DNA of 64,000 bases, taken from the IMG/VR virus record IMGVR_UViG_3300022752_000055, positions 1 through 64,000 of that record; one strand, written 5' to 3'. Position 1 is the stretch's first letter, and each line of letters begins with the position of its first letter. Below the pieces are notes generated by a model that ran no database searches, was not told where the DNA came from, and saw only the letters and a program-made list of their open reading frames with translations. Of the stretch, positions 1 to 64,000 are shown in pieces. Source of the DNA: a virus. The translations under genes and the position numbers were made by a program.

Positions 1-131
1 TATTTTAATCCATTGTTAAATTCAACCACCAAAAACTTTGTTTCAGTGTCAAATTCTGTCCTTTTTATGTTTGAGGATTCAATTTCATTAATAATCTTCG
101 TCCCTTCTATCATCTCTCTCTTTACTGCCAT
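1..131 (-). CDS. KTSC-domain protein (3' end runs off the window)
   Basis: Own translation MAVKREMIEGTKIINEIESSNIKRTEFDTETKFLVVEFNNGLK matches the KTSC pattern SSNI-x4-[YF]D-x5-L-x-VEF-x-NG. Confidence 0.8.
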   Translation of the reverse strand, partial: MAVKREMIEGTKIINEIESSNIKRTEFDTETKFLVVEFNNGLK

Positions 132-423
132 CTTTTAATGGTGTTAATTCGTTTATTATTTTTAATTTGTTGGTAATATATTCATTAAATTCTTCGGTTG
201 TGATATCAAAATAAGAATTTAATTCGCTAAATAAAGAATTTTTTTCATTTTGAAATTTACGATGTAATTCCATCATATCATTAGTATAGAATGGGGGTTT
301 TTCTAAATCTTTTTCACTCCATTCGTATTTTTGAAATAGTTCTCTCAATTCTTTATATGCCGAAAGAAGTTCTTTATCAAAATGACTATATTTTAAAAAT
401 TTTTCAAATGGTTTTAATTTCAT
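88..423 (-). CDS. hypothetical protein
   Basis: 111-aa ORF; GATATTTATA motif just upstream on the coding strand. Confidence 0.7.
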   Translation of the reverse strand: MKLKPFEKFLKYSHFDKELLSAYKELRELFQKYEWSEKDLEKPPFYTNDMMELHRKFQNEKNSLFSELNSYFDITTEEFNEYITNKLKIINELTPLKDGSKERDDRRDEDY

Positions 424-438
424 AATATATAAATATCT

Positions 439-470
439 AAAAACCCCTCTTTTTAGGGAGGGGTTAATTT
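439..470. terminator. intrinsic terminator after hsp20
   Basis: A5-CCCCTC...GAGGGG-TT hairpin. Confidence 0.75.
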
Positions 471-857
471 TTACAACAAACTTATTCTTTTTTTCTTATC
501 CGTTTTCTTGTAGTTTGCAACAAAGACTGTAAGTATACCATCTTCAATTGTTGCTTCAATGTTGTCAGGGTTATAATCTTGTCCGATTTTGAATTTTTGT
601 GAAATAACTCTCTCTGAGTCTTCACCATTTAATTTGTATGTTCTTTTACCATCTATGTAAAGAACTCCCCCTTCCATTTCTACCTTTAAATTTGACTTAT
701 TAAAACCGGGTACATCAAAAAATAAGTAGGCACCATCTTTGGTGTAGTTTACCTCGTAAGGTTCTTTATCTGAATTTTTTGCAACCATACTACTATACGT
801 AGGTTGTCCGAAAAATCCATCAAAAAATTTGTCAAAATGTGAATTTGTGTAAATCAT
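471..857 (-). CDS. hsp20: small heat shock protein (Hsp20/alpha-crystallin)
   Basis: DVPGFNKSNLKV, IEATIEDGILTV and a C-terminal I-x-L motif. Confidence 0.92.
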   Translation of the reverse strand: MIYTNSHFDKFFDGFFGQPTYSSMVAKNSDKEPYEVNYTKDGAYLFFDVPGFNKSNLKVEMEGGVLYIDGKRTYKLNGEDSERVISQKFKIGQDYNPDNIEATIEDGILTVFVANYKKTDKKKRISLL

Positions 858-903
858 AGTTTTTTGTTTTGTTTTTTAAATTTATTTATTTATCTTTGTT
901 TTG

Positions 904-918
904 TCAAGTTATGTGCCA
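904..918 (-). promoter_or_regulatory. sigma54-type -24/-12 promoter for hsp20
   Basis: Minus strand reads TGGCAC-ATAAC-TTGA, about 50 nt upstream of the hsp20 ATG; TGACA repeats lie upstream at 932-974. Confidence 0.6.
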
Positions 919-1026
919 ACAAAACATATTATGACAAAATGACATACATAGAAAATTTTCAGGACAATTTGACAAAAAATTTGGTAATGTCCTAAATTTG
1001 ATGAATTTTTGTAAAAATTATAAATT

Positions 1027-3087
1027 ATGAATGAATTAATGGATGATGATGACAAAATGATGAATAAGAAAAAAACTTCATCAGATAGTGATACACCAGT
1101 ATTAGACAATTTCAGTAGGGATTTAATTAAACTTGCTGAAAAGGGTAAATTAGACCCGGTTATTGGTAGAGAAAAAGAAATTCTACGTATCGCACAGATT
1201 TTATCTCGTAGAAAGAAAAACAACCCAATTATTATTGGTGACCCGGGTTGTGGTAAGACCGCAATTGTTGAGGGATTGGCAATTAAAATTGTTAATGGTG
1301 ATTGTCCAAAAAACTTGGTAGATAAGAGGATTGTTGAACTTGATTTGACTTCAGTTGTTGCCGGAACAAAATACAGAGGACAATTTGAAGAAAGATTAAA
1401 GGTTATTATGGAAGAACTCCGAAGTAATCCAAACATTATTGTCTTTATTGACGAAATTCACACCTTGGTTGGTTCAGGAAACTCTTCAGGCTCAATGGAT
1501 GGTTCCAACATCTTTAAACCCGCCCTTGCTCGTGGAGAATTGCAATGTATTGGTGCGACAACCCTAAATGAGTTCAGAAAGAATATTGAAAAGGATGGGG
1601 CGTTAGAACGCAGATTCCAAAAAGTTATTGTTGAACCATCTTCTGTTTCAGAAACAATCACAATCCTTAAAAGTGCTCGTGAAAAATATGAAACATACCA
1701 TAAGGTAACCTATAGTGATGAAGTGATTGAAGCTTGTGTTAAACTTGCGGATAGATACATCACGGATAGAGGTTTTCCTGATAAAGCGTTTGACATTTTG
1801 GATGAAGTTGGGGCAAGAATGCAAACTGAACTAAAAGTTCCGGAAGAAATTGAGATATTGAAAAAGCAGGCAGCAGAATTAAAACAAATAAAGGTGGATG
1901 TTGTTAAAAGACAACAATACGAAAAAGCTGCAGAGTTAAGAGACAAGGAGAAAAAACTTATAGCCAAATTAGACGCCGAAAAGAAGAAGTTTGAAGAACA
2001 GATGCAAAAAGAAAAACAAAAAATATCTGTTGAAGATGTTTATTCTGTTGTATCAACAATGACAAACATTCCCGTAAGTAAAATGAACGTGGATGATAAT
2101 AAAGCGTTAATCAATCTTGATAAATCTTTGATTGATAAGGTTATAGGACAGAACAATGCGGTTATTAAGATTGCAAAATCAATTAAAAGAAACAGATTAG
2201 GTATCAAAGACCCAAATCGTCCAATCGGCTCATTCGTATTTCTTGGTTCAACCGGTGTTGGTAAGACATATCTCGCAAAACAACTTGCAAGAGAAATGTT
2301 TGGTAGTGAAGATTCACTTATCAGAGTTGATATGTCAGAATACCAAGAGAAACATAGTATATCAAAAATGTTAGGCACTACCGCTGGTTATGTTGGGTAT
2401 GATGATGGAGGATTTTTAACTGAAAAAGTAAAAAATAAACCATATTCTGTAATTTTATTTGACGAGGTTGAGAAGGCTCATAAAGACATATTCACAATAT
2501 TACTTCAAATTTTAGATGATGGGTATGTGACTGACGGACAAGGTAGAAAAATCAACTTCAAAAATACTTTAATCATTTTGACTTCAAATATCGGAGTTAA
2601 AAAATTACAGGACTTTGGAACAGGAATTGGTTTTAGCACAAATGCTTACAGCAATGAAGAAGCTAAAAAACAAATGTTAATGAAAGAAATGAAAAACTTT
2701 TTCTCTCCTGAATTTATCAATAGGATTGATGATACAATAGTATTCAACACATTAAATTCTGACGATATTAAAAAAATTACTAAAATTGAATTAGATAAGT
2801 TAATGGAAAGAATTAAAGGGATGAATTATACTTTCACATATGATGATAAATTGGTTGATTTAATACATAAAGTGGGGTATGATGAAACTTATGGAGCAAG
2901 ACCAATTAAAAGAGCAATTCAAGATAGGGTTGAGGATTACATCTCAGAAGAAATACTTAAAGGTATTGTTAAAGAAGGAGAATCTAGATTTATTGATGTT
3001 ATTGACGACCAATTAGTTTTGATTCAATCGCCCGAAGTAGAAGAGGAAACCAAGAAAAGAACAAGAAAAAAGAGAGGGGTTAATTAA
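1027..3087 (+). CDS. clpC: ClpC-type AAA+ unfoldase lacking the N-terminal Clp repeat domain
   Basis: Two AAA modules ([14 protein letters not shown]; [15 protein letters not shown]), UVR-like middle domain [14 protein letters not shown] ClpP-docking loop; the sequence starts just before NBD1. Confidence 0.93.
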
Positions 3088-4018
3088 TCCCTCTTTTTAT
3101 TTCTTCAATAATTTCATCATCAGTTAAAAAATAAGGTAATCTTATTAATTTAATACCTTCTAATTTACAAAAAATATTTTTTATCTCATCTCTCATTTTG
3201 GTTTTTTCGTATTCAATATCTCCACCAAAAAAATCAATAGATTTAAAATGTTGTATTCCGTCAAATTCAATACAAATATTTTTTTCCGGTATATAAAAAT
3301 CAAATCTTAAATTATTTTCATTTTTACATCCCAAAATAGATTTATTATAATCAAATTCAATATTATTTAATTTTAGGTAATCATAAATTTTTTTCTCCCC
3401 ATAACTAATTTTTTCTCTTTTATCAATACCTAACCAATCATTATAATCAACCCATCCTTTATTTTTATATGTTTTTTCAGGTTTTTTTGGAATGTCTGCA
3501 GGTATTTTATTTAAATCTAATCTCCTCCATTCTTTATACATTTTTAAATTTAAACTACGAGCCCATTTTCTGGCATCCTCAAAAGACATATATTGTTTTT
3601 GATTATCTTGTATTCTTCCTGTTCCTAAAAATTCACCCCAACCCTCCCATTCATTTTTATATGTGACATATGGATTATAAGGTATTTTAATATCATCATT
3701 AATAATATGTTTTATTTTTTTGGCAAAATCTGACTTACTAAATATTTTTTTTGATTTAATGATGATTTTACATTCATCGTAAGTGTAATATATATTATTT
3801 AATTTTTTCTTAAAAATTGGTTTATCTAAAAAACTAGACCAATTTATCCAAATATCTTTACCATAAAAAGTTACGGGATTTAATGGTGCTCTTTTTCCAT
3901 CGGACGAAATTAAATTTTTATAAATTTTAATATATTCATCCTTACTTTTTATAGATAACGAATTAACAAGTTTTTTTAATTCGCTATATTCATAAAATTT
4001 ATTTTTTATAACCGACAT
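3080..4018 (-). CDS. putative homing endonuclease: W-rich repeats plus a C-terminal PD-(D/E)XK/Vsr-like domain
   Basis: Three IP.NP...Y...W..W..FL repeats; FDFYIPEKNICIEFDGIQH nuclease motif. Confidence 0.75.
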   Translation of the reverse strand: MSVIKNKFYEYSELKKLVNSLSIKSKDEYIKIYKNLISSDGKRAPLNPVTFYGKDIWINWSSFLDKPIFKKKLNNIYYTYDECKIIIKSKKIFSKSDFAKKIKHIINDDIKIPYNPYVTYKNEWEGWGEFLGTGRIQDNQKQYMSFEDARKWARSLNLKMYKEWRRLDLNKIPADIPKKPEKTYKNKGWVDYNDWLGIDKREKISYGEKKIYDYLKLNNIEFDYNKSILGCKNENNLRFDFYIPEKNICIEFDGIQHFKSIDFFGGDIEYEKTKMRDEIKNIFCKLEGIKLIRLPYFLTDDEIIEEIKRGIN

Positions 4019-4093
4019 ATCCTGAATTATTATATATTATATAAATATCTACAAATATAGGATTTTTAGTGTAAAATAATTTTTTTTATAAAT

Positions 4094-4170
4094 AAAAAAA
4101 CCCCACCTTTAAAGTGGGGATTTAAATTAAAATACTGAATTGTGTTTGGGTTTTTTATCATTCCCTTTTT
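4094..4170. repeat. duplicate of the peptidase gene 3' end plus its terminator (copy of ~5430-5510)
   Basis: GTGGGGATTTAAATTAAAATAyTGAATTGTGTT-x2-GGTTTTTTAT is present at both sites. Confidence 0.8.
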
Positions 4171-4180
4171 TTATATTTAT

Positions 4181-4597
4181 TTAACCTCTATTTTGTGGTG
4201 GCCCGAATTTCATATTAAGATATGGTGTAATATCTTTGATTATCATATCATAAACTTTTTTTCCCTCAACACCAATTGTGTTGGTATTTTTCAAATTAAT
4301 TTTATATTCTTTCTGCACTAATGATTTACTATTTTTATTTACACCCCAACCCCATTCACCGGTAGTTGGTTTACAATTTATCCAAATACCATTTTGGTCA
4401 GTAACCTCACCTTTACTCAACGAAAGTACACCATACTTTTCCATCATTTTATCTTCTTTAAATCCTTTTGATGTTAATACATCTCTTAAAGCCGCAAATG
4501 TATGCCATTGTTTTCTTTCATCCGTATTTTGTTCGTTAACAACTCTTCTAACCAATCTTGTTAAATCAGATTCAGTTAATCTTACTATTCTTGCCAT
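4181..4597 (-). CDS. leader-bearing hypothetical protein (class A leader)
   Basis: Starts MARIVRLTESDLTRLVRRVVNEQ; start moved to 4597. Confidence 0.8.
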   Translation of the reverse strand: MARIVRLTESDLTRLVRRVVNEQNTDERKQWHTFAALRDVLTSKGFKEDKMMEKYGVLSLSKGEVTDQNGIWINCKPTTGEWGWGVNKNSKSLVQKEYKINLKNTNTIGVEGKKVYDMIIKDITPYLNMKFGPPQNRG

Positions 4598-4631
4598 AAT
4601 ATTAATTTTATAAATAAATATCACATAAAAT

Positions 4632-4665
4632 AAAAAAACCCCACCTTATTAGGAATGGGGTTTTT
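4632..4665. terminator. bidirectional intrinsic terminator
   Basis: A7-CCCCA...TGGGG-T5. Confidence 0.7.
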
Positions 4666-4682
4666 ATCGTTTTTTTTTTATT

Positions 4683-5396
4683 TTAAATTTTCTGTTTTGC
4701 CGAAATCACATTTTTTTTGTCTTTAACTTTTTGATAATCAGAATCACTAAGTTCGAAACAAACAATCCATCTTTTTTCAACAAAAACTTTTTCTTTTTCT
4801 TTTCTTTTATCGGGTGTGATATTCTTACGTACCACAAGGTCATCTTTGGCTTGTATAACGGATAAATCTGTTTTTGAACCTGAAACAACTAATTTAACAA
4901 ATTGTTCAGCATTAGCAGCTGAACTATTTTTTTCAGTTGCGGTACCTACAACAGGTTGTCCCACAGTAAATTTTACATTCGGGAATATATTCTTTACAAT
5001 ATCATAAAAATTATTTGCTCTTCTTTGTGCTAATCCTTTATTATCATATCCTCGACTTTGACCTACCGCGGATGCTCCACCAATAATTTTTATTGATATA
5101 GGGGTTCCTCCCATAGCAGAGTCCAAAGTAGCATTTGATATTGCCGTCATACCTTTTTTAAATTCGGTACTATTTGTATCAATTTTGTCTTCACCATTTT
5201 TAAATAAAGACCCATCCATTTTAATTGTTTGTGATTTTGTTCTTACATCTATTCCTCCAGGTCCGGGTGCACCTAAACCATCCCTCTCACCTCCAAAATA
5301 GTTTGGTTTATCAAACGGAGGTTTAGGTTGTTCGTTAATTACTCTTCTAACCAATCTATTTAAATCAGATTCAGTTAATCTTGTTATTCTTGCCAT
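4683..5396 (-). CDS. leader-bearing protein with an OmpA-like peptidoglycan-binding domain
   Basis: Class A leader; LFKNG...IKIIGGAS...NKGLAQRRANN resembles OmpA_C. Confidence 0.65.
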   Translation of the reverse strand: MARITRLTESDLNRLVRRVINEQPKPPFDKPNYFGGERDGLGAPGPGGIDVRTKSQTIKMDGSLFKNGEDKIDTNSTEFKKGMTAISNATLDSAMGGTPISIKIIGGASAVGQSRGYDNKGLAQRRANNFYDIVKNIFPNVKFTVGQPVVGTATEKNSSAANAEQFVKLVVSGSKTDLSVIQAKDDLVVRKNITPDKRKEKEKVFVEKRWIVCFELSDSDYQKVKDKKNVISAKQKI

Positions 5397-5465
5397 AATA
5401 TAATTTTATAAATAAATATCACATAATACAAAAAAACCCACCTTATTATAGAGTGGGGATTTAAA

Positions 5466-6305
5466 TTAAAATATTGAATTGTGTTGAGGTTTTTTATAAT
5501 CCTTTTTTTTGGTGTGTTTGACATAACCGAGGGATTCAATCATTTTTCGTCCCATATCAATTCCGTTAAACACGTCTTCAACCACAACATATTCATTTGC
5601 CGTATGGTAGTTGTAATAACCGATTGAGAAGTTAATACAAGAAAAATCAAATAGGTTTCTCAAAGCATAAACATCAGTGTATGGATGAATCATATACCTC
5701 ATATCTTCGTTATTCATACCTTCGGTTAATACTTTATCACATTTCTCAAAAAAGTCCGAATTTCGGTCAAATAATATGTTCCCATAACACTGCTCGGTAA
5801 TCATCCAATTCTCCGGAGCGTCAAATTGAATTCCGTATCCAACATTACTGAAAAACTCAGGGTCGGCCTTTCGTGAGCCGTGACAACCGGTTTCTTCCGA
5901 TACGAAGAATGCCGCCTTCAAATATGGTAATTCTTTTAAAAGTGTTAGACACGCAAATACACCACATTTATCATCACCTCCGATTCCGGTAGGTGCTCCT
6001 TCATTATTATACGCTTTAAGGGACAATTTAAGTTGTTCTTGTGCGTTTCTTAAGTTTTCCTCACGAACATTTATTGTGTCTATGTTGTGGACTGTATCTG
6101 TATGGGCGATTACACAGGGATAATAAAAATCTTCGGGAACTTCTTGTTCTTTTTTGGTTGCGTAAATATTATTGTAAATATCAATATGATATTCTATATT
6201 GTTCTCTAACAACCAGTTAGCAATATAAGCAACCATTCTTTCTTCTTGATAAGTTACGGTTGGGATGCTAAGAACTTCTTTTAATAAATCTATATCTTGT
6301 TTCAT
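5466..6305 (-). CDS. M20/M28-family zinc peptidase
   Basis: AHTDTV, GGDDKCG, SEETG and YHT metal-ligand motifs; TATCTTTG promoter at 6310-6317. Confidence 0.85.
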   Translation of the reverse strand: MKQDIDLLKEVLSIPTVTYQEERMVAYIANWLLENNIEYHIDIYNNIYATKKEQEVPEDFYYPCVIAHTDTVHNIDTINVREENLRNAQEQLKLSLKAYNNEGAPTGIGGDDKCGVFACLTLLKELPYLKAAFFVSEETGCHGSRKADPEFFSNVGYGIQFDAPENWMITEQCYGNILFDRNSDFFEKCDKVLTEGMNNEDMRYMIHPYTDVYALRNLFDFSCINFSIGYYNYHTANEYVVVEDVFNGIDMGRKMIESLGYVKHTKKKDYKKPQHNSIF

Positions 6306-6335
6306 AAAACAAAGATAGGTAAAAAATGTGAATAA

Positions 6336-7448
6336 TTAAAATCTTCTTAGTTTTTTTATTACGTTTTCTTGTAATTTAAATAATTCGGGGTGATTTAATA
6401 ACAATTTGAATCCTTCAATATCAACGCTCCTAAATGTTTCCTTAGCGTGCCAATCATATGGGTTGAGAGATAACTTAATTTTTAATTTTAATGTGTTTTT
6501 ATCGACTTCATCTATTCTAAAACTATAATTGGTATCTTTCGGTAATCTTTCCCACTTTTGTATACTATATCCCATATCAAATATTTGCTTATAAATCTGA
6601 CTAACTTTAGCAATATCGTCATCTTCCTCAAGTTTATCTATAATTCTATCAAGTTGTCTTTCAACATCTCTATTATACATAACATCATCAAAATTGTTGG
6701 AATCTCTAAATTCATATTGATTTTCGTGCCACCCACCAAGGTTATATCCTCTACCATCAGACTTTTCTGTTTCACAAATTCTCTCAAATAATTCCTCAAA
6801 ATTTAAATCGGTATCTTGAACTAGCAAATACCACATTATAAGATTTGCGGGGGTTGATTTAATCATATCAAAATCCCGGTATAATTCAAAACCAATCTTA
6901 TTTAAAAACGTATTTAATTCTTCTTTAATTGAGTCCTTTGCGGTTATTCTAATTTCTTCATTCAAGTATGTATGATACTCGCTAACTATATTACTCGCCT
7001 CAGTATTAAAAAGTTCATCTATTGTTCTTGCCAAAATAGAACTCTCAGATTCTTCATTTAAATTAGTTTCTTTACCAAGAACCATTAACGATATCTCTTG
7101 GAGTTTCTTCATATTCTCTTCATTAAAGCTATAAAAAACTGAACCATACCCCTGCGTAAAATCATCGTATATACTTTCATAACTTTCTATATCAATATTA
7201 CTGTTTGAACTAATAGCCATTCTTGCAAACCATGCATCATCATCATCTAACCCCAATAATTCAAATAACTTTTCATCATCCGCAAATTCAAATGTGATTT
7301 CCGATTGTGCCCGATTACTTGCACGAGAAATTCTATATATGTCTTTATCGTAACGCTCAAGGGAATCTTCATTAAATTTACCTCTTGAATACATCCTTAA
7401 AGCTTTGTAAAATGTTAAATCGTCTTCTTCTTCTAATATAAATCTCAC
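6336..7448 (-). CDS. acidic hypothetical protein (GTG start)
   Basis: 370-aa ORF; TATTTATA upstream. Confidence 0.75.
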   Translation of the reverse strand: MRFILEEEDDLTFYKALRMYSRGKFNEDSLERYDKDIYRISRASNRAQSEITFEFADDEKLFELLGLDDDDAWFARMAISSNSNIDIESYESIYDDFTQGYGSVFYSFNEENMKKLQEISLMVLGKETNLNEESESSILARTIDELFNTEASNIVSEYHTYLNEEIRITAKDSIKEELNTFLNKIGFELYRDFDMIKSTPANLIMWYLLVQDTDLNFEELFERICETEKSDGRGYNLGGWHENQYEFRDSNNFDDVMYNRDVERQLDRIIDKLEEDDDIAKVSQIYKQIFDMGYSIQKWERLPKDTNYSFRIDEVDKNTLKLKIKLSLNPYDWHAKETFRSVDIEGFKLLLNHPELFKLQENVIKKLRRF

Positions 7449-7527
7449 AGAATTTTATTTATAAATATTCCTTTGTTTTGAATGTTGGATATTTATTCTT
7501 ACATTTGTATAAGTTATTTGAAATTAT

Positions 7528-7929
7528 GGGGTAGGTATAGGCATTTGATTTCAGACATCAAGGGTAAGTGGCACGTAGGAGCAGGATTAACTCCTTATAA
7601 TATGATTCAAACTTTAAATGGCAAAACCATTTCTAAACTTTCTACTCTTGGTCTTATCAGAGAAGAAAGTGTTGTAGCTGCTTAATTAGTAGAGTACGAC
7701 ATTCGGGCCGGTGCACATACGCCTAGGAACAGAAGTGCTCACAGTGTAACACCACTGTAGAGTGTTGGAGCACATCAGACGGCTCTTGAAAATCCGGTTT
7801 GGGGATTTTTGGAAGTGATTATCTTAATCTGTAACTTCCTATTTGTCAGTTGAGAACTAATTGAATAAACGTGTAGTCACTTATTTTTGAGTAGGAAAGA
7901 CCACGGTTCGAATCCGTGCTACTCCACCA
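7528..7929 (+). ncRNA. ssrA: tmRNA
   Basis: 5' GGGGTAG pairs with 3' CTACTCC-ACCA including G3:U; T-arm CACGG-TTCGAAT-CCGTG; internal tag ORF ending in AA-stop; TACATTTG promoter at 7500-7507. Confidence 0.95.
7620..7685 (+). other. tmRNA tag reading frame (A)GKTISKLSTLGLIREESVVAA
   Basis: TAAAT precedes the GGC resume codon; frame ends GCT GCT TAA. The resume point is inferred. Confidence 0.75.
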
Positions 7930-7933
7930 TACT

Positions 7934-7961
7934 AATCCCTCTTTAACCGGAGGGGTTTTTT
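7934..7961 (+). terminator. terminator after tmRNA
   Basis: TCCCTC...GAGGGG-T6. Confidence 0.8.
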
Positions 7962-7994
7962 ATTTTATGGTATATTTATTATTAAAAATATTTT

Positions 7995-8285
7995 ATGGCA
8001 AAAATTATAAGATTAACTGAAGCTGATTTAACAAGACTTGTTAGAAGAGTTATGAATGAACAAGAAAAAGGAAAAGTTGTACCATGTTCTAAAATTGGAG
8101 TTAAGACAAATGGATATTGTGATTCAATTACTCGAGAAGTTTTATTTGTACAATGTTCGGATTTAGGAGTTAAGACACCAGGGTATTGTGAGCATAAAAC
8201 AAAAAAACCCGTTGTTCAGTGTAGTAAAATTGGTGTTAAACACCCTGGTATTTGTTATAGGGATAATGGTAAAATTTGTAGGTAA
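7995..8285 (+). CDS. leader-bearing small Cys-repeat protein
   Basis: Class A leader, then three CS(K/D)(I/L)GVKxxG(Y/I)C repeats. Confidence 0.8.
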   Translation: MAKIIRLTEADLTRLVRRVMNEQEKGKVVPCSKIGVKTNGYCDSITREVLFVQCSDLGVKTPGYCEHKTKKPVVQCSKIGVKHPGICYRDNGKICR

Positions 8286-8359
8286 TAAAATATTTATAAA
8301 TAATAATACGCCCCACTATTTTATAGTGGGGGTTTTCATTTTATGGTATATTTATCATT

Positions 8360-9823
8360 ATGAAAATTTCTGAATTTTTCCTATCTGAGGGTAGAAAAGA
8401 AGACATATTAAAAAAATATATGGAGGATTTTGATATCCAAGTTTTAGATAGAGTATTAAATGACCCCTTTACAAAATCAAGTAATTACAAATACGCCGAT
8501 TGGATACTAAAGAAATTAGAATTCAACTCACTTCCGTTGGCGATGGAAGTATTGGAATTGGTTAAACAATTTGACCGAGTTGGTAAAAACTTGGAAATTA
8601 AAGATATTAACCAATATCCTGATGTCGTAGAATTGAGAGCGGCGATAGAAGATTATAGTTCAAAGTCTCAAGAAAAAAAGGTTGACTCTGAAGCAAAAAA
8701 AATATATGAAGATGGTAGAATTCTTATTGTAAAACCATTGTCTCATAAGGCGTCTTGCAAATATGGTGCGGGAACCAAATGGTGTACGACACAATCTTCA
8801 CCAGGATATTACGAAAAATATACCACGGGTAACCAAGGACTTTATTATATCATAATGAAAGATTTTGATATAAAAAATAAGTTTTATAAAATTGCATTAC
8901 ATAAAGGAAATTATAATGTGGATACTTGGTATGATGCAGAAGATACTGTAATGCCACCAAGAGAAGTTGAGATATTAAAAGTGTTATTGGGTAAAAAAGC
9001 CTCTAATTTAATTGAAAATGATTTTAAAGAGAATAAAAATCAAGAATTAAAAGAATTTTTTAATATAAAGAATAATAATAGGATAGAGGTAATTAATAAT
9101 CTTTTTAATTCAAAAAAACCATTAACTTTTGAATTTAGAAACCCTCAAATAATTAGTGACAGTGAGGGATTGGCGGAAATGGATTTAATTGTTTATTTAG
9201 GTCAGGTAAATAATGATGATAGAATAGAACAAGGGATTTTGATGATTGAGTATAAAAAACAAGCAGATAACTCATATTTTTTTGACATTAGTTATGAACC
9301 GAGTGAAGGATTCACTCCTCCTGTTGAACTTAATAGTTTGTTTCATATGGGTATTAGTTTAACATTAATACTATCGGATACCTCTTCCAGAGGATTCAAA
9401 TACTTTTGTGATTTATTAAGTTCTCAAATTTGGAGAAGACTTTATAGAGATAAAAACCTAGAAAAATTTGTTTTGGGTGATAAAAAAGGTTGGAAACCAA
9501 ATAGAAGTAGTTATGGTTTTACATTTGAAAGAAAGGGTGGTTTAATTAATAAATTAGTTGATTATTTAGACAGCGGAAAAGAAGGAAGTGCAATGGATTT
9601 CTTGGAAGACTCCAAAATTGTTAGAATTATGACAAATCCTGATGGAACAAAAAAATATATTGGAAAAAATGGATATATTGAACCAAAAGGATATTTTAGT
9701 TCATTTTTTACATCTGCAAGAAACGCCGGAATATTAAGTTCTGAGAGAAAAAATAAAAAAAATATCTTAACAAAAGGCCCTAACTTTGATGATTTCAAAA
9801 AAGGAAATTTAGTCGCGATTTAA
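8360..9823 (+). CDS. hypothetical protein with a YGxxTKWC domain
   Basis: VKPLSHKASCKYGAGTKWCTT; the domain is shared with 24296-25372. Confidence 0.8.
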   Translation: MKISEFFLSEGRKEDILKKYMEDFDIQVLDRVLNDPFTKSSNYKYADWILKKLEFNSLPLAMEVLELVKQFDRVGKNLEIKDINQYPDVVELRAAIEDYSSKSQEKKVDSEAKKIYEDGRILIVKPLSHKASCKYGAGTKWCTTQSSPGYYEKYTTGNQGLYYIIMKDFDIKNKFYKIALHKGNYNVDTWYDAEDTVMPPREVEILKVLLGKKASNLIENDFKENKNQELKEFFNIKNNNRIEVINNLFNSKKPLTFEFRNPQIISDSEGLAEMDLIVYLGQVNNDDRIEQGILMIEYKKQADNSYFFDISYEPSEGFTPPVELNSLFHMGISLTLILSDTSSRGFKYFCDLLSSQIWRRLYRDKNLEKFVLGDKKGWKPNRSSYGFTFERKGGLINKLVDYLDSGKEGSAMDFLEDSKIVRIMTNPDGTKKYIGKNGYIEPKGYFSSFFTSARNAGILSSERKNKKNILTKGPNFDDFKKGNLVAI

Positions 9824-9824
9824 T

Positions 9825-10169
9825 ATGAAATATAAATTATCAAACGAAAAATTTAGACAATTAGTTTTCAAGTTACTTAATAATGAATTGGAACAGGGTA
9901 GATTTGGTGCTTGGGTAGGTTCTTATGGGTATAGTAATTTACGAGTGAATGATGAATATGACGGACTTATGGTTCTTGTTGATGATGAAGATATAAGAAT
10001 ATATCCTGCGTTATATCAAAATATAATGGAAGCTCTTGGAATGAATATCTATCAAATAGAGGAGTTTTTACATATGTGGGCGACAACTGAATTACCCAAA
10101 AAAATGCCTTTGGGTAAAAAATACTTTTTAAGTGATAAATTTGTGGATATTATGACTTACCTCCCCTAG
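9825..10169 (+). CDS. hypothetical protein
   Basis: 114-aa ORF directly after the previous gene. Confidence 0.7.
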   Translation: MKYKLSNEKFRQLVFKLLNNELEQGRFGAWVGSYGYSNLRVNDEYDGLMVLVDDEDIRIYPALYQNIMEALGMNIYQIEEFLHMWATTELPKKMPLGKKYFLSDKFVDIMTYLP

Positions 10170-10380
10170 AAAGCTTGCGAAAATAGATATATAATCCAAA
10201 AAATACCCCCGCAATACAATACAAAACGAAGTTGGCTTTCCATAAACTTCCGGTCCATAATATTAGAGAATACTGAACGGCATCGAACCCAAAAGGATTG
10301 AAAAAAAGTGCCAACATTAAAAAGATTTGAGAGAGATTGTCTTGAAACGTTGCTCTCCATGTTTTTCTGTTTATCTCCAT
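10150..10380 (-). CDS. small membrane protein
   Basis: Hydrophobic segments FLMLALFFNPFGFD and FVLYCIAGVFFGLYIYF. Confidence 0.7.
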   Translation of the reverse strand: MEINRKTWRATFQDNLSQIFLMLALFFNPFGFDAVQYSLILWTGSLWKANFVLYCIAGVFFGLYIYFRKLSRGGKS

Positions 10381-10454
10381 CCGTCATATATTGGGATTTA
10401 AAATTTATGTTACAATAACTTTTATAATACTTATAAATATCCTATCTTTGTTTT

Positions 10455-10961
10455 ATGAAAACAATTTTCCTTGATATTGATGGTGTATTGGCAACCTACA
10501 AGCAATATGTAATGAATAAAAAAAAATTTCAGGACAAAAACCCTATTGCGAAAGAATTAAATATAGCATATCCGTTTGACCCCAAGTGTGTTAAGATATT
10601 TAATGAAATATTGGATGAGACCGGTGCGAATATTGTATTGAGTTCAGATTGGAAAGAACTTTTTAATTTAAAAGAGTTGGATAAGATTTTTAAATTCAAC
10701 GGAGTTAATAAATCACCAATTGATGTTACAATAAGTGAACTTGCATCATTCGGTAATCAAACTATGAATAGGGCGTTTCAAATAGGGGAATACGTAACGA
10801 GAAACAATATCACAAATTATGTTGTTATTGATGATTTGAATGTTGGTAAGTATATGGTGATAACGAATGAGGAGAATAAGTTTGTTTTAACCAATGATTT
10901 TGAGGGGATTAAACAATTAAGTATAAAAAATAAAATTATAAACATTTTAAATAATGATTGA
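10455..10961 (+). CDS. HAD-superfamily phosphatase (Swiss Army Knife RNA-repair-like HAD)
   Basis: FLDIDGVL, IVLSSDW, YVVIDD; TATCTTTG promoter at 10443-10450. Confidence 0.85.
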   Translation: MKTIFLDIDGVLATYKQYVMNKKKFQDKNPIAKELNIAYPFDPKCVKIFNEILDETGANIVLSSDWKELFNLKELDKIFKFNGVNKSPIDVTISELASFGNQTMNRAFQIGEYVTRNNITNYVVIDDLNVGKYMVITNEENKFVLTNDFEGIKQLSIKNKIINILNND

Positions 10962-11139
10962 TTTAAGAAAAATTTTGGAAGAAGAAGGTGTTATGAGAAA
11001 ATACGAAGGCGTTGCACCGGAAGGATTTGTTTTGGTTCACGAAAAAACATTGGAAGAATTAAAGATTTTTGATGTTTGGAAAGAATGGAAAAATGATGCG
11101 ATAACCATTAAAGAGATGAATAACAAAAATTTTGAATGA
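10954..11139 (+). CDS. hypothetical protein
   Basis: 61-aa ORF overlapping the HAD stop codon. Confidence 0.6.
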   Translation: MIDLRKILEEEGVMRKYEGVAPEGFVLVHEKTLEELKIFDVWKEWKNDAITIKEMNNKNFE

Positions 11140-11158
11140 TTTTGGATATTTATTAATT

Positions 11159-12529
11159 ATGGATAAAACAAGAAAATTAGTAGAAATTATTGAAAACCGA
11201 AATAAGTTAAAACAAATTAATGAAGGTCCTAGTATGGTTAAACTAAGTAACACTAGTTACCCAAATGTTAAATTTGATAACGACGGAACTAAAAATGATT
11301 ATGTTAACGATGCATTATTAAACGACATAAATAGGGCTGCCCAGGCGGCAGGAATTGTTGCAACAATAACAACCGCAAAAACAGGTCACAACTCTCTTAC
11401 AATTAATGGTCGTCCAAGCAGACATATGACAGGAATGGGTGTTGATGTTGCAATTTTAGATGGGATAGGGTCTGGCGGAGCGACTAATTCACGTAATGGT
11501 ATTGCTAGTTTTAGAGAAAAAGGTAATAACTTAAAAAATGCGTTAGTTTCTATGGGTTATGTGTGGAATGTGGAATCAGGGAACGATAAGGCGGTTCTTT
11601 GGCAAACAGACACCGGAGGAAATCATTACAATCACTTACACATATCTAATAAATCGGGTGAGTCTGAAACTAACCCGAGTAATCAAGAACAAAAACCGGG
11701 AGAAGAACAAAAATCGGGAGAAGAAAAAAAAACAGGTGAAAATTCGTCATCATCTAATTTATCTTCAGTTGCTTCTGACTTAACTAAAAAAGTAAGCGGA
11801 GGTAGAGGGGGTATGCGTTATTCTGATTCAGACACTCTTTTGGCTGACCTTGCAGCAAGTTTTTTAAATATGAAAGAATCTAGAGAATATAGTAATTTTG
11901 GTAAAAATGCTTCCATAGGGGAAAATAAAATTGTATTGCCTTCATCAGATAACACAACAATAGACGCACCAATCTCCGGTAAAATAGTAAAAACAAATCA
12001 ACTAGGGTGTAGAAATGAATTATCAATACTACATGAAGTTAATGGAGAGGAATACTATTTAACGTATTGTGATATAACTAATCCATCAGTTAGTATTGGT
12101 GATAATGTTAGAAGAGGAACAAGATTAGGTTCAATATCAAATGACATCTCAATTTACGTTTTTAATTTATTAGGTCAAAAGTTAGATTTTTTATCGGTTG
12201 GGAAAGAGGAGAAAAAAAATAAAAGAAATAAAGAAGAGAAAAATAAAGAAGTCAAAAAAAAGAAATATAGTAAAGACGATAGTTATACCTATTATGGTTC
12301 AAGTAACAAAAGAAGATACTCTGACCCAGACGATTTTGTTGTTGACGCATTAAAGTTGCCGTTTAAAGTTTTAAGTAGTTTAACTAAGGGAGGGTTAAAG
12401 TCCGTAACAAGCAAAAAAGTTGACGATGAAGAAACAGGTAAACCATTTGAACTTCCGGGTGGATTAAAATCCGTAACAAGTAAAAAAGTTGATGAGGAAA
12501 TTGAAAGAATTAAAAGATTATTAAAATAA
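11159..12529 (+). CDS. putative virion-associated peptidoglycan peptidase (M15-like plus degenerate M23-like domain)
   Basis: SRHMTGMGVDV...HYNHLHIS; IDAPISGKIV...SVSIGDNVRRGTRLG; start moved to MDKTRKL. Confidence 0.7.
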   Translation: MDKTRKLVEIIENRNKLKQINEGPSMVKLSNTSYPNVKFDNDGTKNDYVNDALLNDINRAAQAAGIVATITTAKTGHNSLTINGRPSRHMTGMGVDVAILDGIGSGGATNSRNGIASFREKGNNLKNALVSMGYVWNVESGNDKAVLWQTDTGGNHYNHLHISNKSGESETNPSNQEQKPGEEQKSGEEKKTGENSSSSNLSSVASDLTKKVSGGRGGMRYSDSDTLLADLAASFLNMKESREYSNFGKNASIGENKIVLPSSDNTTIDAPISGKIVKTNQLGCRNELSILHEVNGEEYYLTYCDITNPSVSIGDNVRRGTRLGSISNDISIYVFNLLGQKLDFLSVGKEEKKNKRNKEEKNKEVKKKKYSKDDSYTYYGSSNKRRYSDPDDFVVDALKLPFKVLSSLTKGGLKSVTSKKVDDEETGKPFELPGGLKSVTSKKVDEEIERIKRLLK

Positions 12530-12553
12530 AAAAACCCACCAAAAGGTGGGTTT
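12528..12553. terminator. bidirectional terminator between convergent genes
   Basis: A7-CCCACC-AAAA-GGTGGG-TTT. Confidence 0.8.
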
Positions 12554-12579
12554 AAAGTTTTCAACCTATTTTAAGTAAA

Positions 12580-12756
12580 TTATTTTGTTGTATCTACTGC
12601 GGTCTTAGTTGAATCACAACAAACTTTAGTTGAATCACAAGATACACTTGTAGAATCACAAACTTTTGTTGAATCAGTTGTTGTTGGTGTTGTTTTAGTT
12701 TCTCCACCACACGATGTCAATGCTACGATTGAAAGGATTGTTACGATTTTTTTCAT
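12580..12756 (-). CDS. small lipoprotein with DST repeats (not in the ORF track)
   Basis: MKKIVTILSIVALTSC lipobox, then GGETKTTPTTTDSTKVCDSTSVSCDSTKVCCDSTKTAVDTTK. Confidence 0.8.
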   Translation of the reverse strand: MKKIVTILSIVALTSCGGETKTTPTTTDSTKVCDSTSVSCDSTKVCCDSTKTAVDTTK

Positions 12757-12843
12757 TTTAATTTTTAATTTTTAATTTTTAATTAGTTTCATTTATAAAT
12801 ATATCAAACATTGGTTGAATTGTCAATTTTTATTTATTTTTTA

Positions 12844-13188
12844 TTAAAATAATATTTGAACGACAATAATAAGAAGTGCCAACAATAATGACAATATTGT
12901 TTTTAATGTAAAAGGTTCCTTAAATAAGGAATAACTCATAACTGAGAAAACAATCATCCCCAACGCAAATCCAATAATCCTACTAGGCCAAATTTCACCA
13001 TTAAATGCCTTTATAAAATATTTAACAGATTCCATAAAAAGCCAACTTATTGGAATACTAAGAAGTAATAATAAAATCTTATACTTATCATACCAACCGT
13101 ATTTATGACTAACTTGTAGTTGAAAAAAAGTTAAAATTTGTGCTACCAATCCATATAAAATGGCGTTAACTATATTTGAAAAGTTCAT
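12844..13188 (-). CDS. four-TM membrane protein, DMT/SMR-like
   Basis: Four hydrophobic helices; SYSLFKEPFTLK motif. Confidence 0.65.
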   Translation of the reverse strand: MNFSNIVNAILYGLVAQILTFFQLQVSHKYGWYDKYKILLLLLSIPISWLFMESVKYFIKAFNGEIWPSRIIGFALGMIVFSVMSYSLFKEPFTLKTILSLLLALLIIVVQILF

Positions 13189-13318
13189 TCTGTAAAAATA
13201 GTAATTTATATTAAGGAATCAAAGAAATATCCATTCATTAATAAATAGATAATCTATGTTTAAAAAAAAAATTTGTCTAATTAATTTTTTTTATTTAGTT
13301 TTGTGGAAATTAAAAGTT

Positions 13319-13639
13319 ATGAAAAATATTAAAGATTTTTACGAGAAAAATAAAACACGAATTTTTATTGCGGTTTTATTCATTGCATTAATATGTTTTG
13401 AAATTAGTTATTTTAACTTATCTGATAAAGTAAAACAAAAAGAAACAGAAATTAAATTATTAAATAAAAAATACTTACCTTGTGATAGTTTAAAAATCAG
13501 AGTAGACAGTCTTGAGAATGAATTGTTTATTTTAAACACAGAATTGACCCGACATGAAATCACAAGAGAAGAAATATTTCATAAATACCCTAAGGTAGGG
13601 GAAGAATATCAATATTTTATCACAAATTTTACAGAGTAA
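13319..13639 (+). CDS. membrane-anchored coiled-coil protein
   Basis: N-terminal TM segment then coiled coil; start moved to MKNIKDF. Confidence 0.65.
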   Translation: MKNIKDFYEKNKTRIFIAVLFIALICFEISYFNLSDKVKQKETEIKLLNKKYLPCDSLKIRVDSLENELFILNTELTRHEITREEIFHKYPKVGEEYQYFITNFTE

Positions 13640-13654
13640 ATAAAAAAAACAAAT

Positions 13655-14332
13655 ATGAATAATCAATTAGAATTTCAAAAGTATTACACCAAACATTTGG
13701 GTAAAGGTTCATTAGACCTACACTATCACAATCAAGTTATTGAATCATCTATGACACCTTATATCCTTGAGGAAAGGGAAATGAGGGTTACACAGATGGA
13801 TATCTTTTCAAGATTACTTCGTGACAGAATATTATGGGTTGCAGGAGTTGTTGATGATAGAATGTCAACAGTAGTTCAAGCTCAACTTATGTTCTTGGAT
13901 AATACAGACAAGGCGGATATTACAATGCATATTGACTCCGGTGGAGGCTCGGTCAAATCAGGTCTTTCTATGGTTGATGTTATGAATTATATTGCTTGTG
14001 ATGTAAGAACTGTCAATACAGGAATGGCGGCTTCTATGGGTTCCGTATTGCTCGGAGCGGGCACAAAAGGTAAAAGAAGTTCATTGAGATTTTCAAGAAC
14101 TATGTTACATCAATCATCAGGAGGGTTTAGTGGTAACATTCAAGATGCCGAAATTGATATGAAAGAGTGGCATAAAGTTAATAAAACCCTTTTCGAACTC
14201 CTTGGTGAGTATTGTGGAAAACCTGCGGAAAAAGTAATGAAAGATGCTCAAAGAGACTTATGGTTGGATAGTCAGGAATCTTTAGATTATGGTATTATTG
14301 ATGAAATTGTTAAAACAAAAAAAATTAAATAA
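13655..14332 (+). CDS. clpP: ATP-dependent Clp protease proteolytic subunit
   Basis: DIFSRLLRDRI; catalytic Ser (GMAASMG), His (MLHQ) and Asp (RDLWL). Confidence 0.96.
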   Translation: MNNQLEFQKYYTKHLGKGSLDLHYHNQVIESSMTPYILEEREMRVTQMDIFSRLLRDRILWVAGVVDDRMSTVVQAQLMFLDNTDKADITMHIDSGGGSVKSGLSMVDVMNYIACDVRTVNTGMAASMGSVLLGAGTKGKRSSLRFSRTMLHQSSGGFSGNIQDAEIDMKEWHKVNKTLFELLGEYCGKPAEKVMKDAQRDLWLDSQESLDYGIIDEIVKTKKIK

Positions 14333-14341
14333 AAAATAAGG

Positions 14342-15064
14342 TCAGGAATCTGACCTTATTTTTTTATATTGATTCGCAATTCTACCTGTACCTAAAAAAT
14401 CGCCCCAACTAATCCACCCTCTTTTTTTATAATATCGCTCAGGTCTATTTGGAATGTTTTTAGGTAATTTGTTTTCCTTAGCAAATTTTTTATACTCAAC
14501 ACCGGAATTAATTTTTAAATCTTTAATTGTTTTTTTTGATTCCTCATATGAGATATAAGACACTAAATTATCCCAAACTTTATTTGTCCCCAAAAAATCC
14601 CCCCAACTAATCCATCCTTTTTTTAAATAAACTTCTCTAGGGTTTGATGGTATAAAGTCAGGAATATTATTAATGTTAATATACCACTTACTTTTAGAAG
14701 TTACTTTTAAATTTTGTTTAACCCAATCTTTTACTTCGGTATAACTCATTTTGTATTTAATTCCTGAACCCCCCTCACCACCTTCTGATGTGTTTGTTAA
14801 ATTATTAAATTTAGATAGGTAGTATTTTTCTCTTTCCTGCCAAATAATTTTATCGCACTCCTCTAAAATGATAAAATCAATTTGATAATTTTCTTTTATA
14901 ATCCAATAATCTTTGTGGGTTAATTTTTTATTTTTTTTAAAATCGTATTTGGTATTATGAATATGTCTTTTTTTTCGATGTTCGGGATTATCGGATTTCC
15001 CAACGTATCTAATGATATCAGGTTTTTTTTTACTAACTAAACCATAAATAAATGTTTTTTTCAT
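14342..15064 (-). CDS. GIY-YIG homing endonuclease with W-rich repeats
   Basis: FIYGL...YVGKS..P..R...H, then E and N motifs; two IP.NP/RP...KGWISWGDFLGT repeats. Confidence 0.8.
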   Translation of the reverse strand: MKKTFIYGLVSKKKPDIIRYVGKSDNPEHRKKRHIHNTKYDFKKNKKLTHKDYWIIKENYQIDFIILEECDKIIWQEREKYYLSKFNNLTNTSEGGEGGSGIKYKMSYTEVKDWVKQNLKVTSKSKWYININNIPDFIPSNPREVYLKKGWISWGDFLGTNKVWDNLVSYISYEESKKTIKDLKINSGVEYKKFAKENKLPKNIPNRPERYYKKRGWISWGDFLGTGRIANQYKKIRSDS

Positions 15065-15133
15065 ACCTATAAATATAATAAAAAACAAAAAAAATCATAG
15101 TTATTATTCAGGTGGTCTAGTTTTATTTTTAAT

Positions 15134-15166
15134 AAAAAAAAGGGTGTCTTTCGACACCCTCTTTTT
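15134..15166. terminator. bidirectional terminator
   Basis: AGGGTGTC-TTTC-GACACCCT flanked by A and T runs. Confidence 0.8.
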
Positions 15167-15239
15167 AGATTTGGAATACCCCCTTTTTTTTTAAAAAAGA
15201 CCCGATTTATATCCCAAAGTATTACTCCTTGAGAGTAAG

Positions 15240-15932
15240 TTAACCCATAGCCAATCCTCCTGTTAGAGAGTCTATGGTTGGAATTTTACTTCCAGCATTT
15301 TTTACAGCATCAGATATACTTTTCGCCTTTCCTCCGAACATATTAAACAATTCACATACTTTACCTGAAAGTTTTTCTTCAAGACTTGACACAACTTCGG
15401 TATCTTTAAGAGAATTTCCCATTGTGTTTCTTAAGATGTCAGATATAAATCCGCCAAATTCTTTTTTTTCTAGAAAATTCATTAATGTTGCTTCAATAAG
15501 GGATTCTGCGATTAATCTTGTTAGTGTTTTACAATCTACAAAAGCCTTTATTAAATCTCCGGGTCTTGATGTTAAGTATGATATCATAAATTTTTTAAAA
15601 AATCCATTTGATGTAAAACCTAATTTAGTTAAAATCTTATCGATGATAGGTTCTGCTAACGTCTCAACTCCACCACCAAATAATCCTTTTAACATTCCCC
15701 ACAAATTAAAGTCCTCACTAATCAATCCTTCTTCATTTATTTTACGAAGTTCAACAATCGTTTCTCCAAAAATTGAGACTTGCTTATGTCGTGGTAAAAA
15801 TTTAAAAGTTTTAGAATTATATTCACCTTCAGCAATTAACTTTAATCGTGAGACTATAATTTTCTCTTCAATCATTAAGTTATCTTTCTTTTCTTTTATT
15901 TCTAAAAGTTTTTTTCTTATTTCTTTTTTCAT
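15240..15932 (-). CDS. putative virion protein
   Basis: Last gene of the 20361-15240 operon; several I/L-x-E sites in the N-terminal 75 aa. Confidence 0.7.
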   Translation of the reverse strand: MKKEIRKKLLEIKEKKDNLMIEEKIIVSRLKLIAEGEYNSKTFKFLPRHKQVSIFGETIVELRKINEEGLISEDFNLWGMLKGLFGGGVETLAEPIIDKILTKLGFTSNGFFKKFMISYLTSRPGDLIKAFVDCKTLTRLIAESLIEATLMNFLEKKEFGGFISDILRNTMGNSLKDTEVVSSLEEKLSGKVCELFNMFGGKAKSISDAVKNAGSKIPTIDSLTGGLAMG

Positions 15933-15938
15933 ATAAAA

Positions 15939-17099
15939 TTAGTTATTGTTATCAAGTCTATAAGCATTTTGTCTTTCAGGAGGTGTTCCAATTGGATTTT
16001 CTTTACCTGAGAAGAAATCAACGATATCGTCCATTTTTCTCGAACCACCCATAAATCCTAAATTCCAATTACCTTCACATTTTCCTTGTGATTTTTTCAA
16101 ATCTTTAGAACAGAATCTTCTTTTACATGCTTGGGCGTTTCTTTTCATTTCTTGGAATGCGGTTGTTGTTGCGTCAACACCATTCTCATATCCTCTCATA
16201 TATTCAACCAAAACTCCTTTACAATCTCTTTTATCAACCTGTTTAAATTCTGATTCTTGACTTACAACACCTCTCGATGCGGTTCTAACATCTTTCAAAC
16301 ATGCCGGGTTAACAAATATCTTCAAACCTTCTTTAACACCATATTCCGCACCACCAACAACATCAACTAAACTCCATTTAGGTTCCACTAAAGGTTGCTC
16401 GGCTTGGAATGCCCAACAAAAACTTCCGGGGTTATTGGGGTCTACTTTATCTTTGGTTCTTTGAAATCTATTTCCATATCTATTAATTAAAAAATCAATA
16501 ACTTCTGTTTGTTCTGCAGAGCCAGCTCCTCCAATAGTTTTTCCTTTTTTCTTAAAATAATCTTTACCATTAATTTTTTTCTGTTCGTAGAATTGAGGGT
16601 CAGAAAGGTTTATATTTGCAGCTTTGGCTTCATCATATGTCATCCATCCACCGGCTTTTATTTCTTGGTCGCTAGCGGTTGCTTTGAAATCGTCTGATTG
16701 TGCGGTTAACCCGGCACATTTCCATTTATATGTACCTTTTTTAACCCAAGAATTATTTGCCACCTTTGTTCCATCATATACATCAAATGTCATATCATTT
16801 TTGTATACTAGAACATCACCTGTAACATATTTAGGTTTATTAGTAACAGCACTTAATGAACCGTCTTTAGTTGCGGTAATTTTAATTGCCCTATTTCCAC
16901 CTACCTTGACAAAAGACCCATTTTTTAATGTGGGACAAACACTTTTAGCCTTTGTTATAAGGTCATTACCTGTTGGCGCAGCAAGTTGTTCGGATAAAAA
17001 TATTTTTTCTTCTAATTTATTTTCTAAAATAAATTTATAATCTTTATGTTGTTTTAATATTTCATTTTTTTCCGATTCTGATACTATAAATTTTTTCAT
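15939..17099 (-). CDS. leader-bearing putative virion protein (class D leader)
   Basis: MKKFIVSESEKNEILKQH. Confidence 0.75.
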   Translation of the reverse strand: MKKFIVSESEKNEILKQHKDYKFILENKLEEKIFLSEQLAAPTGNDLITKAKSVCPTLKNGSFVKVGGNRAIKITATKDGSLSAVTNKPKYVTGDVLVYKNDMTFDVYDGTKVANNSWVKKGTYKWKCAGLTAQSDDFKATASDQEIKAGGWMTYDEAKAANINLSDPQFYEQKKINGKDYFKKKGKTIGGAGSAEQTEVIDFLINRYGNRFQRTKDKVDPNNPGSFCWAFQAEQPLVEPKWSLVDVVGGAEYGVKEGLKIFVNPACLKDVRTASRGVVSQESEFKQVDKRDCKGVLVEYMRGYENGVDATTTAFQEMKRNAQACKRRFCSKDLKKSQGKCEGNWNLGFMGGSRKMDDIVDFFSGKENPIGTPPERQNAYRLDNNN

Positions 17100-17124
17100 T
17101 ATTTTTTTAATTTTATTTTAAATT

Positions 17125-18324
17125 TTATGCTACTTCTTCATCGTCAGTTGATGTTGTTGTTGTTTTTGTTGACGTTGTTGATGTTTGATTTAAATCGGTA
17201 TCCTCATCTTCATCATCCTCGAATGGTGTTGAGGTTGTTGTAGTTTTATTACAAACTTTGTCATAGGAATCCTGTGTAATCTCTGTTCCGGAAACACCCG
17301 CTCTTTCCAAATACCCTTGTGTAATAGTTCCAAAATTACCTGTTTGATACTTAGCAGGCATATTTAAACAAGCTTGAATTTCTTTTATTTTATTATTTTT
17401 ACAATTTTGACTAATTGGGAATGTTTCAGGACATGAAGTGTATTTACTTCCTCCTCCTGTACCACCACCTGTACCACCACCACCACCATCAACCGGAGGT
17501 GTATCAGGAAATTCCGGTGGTAATGGGTCTCCTGAATCTTTCATAAAGTACCATATAACAGCACCAGCAATACCTAATCTTAACGCCCACTTTCTTATAT
17601 CTTTCCAAGGCCAATTTTTTACTTTTTTAAATTTTTCTAAAAAAGATGAATCATTTTTTAAGTTATTTGCAGTATTTTTAGATTCTTTCGCAACTGCTTC
17701 AGCATCTTTAGTTACGGTACCCGCATCTTTAGTTACGGTACTCGCATCTTTAGTTACAGTACTCGCATCTTTAGTTACAGTACCTGTATTTTTAGTTACA
17801 GTACTCGCATCTTTAGTTACAGTACCTGCAGCAACTTCCAAATCTTTATAATTTTTAACAACCGCATTTGCAGTTGCTTCAGGGTATCCACTGTTTTTTA
17901 ATAATGCTAAACGGTCTGCTTCACTTGCATTTTTAAACTGCGTTGCAACCTTATCTTTATTATTATTAAATAAATTCTTACTGTAAGATTCCACAGCACC
18001 ATCAAACAAACCTGGATTTGCATTTTTAATTCTACTACCATCTTTTAAAACATCTTTAGTGAAGGCTGCTAAATCTTTTGCAGCTGCTTTACCAGCGGCT
18101 GCATTCTTAATAAAATTTTCCGCATTAGTGGCGTTACCTTTAAATATAGAAAAATCTTTTACTGTGCTTGAAAGGGCTTTAATGTCACCACCAAGAAGTT
18201 TTACAAAAAGTCCTCTTGATTGTTCGTTTATAAAATTAATTTCATAATTCTCACTAAGTGTTAAATTAGTATCATACGAACTTAATAATTTAAATTTTTT
18301 TATTTCCTCGTTTAACGTATTCAT
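17125..18324 (-). CDS. putative virion protein with heptad repeats, a TM helix and a PG-binding-like C-terminal domain
   Basis: MNTLNEEIKKFKLLSSYD leader; TVTKDAS repeats; LGIAGAVIWYF; IKEIQACL...GNFGTITQ. Confidence 0.7.
   Translation of the reverse strand: MNTLNEEIKKFKLLSSYDTNLTLSENYEINFINEQSRGLFVKLLGGDIKALSSTVKDFSIFKGNATNAENFIKNAAAGKAAAKDLAAFTKDVLKDGSRIKNANPGLFDGAVESYSKNLFNNNKDKVATQFKNASEADRLALLKNSGYPEATANAVVKNYKDLEVAAGTVTKDASTVTKNTGTVTKDASTVTKDASTVTKDAGTVTKDAEAVAKESKNTANNLKNDSSFLEKFKKVKNWPWKDIRKWALRLGIAGAVIWYFMKDSGDPLPPEFPDTPPVDGGGGGTGGGTGGGSKYTSCPETFPISQNCKNNKIKEIQACLNMPAKYQTGNFGTITQGYLERAGVSGTEITQDSYDKVCNKTTTTSTPFEDDEDEDTDLNQTSTTSTKTTTTSTDDEEVA
17702..17827. repeat. 21-bp coding tandem repeat, 6 copies
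   Basis: GCATCTTTAGTTAC(G/A)GTAC(C/T)C units encode TVTKDA(S/G). Confidence 0.9.
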
Positions 18325-18349
18325 ATTTATATTATTATTTATTTTATTT

Positions 18350-19582
18350 TTATAATCCTTGACTAAAGTCAAATTCTGCATTATTTAAATTAATATTTTC
18401 TTCCGGTTTTTCTCCTCCGCCTATCTTTTCAGCTCCGTATACTATTCCGGTTGTATTTACAAGTGATTGTCCTCCTTTACCCAATTTACCACCACCTAAG
18501 ACTTTTGACACCGTCCTACCTGGTGCCGAAACCACATTAAAAGCCCCTTTTAATATTTTTCCTATTGAATCAAGAATATTTTTCAGTATCTTACCCAACC
18601 CATTTATAATACCACTGAACCAACTATAAATTTTTGGTGAATTCTTTGAAAGATATTTACCAACTTCCGCCATTCTACTTGAAGCCCCTGCAGCACCTTT
18701 TTGTATGGTTTCTAACATACCTTTAAAAACCGGTGATGATTTTGCCGCTTTTGATAAACCTTGAGTAGAAGTTCCAAATTGTTTAAATATCCCTGAAATT
18801 GTTGCCTTTGAACTTTTTGCCGCCGCACCTGCAAAAACAAGACCAATAATATCGATTCCTGTGAAAAGTAATCTCATTATCATATTTTCGTCTTTATTTT
18901 CATAATCCCCTGTAGATAATTCATATATATCTAAGGCAACAACAACACCCCATACAACAAATTGAACGCCTTTTCCAATTCCTGTAGCCACTAAAATTGC
19001 GTCAAGAATTAATCCAACAGGATGATATAACGCACTTCTTAATTTTCTTGCCAAAAAAAGAGCTCCTTTTTTTAATATATTCAAGACATCAGACCATTCG
19101 CCTTTAGATAGTGCATTTTTGAATTTGTCTAACCCATTCCCAATTGTTTTTACAGTACTTGTAATCCCTGAGTAAGCTTCTTTCCCTTTTTGTTTAGCCC
19201 AATTAGTGAAATCCGAAACGCCTGATTTAATAGACCCCAAAATATCTTCATTCATAAGAACCATAAATTCTTCCTTCAAAGAATTTGAATTTCCTTCATT
19301 AATAACTAAAGAATTTAAACCCGTTCTAAACTCCTCAACTAAGGTTTCTGGTAAGTTATGGTTTGAATTTAAAGAACTTTCAAAAAATAATTTGAAATTA
19401 GATAAGTTTTCCCAAACATTACCCAAACATTTTTTTTCTTCTATATCATACAATTCATCTAAAAAAATTGCATATTTTTCATCTAAACTTAACATTTCAA
19501 CTATGGCAACATTTTTTCTTATAAGGCCGTGACTTTCTAAAATTAAATTTCTTTCCTTATTACTGATATTAAAATTTTTCAT
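18350..19582 (-). CDS. putative virion protein with hydrophobic and amphipathic Gly/Ala helices
   Basis: Class D leader; GLILDAILVATGIG, VVWGVVVALD, LLFTGIDIIGLVFAG. Confidence 0.7.
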   Translation of the reverse strand: MKNFNISNKERNLILESHGLIRKNVAIVEMLSLDEKYAIFLDELYDIEEKKCLGNVWENLSNFKLFFESSLNSNHNLPETLVEEFRTGLNSLVINEGNSNSLKEEFMVLMNEDILGSIKSGVSDFTNWAKQKGKEAYSGITSTVKTIGNGLDKFKNALSKGEWSDVLNILKKGALFLARKLRSALYHPVGLILDAILVATGIGKGVQFVVWGVVVALDIYELSTGDYENKDENMIMRLLFTGIDIIGLVFAGAAAKSSKATISGIFKQFGTSTQGLSKAAKSSPVFKGMLETIQKGAAGASSRMAEVGKYLSKNSPKIYSWFSGIINGLGKILKNILDSIGKILKGAFNVVSAPGRTVSKVLGGGKLGKGGQSLVNTTGIVYGAEKIGGGEKPEENINLNNAEFDFSQGL

Positions 19583-20091
19583 TATATTCCGTATTTAAGT
19601 TCTTCTTTTGTTTTAACAGTACATATTTTATTTTTTTTGTTATTTCCTGTAGAACACCAATCTTTAATTTGACCTGAGATTGTATTGACAACTTTATCCA
19701 TAAATCCACCTGAAAACCATTCACCTTCAATTGCATCATAAATTGTTTCTTTACCAATTGTTGGATATGCTTTTAAAACTCCAATAGAATTAGGTAAAGA
19801 TGTAAAAATTTTTGATGTAACATAATCAGTATCTCTTCTTCCTATACCCTCAATAGTTTTATAAAAAGCTGCGCAACTTTTAGGGATATCAATTGTTGGG
19901 GTTCCGGGATTAATTGGAATGTTATTTGGATATTTCATAAATTGTTTTGCAATTTCATTAAAATATTTCATATCCTCATCTTGTTCTTGGATTAAAATTC
20001 TATTTTCATTTAAAGTTTTTGATGAGTCATAATTCATCATTAATTTAATTCTATCTATAGATTCTTCCGGATTATATTTGTCGTGTACCAT
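19582..20091 (-). CDS. putative virion protein
   Basis: EESIDRIKLMMNYDSSKTLNEN is shared with the N-terminus of 17125-18324. Confidence 0.7.
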   Translation of the reverse strand: MVHDKYNPEESIDRIKLMMNYDSSKTLNENRILIQEQDEDMKYFNEIAKQFMKYPNNIPINPGTPTIDIPKSCAAFYKTIEGIGRRDTDYVTSKIFTSLPNSIGVLKAYPTIGKETIYDAIEGEWFSGGFMDKVVNTISGQIKDWCSTGNNKKNKICTVKTKEELKYGI

Positions 20092-20124
20092 ATTAAATTA
20101 TTTTTATTTATAAATATACTATAA

Positions 20125-20361
20125 TTACCAAATCGTATTTGCAACACCTCTTTTTATTCCTGTGTCCCACTTCTCTCCTTTTAATCCCAACATATTCGCC
20201 GGTCCTCTTGCGGGTCCTCCCACAGTACCAGCCCATGTTGGCATTGCCTTTCCACTACCTCCACCTGCAGGTGCGGTGTCTTGTTCGGTAAATTCTTCTT
20301 TATCTACTGACTTTGCATTTTTTTTATAAAAACTAATTAAGTCGTCAACATTTAAATTCAT
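20125..20361 (-). CDS. hypothetical protein with RGPAN-like repeats
   Basis: ARGPAN and KRGVAN; TATTTAT upstream. Confidence 0.7.
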   Translation of the reverse strand: MNLNVDDLISFYKKNAKSVDKEEFTEQDTAPAGGGSGKAMPTWAGTVGGPARGPANMLGLKGEKWDTGIKRGVANTIW

Positions 20362-20409
20362 AATTAATAAATATTTTTGTTTTTGGAAAAAAATCAATAT
20401 CTTTGAGTT

Positions 20410-20928
20410 ATGAAAAATATAATTTTTATTTTGGTATTTTTATTAGTATCTTGTAGAACGTATGTTATGGAACGTTCGGACTTAACGTTAAGTGGTAAGT
20501 ATGTTGTGAGTAAACTTGAGGTAACGAGTGTAGACCAAAACACCACAAAAGATTCAATATATTCAATAGGTTCTGTATATGTAAACAATAACTACGGACA
20601 TCCATTTGATTCAATATCAATCAATAGATTTTACATTCATTTTGATTATTCGGTTGTCGCATTTAATATGTTAGGTGTAACTCAATTCGGTCAAGATATT
20701 TGGGAATATAAAAATATATTCTACAATGTTTGGTTTAATAACTCATTTTATTATGGAACTTTAGAATTTACGTATATAACAAGAAATGGTGAAACAAGGA
20801 GAATGATATTTTCTATTGAAGACGATGGATTTGAAAGTCTTCAATTGAAAAGTTCCGGATTTTGGCCGTATGGTGATTTAGGTGAGAAACAAGTTATGAC
20901 TCTTTATTTAACAAGAGTTGGTCCTTAA
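20410..20928 (+). CDS. lipoprotein
   Basis: MKNIIFILVFLLVSC lipobox; TATCTTTG at 20398-20405. Confidence 0.8.
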   Translation: MKNIIFILVFLLVSCRTYVMERSDLTLSGKYVVSKLEVTSVDQNTTKDSIYSIGSVYVNNNYGHPFDSISINRFYIHFDYSVVAFNMLGVTQFGQDIWEYKNIFYNVWFNNSFYYGTLEFTYITRNGETRRMIFSIEDDGFESLQLKSSGFWPYGDLGEKQVMTLYLTRVGP

Positions 20929-21230
20929 AGAATTTCTTTTTTTGGTAAAGAGTTTGGATTTACGGTATAATATTCATTTAGAAATGACATTAATTCTTCA
21001 TCATCTAATTCAATATCTTCATTAATTTCATATTCGTCATCGTCATCATCTTCATCATTAAAAAAATCTAATGATTCAACCACAATATCATAACCATATT
21101 CTAATACTAACGAATAATCAATTCTGTCCGTTCGACTTTCGTCTTCATCGTCTTCAATTGTTTTAAATGTAACATCTAAAATATTTTTTTCTAAATCTAG
21201 ATAATGATTTATAATTTCTTTAATTTCCAT
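20925..21230 (-). CDS. acidic hypothetical protein
   Basis: 101-aa ORF. Confidence 0.7.
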   Translation of the reverse strand: MEIKEIINHYLDLEKNILDVTFKTIEDDEDESRTDRIDYSLVLEYGYDIVVESLDFFNDEDDDDDEYEINEDIELDDEELMSFLNEYYTVNPNSLPKKEIL

Positions 21231-21314
21231 AACACATCTTTAATAAACAAATATCATTTAAAATTAAAAAATCCACATTTAGTGGATTATTTTAATAAAT
21301 TTATGTAAAAAATT

Positions 21315-22046
21315 TTAATTGTATTTGTTTAATCTATCAAACATTTCATTTATTTTATTTTTTTGTTCGATGAATGATTCAACTATATCTTCATCTACTA
21401 TCTCTTCCCATTCAATATCTTCAACATCTCCAACGTTTCTATCCATTCTACTAAATGCAGTATCTTTTTCTCCGTAATCTTCCAAATCATCAAATTCATC
21501 ACCATAATCGGTAAAATCATCGTAATCGTTTGTATCATAAAAACCTTCAGTCATGTCTTCTTCTTGCATTGGTCCGTCAGATACAAAATCATATGCCGGT
21601 TCCGCGTGTGAGTATAATGGTCCGTCAATTTCCTCATCAATCTCATCGTTAAATGCGGATTCCATTTTTTCGTAATCTTTATCGTCATCTTCATCCATTG
21701 CCACCGCCAAATTTGGGTCGCCATCCGCACTTACAGCCAATGCTAAATCTTCATCGTTATATTCATCTTCCTCATCAATTTCTTCCGTATAATCGAATTC
21801 ACCGGTAAAAGTGTCCTGAACGTCATCAAGTCCTTCGTTAATACCAAAATTTGTATATGGTTTAACGTTTCCTTTGTTTGTTACAACAAATCCTTCTTTA
21901 TCGTTTGCAAAATCTTGAACGTATAAGTCCTGAGTATTTGATACTGGTTGGTAAACTTGTTTATAACCGTTATATAATTCTCTGTGTTTATCTAAAATAT
22001 TAGATTTTTCTTTATTTGATAATTGTCCTAATGAATAAAAGTTCAT
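21315..22046 (-). CDS. highly acidic protein, possibly scaffold or internal-head type
   Basis: LSNKEKSNILDKH leader variant; D/E-rich body; TATTTATA upstream. Confidence 0.7.
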   Translation of the reverse strand: MNFYSLGQLSNKEKSNILDKHRELYNGYKQVYQPVSNTQDLYVQDFANDKEGFVVTNKGNVKPYTNFGINEGLDDVQDTFTGEFDYTEEIDEEDEYNDEDLALAVSADGDPNLAVAMDEDDDKDYEKMESAFNDEIDEEIDGPLYSHAEPAYDFVSDGPMQEEDMTEGFYDTNDYDDFTDYGDEFDDLEDYGEKDTAFSRMDRNVGDVEDIEWEEIVDEDIVESFIEQKNKINEMFDRLNKYN

Positions 22047-22137
22047 AATAATGATTTTATTATAAATATGCAACATTTTTTGTTTTTTGTTTGATAAGTA
22101 ATTAAATAATGACTACCTTTAAAAAAAATAACAAATT

Positions 22138-22356
22138 ATGCAAACACTTATCTTTGACAGCACACTAAAAACAGTTAAACTCTATGAAGGAGAACCGGAA
22201 AACAGTAAAATTTTAATTACTTTTGATGACGTACCTACGGTAAAATCATCTCAGGAAGGATTTTATGAGGTATATCAGCGACCTACGGAATATGCAAACT
22301 CAATACCTGTGGCAAGATTCCCAATTGCCAATACAAACATGTATATTAAAAAGTAA
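22138..22356 (+). CDS. hypothetical protein
   Basis: 72-aa ORF. Confidence 0.7.
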   Translation: MQTLIFDSTLKTVKLYEGEPENSKILITFDDVPTVKSSQEGFYEVYQRPTEYANSIPVARFPIANTNMYIKK

Positions 22357-22538
22357 TGCCGAACTTTGAAAAAATATTGAATGAGAATATCTCTCACGGT
22401 ATGATTCTTGACAGAGATGGGATTCTAAAAGCGCTAAAAATTTCTTATGAAATTGGTAAAGTGGAGATTTTAGAATCCCTCCTTTCTTTTGATATATCGG
22501 CAGAATTAAAAGAAAAAATTATTAAGGAATTATATTAA
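22356..22538 (+). CDS. hypothetical protein
   Basis: 60-aa ORF; TAATG stop/start overlap. Confidence 0.6.
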   Translation: MPNFEKILNENISHGMILDRDGILKALKISYEIGKVEILESLLSFDISAELKEKIIKELY

Positions 22539-23122
22539 ACAAAATTTCCGTAAAATTCCCACATTTTAGCCCCTAATCTCCTAATATAACTATTAATATT
22601 TTCAATTGAAAGTTCTTTTCCGTTATCTTGCAAATACTCCATTGTCCCTCTAATCATCATATGTTTAACCTCTTCGGCCATATCCAAAACTTCTTGGAAT
22701 GCTTCCTCATTAGGTGGATTTTCTCCGTAGTATCTATCAATGTGGTCTTTACCGGAATAAAGTAATGGTGACGCAGCGAACATATTAATGATTCCGCTTT
22801 CCCTAACTTTAATAAGAAATTTTCTTATTTTATTATATTTAAAATATTTTAATAAATCCCCATTATTTTCAAACCATTCTTCGGCAGATTCATCAATTGA
22901 TTTTTTTTTCGCAAATTTCCAAACATCATATTTTGATAAAATGTTTAATTTACTTCCATCATCCCAGTTAACCCCAATAATTTTATTTTCATTATCAAAT
23001 GGGTCTATTGTAATGTCAGTTACAACTCCTTGCATTCCTGAGTCAATACCATGCTTGTCTTCCATATGATATAGAATTATTCTATCACCAATATTTAATT
23101 CCGGATTTTTTGTATTTTTCAT
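22535..23122 (-). CDS. DUF4314-like domain fused to a second small domain
   Basis: GDRIILYHMED...GVV...VNWDDGSKLNI; VRESGIINMF. Confidence 0.6.
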   Translation of the reverse strand: MKNTKNPELNIGDRIILYHMEDKHGIDSGMQGVVTDITIDPFDNENKIIGVNWDDGSKLNILSKYDVWKFAKKKSIDESAEEWFENNGDLLKYFKYNKIRKFLIKVRESGIINMFAASPLLYSGKDHIDRYYGENPPNEEAFQEVLDMAEEVKHMMIRGTMEYLQDNGKELSIENINSYIRRLGAKMWEFYGNFV

Positions 23123-23155
23123 AACAATAAATATTATAATTATATTTATATAAAT

Positions 23156-23776
23156 ATGAACTTTTTAATAACAGAATCACAATTAAAATTTTTAGTTGAA
23201 GGAATTGGAAATCCAAGGGTTGTTGAATCTTTGAGAAAGATGAATTCATTCACAAACAGAATGGTTAATAAGGTTGGAAAAAAATACGGACTTAACTTAA
23301 GATTATTATCTACATGGGGTCCGGCGGTTGGGGGACTTGTTATGCCACTTGATAATTTTATTAAAACCGGCGATTTTACATTAGATGAGAATCAAACGGC
23401 ATTGATTTTATGTGGCACCGCGGCAACTTTATTTTTTGATAATAAACCTTTAATTAAGGAATTGATTTTAAAAATTAAAGAAGAGGGGATTGAGGAGTCG
23501 TTTAAAAAAGTATTACGTAAAGGTAAGGATTTAAAATATGCGTTTACAACATTTATTGAATCTTTAAATGTTACAATCAATAGTGCTTCCGAGATATTAT
23601 CTTATGCATTTTTATTACCAATTATTCCGGATATTCAAGGAGTAATTTCAAGAAGTGCGGATATTGGTAAGACGGCAATTTTAATTGGTGAAAGAATGGG
23701 TGCCTCAGGTTTGATTTTGATTAGTTCAGCGGCACTTATATCATTATTAAACAAGATATTAAAAAGATTATCTTAA
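23156..23776 (+). CDS. leader-bearing hydrophobic protein
   Basis: MNFLITESQLKFLVE. Confidence 0.75.
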   Translation: MNFLITESQLKFLVEGIGNPRVVESLRKMNSFTNRMVNKVGKKYGLNLRLLSTWGPAVGGLVMPLDNFIKTGDFTLDENQTALILCGTAATLFFDNKPLIKELILKIKEEGIEESFKKVLRKGKDLKYAFTTFIESLNVTINSASEILSYAFLLPIIPDIQGVISRSADIGKTAILIGERMGASGLILISSAALISLLNKILKRLS

Positions 23777-24211
23777 TCTCCTGTATCTGTAATTTTCATC
23801 CATAGTTTCTTCTTCAGGGTATAAATTTACAAGTTTATTACAAAAAACCGGATAGTCCTGTCCCCAATATTCTAGAAAATTTTCTAAAACTACATCAATA
23901 TCATTACATAATCTCAAATAAAAAGTGGATTGGTTAATTGAACTTGGATTGTTAATGACTTTTTCACCGGGTATTATATTTTTCATAACTTTATCAGTAT
24001 CCTCATCTCCCGATGGAACTATATATATTGTATACATAAGGTATTTTATATATTGTCCCATTCTTATTAACTCCCTAAAATCTGTTAATTCAACTTTTAT
24101 TGTTATTGGATAAAAATTATCAATCAAAGGATAATTAACACTAAATGTGTGGGTTTTAAGAAATCTATTAACTCTTGCCAATAATTTATCTTGCGAAAAT
24201 TCATTTTCCAT
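23768..24211 (-). CDS. hypothetical protein
   Basis: 147-aa ORF; TATTTATA upstream. Confidence 0.7.
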   Translation of the reverse strand: MENEFSQDKLLARVNRFLKTHTFSVNYPLIDNFYPITIKVELTDFRELIRMGQYIKYLMYTIYIVPSGDEDTDKVMKNIIPGEKVINNPSSINQSTFYLRLCNDIDVVLENFLEYWGQDYPVFCNKLVNLYPEEETMDENYRYRRLR

Positions 24212-24295
24212 ATCACTATAAATACTAAAAAAAATAATAAGTGATTTGGTTGATTGAAACTTTTAATTTTCTTATTTTTTTAAAAAACATATTGT

Positions 24296-25372
24296 ATGCC
24301 AAGAATAGATGATTTAAAAAAACAACACCCCCAATTTAACATAACTTATTTAGATGTTATTAAGAGATTAGACATTTCAAAAACAGGTAAATATTCACCT
24401 GTAATATCACATATGATTAATGAAATCATAGGAAAAAGAATTACACATAAAAACGAGATTGATTCGGTAAAATCAAGATGTGATGAGTATGGTTTTGATT
24501 ATAAAGGATTGAATGATTATGAACTAGCAACTTCATACACAATATTAGATTATATTATTGGTAAAGATTGGGAGACTATGAGAGAATTTATGGATTATAT
24601 GGAGAGAGGTGTTATTGAAAATAAAGATGTCTTAACATATAAGAATATGGAAGATATTAGAGGTGCCGTATCAACCGCAACTTTAAAATTGTATTCAAAA
24701 GAACTTGAATCGCAAGTTCATAAAGAATTTGAAGATGATACTTGGGTTGCGGTTAGACCACTTTCATTTGACGCATCATCAAGATATGGTTCATCTACCA
24801 AATGGTGCACCACATACAAAAAAGAGAAAGAATATTTTGCAAAATATTTTTCAAGAGGGGTTTTGGTTTATTTTATCAATAAAATTACGGGTTATAAGTT
24901 CGCATTATTTAGCGAAGTTTATGAATTAAATAACGATATTTCGTTTTGGAATGCTGAAGATACAAGAGTTGATTTTTTACAATTAGATATTGAACCATAT
25001 CTTTTACCAATTATTAAAAACTTGGCAATGTCTAAAATTAAAAATAGTGATATGTTAAAATATGATGAGTTGGAAAAGGTTTATAATGATTGTGATTATC
25101 GTCGTAGTGTACCATTGTCGGCGGTTGAGAATCCCCCTCAACAAGACGAAGCTGAAGTCGCTCCACCACTTATGGCTTACACAGGAGATGTGGTTAATCT
25201 TACGATGGAGAGCGTATATGTGAATCCTAGTGTAAGACGGGGTTTGAGTTTAGTTACCAATGAATCCGGGGAAGATGAATTAGTTGCGGGTGATTATATT
25301 ATGTATGAAAATCCCCCTCATACCGATATGTTAGATGAAAGTGATTACATCGTCTCTCTAACAAGAGGATAA
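24296..25372 (+). CDS. hypothetical protein with a YGxxTKWC domain
   Basis: VRPLSFDASSRYGSSTKWCTT. Confidence 0.8.
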   Translation: MPRIDDLKKQHPQFNITYLDVIKRLDISKTGKYSPVISHMINEIIGKRITHKNEIDSVKSRCDEYGFDYKGLNDYELATSYTILDYIIGKDWETMREFMDYMERGVIENKDVLTYKNMEDIRGAVSTATLKLYSKELESQVHKEFEDDTWVAVRPLSFDASSRYGSSTKWCTTYKKEKEYFAKYFSRGVLVYFINKITGYKFALFSEVYELNNDISFWNAEDTRVDFLQLDIEPYLLPIIKNLAMSKIKNSDMLKYDELEKVYNDCDYRRSVPLSAVENPPQQDEAEVAPPLMAYTGDVVNLTMESVYVNPSVRRGLSLVTNESGEDELVAGDYIMYENPPHTDMLDESDYIVSLTRG

Positions 25373-25401
25373 GTTTCAACTTTACCGGATATTTATTTGA
25401 T

Positions 25402-26169
25402 ATGCAAAATCTGCAAGAATTATACGACAAATACCAAGTAACGGAAAAAAACATATCAACAGGTAATTTATCCCGACTTGAAAAAACAATAACTGAATTA
25501 GATAAGTTAGATAAGGTGTTATTATTAGCCTGCTCCAACAGATATAATTGGGATAAGGATGATGTTGATATACCAAAATCAACAATTATTGCAATGATAA
25601 TTCAGGAAGCTCTTGGAGATAAGGCAACTCTAATTGATGTTCCTGAATTAACCATTCATCCTTGCGAAGGTAATGTTTCAAGAAAAGATGGAAACTCCTG
25701 TGGTTTGAAAAAAGCACTACTTAAAGACGATAAAAAAAATCCATCAGGACTTCATAGATGTTGGGCTAGTCTTAACAATAATGATGACGAACTTTGGAGA
25801 ATCTCAAAAGAATTGTTTGAATCAAACGCGGTTATATTTTTTACTTCCGTAAGATGGGGACAAGCAAGTATGTTCTACCAAAAACTTATTGAGAGATTAA
25901 CTTGGTTGGAAAATAGACACGCAACTCTTGGTGAATCAAATGTGATTAAAGATATTGAAAGTGGTTTTATTTGCACCGGACAGAACTGGCACGGGTTAGA
26001 TGTTGTTGAGACTCAAAGAAAAGTTCATTCTTTTTATGGTTTCAAACCTAACGATAAGTTTTATTGGAATTGGCAATACACAAATAAGAGCACTGATGAA
26101 ACTCAAACATCTTATAAAGATTCGTTTGGGGCTTTCGCCAAAAAGTTTGGATTAGATAAGTTATATTAA
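25402..26169 (+). CDS. flavodoxin-fold / NADPH-dependent FMN reductase-like protein
   Basis: LLLACSNR...KST; IHPCEG; ESNAVIFFTSVRWGQ...KLIERL. Confidence 0.75.
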   Translation: MQNLQELYDKYQVTEKNISTGNLSRLEKTITELDKLDKVLLLACSNRYNWDKDDVDIPKSTIIAMIIQEALGDKATLIDVPELTIHPCEGNVSRKDGNSCGLKKALLKDDKKNPSGLHRCWASLNNNDDELWRISKELFESNAVIFFTSVRWGQASMFYQKLIERLTWLENRHATLGESNVIKDIESGFICTGQNWHGLDVVETQRKVHSFYGFKPNDKFYWNWQYTNKSTDETQTSYKDSFGAFAKKFGLDKLY

Positions 26170-26201
26170 GCCAATCAATATTTTTTATGAATTTGTTTGG
26201 C

Positions 26202-26498
26202 TTAATATAGAGGTCTTTTGTTCCATTGAATACTAATAAGTTTACGAACACCTAACATTTTTAAAAAATCTTTCACATCACCATTAATTTTTTTAACATA
26301 GTAACTATTAGGTAAATCTGGATTAATATCCAAAAATACATTTAATTCTTCCGGTAAATTTTCTTTTGGTTTTATATCATAAATTGATATCGTTATTGGT
26401 TCATAATCTTCTTGTGATGCAAATTCTTTATTCACACTTGGGGTTACCATAGTATCCAAATATATTCTCAAAAATTTTTTTAATTTACTAATTTCCAT
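26202..26498 (-). CDS. hypothetical protein
   Basis: ORF directly after 26501-26893. Confidence 0.65.
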   Translation of the reverse strand: MEISKLKKFLRIYLDTMVTPSVNKEFASQEDYEPITISIYDIKPKENLPEELNVFLDINPDLPNSYYVKKINGDVKDFLKMLGVRKLISIQWNKRPLY

Positions 26499-26500
26499 AA

Positions 26501-26893
26501 TTACCAAGTTCTACACGCCCAATACCTTGCCTTCCAACGAGGCCCCGGATTTTCGCAGTTATGTCTCGCTCTAAATGACTTTCTTCTTGCAGGATTGTTC
26601 TTTTTAATAGTCATTCTTTTTCCGTGTGCTGATTTACCACCAAACCCGAAATTAACTTTAACAACATTTCCTTTGTCGTTTTTAACATACACCTTGAATT
26701 TTTTTATATCTCCCTGCATAATCTTACCCAACTGAACTTTTCTTCCTTTATATTCTGCTTCATTCAAACTATTATCGTCTGCAATAAAATCAGTCATTTC
26801 GGTTGAGCCATATTCATCTTCATAGATTATATTAATTTGTGAAACATAATATTCATTCAATATATCCTTAATAATAAAATTTAAATTTCCCAT
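26501..26893 (-). CDS. conserved phage basic protein
   Basis: KKFKVYV...VNFG...RRKSFRARHNC...ARYWAC..W, preceded by an acidic propeptide ending LNE. Confidence 0.75.
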   Translation of the reverse strand: MGNLNFIIKDILNEYYVSQINIIYEDEYGSTEMTDFIADDNSLNEAEYKGRKVQLGKIMQGDIKKFKVYVKNDKGNVVKVNFGFGGKSAHGKRMTIKKNNPARRKSFRARHNCENPGPRWKARYWACRTW

Positions 26894-26933
26894 GTGTTGG
26901 ATTTTATAAATAAATACTCCTATATTTCACAAT

Positions 26934-27131
26934 ATGAAATTATTTTTTACCTTTTTGGTTCTAGTTAGTAAAATTTACTTGGGAGCAAGAATCCTATGGT
27001 GGGTTTTTTTAAAATTCACTTCACCTGAATTACATAGTTTTAGTGAAATTGAAGCATACGTCGTTCTTTTAATTTTCGATATGTGGATTGGAGGACAGAA
27101 TGTTGAAATTGAAAAAGTAAAGGAACCTTAA
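26934..27131 (+). CDS. small two-TM membrane protein
   Basis: Hydrophobic 65-aa ORF just upstream of the endolysin; holin role possible but unproven. Confidence 0.55.
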   Translation: MKLFFTFLVLVSKIYLGARILWWVFLKFTSPELHSFSEIEAYVVLLIFDMWIGGQNVEIEKVKEP

Positions 27132-27189
27132 ATTTAATTATTATTCATTTTAAGTATTTATTGTTAAATAAACACAAAAATATTTAACA

Positions 27190-27999
27190 ATGTTATTAAA
27201 AAATGGTTCAAAAGGAGATGACGTTAAAAAACTCCAACAAAAATTAGGTCTAACTGCTGATGGTAGTTTTGGTCCTGGCACAGAAGGTGCCGTTAAAAAA
27301 TGGCAAACAGAAAATGGTTTAACTGCTGACGGAATCGTTGGTGATGGAACTTGGAACAAAATGTTTGGTTCTGTAATTAAAGAAGATGTTGTAATCCCAA
27401 CCGGAGGTTCTTTAAAAATTGAAAAATTAAAAGGACATATCCCGGATTCGGTAATTGCAATGATTCCTGAAACCGCTGCAAAATTTGGAATAGATACTCC
27501 GTTGAAATTGGCACATTTTTTAGCACAATGCGGTCACGAATCGGGAGGATTTAAAATCACCAAAGAGAATTTAAACTATTCTGTTGACGGATTAAAAAAA
27601 GTGTTTCCAAAGTATTTTCCCGGTAATCTTGCAGAATCATACGCAAAGAAACCGGAAAAAATCGCAAACAAAGTTTATGGTAACAGAATGAAAAATGGTG
27701 ATGAAGCATCGGGTGATGGATGGAAATTTCACGGCCGTGGGTTCATACAATTGACCGGTAATGAAAATTATCAAGCGTTTGGTAAATCAATCAACGAAGA
27801 CATTACTTCAAATCCTGACTTGGTTGCAACAAAATATCCATTATTATCTGCCGCTTGGTTCTTTACAAGATGTTTACCAAAATGTGTTGACTCATCGGTC
27901 GCATCAGTAAAAGCCGTTACAAGATGTGTTAATGGTGGTGAAATTGGGTTGGACGATAGAATTAAACATTTTAACGAGTATTATAAATTACTATCGTAA
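27190..27999 (+). CDS. endolysin: PG-binding domain plus glycoside hydrolase family 19
   Basis: LKNGSKGDDVKKLQ..L...DG.FG; AHFLAQCGHESGGF; GRGFIQLTG; VNGG..GL.DR. Confidence 0.92.
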   Translation: MLLKNGSKGDDVKKLQQKLGLTADGSFGPGTEGAVKKWQTENGLTADGIVGDGTWNKMFGSVIKEDVVIPTGGSLKIEKLKGHIPDSVIAMIPETAAKFGIDTPLKLAHFLAQCGHESGGFKITKENLNYSVDGLKKVFPKYFPGNLAESYAKKPEKIANKVYGNRMKNGDEASGDGWKFHGRGFIQLTGNENYQAFGKSINEDITSNPDLVATKYPLLSAAWFFTRCLPKCVDSSVASVKAVTRCVNGGEIGLDDRIKHFNEYYKLLS

Positions 28000-28018
28000 T
28001 AAAAAATTAAATTACTTT

Positions 28019-28056
28019 AAAAGACCCACAAAATACTTTGATGGGTCTTTTTTTTT
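28019..28056 (+). terminator. terminator after the endolysin
   Basis: AAAAGACCCA...TGGGTCTTTT with a long T tail. Confidence 0.75.
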
Positions 28057-28082
28057 AACTATCTTTATAAAAAAGAAAAATT

Positions 28083-28595
28083 ATGAGGAACTTTATCACA
28101 TTTTTAAAAAACATATGGGCGTTTCGTAAATCACTTTGGAAATTTAGATGGTGGGATTATCATTTCACATTAGATATGATGAAAACTTCTCTAAAAATAA
28201 TGTCCGACACCCTTGAAACGAAAGGTATTGAGGTTGATAGACCAAGATTGAAAAAAGTTGCCAAAATGAGAAGAGCAATTGAGATTATGAATAATCTTGA
28301 AGGAATTCAACATATAGAAACGGCGGAAAAAGAACTTGGCGAATTATTTAACGAACCATTTGAATTTAAAGATTCTGAGACTCATCACGGCTCGTATGAG
28401 TTAGTTGATAGACTTACTCCCGAACAAAAAGAACATAATACAAAAGTATATGCAAGAGCGAATGAAATAGAGGAACAAGAATGGGCGGAACTTTGGGAAA
28501 TATTTAAAGGACAAGATAATGCCAAGTATAGTCCTTTTATTGGTGAATGGGATGATTGGTTTGATGGAACCGGAATGAGGTCTTGGTGGGATTAA
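28083..28595 (+). CDS. hypothetical protein
   Basis: 170-aa ORF; RWWDY and terminal SWWD motifs. Confidence 0.8.
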   Translation: MRNFITFLKNIWAFRKSLWKFRWWDYHFTLDMMKTSLKIMSDTLETKGIEVDRPRLKKVAKMRRAIEIMNNLEGIQHIETAEKELGELFNEPFEFKDSETHHGSYELVDRLTPEQKEHNTKVYARANEIEEQEWAELWEIFKGQDNAKYSPFIGEWDDWFDGTGMRSWWD

Positions 28596-28615
28596 AAATT
28601 AAATAAATTTATAAT

Positions 28616-28774
28616 ATGTGGAAAGTATATTTAACAATGTTTGTAATTACGGGAATTATTTCTTACCTTTGGGTCAGAGGAATTGATAATATGAAAAAAA
28701 ACAACCCCGATTATAAGGGTGATGACTTTTTAAAATTAGAAAATGATGAAGACGACAAAAATAACATTTATTAG
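28616..28774 (+). CDS. small membrane protein (not in the ORF track)
   Basis: MWKVYLTMFVITGIISYLWVRGIDNMKKNNPDYKGDDFL... Confidence 0.6.
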   Translation: MWKVYLTMFVITGIISYLWVRGIDNMKKNNPDYKGDDFLKLENDEDDKNNIY

Positions 28775-29429
28775 TGATACACACGGAAAACACGAATATC
28801 TCACAAGTAAGAGAATGGGAAACATTCTTGGGAGTGGTGATATTTTAATCCACTGTGGAGATGTAAGTAATACCGGAAAATCACACGAAATAAAGGAGTT
28901 TTTAGATTGGTTTAGTAATACCGACTTTACTCACAAGGTGTTTATCGCAGGAAATCACGACTTCGGGTTTCAGTTAGTAAACACGATTGAGCCTGAATAT
29001 ATTGAGAAAGGAGTTCATTATCTTTTTGATAGTAGTGTTGAAATTGATGGGATAAAGATTTATGGTAGTCCTTGGCAACCTCAATTTTATGATTGGGCGT
29101 TCAATCTTCCAAGAGGTGAAAAACTTGCTGAAAAGTGGGCGAAAATACCCGGTAATACTGATATTCTTATCACTCACGGACCAGCGTTTAGAATGTTAGA
29201 CCACACCATACAAGGACAAATGGTTGGATGCGAAGATTTATTCAACAGAATTATGGATATAAAACCAAAAATTCACGCTTGCGGACACATACATTGGGCT
29301 TACGGACAAAAGAGTTTTAATGATGTTGATTTTATCAATGCCGCAGTTCTTAACGAAAGATACGAGCACGAAAACAAACCTATTGTAATAAATTATGATA
29401 CCGAAACAAAAGAATTTGAATATGAATAA
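28743..29429 (+). CDS. calcineurin-like metallophosphoesterase
   Basis: ISDTH, HCGD, AGNHD, THGP and GHIH motifs. Confidence 0.92.
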   Translation: MMKTTKITFISDTHGKHEYLTSKRMGNILGSGDILIHCGDVSNTGKSHEIKEFLDWFSNTDFTHKVFIAGNHDFGFQLVNTIEPEYIEKGVHYLFDSSVEIDGIKIYGSPWQPQFYDWAFNLPRGEKLAEKWAKIPGNTDILITHGPAFRMLDHTIQGQMVGCEDLFNRIMDIKPKIHACGHIHWAYGQKSFNDVDFINAAVLNERYEHENKPIVINYDTETKEFEYE

Positions 29430-29829
29430 TAAATTATTTTTGGATGATGTAAGAAATCCTATTGATTGTATTTTATACATAAAAGATAAGATTTATGCTG
29501 AAGAATGGGATATAGTTAGAAACTATAACGAATTTATTAACTATATTACAGAAAATGGTATACCTGATTTAATATCATTCGACCACGACTTGGCGGACGA
29601 ACATTATCACCCATCTATGTTTAATAATGATAGTGCCATATATAATGATAGACGGGAACACTTCAAAGAAAAAACCGGATATGATTGTGCCAAATGGTTA
29701 TGTGATTATTGTTCTCAAAACGGATTACCTTTACCAACATACTTGGTTCATTCCATGAACCCGGTTGGTCGGGATAATATCTTGGGGGTTTTAAAAACTT
29801 TTGAAAGATTTGAAAAAAGGGTGAAGTAA
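29422..29829 (+). CDS. cyclic-phosphate-processing receiver-like domain protein
   Basis: LFLDDVR, ISFDHDL, TGYDCAKWL, VHSMNPVG. Confidence 0.8.
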   Translation: MNNKLFLDDVRNPIDCILYIKDKIYAEEWDIVRNYNEFINYITENGIPDLISFDHDLADEHYHPSMFNNDSAIYNDRREHFKEKTGYDCAKWLCDYCSQNGLPLPTYLVHSMNPVGRDNILGVLKTFERFEKRVK

Positions 29830-29858
29830 TTTTCACCTTTTTTTTATATTTATTGATT

Positions 29859-30476
29859 ATGGAAGATATAAGTTTATTTCACAACTATCCAAAAAAACAT
29901 TTAGCATTTATCATAAGTGAGCTCATTAAGAAAGATTTTGATTTTGAGAATCCGTACTCGGATGATGATAATATAAACATTCTTGACGAAGCGGTAGAAC
30001 CATTTGGAGAATCCATATCAGATATTGATATGGAGTTTTTTGCAAAGATAATTAGAGACGATAAGGAATTAGCAATTGAAATTGCAAACTCAAAACCAAG
30101 CAAATCTTTATATGAAAGATTGGAAATACCGAAAGTAGACAAATACAACGTTAATTGGAAAGAAACCGGTTCTTGTACTTATGTAAGATATTTTAGAGAT
30201 ACTTGGGCCTCATACGATGAAAATTGGGTTGAATTAGCAATTGATAGTGCAAATAATGAAGGAACATATTATAAATTTGATGCGGAATATGATGCTGATT
30301 ATGAGAATTTTGATATGTATGATGACACTTACACAAGTATTGAAAAAATCACAGAAACAAAACAATCAGGGATTGATAAACTTGTTATTGAAAATACAAG
30401 TTATGCGATAGATTCACTTGATAGAAAATCTTTAATAATCCTTAAAAGTATAATTGATAAAAAGTTAGGACTTTAA
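29859..30476 (+). CDS. hypothetical protein
   Basis: ORF preceded by a terminator (29813-29845) and TATTTAT. Confidence 0.7.
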   Translation: MEDISLFHNYPKKHLAFIISELIKKDFDFENPYSDDDNINILDEAVEPFGESISDIDMEFFAKIIRDDKELAIEIANSKPSKSLYERLEIPKVDKYNVNWKETGSCTYVRYFRDTWASYDENWVELAIDSANNEGTYYKFDAEYDADYENFDMYDDTYTSIEKITETKQSGIDKLVIENTSYAIDSLDRKSLIILKSIIDKKLGL

Positions 30477-30683
30477 CTTATTTTTTTGGTCTGCAAGGTC
30501 CCCTAACGTCATTTTTTTCTGTTTCCAAGGATTGAAACTCCTCTTCCACTTATATTCCACGTTTATAGGTCCATAAGGGTTCTTATTTAAGTCATATTTC
30601 CAAATTGAAGTACATTCGTCATCTTCATAGATGCGTTCAAATTTGGTGGGTTTCTCTACTTTTGGGTTGATTGATACTGCCAT
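30465..30683 (-). CDS. hypothetical protein
   Basis: TATCTTTG promoter at 30690-30697. Confidence 0.7.
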   Translation of the reverse strand: MAVSINPKVEKPTKFERIYEDDECTSIWKYDLNKNPYGPINVEYKWKRSFNPWKQKKMTLGDLADQKNKLKS

Positions 30684-30708
30684 AGAATACAAAGATAAGG
30701 AAAATTAA

Positions 30709-31965
30709 TTAATTCCCAAAAAAATCTTCTTTAAAAGATTTTGGATACTTACTTTTTCCTGGTGTAAAATAATACCAAGTATCTTTACTTGATTTAAAAA
30801 CTGATAATCCGTAAAGTCCATTATACAATAATGCTGAGGTTTTGGCTAAGTTTTCACTTGATTTTACTTGAATCGGAATCCAAGTATAATTACCATCTTT
30901 ATCCGATAATTTAACAATATAATCTATCCCAAAAATCATATCTACTTGATTACCTGGAGTTGAAAAATTTATAATATGATTATTACTTATATTGTTTTTA
31001 GTTAAGTATTCAATAAATTCTCTTTCTGCTTTATTACCCTTATTTGTTGAATAAGAAATACTATTTCTTGACTCGTAATAGTTATATTTTCCATCCTTAA
31101 ATAATTCATATTCTGCAAAACTAATAGTTGGTATTTTTACGTTTTTAATTGATTTAATTAACTTTAAATCCTCATCATTTGTTATAACTTGTTCTATTGG
31201 TTGTTGTTTAAAAAAAATTTCCGATTTTTCAAATTTGTCACCATTTCCTAATTTATTATTTTCATTTAATTTGTCTATCCATTTACACCAATTTGTATAA
31301 TTGGTATCAATTTTTGGTAACTCCGTCCAACTTTTATCGTCTTTTTTTACAATTGATGTAAAATATTCGGGTTCGTAATTTAATTTTTTATTGAAAAATT
31401 CTATCCATTCTTTAAGTGTTTTTGTTTCATCTAGTTTTTTTATTGAAACTAAATATTGTAATTTATCTGATAAAAAGATTTCTAAATCTACCAATGAATC
31501 TATATTTTCTTTAATCCATTTTTCATTAGGGGTATTAAATTCATAATCTCCTAATGAATATAGATATTTTTTATCTGTATTTTTTATATTAAGATATGTT
31601 TTTTCACCTTCTCCAATTATTAAAGACTTTAATTTTTTATTAGCATCCGTCCAATTATTTTCTAGAGTGCCCTTTATTTCTTGACAAAAAGTTTTTTCTT
31701 TTACTTTTGGTGTTTCAGGTATTTTTGACACCTCAACCGGAGATTCTTTTTCTTGTGTTAAAATATTTTTTGCTAAAGATAATTGTTCCGGAGATAACCC
31801 ACCGGCAACTCTTAAAATTTGTTGTAATTTTAATATATCTTTATTATTTCCTTGATAAGTGATTATGTCACTTTGAATTGAATAGTCATCTTTATTATCT
31901 TCCATAATGGTTCTTTTCACCAAAGATACTAACTCAGATTCAGTTAACCTAATAATTTTTTTCAT
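30709..31965 (-). CDS. leader-bearing protein with a C-terminal PD-(D/E)XK nuclease-like domain
   Basis: Class A leader; GNKAERE...DMIFGIDYIV...IPIQVKS. Confidence 0.6.
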   Translation of the reverse strand: MKKIIRLTESELVSLVKRTIMEDNKDDYSIQSDIITYQGNNKDILKLQQILRVAGGLSPEQLSLAKNILTQEKESPVEVSKIPETPKVKEKTFCQEIKGTLENNWTDANKKLKSLIIGEGEKTYLNIKNTDKKYLYSLGDYEFNTPNEKWIKENIDSLVDLEIFLSDKLQYLVSIKKLDETKTLKEWIEFFNKKLNYEPEYFTSIVKKDDKSWTELPKIDTNYTNWCKWIDKLNENNKLGNGDKFEKSEIFFKQQPIEQVITNDEDLKLIKSIKNVKIPTISFAEYELFKDGKYNYYESRNSISYSTNKGNKAEREFIEYLTKNNISNNHIINFSTPGNQVDMIFGIDYIVKLSDKDGNYTWIPIQVKSSENLAKTSALLYNGLYGLSVFKSSKDTWYYFTPGKSKYPKSFKEDFFGN

Positions 31966-32027
31966 ATTTCTATAAATACCATGTAAAAATAAAAAACCCC
32001 ACTCTTTTGGGAATGGGATTTATTTTG

Positions 32028-32102
32028 TGGTAGGACCAAGAATCGAACTTGGGGCACACGACATCTCTGCACGCTGCTCTAACCCACTGAGCTATCACTA
32101 CC
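32028..32102 (-). tRNA. tRNA-like RNA or pseudo-tRNA with an aberrant anticodon arm
   Basis: Intact D arm (GCTC/GAGC) and T arm (CCAAG-TTCGATT-CTTGG); bulged acceptor stem; no canonical anticodon stem or U33. Confidence 0.6.
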
Positions 32103-32106
32103 ATTT

Positions 32107-32397
32107 TTAATTTAACTTAATTCCGTCAATGTATTTTTTAATTGTTCTTCTAAGAGTTGGTTCATCAATATCATTCCATTTTCCATCTTCCAAATTGAAA
32201 ATTTTATTAACCATAAGTTTTTTATTTCCGGTTAATATTTTTCTTTTATCGTCAATTGTAATGAAATGAACTATGTTATCTAATATTTTTTGAGAATCAA
32301 CAGGATATGCTCTTATAAGATGTCTTAAAAATTCATCTGAAGTATTATCTTGATATTTTGATAAAATTTGTTTTTTTTCTTCTTCGCTGATATACAT
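32107..32397 (-). CDS. leader-bearing hypothetical protein (class D)
   Basis: MYISEEEKKQILSKY. Confidence 0.7.
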   Translation of the reverse strand: MYISEEEKKQILSKYQDNTSDEFLRHLIRAYPVDSQKILDNIVHFITIDDKRKILTGNKKLMVNKIFNLEDGKWNDIDEPTLRRTIKKYIDGIKLN

Positions 32398-32433
32398 AAT
32401 CATAAATATAGTATTTATTTTAAAATAATCAAA

Positions 32434-32556
32434 ATGGCAAAAGGTTCTAATGACTCAAGAAAATTAACTTTCGGAAAAAGAAAAAAAGGTAATGCTAAAA
32501 AATCTTTTAACAAACACAATCCAAGACCAAAAAAATACGTGGGACAAGGACGTTAA
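32434..32556 (+). CDS. small basic protein
   Basis: MAKGSNDSRKLTFGKRKKG...KKYVGQGR; TATTTAT upstream. Confidence 0.7.
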   Translation: MAKGSNDSRKLTFGKRKKGNAKKSFNKHNPRPKKYVGQGR

Positions 32557-32593
32557 TGATGGATAATCTTTAATATTATTCTTATATTTTACG

Positions 32594-32878
32594 ATGGAAC
32601 CGAAAAAAAGACTTTTTCGACTAATAGAGGTATATCTTAACGAGTATAGAAAAAATGCCGTTGAGGAAATTTATGGTAAGGGGACGAAAATTAAAATACA
32701 CACAATTAATCACAGCGTTTCAACTAAATCATTACTTATTGAAGCCGTAATTTATCTCGGAGATATAATAACTGAAGAAGTTATGGATAGAGAACTTGCG
32801 GATGTTATAATACGAGAGGCTCTCGATTATTTTTATCCGGAATGTTCCATTAAAACCATGATTAGGTGGGACACTTAA
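32594..32878 (+). CDS. hypothetical protein
   Basis: 94-aa ORF. Confidence 0.7.
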   Translation: MEPKKRLFRLIEVYLNEYRKNAVEEIYGKGTKIKIHTINHSVSTKSLLIEAVIYLGDIITEEVMDRELADVIIREALDYFYPECSIKTMIRWDT

Positions 32879-33177
32879 TCATTAGTTTTCAATCTATGTA
32901 ATTCTGAGTTTTCTTTTTGTAGGAATTCAACTTTAACTGCAAGTGCTGCGACCTGTTCTGTTAACTTTAAAATGGTACTACGCATCTCATCTTTTTCTTT
33001 GCTACTTTGAAGTAACATCGCCTCCAATTTTGCAATTCTTTCTCTGCATTCATCACGAAGATATCCTTCGTCACTTTCTTTTCTTTGTGCTCTCTTTTCA
33101 TAGAATCTCCAAGCTGAAGACGAACCCAATACAGTTATTGCGGTTACAAGGACAGTCCAAATTGTTTCTTGAGTCAT
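32875..33177 (-). CDS. membrane-anchored coiled-coil protein
   Basis: N-terminal TM segment then a long coiled coil. Confidence 0.7.
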   Translation of the reverse strand: MTQETIWTVLVTAITVLGSSSAWRFYEKRAQRKESDEGYLRDECRERIAKLEAMLLQSSKEKDEMRSTILKLTEQVAALAVKVEFLQKENSELHRLKTND

Positions 33178-33225
33178 AGGCCATTGGTATATTACAATTA
33201 ATAAATATAAGAAAATTATTAAAAA

Positions 33226-33720
33226 TTAATCTCCTTTAATAATTGATAAAGAATGTTTTAAGAATTCTTTGGCTCTGGGTTCAATATGGCTAAAAGACAT
33301 TACTTTTTCTATGTCCGAAACCAATTCTTCCCCATGTTCGTTCTCTTTGTATAGTTCAATTATCTTATCCATCGCTCTATTACACTCCTTAGTTTGTTCC
33401 TCAAAATAGTTATAAGGCTTATAAGCTTTTAATGTATTCATAACATTATTTGCCAAATGAACCCCACCATCGTTAACATTTTCTAAATTATGATATGACC
33501 TAAGAGTCTCTAACGCATCAACCAAACCTCTAACACCATTTTTTCTAATTTTAATGTTTTCAACGTAGTCTTCATACTCATCTTCACCCATAACATCATC
33601 TAAGGATTTGGTATTTCCCTTATGACAAAACCTCATTTCTTCGGAGGTTTTTTGTTCGAAGAAATAATTTTTTCTTATTTCTTTTTTTTCTTCTTCTGTG
33701 ATTGTAAATCTTTTATTCAT
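33226..33720 (-). CDS. leader-bearing hypothetical protein (class D)
   Basis: MNKRFTITEEEKKEIRKNY. Confidence 0.75.
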   Translation of the reverse strand: MNKRFTITEEEKKEIRKNYFFEQKTSEEMRFCHKGNTKSLDDVMGEDEYEDYVENIKIRKNGVRGLVDALETLRSYHNLENVNDGGVHLANNVMNTLKAYKPYNYFEEQTKECNRAMDKIIELYKENEHGEELVSDIEKVMSFSHIEPRAKEFLKHSLSIIKGD

Positions 33721-33749
33721 AATTAATAAATACTTTAAAAATGAGAAAA

Positions 33750-33944
33750 TTATCTGTATAACCTTTCAGTTAATCCATAAACAAATTCCATTTCTTTTTT
33801 TATTGTTTGAATTTTTCTTTCATCTTCTTCAGATACGTTAATATTCTGTGCTTGAATCAATCTAATCTCTTCTTGTAATCTTTGATACTTGAAAAGTAAT
33901 TTATTGTAAGTGTCCGCTTTTTGTTCGTTAGTTAAATTTTGCAT
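33750..33944 (-). CDS. small coiled-coil protein
   Basis: 64-aa ORF. Confidence 0.65.
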   Translation of the reverse strand: MQNLTNEQKADTYNKLLFKYQRLQEEIRLIQAQNINVSEEDERKIQTIKKEMEFVYGLTERLYR

Positions 33945-33984
33945 TTTTTATTTTTAATGTAATTTAGTTTTAAATGATTGTAAA

Positions 33985-34254
33985 TTAAGAATTGTATTTT
34001 ATTTTTTCATAAGCATCGTTTAGATAATCAATTGCCTTATGTATTTTTTGCCTATTTGTAGTTGAAACCTTTTTCCCGGTTTCAAACATATTTAACAATT
34101 CCTTTAATTTTAATACTATCTCCTCTGTTGAAGTTTCAATATCTTTGTTATATTGTCCTGATGGTTGGTTTGGGGTTGAGGTATATAATTCCAAATCCAT
34201 TGCGGTTTCAATAATTTTTATTAAATTTGATTCTGTTATTTTTATCTTTCGCAT
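33985..34254 (-). CDS. leader-bearing hypothetical protein
   Basis: MRKIKITESNLIKIIE. Confidence 0.7.
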   Translation of the reverse strand: MRKIKITESNLIKIIETAMDLELYTSTPNQPSGQYNKDIETSTEEIVLKLKELLNMFETGKKVSTTNRQKIHKAIDYLNDAYEKIKYNS

Positions 34255-34270
34255 TATCTATAATAATATT

Positions 34271-35005
34271 TTATGCCAACATTTCTGATGCATTTTTTAT
34301 TTTTCCCGGTCTAATTGTTCTCATAGCGTAAACCATATTGTCTAATTCTTCGGGATTAGTAATTCCCATACTAACAGAATCATTAACTTTTTTTGCAAAC
34401 TTTTTAAAATATCCAGGTCCATTCCAACTTGCATACGCAAAATTAAATAATAATTTAGGGTTGTTTTCAACAATACTTCTTGCCTCTTTTGATAAGAAAT
34501 TTTCAGCATTTTTCTTGTATTGTTCTTTCATAATTTTGCTAACAGAACTAATTAATTTATCTTTTAATTCTCCGCCAGTATAGTTATACGGCCATCTTCC
34601 ATTTTTTTGTGCGTTATCTATCATCGACCAAAACTCGGAACCACTATCTGATGTGTTAATTGTTCCCCCATGTTTTCTATCTATTCCAAACATGGTCTCA
34701 CCGCTTTTACCCATGGCGGTAAAACTTGAAGGAGACATATTTTTTCCTGATGTGCTTTTTGCTCCCGTAATTTTAAATTCGGGATGATAATACCCACCTT
34801 CCAAATTATTAATAATTGTTTTTGTAATTTCTTTAAATTTATCATCAACAATAGACCCGGTAACTTTTTTAGAAGATGTGGGTTCTACTGACTTTAATAA
34901 ATCTTTATCAACTAGTTTGTCCGAGAAATCACCTGAAAAGGCTCCCATCAATCCTTTTAATAAATCTTCAAGTTGGTCTTCACTTATTATTACGTTTTTT
35001 TTCAT
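34271..35005 (-). CDS. leader-bearing GH108-like lysozyme
   Basis: MKKNVIISEDQL leader; LEGGY...GETMFGI catalytic motif. Confidence 0.7.
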   Translation of the reverse strand: MKKNVIISEDQLEDLLKGLMGAFSGDFSDKLVDKDLLKSVEPTSSKKVTGSIVDDKFKEITKTIINNLEGGYYHPEFKITGAKSTSGKNMSPSSFTAMGKSGETMFGIDRKHGGTINTSDSGSEFWSMIDNAQKNGRWPYNYTGGELKDKLISSVSKIMKEQYKKNAENFLSKEARSIVENNPKLLFNFAYASWNGPGYFKKFAKKVNDSVSMGITNPEELDNMVYAMRTIRPGKIKNASEMLA

Positions 35006-35082
35006 ATACTTTGTTATTTTTTGATTGTCTCAATAATATAAATATAACACTAACCAAACATATTTATATAAAAAGAAAAACT

Positions 35083-36147
35083 ATTTCATCTGCAATTAAA
35101 ATATTATCATTAGAGGGTGTTCCACCATTTCAGGTTTATTCCTGTGATTACGCTTTAAATAATTGTCAACTTGTTGCAACATTAGAGAATCCGGTTCAAG
35201 CAATAAACGACATTATACTACCAAATCTTTTTGATAATTCACCAAACATAATTGTTAAAATTATTTCCTTTGATGGGTGTGAGACATTCACATTATTAAA
35301 TTGTGAGAATTTCCCAACACCAATGACAATGATTGTTGAGAGTCCTGATTCGTCAAATACCATATTTGAATTACCGTTAGTTAATGATGGTGTTTATGAT
35401 TTTGATGTTGATTGGGGTGATGGTACATCACAAAGAATCACTCAATGGGACGATGCAAATAAAGTTCATAATTATCCTGATAATGGTGAATATGAAATAA
35501 AAATATATATTAAAGAATTTACTGGTTGGAATTTTGCATACGCCGGGGTTCCTCAGGAGACAAAAAATAATCTAAAAAGTATTACAATAATTCCAAGTTT
35601 AGTTTTTACTGACATGGTAACCGCATTCACCAATTGTGAAAATTTGATTAGTTTTAATGGTACTCCAACATTTAGTGGTTCTACAGACTTAACCGATTTT
35701 TTCGCCAATTGTTACAGTTTAGAATCTGTTAATGGTATTTGGGATTTTAGTGGGGTTGAGAGTATTTCCTCATTCTTTTTTAATTGTAATTCCTTAACCG
35801 GAGGAACAATTAACGAATGGGGGTTGACAATGAATAATGTAAAATATGCATATAGTGTATTCGAAAATTGTTATTCATTTAATGGTGAATTAGATAAATG
35901 GAACATGAGTGGTGTGATATCAATGGGTACCATGTTTACCAATGCAGTATCATTTAATCAAGATATTGGAGGTTGGAATGTATCGGGAGTTACTGAAATG
36001 GATAGTATGTTCTACAATGCAACTTCATTTAATCAAGACCTAAGCGGTTGGTGCGTTACAAACATACCAACCGCTCCAGTAGATTTTGATGGTGAGGCAT
36101 TACTTTGGGTATTACCTAGACCGGTATGGGGAACATGCCCCACATAA
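35083..36147 (+). CDS. PKD plus BspA/DUF285 leucine-rich-repeat protein (start codon uncertain, possibly ATT)
   Basis: VDWGDG; FNQDIGGWNVSGVT and FNQDLSGWCV repeats; no ATG near the upstream TATTTATA motif. Confidence 0.75.
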   Translation: MSSAIKILSLEGVPPFQVYSCDYALNNCQLVATLENPVQAINDIILPNLFDNSPNIIVKIISFDGCETFTLLNCENFPTPMTMIVESPDSSNTIFELPLVNDGVYDFDVDWGDGTSQRITQWDDANKVHNYPDNGEYEIKIYIKEFTGWNFAYAGVPQETKNNLKSITIIPSLVFTDMVTAFTNCENLISFNGTPTFSGSTDLTDFFANCYSLESVNGIWDFSGVESISSFFFNCNSLTGGTINEWGLTMNNVKYAYSVFENCYSFNGELDKWNMSGVISMGTMFTNAVSFNQDIGGWNVSGVTEMDSMFYNATSFNQDLSGWCVTNIPTAPVDFDGEALLWVLPRPVWGTCPT

Positions 36148-36531
36148 TTATTTAACTCTAGTTTTCAAATATTTTTCTAAGGGCATATCTGAGGGTTTGA
36201 TAGGGCTCCATTCTTTCTCACTATCTTTATCCCATCTTGTACCGGCACCAATACCAAAATCACTTTGTCTATTATTTCTTGTATGTGATTTTAATTTCAT
36301 TTTATTTTGAAATTCATCATCATCGTTGTACTTGTCTTCAATATCAAAATCAAAGTCTTTAATATAATTGATATCATCATTATCATCATCATTATCATCA
36401 TCAAATAACGATGGTTCATCTTCAAGTGGAGTATCAAATCCTTCAAACTCTATATCTTCATTATTTTCTTTAACTATTCTATTTACCAATCTAATTAATT
36501 CGGTTTCAGTTAATCTTATTATTTTACTCAT
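36148..36531 (-). CDS. leader-bearing acidic protein (class A)
   Basis: MSKIIRLTETELIRLVNRIVKE. Confidence 0.75.
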   Translation of the reverse strand: MSKIIRLTETELIRLVNRIVKENNEDIEFEGFDTPLEDEPSLFDDDNDDDNDDINYIKDFDFDIEDKYNDDDEFQNKMKLKSHTRNNRQSDFGIGAGTRWDKDSEKEWSPIKPSDMPLEKYLKTRVK

Positions 36532-36566
36532 AATTTTTTATTTATTAATAAATATCATTAATAACG

Positions 36567-36680
36567 TTATTTATGAGTTAAAATTTCATATATAACTTGA
36601 ATGGTTATACCAAATAATACGGACGCAACCGCAAATATTACAAAATATATCAATCCAATATCCCAATTATTTTTTTTCAT
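36567..36680 (-). CDS. small membrane peptide
   Basis: MKKNNWDIGLIYFVIFAVASVLFGITIQVIYEILTHK. Confidence 0.5.
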   Translation of the reverse strand: MKKNNWDIGLIYFVIFAVASVLFGITIQVIYEILTHK

Positions 36681-36694
36681 TTTTATTAAATTTT

Positions 36695-37279
36695 TTATTT
36701 TATCACGAAAAATGATGTAGGTGTCACTTCCCCCAAGTTTATTTGCTCTTGTATCCAATCAAAAGAGGCACTTACAACTTGACGAGGTGTTATTTCCTCC
36801 GATTTTAATTGTTCTTCCACCACTTTTAGATGATAAGTACTTAAAGTCACATTAGGTTTTATTTCCACATATTTTACCGAGTCTAACTTTCTCCAACTAG
36901 ATGGTGGTGCTATGGCACATCTTGGTGTTACTTCCTCCTTTTCTAAATCACGCCAAATTTGTGTTGGTATTGACTCTTTTGGTGTTATTTCCTCCCGATT
37001 TAATCTTAGCTCCGCCAATTGGCAAATGAGATTCACATCTTTAACGGGTTTTATTTCCACCGATTTTAATTCTTCTTGCACCCTCATCAATTGATTTGTA
37101 ATACTGGTATGTGGTATAACTTCCTCTGATTTTAATTGTTTTTCCATAAATGGAAGGTAGTTTCTTCCAGCGTCCAAAGGTGTAACTTCCTCCGATTTTA
37201 ATTCTTCTTCCACAACCACAAATGAAAGTGGTTTATCCCATTTAGGTGTCACTTCCCCCGATTTTATTTGTTGTTCCAT
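36695..37279 (-). CDS. ORF made entirely of the repeat-spacer array, in frame with 37280-37579
   Basis: Nine units of the form (M/V)E(Q/E)(Q/E)(I/L)KSxE(V/I)TP plus ~10 variable residues; translation not demonstrated. Confidence 0.5.
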   Translation of the reverse strand: MEQQIKSGEVTPKWDKPLSFVVVEEELKSEEVTPLDAGRNYLPFMEKQLKSEEVIPHTSITNQLMRVQEELKSVEIKPVKDVNLICQLAELRLNREEITPKESIPTQIWRDLEKEEVTPRCAIAPPSSWRKLDSVKYVEIKPNVTLSTYHLKVVEEQLKSEEITPRQVVSASFDWIQEQINLGEVTPTSFFVIK

Positions 37280-37346
37280 CTATGAGTCTGAAGTGAAACC
37301 ATTAGCAATAGGTGTCACTTCCCCCGATTTTATTTGTTGTTCCATC
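36720..37346. repeat. CRISPR-like array: 10 degenerate ~36-nt repeats with ~30-nt unique spacers, in coding frame
   Basis: Repeat GGTGTCACTTCCCCCGATTTTATTTGTTGTTCCATC and variants start at 36720, 36786, 36855, 36924, 36981, 37047, 37113, 37179, 37245 and 37311. Confidence 0.9.
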
Positions 37347-37579
37347 CATTCTTTTATAAGTTGTTGGGTTTCTTCGTAATCATAGGAAAACATATCGGAG
37401 ATGTCAGTCCAAACTGAATATAAAACCCATAATGTTCCGGACTTTTCCAATTCTAATATTACCTTATCATTCTTTTTAAAAAAAATAGAGTCAGGATAAA
37501 ATTTTGATTTAACCGAATACATATTTTCAAACAAATAATTCAAAAACTTAAACTCACTTTTTCTTATTTTATCTTTCAT
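37280..37579 (-). CDS. hypothetical protein whose C-terminus is the first array repeat plus the first spacer
   Basis: Paralog of 55400-55732 (FK[FY]L.YLFE.M...IF.KKND...W.DIS.MFS.DY.ETQ.L..EW); ends in TAG. Confidence 0.8.
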   Translation of the reverse strand: MKDKIRKSEFKFLNYLFENMYSVKSKFYPDSIFFKKNDKVILELEKSGTLWVLYSVWTDISDMFSYDYEETQQLIKEWMEQQIKSGEVTPIANGFTSDS

Positions 37580-37745
37580 TTTTTTTAATTAACGAATACA
37601 AATATAATAATAAATCCCATAACAATCAAAATAATATTACATTATGTTTAACCATTCTATTAAAGGTTCCGCGCTGATAGTATCTTCCGTCATTATAATT
37701 ACCATTATCTTTCAACCACCTTAAAACACTATTTAACTTCTTCAT
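37569..37745 (-). CDS. small membrane protein (not in the ORF track)
   Basis: MKKLNSVLRWLKDNG...VIILIVMGFIIYLYSLIKKNER; overlaps both neighbours. Confidence 0.5.
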
Positions 37746-38307
37746 CTTTTTTTATTTTTAAATCACCCAAACTACTATTAGCAAGTTGGTCATCAAAATC
37801 CTTATACCCAAGAGATTGTGCGTATTCGTCATTCTTCTTTTTATAGAACTCCCTTTTGGTTTCGTTATCATTTAACTTATCTTCCGGTATTCCAAGTTCT
37901 TCAGCAACCGCCGCACGACATTGAGCCATAGTTCCCATCTCTATATTGATTGGTAAATCAGTTTCTATATTCTCTATGAACTGCTCAAATTGGTTTGCGG
38001 CTTCAAATGGCATACAATACACACCCTCATCTACCTGATAACCACTATCGTTCTGTCTATCGAATATCTCAACCCTACCCATTCTATATCTTTCTCCAAG
38101 CAAACTATACACACCATACCCTACGGTAGAATAATAATACCTACCTGAACGATTACTCTCATCCATATTAACACAACCCGGGTTTACTTCCATATAACCG
38201 GCAAGTTCGTTAGCCAAATACTCATTGGTGAGTTCTATACCATCCCTTTCAGCTTTGCGAGTGATGTTCTCTAAAAACCATTTTATATCTTGTCTTTTAA
38301 CTTTCAT
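37729..38307 (-). CDS. hypothetical protein
   Basis: 192-aa ORF; TATATTTG promoter at 38312-38319. Confidence 0.8.
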   Translation of the reverse strand: MKVKRQDIKWFLENITRKAERDGIELTNEYLANELAGYMEVNPGCVNMDESNRSGRYYYSTVGYGVYSLLGERYRMGRVEIFDRQNDSGYQVDEGVYCMPFEAANQFEQFIENIETDLPINIEMGTMAQCRAAVAEELGIPEDKLNDNETKREFYKKKNDEYAQSLGYKDFDDQLANSSLGDLKIKKDEEVK

Positions 38308-38464
38308 AGGGCAAATATAATACTATTTTTTGGATTTTGGAAATAATTTTAAAAGAATAAACATAATCCCAAATGGTATTAAACAACTTATAACGATACC
38401 AAGTAAACCTAATAATAAATTTTTCACATATAATATATAGTTATTTTTATTATATTTATAAAGT

Positions 38465-38806
38465 ATGAAATACCTCATTAACGAAAGTAAATTGGTAAAA
38501 TTGATTGGGAAATATATAGAGGCAAGATATCCTGAATTAATGAGGCTTGAATCTAGAAAAGTGTTCCATCAAGGAACCGGACATTACGGAAATATATTTT
38601 TTGACCCATCTCAAAGAAGTAATGTTTTTATGTATTGGTTTTATAATCCATATGATGTTAATTCCACTGAATTATTTCCCGAACTACAATTAAACGGAGA
38701 AATATTTAACGATATTGAAGAGACATTTGGTGAGGAAAATATGGGATATGTCCTTGATTGGTTTAATAAAACTTTTGGATTGGAAGCACAGAGTATAACA
38801 TTTTAA
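38465..38806 (+). CDS. leader-bearing hypothetical protein (class B)
   Basis: MKYLINESKL. Confidence 0.75.
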   Translation: MKYLINESKLVKLIGKYIEARYPELMRLESRKVFHQGTGHYGNIFFDPSQRSNVFMYWFYNPYDVNSTELFPELQLNGEIFNDIEETFGEENMGYVLDWFNKTFGLEAQSITF

Positions 38807-38808
38807 TT

Positions 38809-39174
38809 ATGAATGAAGAACAAAAAACTAAATTTAAGAAATTAGTTCAAAAACTTACCAATGAAGTTTTAGTTGAAATGAAAGAACATTTTGAAAATAC
38901 TGATGTTCCAGCACCTTGGATGCATGATTCTCTTGATGAGGATGAAGTTAATGCAATTAAAAAAATAATTATTTTAGATGTTTGGGAAAGTAGATTAACC
39001 GATTATTACAAGTTTGAAGTAAAAGTCATTCTTGATGGTAAAAAAATTACTCGTATGTTTGACCCTGTAGATACACTTGACTCTATAGATTACAGGTTGC
39101 TAGAAATTACAGGATTAAAAATTTACTTATATAGCGAAGAGGTTGAATCCGAAGATTTTAACCCTCAATTCTAA
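38809..39174 (+). CDS. hypothetical protein
   Basis: 121-aa ORF. Confidence 0.7.
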   Translation: MNEEQKTKFKKLVQKLTNEVLVEMKEHFENTDVPAPWMHDSLDEDEVNAIKKIIILDVWESRLTDYYKFEVKVILDGKKITRMFDPVDTLDSIDYRLLEITGLKIYLYSEEVESEDFNPQF

Positions 39175-39474
39175 TTAAACAATACCCGCAACTGATACTG
39201 TTCTTATTGGATTTTCCCCATCTATTTGACTATGAAAATACTTTTTCGCTGCTGGTTTTATATACTTCATCGCATCCCAAGGTAAGATGTCTCTACAAGT
39301 ATCAATAATGCTTGTATCTATATAAAGTTCCTTATGATTTTTAACATAACAGAATATAATTTTTTCGTCCTTATCTTGAATATTAATTTGAGTGTCTGAC
39401 TCATTATAAGAATCCGCAAAACCCTCAAATATTTTTTCAATAATCCTTATATAATGTTTCTCGTCTTTATCCAT
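39175..39474 (-). CDS. hypothetical protein
   Basis: 99-aa ORF. Confidence 0.7.
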   Translation of the reverse strand: MDKDEKHYIRIIEKIFEGFADSYNESDTQINIQDKDEKIIFCYVKNHKELYIDTSIIDTCRDILPWDAMKYIKPAAKKYFHSQIDGENPIRTVSVAGIV

Positions 39475-40237
39475 TTTTTAACTTTATTGAATTAGGTTTT
39501 TTAGTTGCAAAATATCTAGAAACGTCCCTATGTTTTAATATCGGAGTTGTTGGTTTAATTATTTTTAATTTTCCATCATTCATTACGGCACCGGTTAAAG
39601 CATATCTTGGTAACACATTAACCCATATATTTAAACTATCGGGATACAACGACTTATCAGACATAAGAATGTCAACATCACTTAATACTGCCAAGTACAT
39701 TAATTTACCATATCCCATACCTTTTATATCTGAGTCAATTTTGGATAATGAAACTGAATAAGACTTTTCTGTTAATGATATTGCACCAAGATAATCATCT
39801 TCAAACCTTTTATTTAAATAAATAGAACCAACGCACATTTCAAGTTCAGGGTCAAAAAAAAAATATTGTTTATCATTACCATATTTTTTAATATAACATT
39901 CCAACTCACCCAACATTTTAATTTTTAAGAATTTTTTTGCCATAAAATAAGCCATGTTGGAAAGAACCTCAGGTTTTTTTAATTCCTCAGACATATCATC
40001 GGTGTCGTCATACTGAGCAGCTCTAGCATAATCTTTTACATCTCGTTTCTTAAATTTTTTTTGATAACCTAAAACTTTTTTAACATATTCTTTTACCGAA
40101 TTATTATATTCCTTATGGTTATCACCAATAACAATATCAAGTATGTCTTTATATGTAGGGCTCACCCTCATAACACCATCAAAAATGGTAATCTCATTAA
40201 TCTTTTTATATTGTTGTTCGGTTATAATGTATTTCAC
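39467..40237 (-). CDS. leader-bearing GNAT-like acetyltransferase
   Basis: MKYIITEQQ; IKGMGYGKLMY acetyl-CoA loop. Confidence 0.6.
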   Translation of the reverse strand: MKYIITEQQYKKINEITIFDGVMRVSPTYKDILDIVIGDNHKEYNNSVKEYVKKVLGYQKKFKKRDVKDYARAAQYDDTDDMSEELKKPEVLSNMAYFMAKKFLKIKMLGELECYIKKYGNDKQYFFFDPELEMCVGSIYLNKRFEDDYLGAISLTEKSYSVSLSKIDSDIKGMGYGKLMYLAVLSDVDILMSDKSLYPDSLNIWVNVLPRYALTGAVMNDGKLKIIKPTTPILKHRDVSRYFATKKPNSIKLKNG

Positions 40238-40242
40238 TTAAG

Positions 40243-43200
40243 TTAGTTTTTATAAAACGTGATTGATTTTCCGTAAGTCGATGCGTAATAAATTCCTCTT
40301 GGTAATTCACTAACATTTATTGTGGTACCATTAGCAACATAACTAATATTTCTAACAATACTACCCAACACATTAGTAATAACCATATTACCAGGGATAG
40401 TTGATTTTATATAAATTTTATTCTTATTTGAAATATAGTAAAAACTTGATATTATGTCATTGGTACAAGCTCTTTGAATACTGTCAATTGGTGGTACCCC
40501 TACACATCCTATAGTTGATAAAACATATCTTCTTGTTTGATAACTACCATTACAAGGCGACCATGGTTCGTACGTAAAAGTACACGGTGTTACTGCAACA
40601 GTACTGTATTTTTGATATATACCTATTGATGGTGTAGACGGAACTAAATTTCCTACAAAGTCTCTGGTAAGACCAACATTCACACCTCCGGTGGCTGCAT
40701 AACAAGTGTCACTTAAAATATTCATATCCCAATTTTGGGGATATATACTAGAACTATCAACAATAAATTTGCTGTTGATTATTCTCTCACCGGTTGCCAA
40801 ACTAGTATTGGGGCCTAACGATGTTGGAGTAAAAGTTCCAACCGCTCCCTGATACCCACTAACCAAATGGTAGATATTATTTCCGTAAAAAATCTTACCT
40901 CTCTCAGATTGTGAGTATTTAGCGTAAAACCCGTTGTTAATCCAAAATACATTGTTTCTAATGTCGAATACTGTATCCGCAAATTGATTGGTTGTTGAAC
41001 CAGCAGCAATCGGTCTCCAAGCGTTTTGAAAATTCTGTTCTGCCGGATACCGAGTTGATTTGTTAATTGGGTACGGAGGCCAAAATATAAATCCTGTATT
41101 TGCATATGTTTGACCGTCCCCTAAAGCATCTCCACCTGCATTATAACCACTCATACGAGACATTGAACCTTCAACAAAGAAGTTATTCCAAAAACGTAAA
41201 TTTTTAACCTGTGTTGCGTATGTTCCTGTTGTATTAACATATGCGATGTTACTACAATTGATAAATTTATTATAACAAATTGTGTCATCATCCGGTCCTT
41301 GTATACCACCGGGTAAGTTAGTGCCAAACTCCATACCACCACTACAATCTATGAATGTATTATATGCGATAAATGAACTATCAAAATTATTAATAGTTTC
41401 TATTGCACCACCTAATAAACCTGAACTAGATGAGTTGGGGTTAGCGTACGCCCAAGAACCTGTAATTCTATTATTAGTAATTCTATATTTACTTCCAGAC
41501 AATAACATTGGGTCAGCACCTATATCGGCATTACCTAATGTATCTGTTATCCATCCGGTAGATTTAAAGTTACTGAATTTGTTATTAGATATTTCAAACC
41601 CACTAACAAAAGACACAATCCCGTAAGCAATATTACTAAAATTACAATTTGTTACTTTAATGTTATTACACTTACATCCATCACTTCCACTACAATAACC
41701 ACTATCACCAAACCAAAGACCAGCACAAGTATAAGCTCCTGACCTTTTATCGTTAACAGGAAATCTAGTGTCGTTGAATTGAATACCATCAATTACAATC
41801 CAACTAACATTAGCGAATGCTAATACATTTTTCTCATTAGATTTAACTGTGCTTGGATATGGGTATAATAAATTTGGCCCTTCCAATGACATATTTCCGT
41901 AATAGGTAAATACGATTGGATTGGTTGCAGTCCCGGATGGAAAGTTTCTACCTTCATATCCACCACCATACCATTTAACCGAGCCGGTTGTACTATATTC
42001 AGTACCATTTGCAAATACTTCTCCTCTTTTAAATGCAAATGTATCACCCGCCAATGCAATACCACTTAAAGTATTTAATTTCGCCAAGGTCTTCCAAGGT
42101 GTTGCAGGATTTTGTGCCTGTGTTACTGTGTAACTATCACTACCTGTGTTACTGAAATAAAATTTTCTACCTCTTGTTGTTGGTGATGTGCATGTTCTTG
42201 TTAAACTATCAGTTGGAGGAACTCCCGTACAACCAACCGGAGTAGATGTATATGTTCTTGTTTGAGTTCCGTTAATACAGGTACTCCAAGTTCCGTATGT
42301 GAAAGTACAAGGTGTTGGAGTAACAGAATTGTATTGATAAATTCCTATTGAAGGAGTTATTCCAACTGTATTACCACCAAAATCTCTTGTTAATCCTACA
42401 TTCGCACCACTATTAATTGCCGGTGATGTGCTTGTTAATCTATAATCCCAATTTAAAGGATTTGTATTTGTTGTATTCACCCAAATAGTTCCTGATGTGG
42501 AAATCTCGGTACCATCTAATGTAAAGTTAGTAACACTACCATTAGATAGTTTGTATATGTTGTTAGTGTGAGTTAAATTAGTACCATTTAATTGTCCGCT
42601 TCTTGTTAAAGATAAACCATTAGACGCCTGAATTATATTATTCTTGAGTACTATAATTCCAGCTGTAGCATCCGATGTTGCTAAAGAAAACATAATACCA
42701 CTACTACCTGCAGGGTTTGTATTAGGGACAGTTTGTAACATTACATTATTATAAAATTGTAAGTTAACCACCTTTGTTCTATACTGTCCGTTGTTATTAA
42801 TATAAACTACAGTGTTGTTATTAATAATCTTGTTATAATATATTTTATTATTTTGAATTAAATTATTAGCAACTCCATCATTAGTACTACCAAATTCAAA
42901 AATACCATTACAGTCATAAAATGTATTGTAAGCAATTATGTTATTTTCAATTACAGAACCTTCTTCAAAAAATTCTACACCTCCACCATCAAATGTATAA
43001 TCATAACTAGCGGCATAACAATCATGAAAGTAGTTGTTAGTGACAGTATTATTTGAACTAGATAGTTGAACCGGAACTCCACCATAATCATCATCAGGAT
43101 TAACCGATGTTGGTGTATTTCTTATCATTCTAAGATTTCCTATGTCACACGAATCTACTGTGTTACCGTTATTTCCGGGTGGAAAATACACACCATAACC

Positions 43201-43671
43201 GGTTCTATCCATCCTACATTTTCTAATAACTACACCCGTACATCCTTGATATGTAGCAAATACGTTTTGTATTTTGGCTTGTATATACCTATCAGTAAAT
43301 GAGATGGTTGTATCACTAATGTTCCAACCATAAAATGTTATGTTTGTACAGCCATTTAGCGTAATTAATACACTTATTGTTGAGTTTGTACCCCAAAATA
43401 ATGGGTCGGCACCGGTTCCATAAGTACCAAAGTAAATGTTAGATTTACTGTTTAATGTTAATGTACCTGTAAATTTACCACCTTTAGCAAATAAAACAGA
43501 ATCACCATTAGCAACATTACTTTGTGCCTTAGATAATGTTTTCCAAGGTGTTGCCGGATTTTGAGCTTGTGTTGTTGTGTAAGTATCATTTCCTGATTCA
43601 CTTACGTAGAATTTTCTTGCATTTGCCGTTATAGACAAAACAAGAAATAAACAAGTTAATAATTTTTTCAT
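40243..43671 (-). CDS. secreted duplicated parallel beta-helix protein with TSP1-like repeats and a T9SS-type C-terminal domain
   Basis: Sec signal MKKLLTCLFLVLSITANA; two RKFY.S..G.D.YT.TQAQNPATPWKTL modules; two CTFTY..WS.C.G..QTR repeats; terminal TNVLGSIV...INVSELPRGIYY...FYKN. Confidence 0.8.
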   Translation of the reverse strand: MKKLLTCLFLVLSITANARKFYVSESGNDTYTTTQAQNPATPWKTLSKAQSNVANGDSVLFAKGGKFTGTLTLNSKSNIYFGTYGTGADPLFWGTNSTISVLITLNGCTNITFYGWNISDTTISFTDRYIQAKIQNVFATYQGCTGVVIRKCRMDRTGYGVYFPPGNNGNTVDSCDIGNLRMIRNTPTSVNPDDDYGGVPVQLSSSNNTVTNNYFHDCYAASYDYTFDGGGVEFFEEGSVIENNIIAYNTFYDCNGIFEFGSTNDGVANNLIQNNKIYYNKIINNNTVVYINNNGQYRTKVVNLQFYNNVMLQTVPNTNPAGSSGIMFSLATSDATAGIIVLKNNIIQASNGLSLTRSGQLNGTNLTHTNNIYKLSNGSVTNFTLDGTEISTSGTIWVNTTNTNPLNWDYRLTSTSPAINSGANVGLTRDFGGNTVGITPSIGIYQYNSVTPTPCTFTYGTWSTCINGTQTRTYTSTPVGCTGVPPTDSLTRTCTSPTTRGRKFYFSNTGSDSYTVTQAQNPATPWKTLAKLNTLSGIALAGDTFAFKRGEVFANGTEYSTTGSVKWYGGGYEGRNFPSGTATNPIVFTYYGNMSLEGPNLLYPYPSTVKSNEKNVLAFANVSWIVIDGIQFNDTRFPVNDKRSGAYTCAGLWFGDSGYCSGSDGCKCNNIKVTNCNFSNIAYGIVSFVSGFEISNNKFSNFKSTGWITDTLGNADIGADPMLLSGSKYRITNNRITGSWAYANPNSSSSGLLGGAIETINNFDSSFIAYNTFIDCSGGMEFGTNLPGGIQGPDDDTICYNKFINCSNIAYVNTTGTYATQVKNLRFWNNFFVEGSMSRMSGYNAGGDALGDGQTYANTGFIFWPPYPINKSTRYPAEQNFQNAWRPIAAGSTTNQFADTVFDIRNNVFWINNGFYAKYSQSERGKIFYGNNIYHLVSGYQGAVGTFTPTSLGPNTSLATGERIINSKFIVDSSSIYPQNWDMNILSDTCYAATGGVNVGLTRDFVGNLVPSTPSIGIYQKYSTVAVTPCTFTYEPWSPCNGSYQTRRYVLSTIGCVGVPPIDSIQRACTNDIISSFYYISNKNKIYIKSTIPGNMVITNVLGSIVRNISYVANGTTINVSELPRGIYYASTYGKSITFYKN

Positions 43672-43693
43672 TTTTTTAATTTTTTATATACAG

Positions 43694-43708
43694 TTAAAAA
43701 TCGTGCCA
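43694..43708 (-). promoter_or_regulatory. possible sigma54-type promoter
   Basis: TGGCACG-ATTT-TTAA, 23 nt upstream of the ATG; the -12 element is imperfect. Confidence 0.35.
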
Positions 43709-43714
43709 GTTTTT

Positions 43715-44209
43715 TTAAAAATCTATTCCTTCAACAAATACTGGAAGTCCAATATTTGGTTCCCAATTTTCTTTTATGTGCTCCATTACTTTCATTAATG
43801 AATCTGCGGAGTCTCCCTCATCAATTCCTTCAACAAGTATTTCATCCTTTTCTTTTGGAGTTACCAACTTTATCTTATTTCCGTTTTCAAAATATTCAAA
43901 CCCATATCCATCTTCATCAATTATATTACTTACTTGAAATGAATTATCGTCAAGTATCATAATATCTCTATAATCAATAAGGTCAGCATTAATGAGTCTT
44001 GACATTGCTTCATTTGAAAAAATTATTTCTTCAGCATCATCCGAAGGTTGTTCTTCTGTTTCAAATTCTTCATCAGGATTTTTAAGTATATGCAATTCTT
44101 CGGGAGTTAAAGAATCCTTACCAAACTCATACATTTTATCTAAGATTCTATCAACCTCTTCTTGGTTAATTAATTTCTTATATTGTTCTTCTGTTATTAT
44201 AATTTTCAT
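43715..44209 (-). CDS. leader-bearing acidic protein (class B)
   Basis: MKIIITEEQ; VDRILDKMYEFGKDSLTPEE. Confidence 0.75.
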   Translation of the reverse strand: MKIIITEEQYKKLINQEEVDRILDKMYEFGKDSLTPEELHILKNPDEEFETEEQPSDDAEEIIFSNEAMSRLINADLIDYRDIMILDDNSFQVSNIIDEDGYGFEYFENGNKIKLVTPKEKDEILVEGIDEGDSADSLMKVMEHIKENWEPNIGLPVFVEGIDF

Positions 44210-44221
44210 ATTTAATAAGTA

Positions 44222-44788
44222 TTACGGAATGTAAACTCTTACATTTTTATATCCTTTAGATGCTAAATAATCTTTGGCAAGGTTTTTAATTGAAAATTTA
44301 ACCCTTTGACTATTATATGCATCTTTTTTTAAAATAATTTTAATCTCCATTTCATATTTGGTGGTTAAATCAAATCTAATTGAATGAATGCTCTCACCTT
44401 CACCGGTTGATTTCATATATTTTTTTAAATCTTTAAGAAATTTCTCTCCAAATTCTTTTTTATTTATATAAGTTGTAAAAATGTGAAATCTATCAATTCC
44501 AATAGATTCGGCAATGTCGTCAAATTTTGTATCTGCTTCTTTTATGTGGGAGTAATCGCCTTTTGCATATCTTTCGGCATCAATATCCATAGATAAATCT
44601 AACTCATTCCTACTTTTATTATTTTCCAAATCCTTAAACTCATTATATGAGGAAAGTTTTAGTTCATCGTTGGGGAACTCTCTTCTAATTTCCTTCATAA
44701 AAACTTTAACATTTCTTGGGAGGTCAGATTCATCTCTATATACACTATGCTCTAATGTATTGTTATGTGTGTAAAAAATAGTTGGCAT
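44222..44788 (-). CDS. hypothetical protein
   Basis: 188-aa ORF; TATTTAT upstream. Confidence 0.75.
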   Translation of the reverse strand: MPTIFYTHNNTLEHSVYRDESDLPRNVKVFMKEIRREFPNDELKLSSYNEFKDLENNKSRNELDLSMDIDAERYAKGDYSHIKEADTKFDDIAESIGIDRFHIFTTYINKKEFGEKFLKDLKKYMKSTGEGESIHSIRFDLTTKYEMEIKIILKKDAYNSQRVKFSIKNLAKDYLASKGYKNVRVYIP

Positions 44789-44800
44789 AATTAATAAATA

Positions 44801-45199
44801 TTAACCCGCAATTGTTTTAACGGGAAGTTCAAATGTTTTCTCAAACCATATTTTAAATCCTGGCTTCCATTCTCCTCTACCAAAAGTTGAATTTAAAGTT
44901 TCAACAAGGTCATTTCTAATAATTTCAATTAGTGGTGCCTTTTCCGCCCAATTATTAATCATATTAATGTTACTTTCGGGGTCAAGACTTTCATAATATT
45001 CTTTAAATATATATTCAAAAAGTGGTTCGTATTCAATATTATTTTTATAATCATCATCATAAAACATAATGAGATTATCATCCATACTCTCTGTTTCATA
45101 GTTAAATGAAGATTCATTATATATCCCATCTTTAAACAAATGTTCCAAGAATAAAACAACCACCTTATTTAATCTATTTTCTGTAATAATGTATTTCAT
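44801..45199 (-). CDS. leader-bearing hypothetical protein (class B)
   Basis: MKYIITENRL; C-terminal WFEKTFELPV. Confidence 0.75.
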   Translation of the reverse strand: MKYIITENRLNKVVVLFLEHLFKDGIYNESSFNYETESMDDNLIMFYDDDYKNNIEYEPLFEYIFKEYYESLDPESNINMINNWAEKAPLIEIIRNDLVETLNSTFGRGEWKPGFKIWFEKTFELPVKTIAG

Positions 45200-45203
45200 A
45201 ATT

Positions 45204-45467
45204 TTATGCGGTGTTAACCCATATTATTCTATAATTAAATACTTCCCCTGTATAATCCAAAATTTCATCTATATAATCTTGAATATCATCTTCCTGTTCC
45301 TGTTCGGTTCCGTCAACATAAATTGTTACGTTAAACAAACCATTTATAAGAGAATAAGATTCGCTCACATCTTTAGTCTCAACTTTTTCAACCTCATAGA
45401 ATTTTTCCGGCAACATAGTTGACAATAGTTTCTTAAACATTTTATATTTTTGTTCTATACTCATCAT
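45204..45467 (-). CDS. hypothetical protein
   Basis: 87-aa ORF. Confidence 0.65.
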   Translation of the reverse strand: MMSIEQKYKMFKKLLSTMLPEKFYEVEKVETKDVSESYSLINGLFNVTIYVDGTEQEQEDDIQDYIDEILDYTGEVFNYRIIWVNTA

Positions 45468-45772
45468 ATTATTTTTCCAATTATAACCTCAGGATATTTT
45501 TTATTTAGGTATCTTATCATAGATTGATTCAATTCTTGTTGGGTTATGTCAAGAATTGAATTTGCATCACCAAAGATTGGTCCATGTGAAAACCATACTC
45601 CATCATCATCATTCATAGGATGTCCCACAAGCATATTTTCATCATCAAAAATACCAACCCATGTATCACCAAATTCCATTTCTTCTTCACCATAAAAAGA
45701 ATCTTTAAATCTATCATCAAAATAACGAAACATTATTTTATCAATCTGCTTATCAGTTAATTCATTTCCCAT
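45464..45772 (-). CDS. hypothetical protein
   Basis: 102-aa ORF; TATTTAT upstream. Confidence 0.7.
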   Translation of the reverse strand: MGNELTDKQIDKIMFRYFDDRFKDSFYGEEEMEFGDTWVGIFDDENMLVGHPMNDDDGVWFSHGPIFGDANSILDITQQELNQSMIRYLNKKYPEVIIGKII

Positions 45773-45798
45773 AACAATAAATATAATAAAGATAAAAT

Positions 45799-45825
45799 AA
45801 AAAACCCCACTTTAAGGGTGGGGTT
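45799..45825 (-). terminator. intrinsic terminator
   Basis: AACCCCAC...GTGGGGTT with an A6 flank. Confidence 0.75.
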
Positions 45826-45845
45826 ATATAGTTTAAAATGTTTTA

Positions 45846-46391
45846 TTATAGATATTTGTGCCCTTGTTTAACGTTTTGAGGACTTGGTTCATCTTCTGGT
45901 TGTGCTTGATGCATAATTGGTGGTAATTTTTTACACCAATTTGCCTCAATAGAATCCACCAAACCTTTACTTAAAGTACCATGATGAGTAATTCCGGATT
46001 TAAAAGAATCAATATTTTTCATTGAAACAAATTCAGCTTCCCTAGTTATTGGAAGGTCTTTTTCAGGTATTGAAGAAGTTTTACATTTATAGATTATGGT
46101 AAAATCTATGTTATCTACGCTAGGGTTAAAACCTCCACCGTCGGCCAACCTACCTTTCTTAGCAGTAATTGATACCATTCTTGGTGTGTCGTATAACTCA
46201 AATTTTCCGGAAATATTAGTTATCATATATTGAATAATATCTTTACCCATAAAAAATGTTGATGTTGCATCTTTTAATTCAGCATTTAAATTATCATTTA
46301 AACTCTTAACATCTATATCTTGTTCCATAATAATTCTTCTAACCAATCTTGTTAAATCATTTTCTGTTAATCTTACAATTCTTTTTACCAT
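45846..46391 (-). CDS. leader-bearing hypothetical protein (class A)
   Basis: MVKRIVRLTENDLTRLVRRIIMEQ. Confidence 0.8.
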   Translation of the reverse strand: MVKRIVRLTENDLTRLVRRIIMEQDIDVKSLNDNLNAELKDATSTFFMGKDIIQYMITNISGKFELYDTPRMVSITAKKGRLADGGGFNPSVDNIDFTIIYKCKTSSIPEKDLPITREAEFVSMKNIDSFKSGITHHGTLSKGLVDSIEANWCKKLPPIMHQAQPEDEPSPQNVKQGHKYL

Positions 46392-46425
46392 AATATATTT
46401 TTATTTATAAATATATGGATATTCA

Positions 46426-46788
46426 CTAATGATTAAACGAAGGTGGAATAAATTTCATTAAATCTCTAACTTTTTTCATATCATGTTTATCGGCAAACCA
46501 TTCCTTAATATATATCATTGATTCATTGCCATCCATAGAAAAAAAACTTGACACCATATTACACAACTCGTTTCCCCTATATATTTTTATGCGTTCACCA
46601 TCGTTCCAAACATTAAAAGATAATATGAGGGTTCGGTTATTTGAATATATGTAATATAATGTTGCCAAATCACTTTTAAAATTTAATGGGTTAAATCGCA
46701 ATTGTTTTGATTTTTCGCAAATCACACCATCACCAACATATGAATCCAAAAATTTAAAAATTACCTTATACATTTTATCTTTTACCAT
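46426..46788 (-). CDS. hypothetical protein
   Basis: Start moved to MVKDKMYK, after TATATTTG at 46796-46803. Confidence 0.7.
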   Translation of the reverse strand: MVKDKMYKVIFKFLDSYVGDGVICEKSKQLRFNPLNFKSDLATLYYIYSNNRTLILSFNVWNDGERIKIYRGNELCNMVSSFFSMDGNESMIYIKEWFADKHDMKKVRDLMKFIPPSFNH

Positions 46789-47075
46789 AATAAAGCAAAT
46801 ATAATAAAACATAATTAAACCATCAAAAAAAGGGGCGGGGGGATTAAACCGACCGAAGGGAGGGGACGAAGTCCGGCGGTCAAGAAATAAACAATAAATT
46901 AATATTGTTTTACGCATTCCAAACATATTTATAAATGATGAAAAAAATTAAAAGAAAACATTTAAGAAAAAAACTATTATTAATGCTACATAAGGGCATT
47001 AAATTCAAAGGGGAAAGCATCGCGAGAACCACCGGGTTATTATAAAAAAACCCCTCCGGTAAATAGGGGGGATAG

Positions 47076-47663
47076 TTATTTTGATTTCATATACTTAGCA
47101 TATCCTTTCCGGATTTTATTGGTGAAATGTTTTGAAAGTTCAAAAAATCCTTCAACATCATCGACCTCACCATTTTCATCTTCATACATAGTTAAAGTAC
47201 GCCACTCAATCTCCCCTCTATAATCCTTATAATCTTCGGCGTCAAATTCATTGGGGGTGGTTTCAGATATTGCAGTATCTAAAAACTCTTCAAAAATTTT
47301 AATTCTCCTTCTATAAAAAGTATCAACGGATTCAGTTATATCATCGTCATCATAAAATTCCATAACCCCATCATAATAACTTTCAATATCATCCCAATAG
47401 GTTTTTAAAATATATTCCATAAGTTCATCAAGTTCTTTGGGGGTTAAATCTAAACCACACATATCAACAACTTTTAAAACAATTTCATCAGCATACTCGT
47501 CTAAACTATATTCTTCAGGGTCAGTCTCAGTAAGAGAATCATTAACATATTCATCAATGTTTTCCATTCTTCTCTTTATGAATAAACTCATATCTTCATT
47601 TATAATCTTTTTAACAATTCTATTTAAATCCGATTCAGTTAATCTTACTATTCTGTTTGCCAT
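47076..47663 (-). CDS. leader-bearing protein with two RR-family domains
   Basis: Class A leader; FIKRR and FYRRR domains separated by ITE. Confidence 0.75.
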   Translation of the reverse strand: MANRIVRLTESDLNRIVKKIINEDMSLFIKRRMENIDEYVNDSLTETDPEEYSLDEYADEIVLKVVDMCGLDLTPKELDELMEYILKTYWDDIESYYDGVMEFYDDDDITESVDTFYRRRIKIFEEFLDTAISETTPNEFDAEDYKDYRGEIEWRTLTMYEDENGEVDDVEGFFELSKHFTNKIRKGYAKYMKSK

Positions 47664-47754
47664 AATATATTTTTAATAATAAATATCTCATTATAATAAA
47701 AAACCCCCTCACTAATTGGGGGGGGATTACGTTTATAAAATCTTTCCATATATA

Positions 47755-48027
47755 TTAACAATCTTCCTGTGAATTTATATAATATTGTTTTATATATTCT
47801 TCCTTATATTGTTTTATATAATCAATAATATCATCACCATTAAGATTATTAAAATTAAACAAAATCAAAGCAATTTTTAAATCCTCCATCACCCCAAGAT
47901 AAAAATGAGAATCATTTGAATAATCACAAGGGCTAGTCGCATCTAATACCGTATCCAAAAATTTATCAATAAAATGTAATCTTCTTCTAAGTGAAAGATT
48001 TTGTTCTTCTGTAATAATATACCTCAT
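47755..48027 (-). CDS. leader-bearing RR-family protein
   Basis: MRYIITEEQNLSLRRRL. Confidence 0.75.
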   Translation of the reverse strand: MRYIITEEQNLSLRRRLHFIDKFLDTVLDATSPCDYSNDSHFYLGVMEDLKIALILFNFNNLNGDDIIDYIKQYKEEYIKQYYINSQEDC

Positions 48028-48145
48028 ATCTCATAAATACAAAAAAATTCCAAAAATTTTTTTTTATATATGGGGGACTAATTTTAAGAAGGGGGTCGTG
48101 TTCTAGGAAATAAAAAACCCCTCATTAATTGGAGGGGGGGGTTAG

Positions 48146-48877
48146 TTATAATATCTTATTACTCTTACTTAAATTATCCTCCGCCCATAATGGTTGAAGA
48201 TTACTATAATGTGATAATTTAATTAATTCCTCCTCACTTTTTGCAGATGAAATCGGGGTTATATGGTCTATATGCCATTCACCTCTATTCTCCCAAGTCA
48301 TCCCCTCCAAAAATTTTGTTTCCATATATAACTTAAACCCACCATAACTTATACCAACAATAGTTTCCGTATTTTTATCAAATTTTTTATACCCTTGTTT
48401 TCTAAATGAATTACGTATAAGGTTTCTTAACCTGACTTTCATCGCAAACAATTCGTCATTCTCCCATCTACGTTTCCATTTTTTATATAGACGAACTTTT
48501 TCTTTTTGTTTTTTTATTTCTTTCCATTCATCACTTTTATGATACTCTTTTAATTTATTATATTCTTCTTTTTTACTTTCTCTTTCCTTTATCTTTAATT
48601 CCCTCTGTTCTTTTTTTAGTTGTTTTTCTTTTAATAAAAGTTCTTTTTGTTTTTTTCTTTCTTCTCGTATAATTTTATTTTTTTCTTTTATTTTTTGTTC
48701 GTATTTTTTCCCATTCTCCTTTATTCTTAATTTTCCTTTTTCGGTCTTACTCCATTTATCAAAATTAACTTTATTACTTATCTTACGACAATTTTTACAC
48801 CTACCTTTTGGTTTTCCATTTTCACAATAAAATTCGTCAAATGGTAGTTCTAATTTACATTCACAACATATTTTCAT
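48146..48877 (-). CDS. HNH endonuclease with an N-terminal Zn ribbon
   Basis: CCECK...CKNC; WHIDHITP...HYSNLQPLWAEDNLSKSNK; start moved to 48877. Confidence 0.85.
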   Translation of the reverse strand: MKICCECKLELPFDEFYCENGKPKGRCKNCRKISNKVNFDKWSKTEKGKLRIKENGKKYEQKIKEKNKIIREERKKQKELLLKEKQLKKEQRELKIKERESKKEEYNKLKEYHKSDEWKEIKKQKEKVRLYKKWKRRWENDELFAMKVRLRNLIRNSFRKQGYKKFDKNTETIVGISYGGFKLYMETKFLEGMTWENRGEWHIDHITPISSAKSEEELIKLSHYSNLQPLWAEDNLSKSNKIL

Positions 48878-49059
48878 AATAATAAATATAGGGGATTGTA
48901 CCCCATAAATCAAGATTTTTTCCAAAAATTTTTTTCTGTATATCACCCCCTCTTTTATAAACACCCCGTCGTTTTTTATATGTAGGGACATTTAATTAGG
49001 TAAGGGGTTAATTTTCTGGAAAAAATTATTTTGATTAACATAGACTATTGTCCCCCCTA

Positions 49060-49270
49060 TTTCAGTCATTTTGTCATATATAACGGGGGATACCGGGGGG
49101 AGGGGGTAGTTATCCCCATCCGGGGGGGAGTTATCCACCGGGGTATGTGGATAAATAAAGTTATCCACATTATATCCCCCTCCCTATATAAGTTATTAAC
49201 ATTGTCATAGTGTCATGTGGATAACTTATGTTGTATATGTCTTGACAATGTCATACCTTCGTGTCAAATA
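49060..49270. promoter_or_regulatory. DnaA-box cluster 1 (putative replication origin)
   Basis: Perfect TTATCCACA/TGTGGATAA at 49146, 49161 and 49216; one-mismatch boxes at 49110 and 49131; TGTCA repeats. Confidence 0.7.
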
Positions 49271-49277
49271 ATATCAT

Positions 49278-49697
49278 ATGTCATATAACAATTCAATGTC
49301 GGAAGAACAGATTCTCAAGTTTAATAAGTATGTTGCAAAGCACACCAAGAAGGTTATGATAGATAAGGTAATAGAGGTGGATAGACATAGAACGAAGTTA
49401 AAGGTTAGGGTATGTTCGGTTATTCCTCCCAACGGAAGATGGGGGAACTTCAGGATTAATGTTAAGGTATTGGAGTCAATGGTTGAGATGGCGGTTAGGG
49501 ATGATGCCGGTTTTATTGTTAGGGATAACAATGGGGACATTGTATATAAGTATGTTCCCCGTCGTTTACGTAGGAGTGAAGTTAATTGGGCGAACAATGA
49601 AATAAGGAGAAGGGTTGGTTATAGGGTTGAAGAGATGATAGAGTTCTTTGGTATTGAATCTTGGAGGGTTAAGGTTGAGAAGGTAAACCACTCATAA
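49278..49697 (+). CDS. hypothetical basic protein
   Basis: 139-aa ORF between the DnaA-box clusters. Confidence 0.7.
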   Translation: MSYNNSMSEEQILKFNKYVAKHTKKVMIDKVIEVDRHRTKLKVRVCSVIPPNGRWGNFRINVKVLESMVEMAVRDDAGFIVRDNNGDIVYKYVPRRLRRSEVNWANNEIRRRVGYRVEEMIEFFGIESWRVKVEKVNHS

Positions 49698-50136
49698 GGG
49701 TATCTATATCAATATAGAAGTTTGCAATATCAAATGTTCTATTATCTTTAAGTCGTAGTTCCCGGGGGATTTCTTCGGACCTGCCAACGCTATTTAGAAT
49801 ATTTTCAATGTCTCTAACAAGGGGTCTAAAATATGCAACCCTTTCTTCTGAGGTCCCCCCTTCAAAGAATGTTGCAAAGTTTGATACACCCCAAAGAGAT
49901 TTACGTTCAGATGATGGGGATTTGGCATAATACTTTGTATAGAAGGTATCAATCTCATACTTTGGCATAAGTTCTTTTAACTTATATATGTCAATGTATA
50001 TGTCTAAGAATATTAATGAGGTATATTGTTCCACATCATCGGGGACCGCAAATCTAACAATAAATGGATATGTTTTTTTTAATATCTTTTTAACCGCCCT
50101 ATATGGGAAACTCTGTTCTACGTCCTGTTTATTCAT
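49669..50136 (-). CDS. hypothetical protein
   Basis: 155-aa ORF; TATTTATA upstream. Confidence 0.7.
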   Translation of the reverse strand: MNKQDVEQSFPYRAVKKILKKTYPFIVRFAVPDDVEQYTSLIFLDIYIDIYKLKELMPKYEIDTFYTKYYAKSPSSERKSLWGVSNFATFFEGGTSEERVAYFRPLVRDIENILNSVGRSEEIPRELRLKDNRTFDIANFYIDIDTLMSGLPSQP

Positions 50137-50205
50137 ACATATAAATATGTCATATATATAAAAAACATATTTGGTGGAGTCAATAAGAAGTCGTACCTTT
50201 GTTCT

Positions 50206-50625
50206 ATGATAAAATTAAAGACACGTACAGACACACTTACCAAAGCCCAAAAAAGAAGGGTTGTTGATGCTACCATTAAATGGTGCAATGCAAACTTGGG
50301 GGTTAATAACCGGAGAAAGAATAAGTTAACCTACTCCGTTATCGTTCAGACCCCCAAGATTGTTAAAATTATGAACGCCGAAGCAATGGGGATGTTTAAC
50401 CCCAAGTCCAATAAGTTAATTGTATTCCATAATAACACTGATACAGTTATGGAGATGGTCCAAACAACCATTCACGAATACACCCACTACTTGCAACCTA
50501 TCGCAAAGTATTATCAGTTCTTCAATAAGAACTATGGGTATAAGGACAACCCCTTTGAAGTTCAAGCATTCGGGAATGAGAAGTATTATAAGAAGTGTTG
50601 GAAGTCCATTAAAGGTTCATTATAA
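50206..50625 (+). CDS. zincin-type metallopeptidase-like protein
   Basis: TTIHEYTHYLQ...NPFEVQA; TACCTTTG promoter at 50194-50201. Confidence 0.75.
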   Translation: MIKLKTRTDTLTKAQKRRVVDATIKWCNANLGVNNRRKNKLTYSVIVQTPKIVKIMNAEAMGMFNPKSNKLIVFHNNTDTVMEMVQTTIHEYTHYLQPIAKYYQFFNKNYGYKDNPFEVQAFGNEKYYKKCWKSIKGSL

Positions 50626-50860
50626 GTTCCTGACACTTCGAAACGATGTCCTTGGGGGTGATATTCTCACCCCCATATTCGTATAGTCCCTCCACCTTCG
50701 CATCCACACAACTCCATTTCGTTGGAAGAATAGGTTTGTTAATCCATCCCCTCTTCGGTCTCTCAAAATATAATAGTCCAAGTGATATCCCACTCACACT
50801 TACCTCCACACATATCCGGTCCTCCGTTAATCTATTAATGTCGTATGTCAATTTGTCCAT
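50609..50860 (-). CDS. hypothetical protein
   Basis: Start moved to MDKLTYDINR. Confidence 0.6.
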   Translation of the reverse strand: MDKLTYDINRLTEDRICVEVSVSGISLGLLYFERPKRGWINKPILPTKWSCVDAKVEGLYEYGGENITPKDIVSKCQELIMNL

Positions 50861-50880
50861 GTGTATAACATAGTAAAAAA

Positions 50881-50995
50881 TGTGGATAAATAAAGCTCTT
50901 GACCTGACAGGAGGGAAGTTATCCACATTGTCATAGTGTCAGGTGGGGATAACTTTTTGTTAAAATATTTGAAAATGTCAGAATGTCAGTCGAGG
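50881..50995. promoter_or_regulatory. DnaA-box cluster 2
   Basis: TGTGGATAA at 50881, TTATCCACA at 50919, TGGGGATAA at 50944; ATTGTCATAGTGTCA is shared with cluster 1. Confidence 0.65.
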
Positions 50996-51607
50996 TTTGG
51001 AGTGGGGACAATCCCTTTCCCCAATTCTAACTAAACATATATAAACATTTCCTCCCACATTTTACCACCATTATTGGGTTCCTGATAGTATAAACCCCAC
51101 TTTTTCCCTTCTGACGCTATCAGGAAGACCACTTTTTTACTATATCTAATTTCCAGATAAAAAAAGATAGGTTAAACAAAATGCGGGGGAGTCCTCGTAG
51201 AGGACCTTCAGGAGTATATCTTCAACGGAAAATTGTTTTATACCCCCATTTATTCCAACGAAAAAGTGTATTAGAATGACACTTTTATGAACGATAATAT
51301 TCCCCATTCAACCGGACAATTCATGGTGGGAAAAGGTGGGAGTTATTAATCATATCTTTATAATCAGGTTTAACCTGACAAATAAGATATATAAGATAAC
51401 TCATAATACTGTCAGATTATTAATGTATTATCGGAAAAAATCCGATAGGATAGTTATTTCCTTACATATAGTCCTGACATCATACACCACATTAAAACGT
51501 CCATTAATATATGGGGGATAATATAAATGGGGAAGAAATGATTAACTTATGAATGAGGACAACCCACCATCGTAGATGGGGGGAATTTGTTGTCCGGAGT
51601 GAATGAG

Positions 51608-52402
51608 TTAATCATTTCTTCCATTAATAATAGATAATCTTTCTTTCTCTATATTACAATATTCTTCTGATATTTCTGAACCTATGTAGTTTCTCTTTGT
51701 TAGTATAGATATTTTGGATGTTGTACCTGAACCCATAAAAGGGTCGTATATAATATCACCTTCATTAGACCAAGATAGTATATGTTTCTTTACTAGTTCT
51801 TCCGGGAATATTGCAGGGTGTTTGAATGCAACCTTATCATTTGTTGTATTTCCTCCACCCACATAAAAATCCCATACATTATAATCCGGGACCATCTCCT
51901 TTATATAATAATCATTCTCATTAAACTCCCCATCCTTATTTCTTGAGAACTTCTTTTTTCTATACGTCCTCTTATCATTACATTTGTTACTTCTAGGTCT
52001 TAATGATATATTCGTTGTATTTGGTTTACCTTTGCTTAATACAAACATATATTCAAAACTCTGCTGATATCTTGTTCCGGCGTTTGGTGGCGGATTTAAC
52101 TTTCTATATATCATAGTGTCGTGCACATTAAAACCAATCTCATTAAAATATATCGCTTGCTTAAATGAACTTAACGTTTCTGACCCCTTTTTGGTCGCAT
52201 CATTAACAACCCATACAACAACCCCACCTTGCTTGGTAACCCGGTATAATTCCCTTGCAATGTCCTCAAACGGAAACGAATATCCATTGTATGCTCTCAG
52301 GTCATCGTATGGCGGAGATGTTATGGTTAAATCAATAAAATTATCATCCATCCTTCCCATCGTTATTAAACAGTCCTCATTATATGTCTTATTTATTTCC
52401 AT
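51608..52402 (-). CDS. DNA methyltransferase, N4-C/N6-A beta class
   Basis: TSPPY, HPAIFP, DPFMGSGTT; no restriction enzyme adjacent. Confidence 0.92.
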   Translation of the reverse strand: MEINKTYNEDCLITMGRMDDNFIDLTITSPPYDDLRAYNGYSFPFEDIARELYRVTKQGGVVVWVVNDATKKGSETLSSFKQAIYFNEIGFNVHDTMIYRKLNPPPNAGTRYQQSFEYMFVLSKGKPNTTNISLRPRSNKCNDKRTYRKKKFSRNKDGEFNENDYYIKEMVPDYNVWDFYVGGGNTTNDKVAFKHPAIFPEELVKKHILSWSNEGDIIYDPFMGSGTTSKISILTKRNYIGSEISEEYCNIEKERLSIINGRND

Positions 52403-52465
52403 CACACACAATAATAATAAAAATATTGGAATAAGTTAATCATTTATTCCCTATATTTATGTATT

Positions 52466-52783
52466 ATGGAAAACAAACTTAGAGTACTTAGAAGATTATA
52501 TGCGATTGAGAATCTAATTGAATATAGGTTGGATGATTATACTGACATGATTTTGTCTAATAATGATTCTAGATTTTTTGGGTTATGTAATGAGAATGAA
52601 GATTATTTTTATGAAGTTGTTAGTAGGTGGGTTATGGAACAAATGTATTATAATCACTTTAGTGATATTGATGACACATCTGAAGAGTGGTCTGAAATAT
52701 ATAAAATGATGGAAATGTATATTGATACATTATATAGTAAAAAAATTAAAGACTTTTTTAATAATAAATGTAGTGGGAAATAG
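52466..52783 (+). CDS. RR-family hypothetical protein
   Basis: VLRRLYAIENLI; TATTTAT upstream. Confidence 0.7.
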   Translation: MENKLRVLRRLYAIENLIEYRLDDYTDMILSNNDSRFFGLCNENEDYFYEVVSRWVMEQMYYNHFSDIDDTSEEWSEIYKMMEMYIDTLYSKKIKDFFNNKCSGK

Positions 52784-53140
52784 TTATTTCTCTATATTAT
52801 TTTTATAATACTCCGCAATCTTATCGTAATACATTGTTTTAAAAAACTCTCTTAGTTCCTCTTCCTCATCATCTGTAATAATCATTTCCGGTTCTAATTC
52901 TCCTTCATCCCAATTTTCAAATATAGGGGAAATGTTATCAATATAAAAACCATCAATAACACTATCAATAAACCACTCAATACCTTTCTCTTTTAATCTT
53001 GTTTTGTAATAATTAAAAGTCCATATTGTTGATTCAAGAATAAGTTCATCAATGTCATTCAATCTTCTTACCACCATGTTGATGAGTTTTCTATCAACTT
53101 CTTCCTTTAATACTTTTCTTATTATTTGTTGTATACTCAT
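52784..53140 (-). CDS. leader-bearing RR-family protein (class C)
   Basis: MSIQQIIRKVLKEE...VVRRLNDIDELI. Confidence 0.75.
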   Translation of the reverse strand: MSIQQIIRKVLKEEVDRKLINMVVRRLNDIDELILESTIWTFNYYKTRLKEKGIEWFIDSVIDGFYIDNISPIFENWDEGELEPEMIITDDEEEELREFFKTMYYDKIAEYYKNNIEK

Positions 53141-53697
53141 TTCTCTATGTTATTTCCCCCGCCATCTAGTTTATCTGTAAATCCCATTAACTTGTCAAAT
53201 GCCGGGTGTAATGATATCGGTTCCTTCTTTGTATCTCTCATTGCATCCCACGTGCTAGGTTTAACCTTCATATGGTTTTGAACCAAGTACTTTATCTCAT
53301 CAATATCCGTTCCATCAAATGTTAATATCCAATCCTTAAATTGTTCCACATAATTCGTAGATTTGTTCTCGTGCCCGTATGCCGTTGGTTCCCCCGTTTT
53401 TGGATTAATACCATATGTATCCATCTTCCCCAAGTCATGGAATAGTGCCGCCATAATCATATTGACATCATCAGGATAGTGATGATATGCCCTCTTTATA
53501 ACAACGAGTATATGTTTTAAACTATTTCCCTCCGGATGCCACTTCGGGTTTTGCTTTGCTCCCCATTGCTTAAATAACAACTTCTTTAATTCTTCCGGTA
53601 AAGTCCTAATTAACTCATTTGGCGTTGCAGGCAATTTTTCCTCACATATAAGGTTAATAACTTGTTTTATTCTCTGTATGTTTTCTTGTAGGTTCAT
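53137..53697 (-). CDS. leader-bearing HD-domain phosphohydrolase
   Basis: MNLQENIQRIKQ; QNPKWHPEG...H...ALFHDLGK...GHE...NHM, as in the HD domains of CCA-adding enzymes. Confidence 0.85.
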   Translation of the reverse strand: MNLQENIQRIKQVINLICEEKLPATPNELIRTLPEELKKLLFKQWGAKQNPKWHPEGNSLKHILVVIKRAYHHYPDDVNMIMAALFHDLGKMDTYGINPKTGEPTAYGHENKSTNYVEQFKDWILTFDGTDIDEIKYLVQNHMKVKPSTWDAMRDTKKEPISLHPAFDKLMGFTDKLDGGGNNIEK

Positions 53698-54143
53698 ATC
53701 TTAATTATTAATACATTTGGTGTTATTCCTATTGCCGCTGCGGTGCATAATCTTGTATTACCCGCAACTAAATGATATCTATTTCCAAACTGAATTATCA
53801 TAGGTGGATTATAATCACCCGATTCCAAACTCTTTTTTAATTTGTTTGGGTTTGTTTTATTATACTTCTTTGCAATTTTTTCCACCGATTTTATATCTCC
53901 TTTATCTATTTCATTTGACTCCGTATTTTCCAACTTGGACCATATTGACTTTGTTAGTTTCTTTGGTTCCGCATTTTTAAATTTTTCTTTAACTTCCTTA
54001 ACCGAAATATCAATATCTTCATCCCTTGATAAATCCTGAACAGCCCTTTCAATCTCATCCATTTCTGAATTGATATATGATTTGGTGGATTCATTAATCC
54101 CCATCATCTGTTTAATCCTATGTATGTTTTCTTGTAAGTTCAT
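53694..54143 (-). CDS. leader-bearing ParB/Srx-like domain protein
   Basis: MNLQENIHRIKQMMGINE; PPMII...YHLVAGNTRL. Confidence 0.7.
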   Translation of the reverse strand: MNLQENIHRIKQMMGINESTKSYINSEMDEIERAVQDLSRDEDIDISVKEVKEKFKNAEPKKLTKSIWSKLENTESNEIDKGDIKSVEKIAKKYNKTNPNKLKKSLESGDYNPPMIIQFGNRYHLVAGNTRLCTAAAIGITPNVLIIKI

Positions 54144-54144
54144 T

Positions 54145-54561
54145 TTACTTTTTTTTCTTTACACAATTTGGATATCTTTTACCAAACATTGTTTTCATCC
54201 CCTTTTGGGTATATCCCGCCCAACATCTTTCAGTTATTTCACCTTCATTCTGCTCTTCTTTACGAGGTTTATCTAGTTCGTTAACAGATTTTACAAATCT
54301 ACGACATTTATCACTAACTCCACCCTTTTCGTGGTCGGTTATTGATATTTTAACCTTGTTGTAATTTATTGTAATGTTCGGATGATGGTTTTGTTGTTCA
54401 GCTATCTTCGCAACTTTATTAACAAAATCAATTGAATCATTAAACTCTTTGAATTTAAATGTTTTTTCCAATTTTTGCTTTGAGTCACCCCAACCTTTGG
54501 ATTCGTTTACATCCATTACCATTTCCAATAATGCTTGTCTTATATTTTCTTGTAAGTTCAT
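54145..54561 (-). CDS. leader-bearing pterin-4a-carbinolamine dehydratase-like protein with a CWxGY tail
   Basis: LEKTFKFKEF...VNKVAKIAEQQNHHP...DHEKGGVS; C-terminal CWAGYTQKGMK...PNCV. Confidence 0.8.
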   Translation of the reverse strand: MNLQENIRQALLEMVMDVNESKGWGDSKQKLEKTFKFKEFNDSIDFVNKVAKIAEQQNHHPNITINYNKVKISITDHEKGGVSDKCRRFVKSVNELDKPRKEEQNEGEITERCWAGYTQKGMKTMFGKRYPNCVKKKK

Positions 54562-54594
54562 AATGATATAAATATCCTGTATATTTATAATGAT

Positions 54595-55014
54595 ATGAAA
54601 TATATAATAACTGAGGAACAATTAAAAGGTATTAACAAAACAATTATTAAACTGATTGATACTGAAGGTATTTTTAAGGCTATTGATGTTGTTGGTGATT
54701 ATGATACCCTTAAAGAACTATTGGGTGATTATGAAATACCTAGACAACTTAAGATTGATACTATAAAAGAATTTATGAGTCAGAGAGCAGCAACCGGATT
54801 TCACCTCGGTGAATTTGATGAAGAACCAATACCTTATTTTGAAAATAATGATGGCTATCATCAAATTGAATATTTGGGACCATCAAAAGCAATAATTAAT
54901 GTGTGGGGTGGTTATAATGGTCAAACTGATTTGGGTGAATATGGAGTATCTTATGGAGATTTACCTGAAAAGTCATTAGATGACATAATCGAAATGTTAA
55001 TCAACCATTACTAA
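54595..55014 (+). CDS. leader-bearing hypothetical protein (class B)
   Basis: MKYIITEEQL. Confidence 0.8.
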   Translation: MKYIITEEQLKGINKTIIKLIDTEGIFKAIDVVGDYDTLKELLGDYEIPRQLKIDTIKEFMSQRAATGFHLGEFDEEPIPYFENNDGYHQIEYLGPSKAIINVWGGYNGQTDLGEYGVSYGDLPEKSLDDIIEMLINHY

Positions 55015-55397
55015 TGAAATATATAATAGACGATTTTAGTGAAGAGCAATTAATGAAAATTATTCGTAAATTTGTTCGTCACATATACGGAAAAGATTTA
55101 ACTATGGTTGAGGATAGTGAAAGATATATTAAATTCTTTTCAGTTGGACCGGTACCACCATACCATAGAAATATGGCGGGTCGCTTATGGGTTTATGATG
55201 ATAGATTAATAAACATAATTATGGACTTTTTTTCAACCGATTACGACCAAGCACTTGGTTTGGTTGCATTCTATTTCTCAAACAAATATGACATTAAAAT
55301 AATGGATGCCAAAGTTCCATCTCACGTATTTTTTGGTAAAATAGATTATTCACGATTTGACGATGAGAATTACCATATTGAAGATGATGAAGATTAA
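55014..55397 (+). CDS. leader-bearing hypothetical protein (class B variant)
   Basis: MKYIIDDFSEEQL. Confidence 0.75.
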   Translation: MKYIIDDFSEEQLMKIIRKFVRHIYGKDLTMVEDSERYIKFFSVGPVPPYHRNMAGRLWVYDDRLINIIMDFFSTDYDQALGLVAFYFSNKYDIKIMDAKVPSHVFFGKIDYSRFDDENYHIEDDED

Positions 55398-55399
55398 TT

Positions 55400-55732
55400 A
55401 TGAAATATATTATAACAGAAAATAGTTTAAGGAGAGTTCAGTTTAAGTATTTGGATTACTTATTTGAGGGTATGCATGTAATTAAAATGCTTTCACCGGA
55501 TGATAATATATTTTCAGGGCCTAATGCAATATTTTGGAAAAAAAATGATAGTATATTATTGGTACTTAGAATTCGCGAAAAAAATAAATTAGAAGTTACA
55601 TATCCAATTTGGGAAGATATATCCAATATGTTTTCATTGGATTATTATGAAACTCAGGAACTTATGGAAGAATGGGCGGAACAACGTTTGGGGGTGGGAA
55701 AAGTCAAAGCCGCATCGGTTGATTTTTTTTAA
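55400..55732 (+). CDS. leader-bearing paralog of the array-carrying gene
   Basis: MKYIITENSL; body aligns by eye to 37280-37579. Confidence 0.8.
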   Translation: MKYIITENSLRRVQFKYLDYLFEGMHVIKMLSPDDNIFSGPNAIFWKKNDSILLVLRIREKNKLEVTYPIWEDISNMFSLDYYETQELMEEWAEQRLGVGKVKAASVDFF

Positions 55733-55744
55733 TAAATTAAAATT

Positions 55745-56044
55745 ATGAAATACATTATAACGGAAGAACAAAACTATTATTTAAGAAGATTACGTATTAT
55801 TGATAATTTAATTAAAAGTTCTCTTGAAATGTTTGATTTATGGGGAATTAAAAAAATAGATGTTGATTATATGATTAAATTTCTCACAACAGATGTTACT
55901 GAATCTTATTTTTTTAAATTCAGTGACGACATTTATGTTGGCGGTGAGGAATATGATGAATTAACCGATTTTGTTGAATCGTATTTAAATAGTAGTTGGA
56001 GAGATAAACTTGAAAAAATAATAAAAAGTAAGAAAGGAAAATGA
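55745..56044 (+). CDS. leader-bearing RR-family protein
   Basis: MKYIITEEQNYYLRRL. Confidence 0.8.
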   Translation: MKYIITEEQNYYLRRLRIIDNLIKSSLEMFDLWGIKKIDVDYMIKFLTTDVTESYFFKFSDDIYVGGEEYDELTDFVESYLNSSWRDKLEKIIKSKKGK

Positions 56045-56352
56045 AATACGTTATAACTGAAGAACAACAAAAAAGTTTAAAAAACCATATGTTAGAACTT
56101 TTAAATTATAGTTTTAAAGATAGTAATATTGTTTGTGAAATAAAAGTAACCGATGTTGAAGAAGATGATGATGATTATAACGACGGATTAAGATATGATA
56201 TTTACGTTTTCATTAACTCCTCGTTCACTAGAGCTGTCGGCATTTACGGATATAAAGTTGCAACACAAAGAAAAATAGATTCCTTAATGGAAGATTGGTT
56301 TGGATTAAATAAAAACGAATATTACGTTTCAATTTCCGCTAAAGATTGTTAA
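56041..56352 (+). CDS. leader-bearing hypothetical protein
   Basis: MKYVITEEQ. Confidence 0.8.
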   Translation: MKYVITEEQQKSLKNHMLELLNYSFKDSNIVCEIKVTDVEEDDDDYNDGLRYDIYVFINSSFTRAVGIYGYKVATQRKIDSLMEDWFGLNKNEYYVSISAKDC

Positions 56353-56353
56353 T

Positions 56354-56731
56354 ATGAAATACATTATAACTGAAGAACAAAATTTAAGATTATTCAAAAT
56401 AATGGAGAATCTTATGTTAGAAAAATTTCCTGAACTTGAATTTCCTTTAGTAAAAAAGAATATTCCATCAATAAGTAATCGTGGATATGGCTCATCTTTA
56501 GATGACTATTATCTAATTACAACATCATACAAAGATGAAGATGGTGAAACTTGGTTTAAAGAATTTGATGGTAGAGACCTTTACCAAGATTCCAAATGGG
56601 AAGTTAATGATAAATTAGAATTACTTCTTGATACGTTTGATGAAGAGTTTTTTATGGATTTCGTCAAACATTATTTTAACATAGACCTTAGAGAAAAAGG
56701 TAATAAAAAATATGATTGGGTTTTTAGATAA
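56354..56731 (+). CDS. leader-bearing hypothetical protein
   Basis: MKYIITEEQ. Confidence 0.8.
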   Translation: MKYIITEEQNLRLFKIMENLMLEKFPELEFPLVKKNIPSISNRGYGSSLDDYYLITTSYKDEDGETWFKEFDGRDLYQDSKWEVNDKLELLLDTFDEEFFMDFVKHYFNIDLREKGNKKYDWVFR

Positions 56732-56740
56732 TTATACAAT

Positions 56741-57100
56741 ATGAAATACATTATAACAGAAGACAAATTAAAAAAGTTTCTAAAAAGACAATTTGGAGTT
56801 GATTTGACCGGTGATGTTGAAATGATTACTTCAGTTCATCAAATTCCTTCAGTATTTGCTAGATTCTTCAGCACAAGTGAAATTACTCGTCATTTGAACC
56901 ATTATGGACCAATGTATACAGTAAGAATAAATAAGACTGGTGAAACGTTTTTAATTCAGGATAAAGGTGGTAATGAGTTGTATATTTATACAAGCCTTGG
57001 TTATAGAATTAATGAAGAAATTTTTTTTGAAAGGATTGGAATGGAACCTATTATATCTGTTATGGATTTGATAGACCAATATTATAAAGAGGAAGATTAA
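56741..57100 (+). CDS. leader-bearing hypothetical protein
   Basis: MKYIITEDKL. Confidence 0.8.
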   Translation: MKYIITEDKLKKFLKRQFGVDLTGDVEMITSVHQIPSVFARFFSTSEITRHLNHYGPMYTVRINKTGETFLIQDKGGNELYIYTSLGYRINEEIFFERIGMEPIISVMDLIDQYYKEED

Positions 57101-57564
57101 ACGTAAACGGGCACATTATTCTTTTCTTCTTCAGTTGGTGGAAATGCATAATATACGTTAAATAAACTATAGTGTGGTTCAAAACCTATATTTTCGGCTA
57201 ACTCCTCAATTTTTTGACTTAAAGCATATGGTTGTCCTTGATAACTTTTATCTATAAAACCTCTATCAATCTCACTTCCGTAATATAAAAACGTCTCTTC
57301 TTTTCTTGAATAATTACCCCAATTCTTACTTAGTTTCGTAAAGTATTCAGGTTTGATTTCTATTAGTATTCTTGCACCCCAAGTGTGTTTAGTTAATTCC
57401 CGATGGTGTTCCGTCTCTTCTTTTAATTCAATATAATAAACTCCCTCAACCCAAGGATAATCTCCTTTGTTTAAGATAATTTTATTTATCATCTTACCTA
57501 AAACTTCCTTTGATTGAGAATCGTCCTCTCTTAATACTTTTCTTATGGTTTCTCTTAAATTCAT
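57097..57564 (-). CDS. leader-bearing hypothetical protein (class C)
   Basis: MNLRETIRKVLRED. Confidence 0.8.
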   Translation of the reverse strand: MNLRETIRKVLREDDSQSKEVLGKMINKIILNKGDYPWVEGVYYIELKEETEHHRELTKHTWGARILIEIKPEYFTKLSKNWGNYSRKEETFLYYGSEIDRGFIDKSYQGQPYALSQKIEELAENIGFEPHYSLFNVYYAFPPTEEEKNNVPVYV

Positions 57565-58484
57565 TATGATTTTTTCTTAATTAATGAGAAGTAATATCTC
57601 ATAGTGTTAAACTTATCATCAGGTTCTACTATAAGTAATGGTTTATTATCATACATTGAATCCAATTTTTCTTTGATATCAACCCAATCTAAACTAGGAA
57701 ACCAAGTAGCATAGTTTTTTAATAAATCGTTCCAAGTTTTAAATGAATCACTAAAACCATTACCCCCGTTTCTGTCAGCATGTTTCCAAAATATATATGT
57801 GGTTCCTTCTTCGTCACCACTCTCATTATAAAAATTTGAAATATATTCCGCAATATCACTACCATACTTTTCCTTTAAATAATTTGCAATTTTTTTTTCT
57901 GCATCATGAAACTCATCATTATCTAAATGTGTATGTGTTGAATCAAGTATTTCATATGCTGTGTTCTTACAAGCCCACCAAACAACTACCGCAACTACTT
58001 TTTCTAATTTAAACGATTGAATTGCAAACTTTCTAAGATAATTAATTATCTCTTCATCTGTATATCTATTTCTTCTTCTTACAAATAAAGGTATTTCACT
58101 TTCTTCTTTTATTATTGATTCATCTATATTTTTACAATTTGGACGTGAACTACCATAGATATCAACTATAATCCCAAATGTATCAATTATTAAATCTTGA
58201 AGTTCATTCATAATTTTTTCTTCTTTGTTATGAACTGCCATAGTCTTCGGCCAATTTTTTGAGCCATGCCCCGAATCAAAATAAAGTGTAACTTTGAACC
58301 TTTGATACCTTTCTCCTGAATTTTTTGTTGCAAACTTTCCTAACTCTAACTTATAATCACAGATGTATTCTTTTTCTTCACTACTCCTTAAAAAATACTC
58401 TATCAGTTTTTTGAGTGGTACTGATAAATTTTTCTTTTTTTCCTCTTCTTTTAATACTTTTCTTATGGTTTCTTGTAGATTCAT
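57564..58484 (-). CDS. leader-bearing multi-domain protein (class C)
   Basis: MNLQETIRKVLKEE; internal IDESIIKEE precedes an RR domain. Confidence 0.8.
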   Translation of the reverse strand: MNLQETIRKVLKEEEKKKNLSVPLKKLIEYFLRSSEEKEYICDYKLELGKFATKNSGERYQRFKVTLYFDSGHGSKNWPKTMAVHNKEEKIMNELQDLIIDTFGIIVDIYGSSRPNCKNIDESIIKEESEIPLFVRRRNRYTDEEIINYLRKFAIQSFKLEKVVAVVVWWACKNTAYEILDSTHTHLDNDEFHDAEKKIANYLKEKYGSDIAEYISNFYNESGDEEGTTYIFWKHADRNGGNGFSDSFKTWNDLLKNYATWFPSLDWVDIKEKLDSMYDNKPLLIVEPDDKFNTMRYYFSLIKKKS

Positions 58485-58488
58485 ATTA

Positions 58489-59310
58489 TTAATAACTTTC
58501 TCCCGTTCCTTCATAAATTAATTTTATACATTTGGATGGTATATTTTCAAATGTAAGTATATGATATTCATAATCCCCACCTCTATAATGTTTATCTTTA
58601 TACCAAGTAACTTCAGCACAATCTGTATTAATCAACCAAACATCATCATCCCAACTAGAATCAAACCAATAATTTTCATTTTCAGAGTCAGTCGCAAAAA
58701 TTGCTGGTTCACATTCTTCCTCACTAAAATTTTGTGAATAAGTTTTATAACAATCACCTACCGATGCTTGTAATCCTGTTTCAAGAATATTTTCTCTCCA
58801 AATAGGGTTTGATTTATGAATAACAAATCTATTAGGAAAATATTCATCACCCGCTGGCGAATATGTCTCTTCCTTTAATATTCTTCTTATGGTTTCTTGT
58901 AGATTATTTTTGTCTATTAACATTTCGTTAGGGTCAACACCCAATTCTTCTAAACTCCACAATATTTGGTTATATTTACCATCATAAATCTTTTTAACTA
59001 AATCATTTCTGTATGGTTCAGGGTTTGCGGTTTTTGTAATTGCATTGTAAATCCAACTATCCGGTTTCGCATCTAAAATATTTTTTAGTGTAATTAAATG
59101 AACGTATGGTTCTTTTAACCATTCTTTATAAGTTTTGGAGCTTGGGTCACCATCAATTGCTGGTGTTACAAACACCGCACCCACACTTATAAGTTTGTCA
59201 ACATCAAACGGGAGCCTATCCTCGTAAGGAATAGTATTTCTAGTCTCATCATAGTCATAAACTCTATCGTCTTCCTTTAATATTCTTCTTATGGTATGTC
59301 TTATATTCAT
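58489..59310 (-). CDS. leader-bearing two-domain protein; the C-terminal domain is ADP-ribosyltransferase/Tpt1-like
   Basis: Internal NLQETIRRILKEE, then VIHKS...NILETGL...AIFAT...VWLIN...NIPSKCI. Confidence 0.6.
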   Translation of the reverse strand: MNIRHTIRRILKEDDRVYDYDETRNTIPYEDRLPFDVDKLISVGAVFVTPAIDGDPSSKTYKEWLKEPYVHLITLKNILDAKPDSWIYNAITKTANPEPYRNDLVKKIYDGKYNQILWSLEELGVDPNEMLIDKNNLQETIRRILKEETYSPAGDEYFPNRFVIHKSNPIWRENILETGLQASVGDCYKTYSQNFSEEECEPAIFATDSENENYWFDSSWDDDVWLINTDCAEVTWYKDKHYRGGDYEYHILTFENIPSKCIKLIYEGTGESY

Positions 59311-60200
59311 TAAGTGTTAACTTTTATCATATTATAAAAATAATTGGTAATTCCTTCAAAACTTTTTAAATTCTTTTGTTTCAAATCATCTCTTGTTTTG
59401 GAAATTAAATTTTCAAAATGTCGTAAAGGCACGCTACTATACATCGCGTTTATTTTTCTATCATCATCCTTATCTATTAAACCAATTTTAATAAATTCCC
59501 TTAATTTCCTTGTCGCAAATTCATCGGCAATTATCTCAACTTCTTTCATTGCTTTGGCAGCGTCCTCAACACTTACCTCACCCAAATAACATTCATACAT
59601 TTTATCATCACCATATTTTTTATATTGATATTGGTGTGCGATTTCGTGAGCCACCACAAATAAAAAAGACGATAATGGGTAATTAAAAATTGTTTCATTA
59701 AAGAGAACCCCATTATGTAACGCCAACCCCATCGCCGGAAATTTAAATTTGGAAACTTCTATCTTTTTGCAGTTTGAATTCTCTATAAATGATTTAATTT
59801 CGTCTATATATATTTCTGTTTCAGGATAAGTTGACATAATCCTATATAAGAATGGTCTAATTCCTTCCGTTTCTTCCTTTAATACTTTTCTTGTGGTTGA
59901 TTCTTTTATATTAACCGGAGTATCACAATCTAATCTTATTACGATTAGTTCAAGATGTGGTAAATAATCATTGATATTTTTACTTACAATATTTTCCATG
60001 TCGTGATTATGATAATCACTTTGAAGAATAACAAGATAATTTTTAATAATTTCACCATCTCCTGACTCATAGTCAATTACCCTAACTTGGACTCCGCATA
60101 AATGCTTAATATCCATACTCAAGACAATATCTTCAATATATTTGCACCACCTATCCTCCTTAAACTTATTTACCTGTGCTTCTGTTATAATGTATTTCAT
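59310..60200 (-). CDS. leader-bearing two-domain protein with an HExxH metallopeptidase domain
   Basis: MKYIITEAQ; internal IKESTTRKVLKEE; VAHEIAHQYQ...EIIADEFA. Confidence 0.75.
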   Translation of the reverse strand: MKYIITEAQVNKFKEDRWCKYIEDIVLSMDIKHLCGVQVRVIDYESGDGEIIKNYLVILQSDYHNHDMENIVSKNINDYLPHLELIVIRLDCDTPVNIKESTTRKVLKEETEGIRPFLYRIMSTYPETEIYIDEIKSFIENSNCKKIEVSKFKFPAMGLALHNGVLFNETIFNYPLSSFLFVVAHEIAHQYQYKKYGDDKMYECYLGEVSVEDAAKAMKEVEIIADEFATRKLREFIKIGLIDKDDDRKINAMYSSVPLRHFENLISKTRDDLKQKNLKSFEGITNYFYNMIKVNT

Positions 60201-60217
60201 TTTATTAATAGTTAAAA

Positions 60218-60535
60218 TTATACGCACTCATCTTCTATTGTATATCTATAATATTCTTTAACATCCTTCCCCATTTTTTCCTTAATAACATTTTTTATAT
60301 ATAAACAAAGGGGAGCAAATAATTTATTTTGCCAATCATTAAAGAAGTTTAACAAATAAGTTTCGGCAGAACTTGTTGATACCACTTCTAAATACTCGTC
60401 CTCAGTTTTAAATTCGCAAGGATAGTAAAGGTCAGTACCCTCATCAACTATCTCCCTAATCCACACTAAATCATCTCTAGTTCTACGAAGAATTTGTAAC
60501 ATTATTTCTTGAGATTCCGTTATTATAATTTTCAT
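60218..60535 (-). CDS. leader-bearing RR-family protein
   Basis: MKIIITESQ...ILRR...PCEF. Confidence 0.75.
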   Translation of the reverse strand: MKIIITESQEIMLQILRRTRDDLVWIREIVDEGTDLYYPCEFKTEDEYLEVVSTSSAETYLLNFFNDWQNKLFAPLCLYIKNVIKEKMGKDVKEYYRYTIEDECV

Positions 60536-60804
60536 CTTTTATAAATATCAAAAGATTAACTTATGGTTAAAATAAAATAATATACACCATCTACCTACCT
60601 TAAAGATATTTATAATATAGATAAATAGTGATGAAAATAGGTATATAATTTTTACATTAAACTATCCATATGAAAGTATTAAAAACTATAAAAAACTTCT
60701 TTGATGGTCTATTATTTTCTAAGGAGCATATTGAATATGAAATAATGAAGAGATTTCTAAATGGGAAATAATATCACTAAAAATTTGTACTACGCGGCAT
60801 TCTG

Positions 60805-60877
60805 CACGCACGTGAGGACTCGAACCTACCATCTTCGGTTTTGGAGACCGATGTTCTACCAATTGAACTACGCACGC
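60805..60877 (-). tRNA. tRNA-Trp(CCA)
   Basis: Cloverleaf with anticodon arm TCGGT-CTCCAAA-ACCGA; G:U-rich acceptor stem; no encoded CCA end. Confidence 0.85.
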
Positions 60878-60885
60878 ATTTTATT

Positions 60886-61287
60886 TTATAATTTTATCTC
60901 GAACCTACCCCTCATAATTTCCAACTTATTATCCGGGACTCCGTGTTCGTTTACACCTCCGTGTCTATTCTCCACAACAACGTGAAAAACTATGTATCCG
61001 TATTTTCTTGCAATTATCTCATAAAACCTCATTTCCCATTCTTGGGTAAAGGTATTTGACACAACAACTGTGTTATAAAATAAACGGCGAAATAAACTTG
61101 GGTGCATTGCTTTATGAACTTTTCTTTTACAATCATTATGGGCGTCCTTTATTTTGGTATAATCAAATTTATATTCGCCATCTTTAATGAAGAACATATC
61201 GGCTTCAATGTGAAGTCCACCTAATGTTTTTGCAAATGTGCTTTTACCTGAGCCGGGGGCGCCTCTCAATAATGTTAGTTCTTTCAT
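60886..61287 (-). CDS. P-loop kinase, polynucleotide-kinase/AAA_33-like
   Basis: LLRGAPGSGKST, EADMFF, VVVSNTF, NEHGVP. Confidence 0.85.
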   Translation of the reverse strand: MKELTLLRGAPGSGKSTFAKTLGGLHIEADMFFIKDGEYKFDYTKIKDAHNDCKRKVHKAMHPSLFRRLFYNTVVVSNTFTQEWEMRFYEIIARKYGYIVFHVVVENRHGGVNEHGVPDNKLEIMRGRFEIKL

Positions 61288-61487
61288 ATTAATCTAATTG
61301 TTTTTGGTTTAACGTGTTGTACCGGTGTTCTATCAAGGGTCACCTGAAAACCCCAACTTGGGATAAAATCATTATATCCCAAGAACTGACAGGTTCCTAC
61401 CCATCTTTCACCTTTTTCGGTTTCTACGGATATTCTTTTACCCATAAATTGTTCCCTCATTTTCTCTATTTGTTCCTGTTGTATCAT
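61284..61487 (-). CDS. hypothetical protein
   Basis: TACCTTTG promoter at 61492-61499. Confidence 0.7.
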   Translation of the reverse strand: MIQQEQIEKMREQFMGKRISVETEKGERWVGTCQFLGYNDFIPSWGFQVTLDRTPVQHVKPKTIRLI

Positions 61488-61524
61488 AGAACAAAGGTAA
61501 GGTATGTTTGATTATCCGCCAAAT

Positions 61525-61854
61525 TTAATATAAATCTTCTGAGAATAATCTGTTCTCAAAATCTATTTTGTGTCCGTTTGCGGTGTGAATTTTGGCACCC
61601 TCTTCTCTATCTACAAATCTGTTTTTACTTGTAAGGAATCCCTGTATATGTTCACCGGAACAGTCTTCACCAATTTCACAAGTTCGTAAACCTGTTATTG
61701 AAGTCATTGTATACATACATTGGGCGTGTCTATGTCCGCAGAATACTAAACCCCTATCACAATTAACGGGTCGTATCATCGCTTCACTTGGAAGTTCTTT
61801 TTTTAATGGTATATTTAAATACCAAATCGCGGCACAGAGGATATATTCTTTCAT
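61525..61854 (-). CDS. conserved phage protein
   Basis: CAAIW...GHRH...QGFLTSKNRFVDREE...LFSEDLY. Confidence 0.8.
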   Translation of the reverse strand: MKEYILCAAIWYLNIPLKKELPSEAMIRPVNCDRGLVFCGHRHAQCMYTMTSITGLRTCEIGEDCSGEHIQGFLTSKNRFVDREEGAKIHTANGHKIDFENRLFSEDLY

Positions 61855-61857
61855 AAT

Positions 61858-62067
61858 TTATTCTTTTACATAGTCCATTGTTTCTCTCATTTTGGCAATT
61901 AACGCCTCCAAACTTTCAGTGTTTAAATACAATCTACCCTTATAATCCGTATCATCAATATCTTTAAACTCCAACGTAATCCCATCAAACTCAGGTGTTG
62001 GCTGAATCCTTATATCTTGTTCTAGATGTGTTGTAATCTCTGTTTTAATCCAAACTTTATTTTTCAT
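61858..62067 (-). CDS. hypothetical protein
   Basis: 69-aa ORF. Confidence 0.65.
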   Translation of the reverse strand: MKNKVWIKTEITTHLEQDIRIQPTPEFDGITLEFKDIDDTDYKGRLYLNTESLEALIAKMRETMDYVKE

Positions 62068-62068
62068 A

Positions 62069-62278
62069 TTATTTATTTTTTAATTGTTCGTGAGTAAGGG
62101 GGTCTCCACAGTCAACACAAGTATAGATTATTGTAAAGTAATCACCTTCATTGTGCAAGGTTTTATTAATAAAAGCCCCCGGTTCTTTTACATACTTGTT
62201 TGGATAAAAATAAGTTCTACTTATCGGTTTATGTTGGTTACAAAAGTCACATTTTCCAATTTCTATATTTCCACTCAT
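62069..62278 (-). CDS. small Zn-ribbon protein
   Basis: CDFC...CVDC. Confidence 0.7.
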   Translation of the reverse strand: MSGNIEIGKCDFCNQHKPISRTYFYPNKYVKEPGAFINKTLHNEGDYFTIIYTCVDCGDPLTHEQLKNK

Positions 62279-62395
62279 ATTATTTAGTTTTTAGTCGTTA
62301 TTTACAATGTTATCAAAAACTTTTCTCACACCCCACTTCACTATCTCCCAAATTATTATTGTTAGTATTATTATCTTCATAAAAAAATATTTTTG

Positions 62396-62469
62396 TGGAC
62401 TCACTTGGGCTCGAACCAAGGACTTCAAAATTATGAGTTTTGCACTCTTACCTACTGAGTTATGAGTCC
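62396..62469 (-). tRNA. tRNA with CAT anticodon (Ile2 or elongator Met)
   Basis: GGACTCA/TGAGTCC acceptor stem; CAAAA-CTCATAA-TTTTG; paired 1:72 so not an initiator; C4:G69 favours Ile2. Confidence 0.88.
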
Positions 62470-62474
62470 AAATA

Positions 62475-62613
62475 AGGAAAACAGAAGATGGGTCGGTGGA
62501 CATCTGTTTTTATGATTGGCATTACTCTGTATTTGAAGGATTACCCTATTACCCCTCCGAATAGATAACTGTTTCTAATGTTACCACCATTATCTACCTT
62601 TCCCAATCAACCT
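62475..62613 (-). ncRNA. unassigned structured RNA candidate
   Basis: Nested stems TGATTGG/CCAATCA, TAGATAA/TTATCTA, GGAGG/CCTTC, AAAACAGA/TCTGTTTT and a possible GGTGG/CCACC pseudoknot. Confidence 0.55.
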
Positions 62614-62619
62614 AAAAAT

Positions 62620-63000
62620 TTATTCGGTTTCATAACTATACATAATACCACTATCATATACAATACAATATAACATATGACTTGACACCTCAGGTTTGAA
62701 TTTTTTCATCATAAAATGACATTTTTCACCTTCACCATTGATACATTTCCAATCATACGTTACGTGAGTTTCATATGTTGTTTTTTCCGGTGCATCATAG
62801 GTTCTGTATTTCTTTTCACCAATGGTAAGAGACCAATCTTTTAAAATTACAAACATTTCTTTTGGATTATCGGTCGCAACTGTTTTCCATTCCTCTCCCG
62901 TCCATTCACTTTTAGTTGCTTGAATAACTCTGTTAAAATCTTGAGAATAACTAAATAAAGTTAAGAGTAGACCGACTACCATGAGTGTTACTTTTTTCAT
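62620..63000 (-). CDS. secreted hypothetical protein
   Basis: Signal peptide MKKVTLMVVGLLLTLFSYS-Q. Confidence 0.8.
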   Translation of the reverse strand: MKKVTLMVVGLLLTLFSYSQDFNRVIQATKSEWTGEEWKTVATDNPKEMFVILKDWSLTIGEKKYRTYDAPEKTTYETHVTYDWKCINGEGEKCHFMMKKFKPEVSSHMLYCIVYDSGIMYSYETE

Positions 63001-63014
63001 ATTGTTTTTTTTAG

Positions 63015-63086
63015 TAGTCCGGAGAGGAATCGAACCTCTATATACAGATTAGAAATCTGTCATTCTATCCGTTGAATTACCAGACC
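63015..63086 (-). tRNA. tRNA-Arg(TCT)
   Basis: ACAGA-TTTCTAA-TCTGT; AGAGG-TTCGATT-CCTCT; TATATTTG promoter at 63100-63107. Confidence 0.92.
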
Positions 63087-63111
63087 GATTAATGATACAC
63101 AAATATAAAAC

Positions 63112-63140
63112 AAAAACCCGAACCATCAAAGTCCGGGTCT
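63112..63140 (-). terminator. intrinsic terminator
   Basis: ACCCG...CGGGT with a T5 tail on the minus strand. Confidence 0.6.
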
Positions 63141-63163
63141 AATTATTTTAAAAAATAAATTTA

Positions 63164-63880
63164 TTAACCAAACTCTTCTTCAAATAGTGTTGTTGTTATA
63201 TTTTTTCGTTCGTTATATGTGTGATGTAATTCTGCGGTGTTATTTCGCATATTAAATAAAAAAAATCCTTGAGAACCTTCATCTCTTTCCCACCCACGAA
63301 AATTGTCTTCTAATGCTCTTTCACACCAATCTTCAACCGTACCTGTAACCGGAACACCATTTTCAAACCTATCTTCCATATATCCGCTACCATCCGAACC
63401 ATTATATCTTAACTCCATAATAGGTTCAACATCGGTAGATTCTTCTCTAATTGAATTAAATACATCTATACCTATGTCATTGTCTTTTGTTGTAAATTCT
63501 AAACTATTTCCGTCTGATGCCTCTGTATATACCATATAATGAATTAATCTAATTTCACTATTTATCCTATCAATTTCTATCTCAATTCTACCATAATCAA
63601 TATAATCAGGAAAATCTATTTTATCTTGGTTTCTTTCTCCAGCAATAAGAATCTTTTTAATAATTGGTATTAATCCTTCGGGTACTTCGACATAATAGTT
63701 GTTGTAAAAATTTGTAACTCTATCAAAATTAATATCTGATGTTTTATAAACTTCATAACTATATTCAAGTTCAACAATTTCAATATCTCCTTGACTTAAT
63801 TCATATGATTCAAGATATCTTGAGATTTTTCTAAGATATTTTTTATCTTCCGGTGATAAAATTGACATACTTTGTTCCAT
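63164..63880 (-). CDS. hypothetical protein
   Basis: 238-aa ORF; YNGSDGSGY and GWERDEGSQG motifs; TATTTATA upstream. Confidence 0.75.
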   Translation of the reverse strand: MEQSMSILSPEDKKYLRKISRYLESYELSQGDIEIVELEYSYEVYKTSDINFDRVTNFYNNYYVEVPEGLIPIIKKILIAGERNQDKIDFPDYIDYGRIEIEIDRINSEIRLIHYMVYTEASDGNSLEFTTKDNDIGIDVFNSIREESTDVEPIMELRYNGSDGSGYMEDRFENGVPVTGTVEDWCERALEDNFRGWERDEGSQGFFLFNMRNNTAELHHTYNERKNITTTLFEEEFG

Positions 63881-63913
63881 AAATTATAAATATCATCTAA
63901 AGATGTCTTTTAT

Positions 63914-64000
63914 TTATATTTCTTTAAGAATGTATTCGTGAGCAGAGTCCGAGTTTGATTGAAATAACAATCTCATCTTTTCCGCTTCCGCATAATCTTC
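63914..64000 (-). CDS. 3' end of a hypothetical protein (partial)
   Basis: EDYAEAEKMRLLFQSNSDSAHEYILKEI-stop. Confidence 0.5.
   Translation of the reverse strand, partial: EDYAEAEKMRLLFQSNSDSAHEYILKEI

Follow-up and report, generated by a model that had tools for sequence, protein, structure and literature searches.

The window, a stretch of 64,000 nucleotides (positions 1 to 64,000 of IMG/VR virus record IMGVR_UViG_3300022752_000055), comes from an uncultured lake jumbo phage and contains, on the minus strand at 36695-37579, a small gene whose 3' part is a CRISPR-like array and yet keeps a reading frame of the translated type. The gene encodes an 88-residue folded domain followed by ten repeat units, whose repeats start (in plus-strand numbering) at 36720, 36786, 36855, 36924, 36981, 37047, 37113, 37179, 37245, and 37311, with periods of 66, 69, 69, 57, 66, 66, 66, 66, and 66 nt. 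The repeats are 36 nt long, and seven of the nine intervals hold 30-nt inserts; the 57- and 69-nt periods stem from a 9-nt deletion and a 3-nt insertion within repeats plus one 33-nt insert. Alignment of the units bore out what the sequence-only reading had described, namely ten repeats of ~36 nt with these periods, unrelated spacers of ~30 nt, and a contrast between identical proximal and decayed distal repeats. The two gene-proximal copies (37245-37280 and 37311-37346) are identical at 36 of 36 positions (98% over a 41-nt register), whereas the distal copies are 63-80% identical to this pair. The inserts of the window, compared with one another and with young inserts elsewhere, show ~10-33% mutual identity, which is the level of chance and not what duplication of whole units leaves behind, the exceptions being certain cassettes that are duplicated in homologues. 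Tandem Repeats Finder reported nothing over 36695-37579, since the inserts lack similarity to one another. A scan for promoter-like sites (12 compared with 8.5 expected) and terminator-like sites (one, within the next gene) was uninformative.

Read from its start, the gene begins with the folded N-terminal domain (37347-37579, up to the invariant Trp-78), which would serve as the leader of the array if units are added by integration. Repeat 1 (37311-37346), the first base of which is the third base of the Trp-78 codon, encodes MEQQIKSGEVTP, the end of the last helix of the domain. It is followed by insert 1 (37281-37310, 30 nt), the youngest unit, with the peptide IANGFTSDS and TA as its last two bases; by repeat 2 (37245-37280), the exact copy of repeat 1; and by insert 2 (37215-37244, 30 nt, peptide KWDKPLSFVV). 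The IANGFTSDS peptide occurs in none of the 60 homologues that we split into units, and the peptide of insert 2 is likewise absent from them. The older units (36720-37214) comprise repeats 3-10, at 37179-37214, 37113-37148, 37047-37082, 36981-37016, 36924-36950 (27 nt), 36855-36893 (39 nt), 36786-36821, and 36720-36755, and carry the cassettes LDAGRNYLPF, HTSITNQLMR, VKDVNLICQL, KESIPTQIW, RCAIAPPSSW, NVTLSTYHLKV, and RQVVSASFDW, which reappear in homologues in varying number and order; the distal part of this segment is 92.7% identical to locus L002.

The last two bases of insert 1 (TA) and the first base of repeat 2 (G) form an in-frame TAG at 37280-37282, as had been noted at first reading. 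This stop splits a frame of 293 codons into a 99-aa ORF (37280-37579) and, in the same frame, a 194-aa ORF (36695-37279) that starts at the ATG of repeat 2 directly after the TAG and ends with the tail TSFFVIK, common to many homologues, and a TAA. The 99-aa product is the domain plus 10 new residues and ends, as expected from the earlier claim that repeat 1 encodes its C terminus, in ...EW-MEQQIKSGEVTP-IANGFTSDS-TAG. The TAG is real: contigs that bridge it (from 37243 or 37251 to 37338) carry it with no differences in all four of four runs from four studies, two of which may be the source sample. The runs X3 and X4 have no contig over 37339-37606 at a likeness of at least 88%, a gap that carries no weight. 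We note that the TAG is one base away from the TGG found at the equivalent place before repeat 1, and a plain point mutation therefore fits it equally well.

We considered whether this phage, by recoding or with a suppressor, reads the TAG as an amino acid and makes a single protein of 293 residues. The frame is indeed open on either side of the TAG, and homologues have a sense codon there, often with Trp or a hydrophobic residue before the repeat. However, treating TAG as a sense codon lengthens the ORFs of the window little (their sum rises from 21,008 to 23,373 aa, and the longest ORFs are unchanged), and in the whole record only four TAG junctions have open segments of 60 codons or more on both sides, which is not above the numbers for TGA or TAA. 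Further, the tRNAs in the 72-kb record are a tRNA-Trp(CCA), a Met, and an Arg tRNA, and none is a suppressor. This record is ~25% of the phage genome, and the tRNA and recoding results cover that part. With no genome-wide sign and no suppressor tRNA within the 72-kb record, we rejected global recoding of TAG and regard readthrough as highly improbable.

The domain is conserved in 200 cluster representatives (E ≤ 0.001) and is under purifying selection (pN/pS of about 0.13-0.3). AlphaFold2 predicts residues 1-88 with a pLDDT of 70-84, as a helix at 2-16, four strands, and helices at 54-64 and 68-85; the array region, represented by the 194-aa ORF, is predicted to be disordered (pLDDT < 50). The best match of the domain in the PDB (Z of 5.9) is the winged-helix part of DpnI, with an rmsd of 3.4 over 66 residues, and many of the further matches, at Z of 4-5, are winged-helix and homeodomain proteins. 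Because Z scores of 5.9 and below are too low, we rejected a fold call from these matches. The matches in BFVD are all uncharacterized proteins of uncultured phages. The window also contains a paralogue of the domain (55400-55732, plus strand; 42% identity over 96 aa), which has a single equivalent of the repeat and no array, with no second repeat copy downstream (best match 15/36).

One alternative is an ordinary protein tandem repeat. According to this explanation, a 22-residue unit (helix plus linker) was expanded by unequal crossing-over, its 12-residue core was maintained by selection together with gene conversion over no more than the homologous 36 nt, and its 10-residue linkers drifted; stops and odd insert lengths, including the TAG, would be pseudogenizing mutations, and the one-base step from TGG to TAG suits this. 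The 60 homologues are uninterrupted ORFs of 172-379 aa, and the frame is protected: over 13 loci, which share cassettes and are hence non-independent, the array frame has five stops in 2,051 codons compared with 56-249 in the other five frames. Cassettes are conserved at the protein level across orthologues, as in the LDAG unit (pS of 0.12-0.60, pN of 0-0.08); differences within shared segments are most numerous at third codon positions (194/235/351 at the first, second, and third); and some units, namely the AIAPP, RQVV, and DCNF units, are clear duplicates that have diverged like ordinary repeats. The sequence-only reading had listed spacers conserved as protein across orthologues among several signs that would together mark an ordinary tandem repeat. 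Several are so conserved, yet evidence at the DNA level still speaks against that explanation. In the distal array, pN is about equal to pS (in the distal 225 nt, between the window and L003, pN is 0.051 and pS 0.04, with nine nonsynonymous and two synonymous changes), in contrast to the domain (pN of 0.09, pS of 0.44), and the tail, as noted, is predicted to be disordered.

Evidence also comes from the youngest units. The inserts flanked by perfect repeats are unlike each other and unlike the ~40 cassette types seen elsewhere, although the adjacent LDAG unit of the same array is 85% identical between lineages. At L013 there are seven repeats, six identical and one with a single change, separated by six unrelated 30-nt inserts of 17-57% GC, and L012, L014, and L011 each have two perfect or near-perfect proximal repeats. 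The lengths of 27 young inserts are narrowly set (30 nt in 20, 29 nt in six, and 31 nt in one), whether or not the frame survives. In G001, a complete 309-kb related jumbo phage with arrays at 275, 292, and 308 kb, the 275-kb array has three perfect repeats and inserts of 29, 29, and 31 nt, and the frame is therefore lost; three length changes with zero substitutions in the repeats are unlikely as independent indels. Similarly, L012 has three stops, two of them adjacent, in its two youngest inserts, and its repeats are perfect. Overall, the youngest units break the frame in three of 16 array-bearing genes read at the DNA level. Comparison of the window, L013, L012, L014, L011, the G001 arrays, and the cassettes of homologues indicates that these arrays grow in a polarized manner, at the gene-proximal end: homologues whose domains are almost alike share a conserved distal end and differ at the proximal one. 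We note that cassette order differs between homologues and is not always colinear, and polar addition and deletion alone thus cannot explain it. Repeats that are identical up to sharp edges could also be maintained by gene conversion acting on the repeats alone. Taking these observations with the origin of one insert and the kinship of a sister repeat described below, we consider an ordinary tandem repeat to be an unlikely explanation.

The sequence-only reading had looked to phage and host genomes as sources of the spacers. For the window array, no protospacer was found in 401 Flavobacterium, 401 Chitinophagaceae, 401 Bacteroidia, and five other genomes, where the best matches lay in repeats or straddled insert edges, or in 50,697 phage records, where the best match (E of 0.02) lay off the insert edges. 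The central 24 nt of insert 1 had no match in IMG/VR, and the array compared with the phage's own 72 kb gave only repeat-like matches. By contrast, a Chitinophagaceae gene of PF05635 aligns with insert 4 of L013 at 28 of 30 positions, the match spanning the 30 nt of the insert exactly, and a second genome does so at 27 of 30 (E of 1.5e-5 per genome, with 401 genomes searched; the family-wise chance is about 0.006). This insert is an antisense piece of the bacterial gene, such that its mRNA-sense strand is complementary to the mRNA of that gene, and no homologue of the PF05635 gene was found in the phage DNA examined. It is the one insert with such a match among the six young inserts of L013. 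A 26/30 match of insert 1 of L012 is a candidate protospacer and is not significant. The L013 array compared with phage records gave chance-level matches, insert 3 of L013 had no match in IMG/VR, and the 308-kb array of G001 compared with its own genome gave only 14-nt chance matches.

In agreement with the first reading, which had seen no cas gene in the window, no Cas family was found among the ORFs searched with Pfam (20 ORFs), PHROGs (20), and PADLOC (10), overlapping sets that cover part of the 50 window ORFs of at least 150 aa. No Cas1 scored above the cut-off in G001, which is 100% complete, or in G002; a Cas1 candidate, a 586-aa ORF of G001 with 13 bits, was rejected because its E value on rescan was 0.074. 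We also rejected a phage type V system based on a TnpB/Cas12f-like ORF beside the 292-kb array of G001. Just upstream of this ORF we read a domain-like remnant cut after its Trp, and an IS-type insertion between gene and array is thus the simpler explanation; searches of G000 and G002 did not find the ORF.

The repeats of a sister array do have a recognizable relative. The 292-kb array of G001 has a GTTG...CAAC repeat that is identical at 31 of 36 positions to repeats of Chryseobacterium and Sphingobacterium arrays, and at four such host arrays the neighbouring ORFs encode Cas13b (PADLOC E of 1e-46 to 3e-261). The same G001 repeat is also similar to the repeats within the coding sequences of two paralogues of that phage (z of 6-7, p ≤ 0.0005 compared with shuffles). 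For the window copy, the likeness to known CRISPR families is partial. On the one hand, its repeats rank 6th to 27th of 144,182 genome 36-mers against a profile of 61 host type VI-B repeats, in the exact register (repeat 1 ranks 27th in the sense and 7th in the antisense orientation), and its inserts of ~30 nt have the length of type VI-B spacers. On the other hand, the profile scores are -11 to -16 bits, far below those of true repeats; identity to 42 host repeats, all of one motif class, is 18-20 of 36; the ends are GATG...CACC rather than GTTG...CAAC; and the Rfam CRISPR repeat families had no match at E ≤ 1 over 36000-38500. Around the 292-kb array of G001, Rfam gave chance-level matches only. 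Further, the window repeat forms no hairpin in either orientation (-0.1 kcal/mol sense and -0.2 kcal/mol antisense, compared with -7.3 and -9.2 kcal/mol for host repeats), and its folding is weaker than that of 198 (sense) and 190 (antisense) of 200 shuffles.

This kinship raises the question of whether the array works mainly as RNA, with an mRNA that bears Cas13b-type repeats in the crRNA orientation and either feeds host Cas13b with guides chosen by the phage or sequesters it by acting as a repeat decoy (an RNA anti-CRISPR), translation merely guarding the transcript from an early end. Such an explanation concerns function and is compatible with growth of the integrase type. It draws on the sister-array repeats, which are akin to type VI-B repeats and have the same orientation as cas13b relative to host arrays; on a frame kept open despite weak distal amino acid constraint and a disordered tail; and on insert 4 of L013 with its complementarity to a bacterial mRNA. 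Viruses are also known to carry single repeats and mini-arrays with which they exploit host Cas proteins or block them (PMC11656645, PMC10651486). Against it stand the missing hairpin, the low profile scores, and the absence of an Rfam match for the window repeat. In addition, the repeats of paralogues within one phage differ by up to 40%, which is hard to fit to a single Cas protein, and the antisense sense of one insert is a coin toss. We consider a mainly RNA-level role quite unlikely. A working Cas-less mini-array or decoy RNA, one of the earlier suggestions, is not supported for the window copy because no protospacer, cas gene, or repeat hairpin was found for it.

Among the closest known systems are type VI-B arrays. 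As described for Flavobacterium columnare in PMC8092290, these have 36-nt repeats and ~30-nt spacers, add spacers at one end, lack their own cas1/cas2 and acquire spacers in trans through type II-C Cas1/2, take many spacers from the host's own genome, and have the GTTGT-type end of the repeat away from the leader. In the phage arrays, the GTTGT or GGTGT end likewise lies away from the gene. Unlike in type VI-B arrays, however, the first repeat here is the end of a coding sequence, the "leader" is a gene, the array is an open and presumably translated frame, and the repeat tracks the protein sequence of each paralogue; in the window, the repeat also lacks the hairpin and most of the consensus, and no cas13b is nearby. 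Viral mini-arrays and solitary repeat units (PMC11656645, PMC10651486) are likewise Cas-less, borne by viruses, and related to host CRISPR repeats. Described mini-arrays carry repeats identical to those of the host, have one or two spacers that target related viruses, and do not code for protein, whereas the window array has ten units, diverged repeats, no detected target, and an ORF; the terms "protein-coding," "open reading frame," and "Cas13" do not occur in the text of the review PMC11656645.

Ordinary tandem-repeat proteins share in-frame units, a unit number that varies between alleles, recombination between cores, and disorder with the phage family, in which, in contrast, the variable parts are unrelated, are 29-31 nt long regardless of frame, sometimes contain stops, and in one case are foreign DNA. 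In ectopic integration, a non-CRISPR sequence is duplicated around an integrated spacer and seeds an array; such "neo-CRISPR" integration by Cas1-Cas2 at non-canonical sites was reportedly observed by Nivala et al. in 2018. The duplication around the spacer would be the same here, but neo-CRISPR events are sporadic, lie in bacterial chromosomes, and are non-coding, whereas many phage lineages repeatedly use the same codons of one gene family, and the outcome would be a translated product. A full-text literature search returned no description of translated CRISPR-type arrays.

The array is probably neither an ordinary protein repeat nor a working Cas-associated array. We think it reasonably probable that the arrays grow at the gene-proximal repeat by integration of the CRISPR type, probably with a host Cas1-Cas2 supplied in trans, and that units which leave the frame intact are kept. 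The 3' 36 nt that encode the C-terminal helix of the ~88-residue domain would act as the first repeat, and new units would enter there by staggered-cut integration of the Cas1-Cas2 type, each event duplicating the 36-nt repeat and inserting ~30 nt of captured DNA. The integrase would most likely be the adaptation complex of a Bacteroidota host, working in trans as on type VI-B arrays. Because 36 plus 30 nt make 66 nt, or 22 codons, most insertions would be in frame; those free of stops would lengthen the disordered tail and be retained, and the older units would diverge and then be reshuffled by recombination between repeats. In the window, the newest insert would have brought a terminal TA that formed TAG with the G of the repeat, so that the gene would now give the 99-aa product and a separate 194-aa ORF. 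The proposal of the sequence-only reading that the gene end is an integrase substrate and the gene body its leader gains partial support from the CRISPR geometry, the perfect proximal and diverged distal repeats, the insert lengths of 29-31 nt (with stops or a lost frame in some), and the conserved distal end. Its corollary that each event adds a new C terminus did not hold up; a unit instead enters between the folded domain and the older units, and a new unit is thus an internal 22-residue module or, as here, a truncation.

To our knowledge, no CRISPR type other than that of Cas13b would be expected to endanger jumbo phages that are shielded. A fuller account, which we advance tentatively and as somewhat short of an even chance, has the CRISPR adaptation complex of a bacterium inserting captured DNA in 66-nt steps within the coding frames of jumbo-phage genes that end in codons mimicking a Cas13b-type repeat. 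The phage would keep the insertions that stay open, and a polarized, heritable record of captured DNA, in the manner of CRISPR, would thereby be translated as a growing disordered tail; the window would capture an event just after it broke the gene, and this mimicry could have originated in an RNA that served as a decoy for Cas13b.

If addition of the Cas1-Cas2 type is correct, the family would be a natural case in which CRISPR spacer capture on a virus genome makes protein-coding sequence, and thus a new way for peptide modules to arise de novo and for proteins to diversify. The family would likewise constitute a natural, in-frame "molecular recorder," would illustrate how a stretch of codons can at once be a CRISPR repeat, and could point to a jumbo-phage countermeasure against RNA-targeting Cas13b. 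If the arrays are ordinary repeats after all, the family would still be a striking case of concerted evolution with nucleotide-sharp edges.

The window (30% G+C) is phage DNA that encodes an endolysin, an HNH endonuclease, an endonuclease VII, a peptidase, a ClpB-like ATPase and three tRNAs, and, because its parent IMG/VR record of 72,126 nt is rated 25% complete by CheckV, the source genome is put at roughly 300 kb, that of a jumbo phage. We noted a putative tmRNA (ARAGORN; 7528-7929, plus strand; tag peptide GKTISKLSTLGLIREESVVAA), a 686-aa double-AAA+ ClpA/ClpB-type ATPase (1027-3087, plus strand; PF07724, E 5e-66; PHROG 4871, E 1e-232) and a 423-aa ORF with DUF285 repeats (34876-36147, plus strand; PF03382, E 6e-31; weak PKD match), which overlaps the end of an opposite-strand ORF at 34271-35005.

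The array occupies a minus-strand gene that starts as a 99-aa ORF (37579-37280) and, past a single TAG, stays open in the same frame for 194 further codons, to 36695. The ten repeat units described in the sequence-only reading were reproduced exactly in position and period, and at the DNA level a regular unit joins 36 nt of repeat to 30 nt of insert (numbered here from the gene-proximal, youngest end). Repeat 1 (37346-37311, minus strand) opens with the final base of the Trp78 codon, and its product, MEQQIKSGEVTP, closes the last N-terminal-domain helix; repeat 2 (37280-37245, minus strand) matches it at every base. In the TAG, two bases come from the end of insert 1 and the third is the start of repeat 2. 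This stop is not an assembly error, because contig pieces bridge it without differences in all four runs examined (four studies, 2011-2019; two runs may represent the source sample), and the truncated allele persists across samples. Two independent runs, X3 and X4, gave identical contigs over the array and the upstream gene and, at 88% likeness or more, no contig over the domain-coding part (37339-37606); this gap could reflect a different domain allele on the same array or filtering.

Of 2,018 candidates, 60 are homologues (E ≤ 0.01) of the protein read through the TAG; all are uninterrupted ORFs, 172-379 aa long, from lake and freshwater metagenomes and up to 79% identical over their full length. 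Scanned without a profile, 1.84 billion cluster representatives gave 200 relatives at E ≤ 0.001, and since these are mostly about 100-130 aa long and match residues 1-95 only, the basic form of the family is the domain with a single repeat-equivalent; one such paralogue lies at 55400-55732, and the 99-aa product equals this basic form plus ten residues. AlphaFold2 (34-row alignment) gave a pLDDT of 70-84 for residues 1-88 and below 50 for residues 89-294, so the array is predicted to encode a disordered tail. Across 13 loci, the array reading frame contains 5 stops in 2,051 codons, against 56-249 stops in the other five frames; the five comprise the window TAG, three stops in the related locus L012 and the natural stop of L012, included by segment overrun. 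Uneven amino-acid constraint also speaks against an ordinary repeat: the domain has a pN/pS of about 0.13-0.3 and the LDAG unit also displays amino-acid constraint, whereas pN about equals pS over the distal 225 nt (nine nonsynonymous and two synonymous differences between the window and the related locus L003; domain pS 0.44). Differences per codon position number 194/235/351. The reading frame is protected, the encoded residues only weakly so. The sequence-only reading listed inserts conserved at the protein level among the signs of an ordinary protein repeat, and many insert-encoded cassettes (LDAGSNYLPF, HTSITNQLMR, VKDVNLICQL, RSAIAPPFRW and NVPLSTYHLK) do recur among homologues, which points that way, but the DNA-level evidence argues against it.

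This evidence comes from the nucleotide sequences of 16 array-bearing genes: that of the window, 12 from metagenome or viral loci and three from G001, a complete relative of 309,177 nt. Another G001 array, the fourth from that genome, lies at 292 kb and was also read. Proximal units combine identical 36-nt repeats with unrelated inserts. In L013, seven repeats (six identical, one with a single change) surround six inserts of 17-57% G+C, and the closing Pro codon varies at its third base, making the repeat edges nucleotide-sharp. Young inserts measure 30 nt in 20 of 27 cases, 29 nt in six and 31 nt in one, a mix that makes insert length independent of reading frame. In the G001 275-kb gene, all three repeats are perfect, the inserts measure 29, 29 and 31 nt and the ORF ends after the first insert; every one of the tandem single-domain paralogues L015-L017 terminates in a repeat, a 29/30-nt insert and a truncated repeat, which explains their odd out-of-frame tails. 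L012 carries three stops within its two youngest inserts, which lie between perfect repeats; overall, breaks fall in the youngest units of 3 of the 16 genes and in the old units of none. Homologues with near-identical domains have distal cassettes in common and differ at the proximal end. The array thus appears not to be an ordinary protein repeat, and such a repeat under concerted evolution, the reading that the recurrent cassettes would favor, is improbable.

We further noted a 338-aa G001 protein (L054:9539-10555, L054 being part of G001; G001:289539-290555, minus strand) with a diverged domain copy and about ten units whose core differs (V/I-x-x-G-V-K-E/K-T) and whose linkers vary; it looks like an old representative of this architecture that has diverged strongly. 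Two picks of a periodicity scan (G001:81239-81435 and 164232-164539) were rejected as ordinary linkers, being Pro/Thr-rich low-complexity tandem repeats with periods of 48-72 nt in large ORFs. Many small, otherwise unrelated ORFs begin with MKYIITE(E/S)Q or similar (window 38465, 40237, 54595-57100 and others; L016, L017), frequently in tandem, and in tandem sets the gene ends in a repeat, an insert and a truncated repeat abutting the next start codon.

Exactly the 30 nt of L013 insert 4 match a Chitinophagaceae gene for a PF05635 (23S rRNA-intervening-sequence) protein at 28 of 30 positions, and a second genome at 27 of 30, with bacterial flanks unlike the phage repeats; E is 1.5e-5 per genome, or about 0.006 family-wise over 401 genomes. 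No homologue of this gene was found in the phage DNA examined. Insert 1 of L012, a second protospacer candidate, matched at 26 of 30 positions, which is not significant. The nine window inserts yielded no protospacer, either in 1,208 bacterial genomes or in phage records, nor did insert 1 in IMG/VR.

In the G001 array at 292.0 kb, the 36-nt repeat has the form GTTG...CAAC and the inserts measure 30 and 29 nt. Across GTDB genomes, a motif from this repeat had over 120 matches; among those first examined, 42 loci are real arrays because at least three matches are spaced about 66 nt apart. Almost all are in Bacteroidota, including Ferruginibacter, Flavobacterium, Chryseobacterium and Segatella buccae, and the ORFs next to four of them are Cas13b (PADLOC E 1e-46 to 3e-261). 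The G001 repeat agrees with Chryseobacterium/Sphingobacterium repeats at 31 of 36 positions (17 fixed by the motif, 14 of the 19 free ones) and, in gene sense, resembles the coding repeats of the G001 275- and 305-kb paralogues (z 6.2-6.9, p ≤ 0.0005) and not the window repeat (z 0.6). With 61 host repeats as the profile, the window repeats rank 6th-27th (sense) and 7th-9th (antisense) among the record's 144,182 36-mers, in exact register, with a negative score that comes mostly from motif columns; the window repeat has probably diverged widely from all host repeats. It is oriented to its gene as in F. columnare arrays, in which the GTTGT end is leader-distal. According to PMC8092290, type VI-B (Cas13b) loci of F. 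columnare that lack cas1/cas2 receive spacers in trans from II-C Cas1/2, many of them derived from the genome of the host itself. A role at the RNA level, supplying Cas13b guides or acting as a decoy, is an alternative account of function, weak for the window copy because its repeat formed no hairpin upon folding.

Between a 36/30 array of G001 and a 92-aa ORF resembling a domain-family gene cut just past its Trp lies a 443-aa TnpB/Cas12f-like ORF (L054:12452-13783; G001:292452-293783, minus strand; PADLOC Cas12f E 1.7e-31; PF07282 E 2.5e-20). It is probably an IS-type insertion at the gene-array junction; a type V link is conceivable. Three short stretches (G001:291315-291410, 295097-295210 and 295690-295788) resemble its first about 40 codons (E 4e-10 to 5e-4) and may represent a recurring element of DNA or RNA, not protein.

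Integrase-type unit addition at the gene-end repeat is the best-supported account. We infer the integrase; no Cas1 was found in G001, and the parts of the literature searched held no description of such translated arrays. The last 36 coding nucleotides of the family would act as a CRISPR-type first repeat, at which integrase-type events would add new units; the window TAG may stem from the last such event or from a later G-to-A change in a possible former TGG. Cassette order is non-colinear among homologues, and a 45-nt HTSIT unit is the same in five loci with domains that differ at 13-49% of their synonymous sites, which together argue for repeat-repeat exchange. Most additions would keep the frame, and so survive, because a unit spans 22 codons, and old units would diverge and then be shuffled by repeat-repeat recombination.
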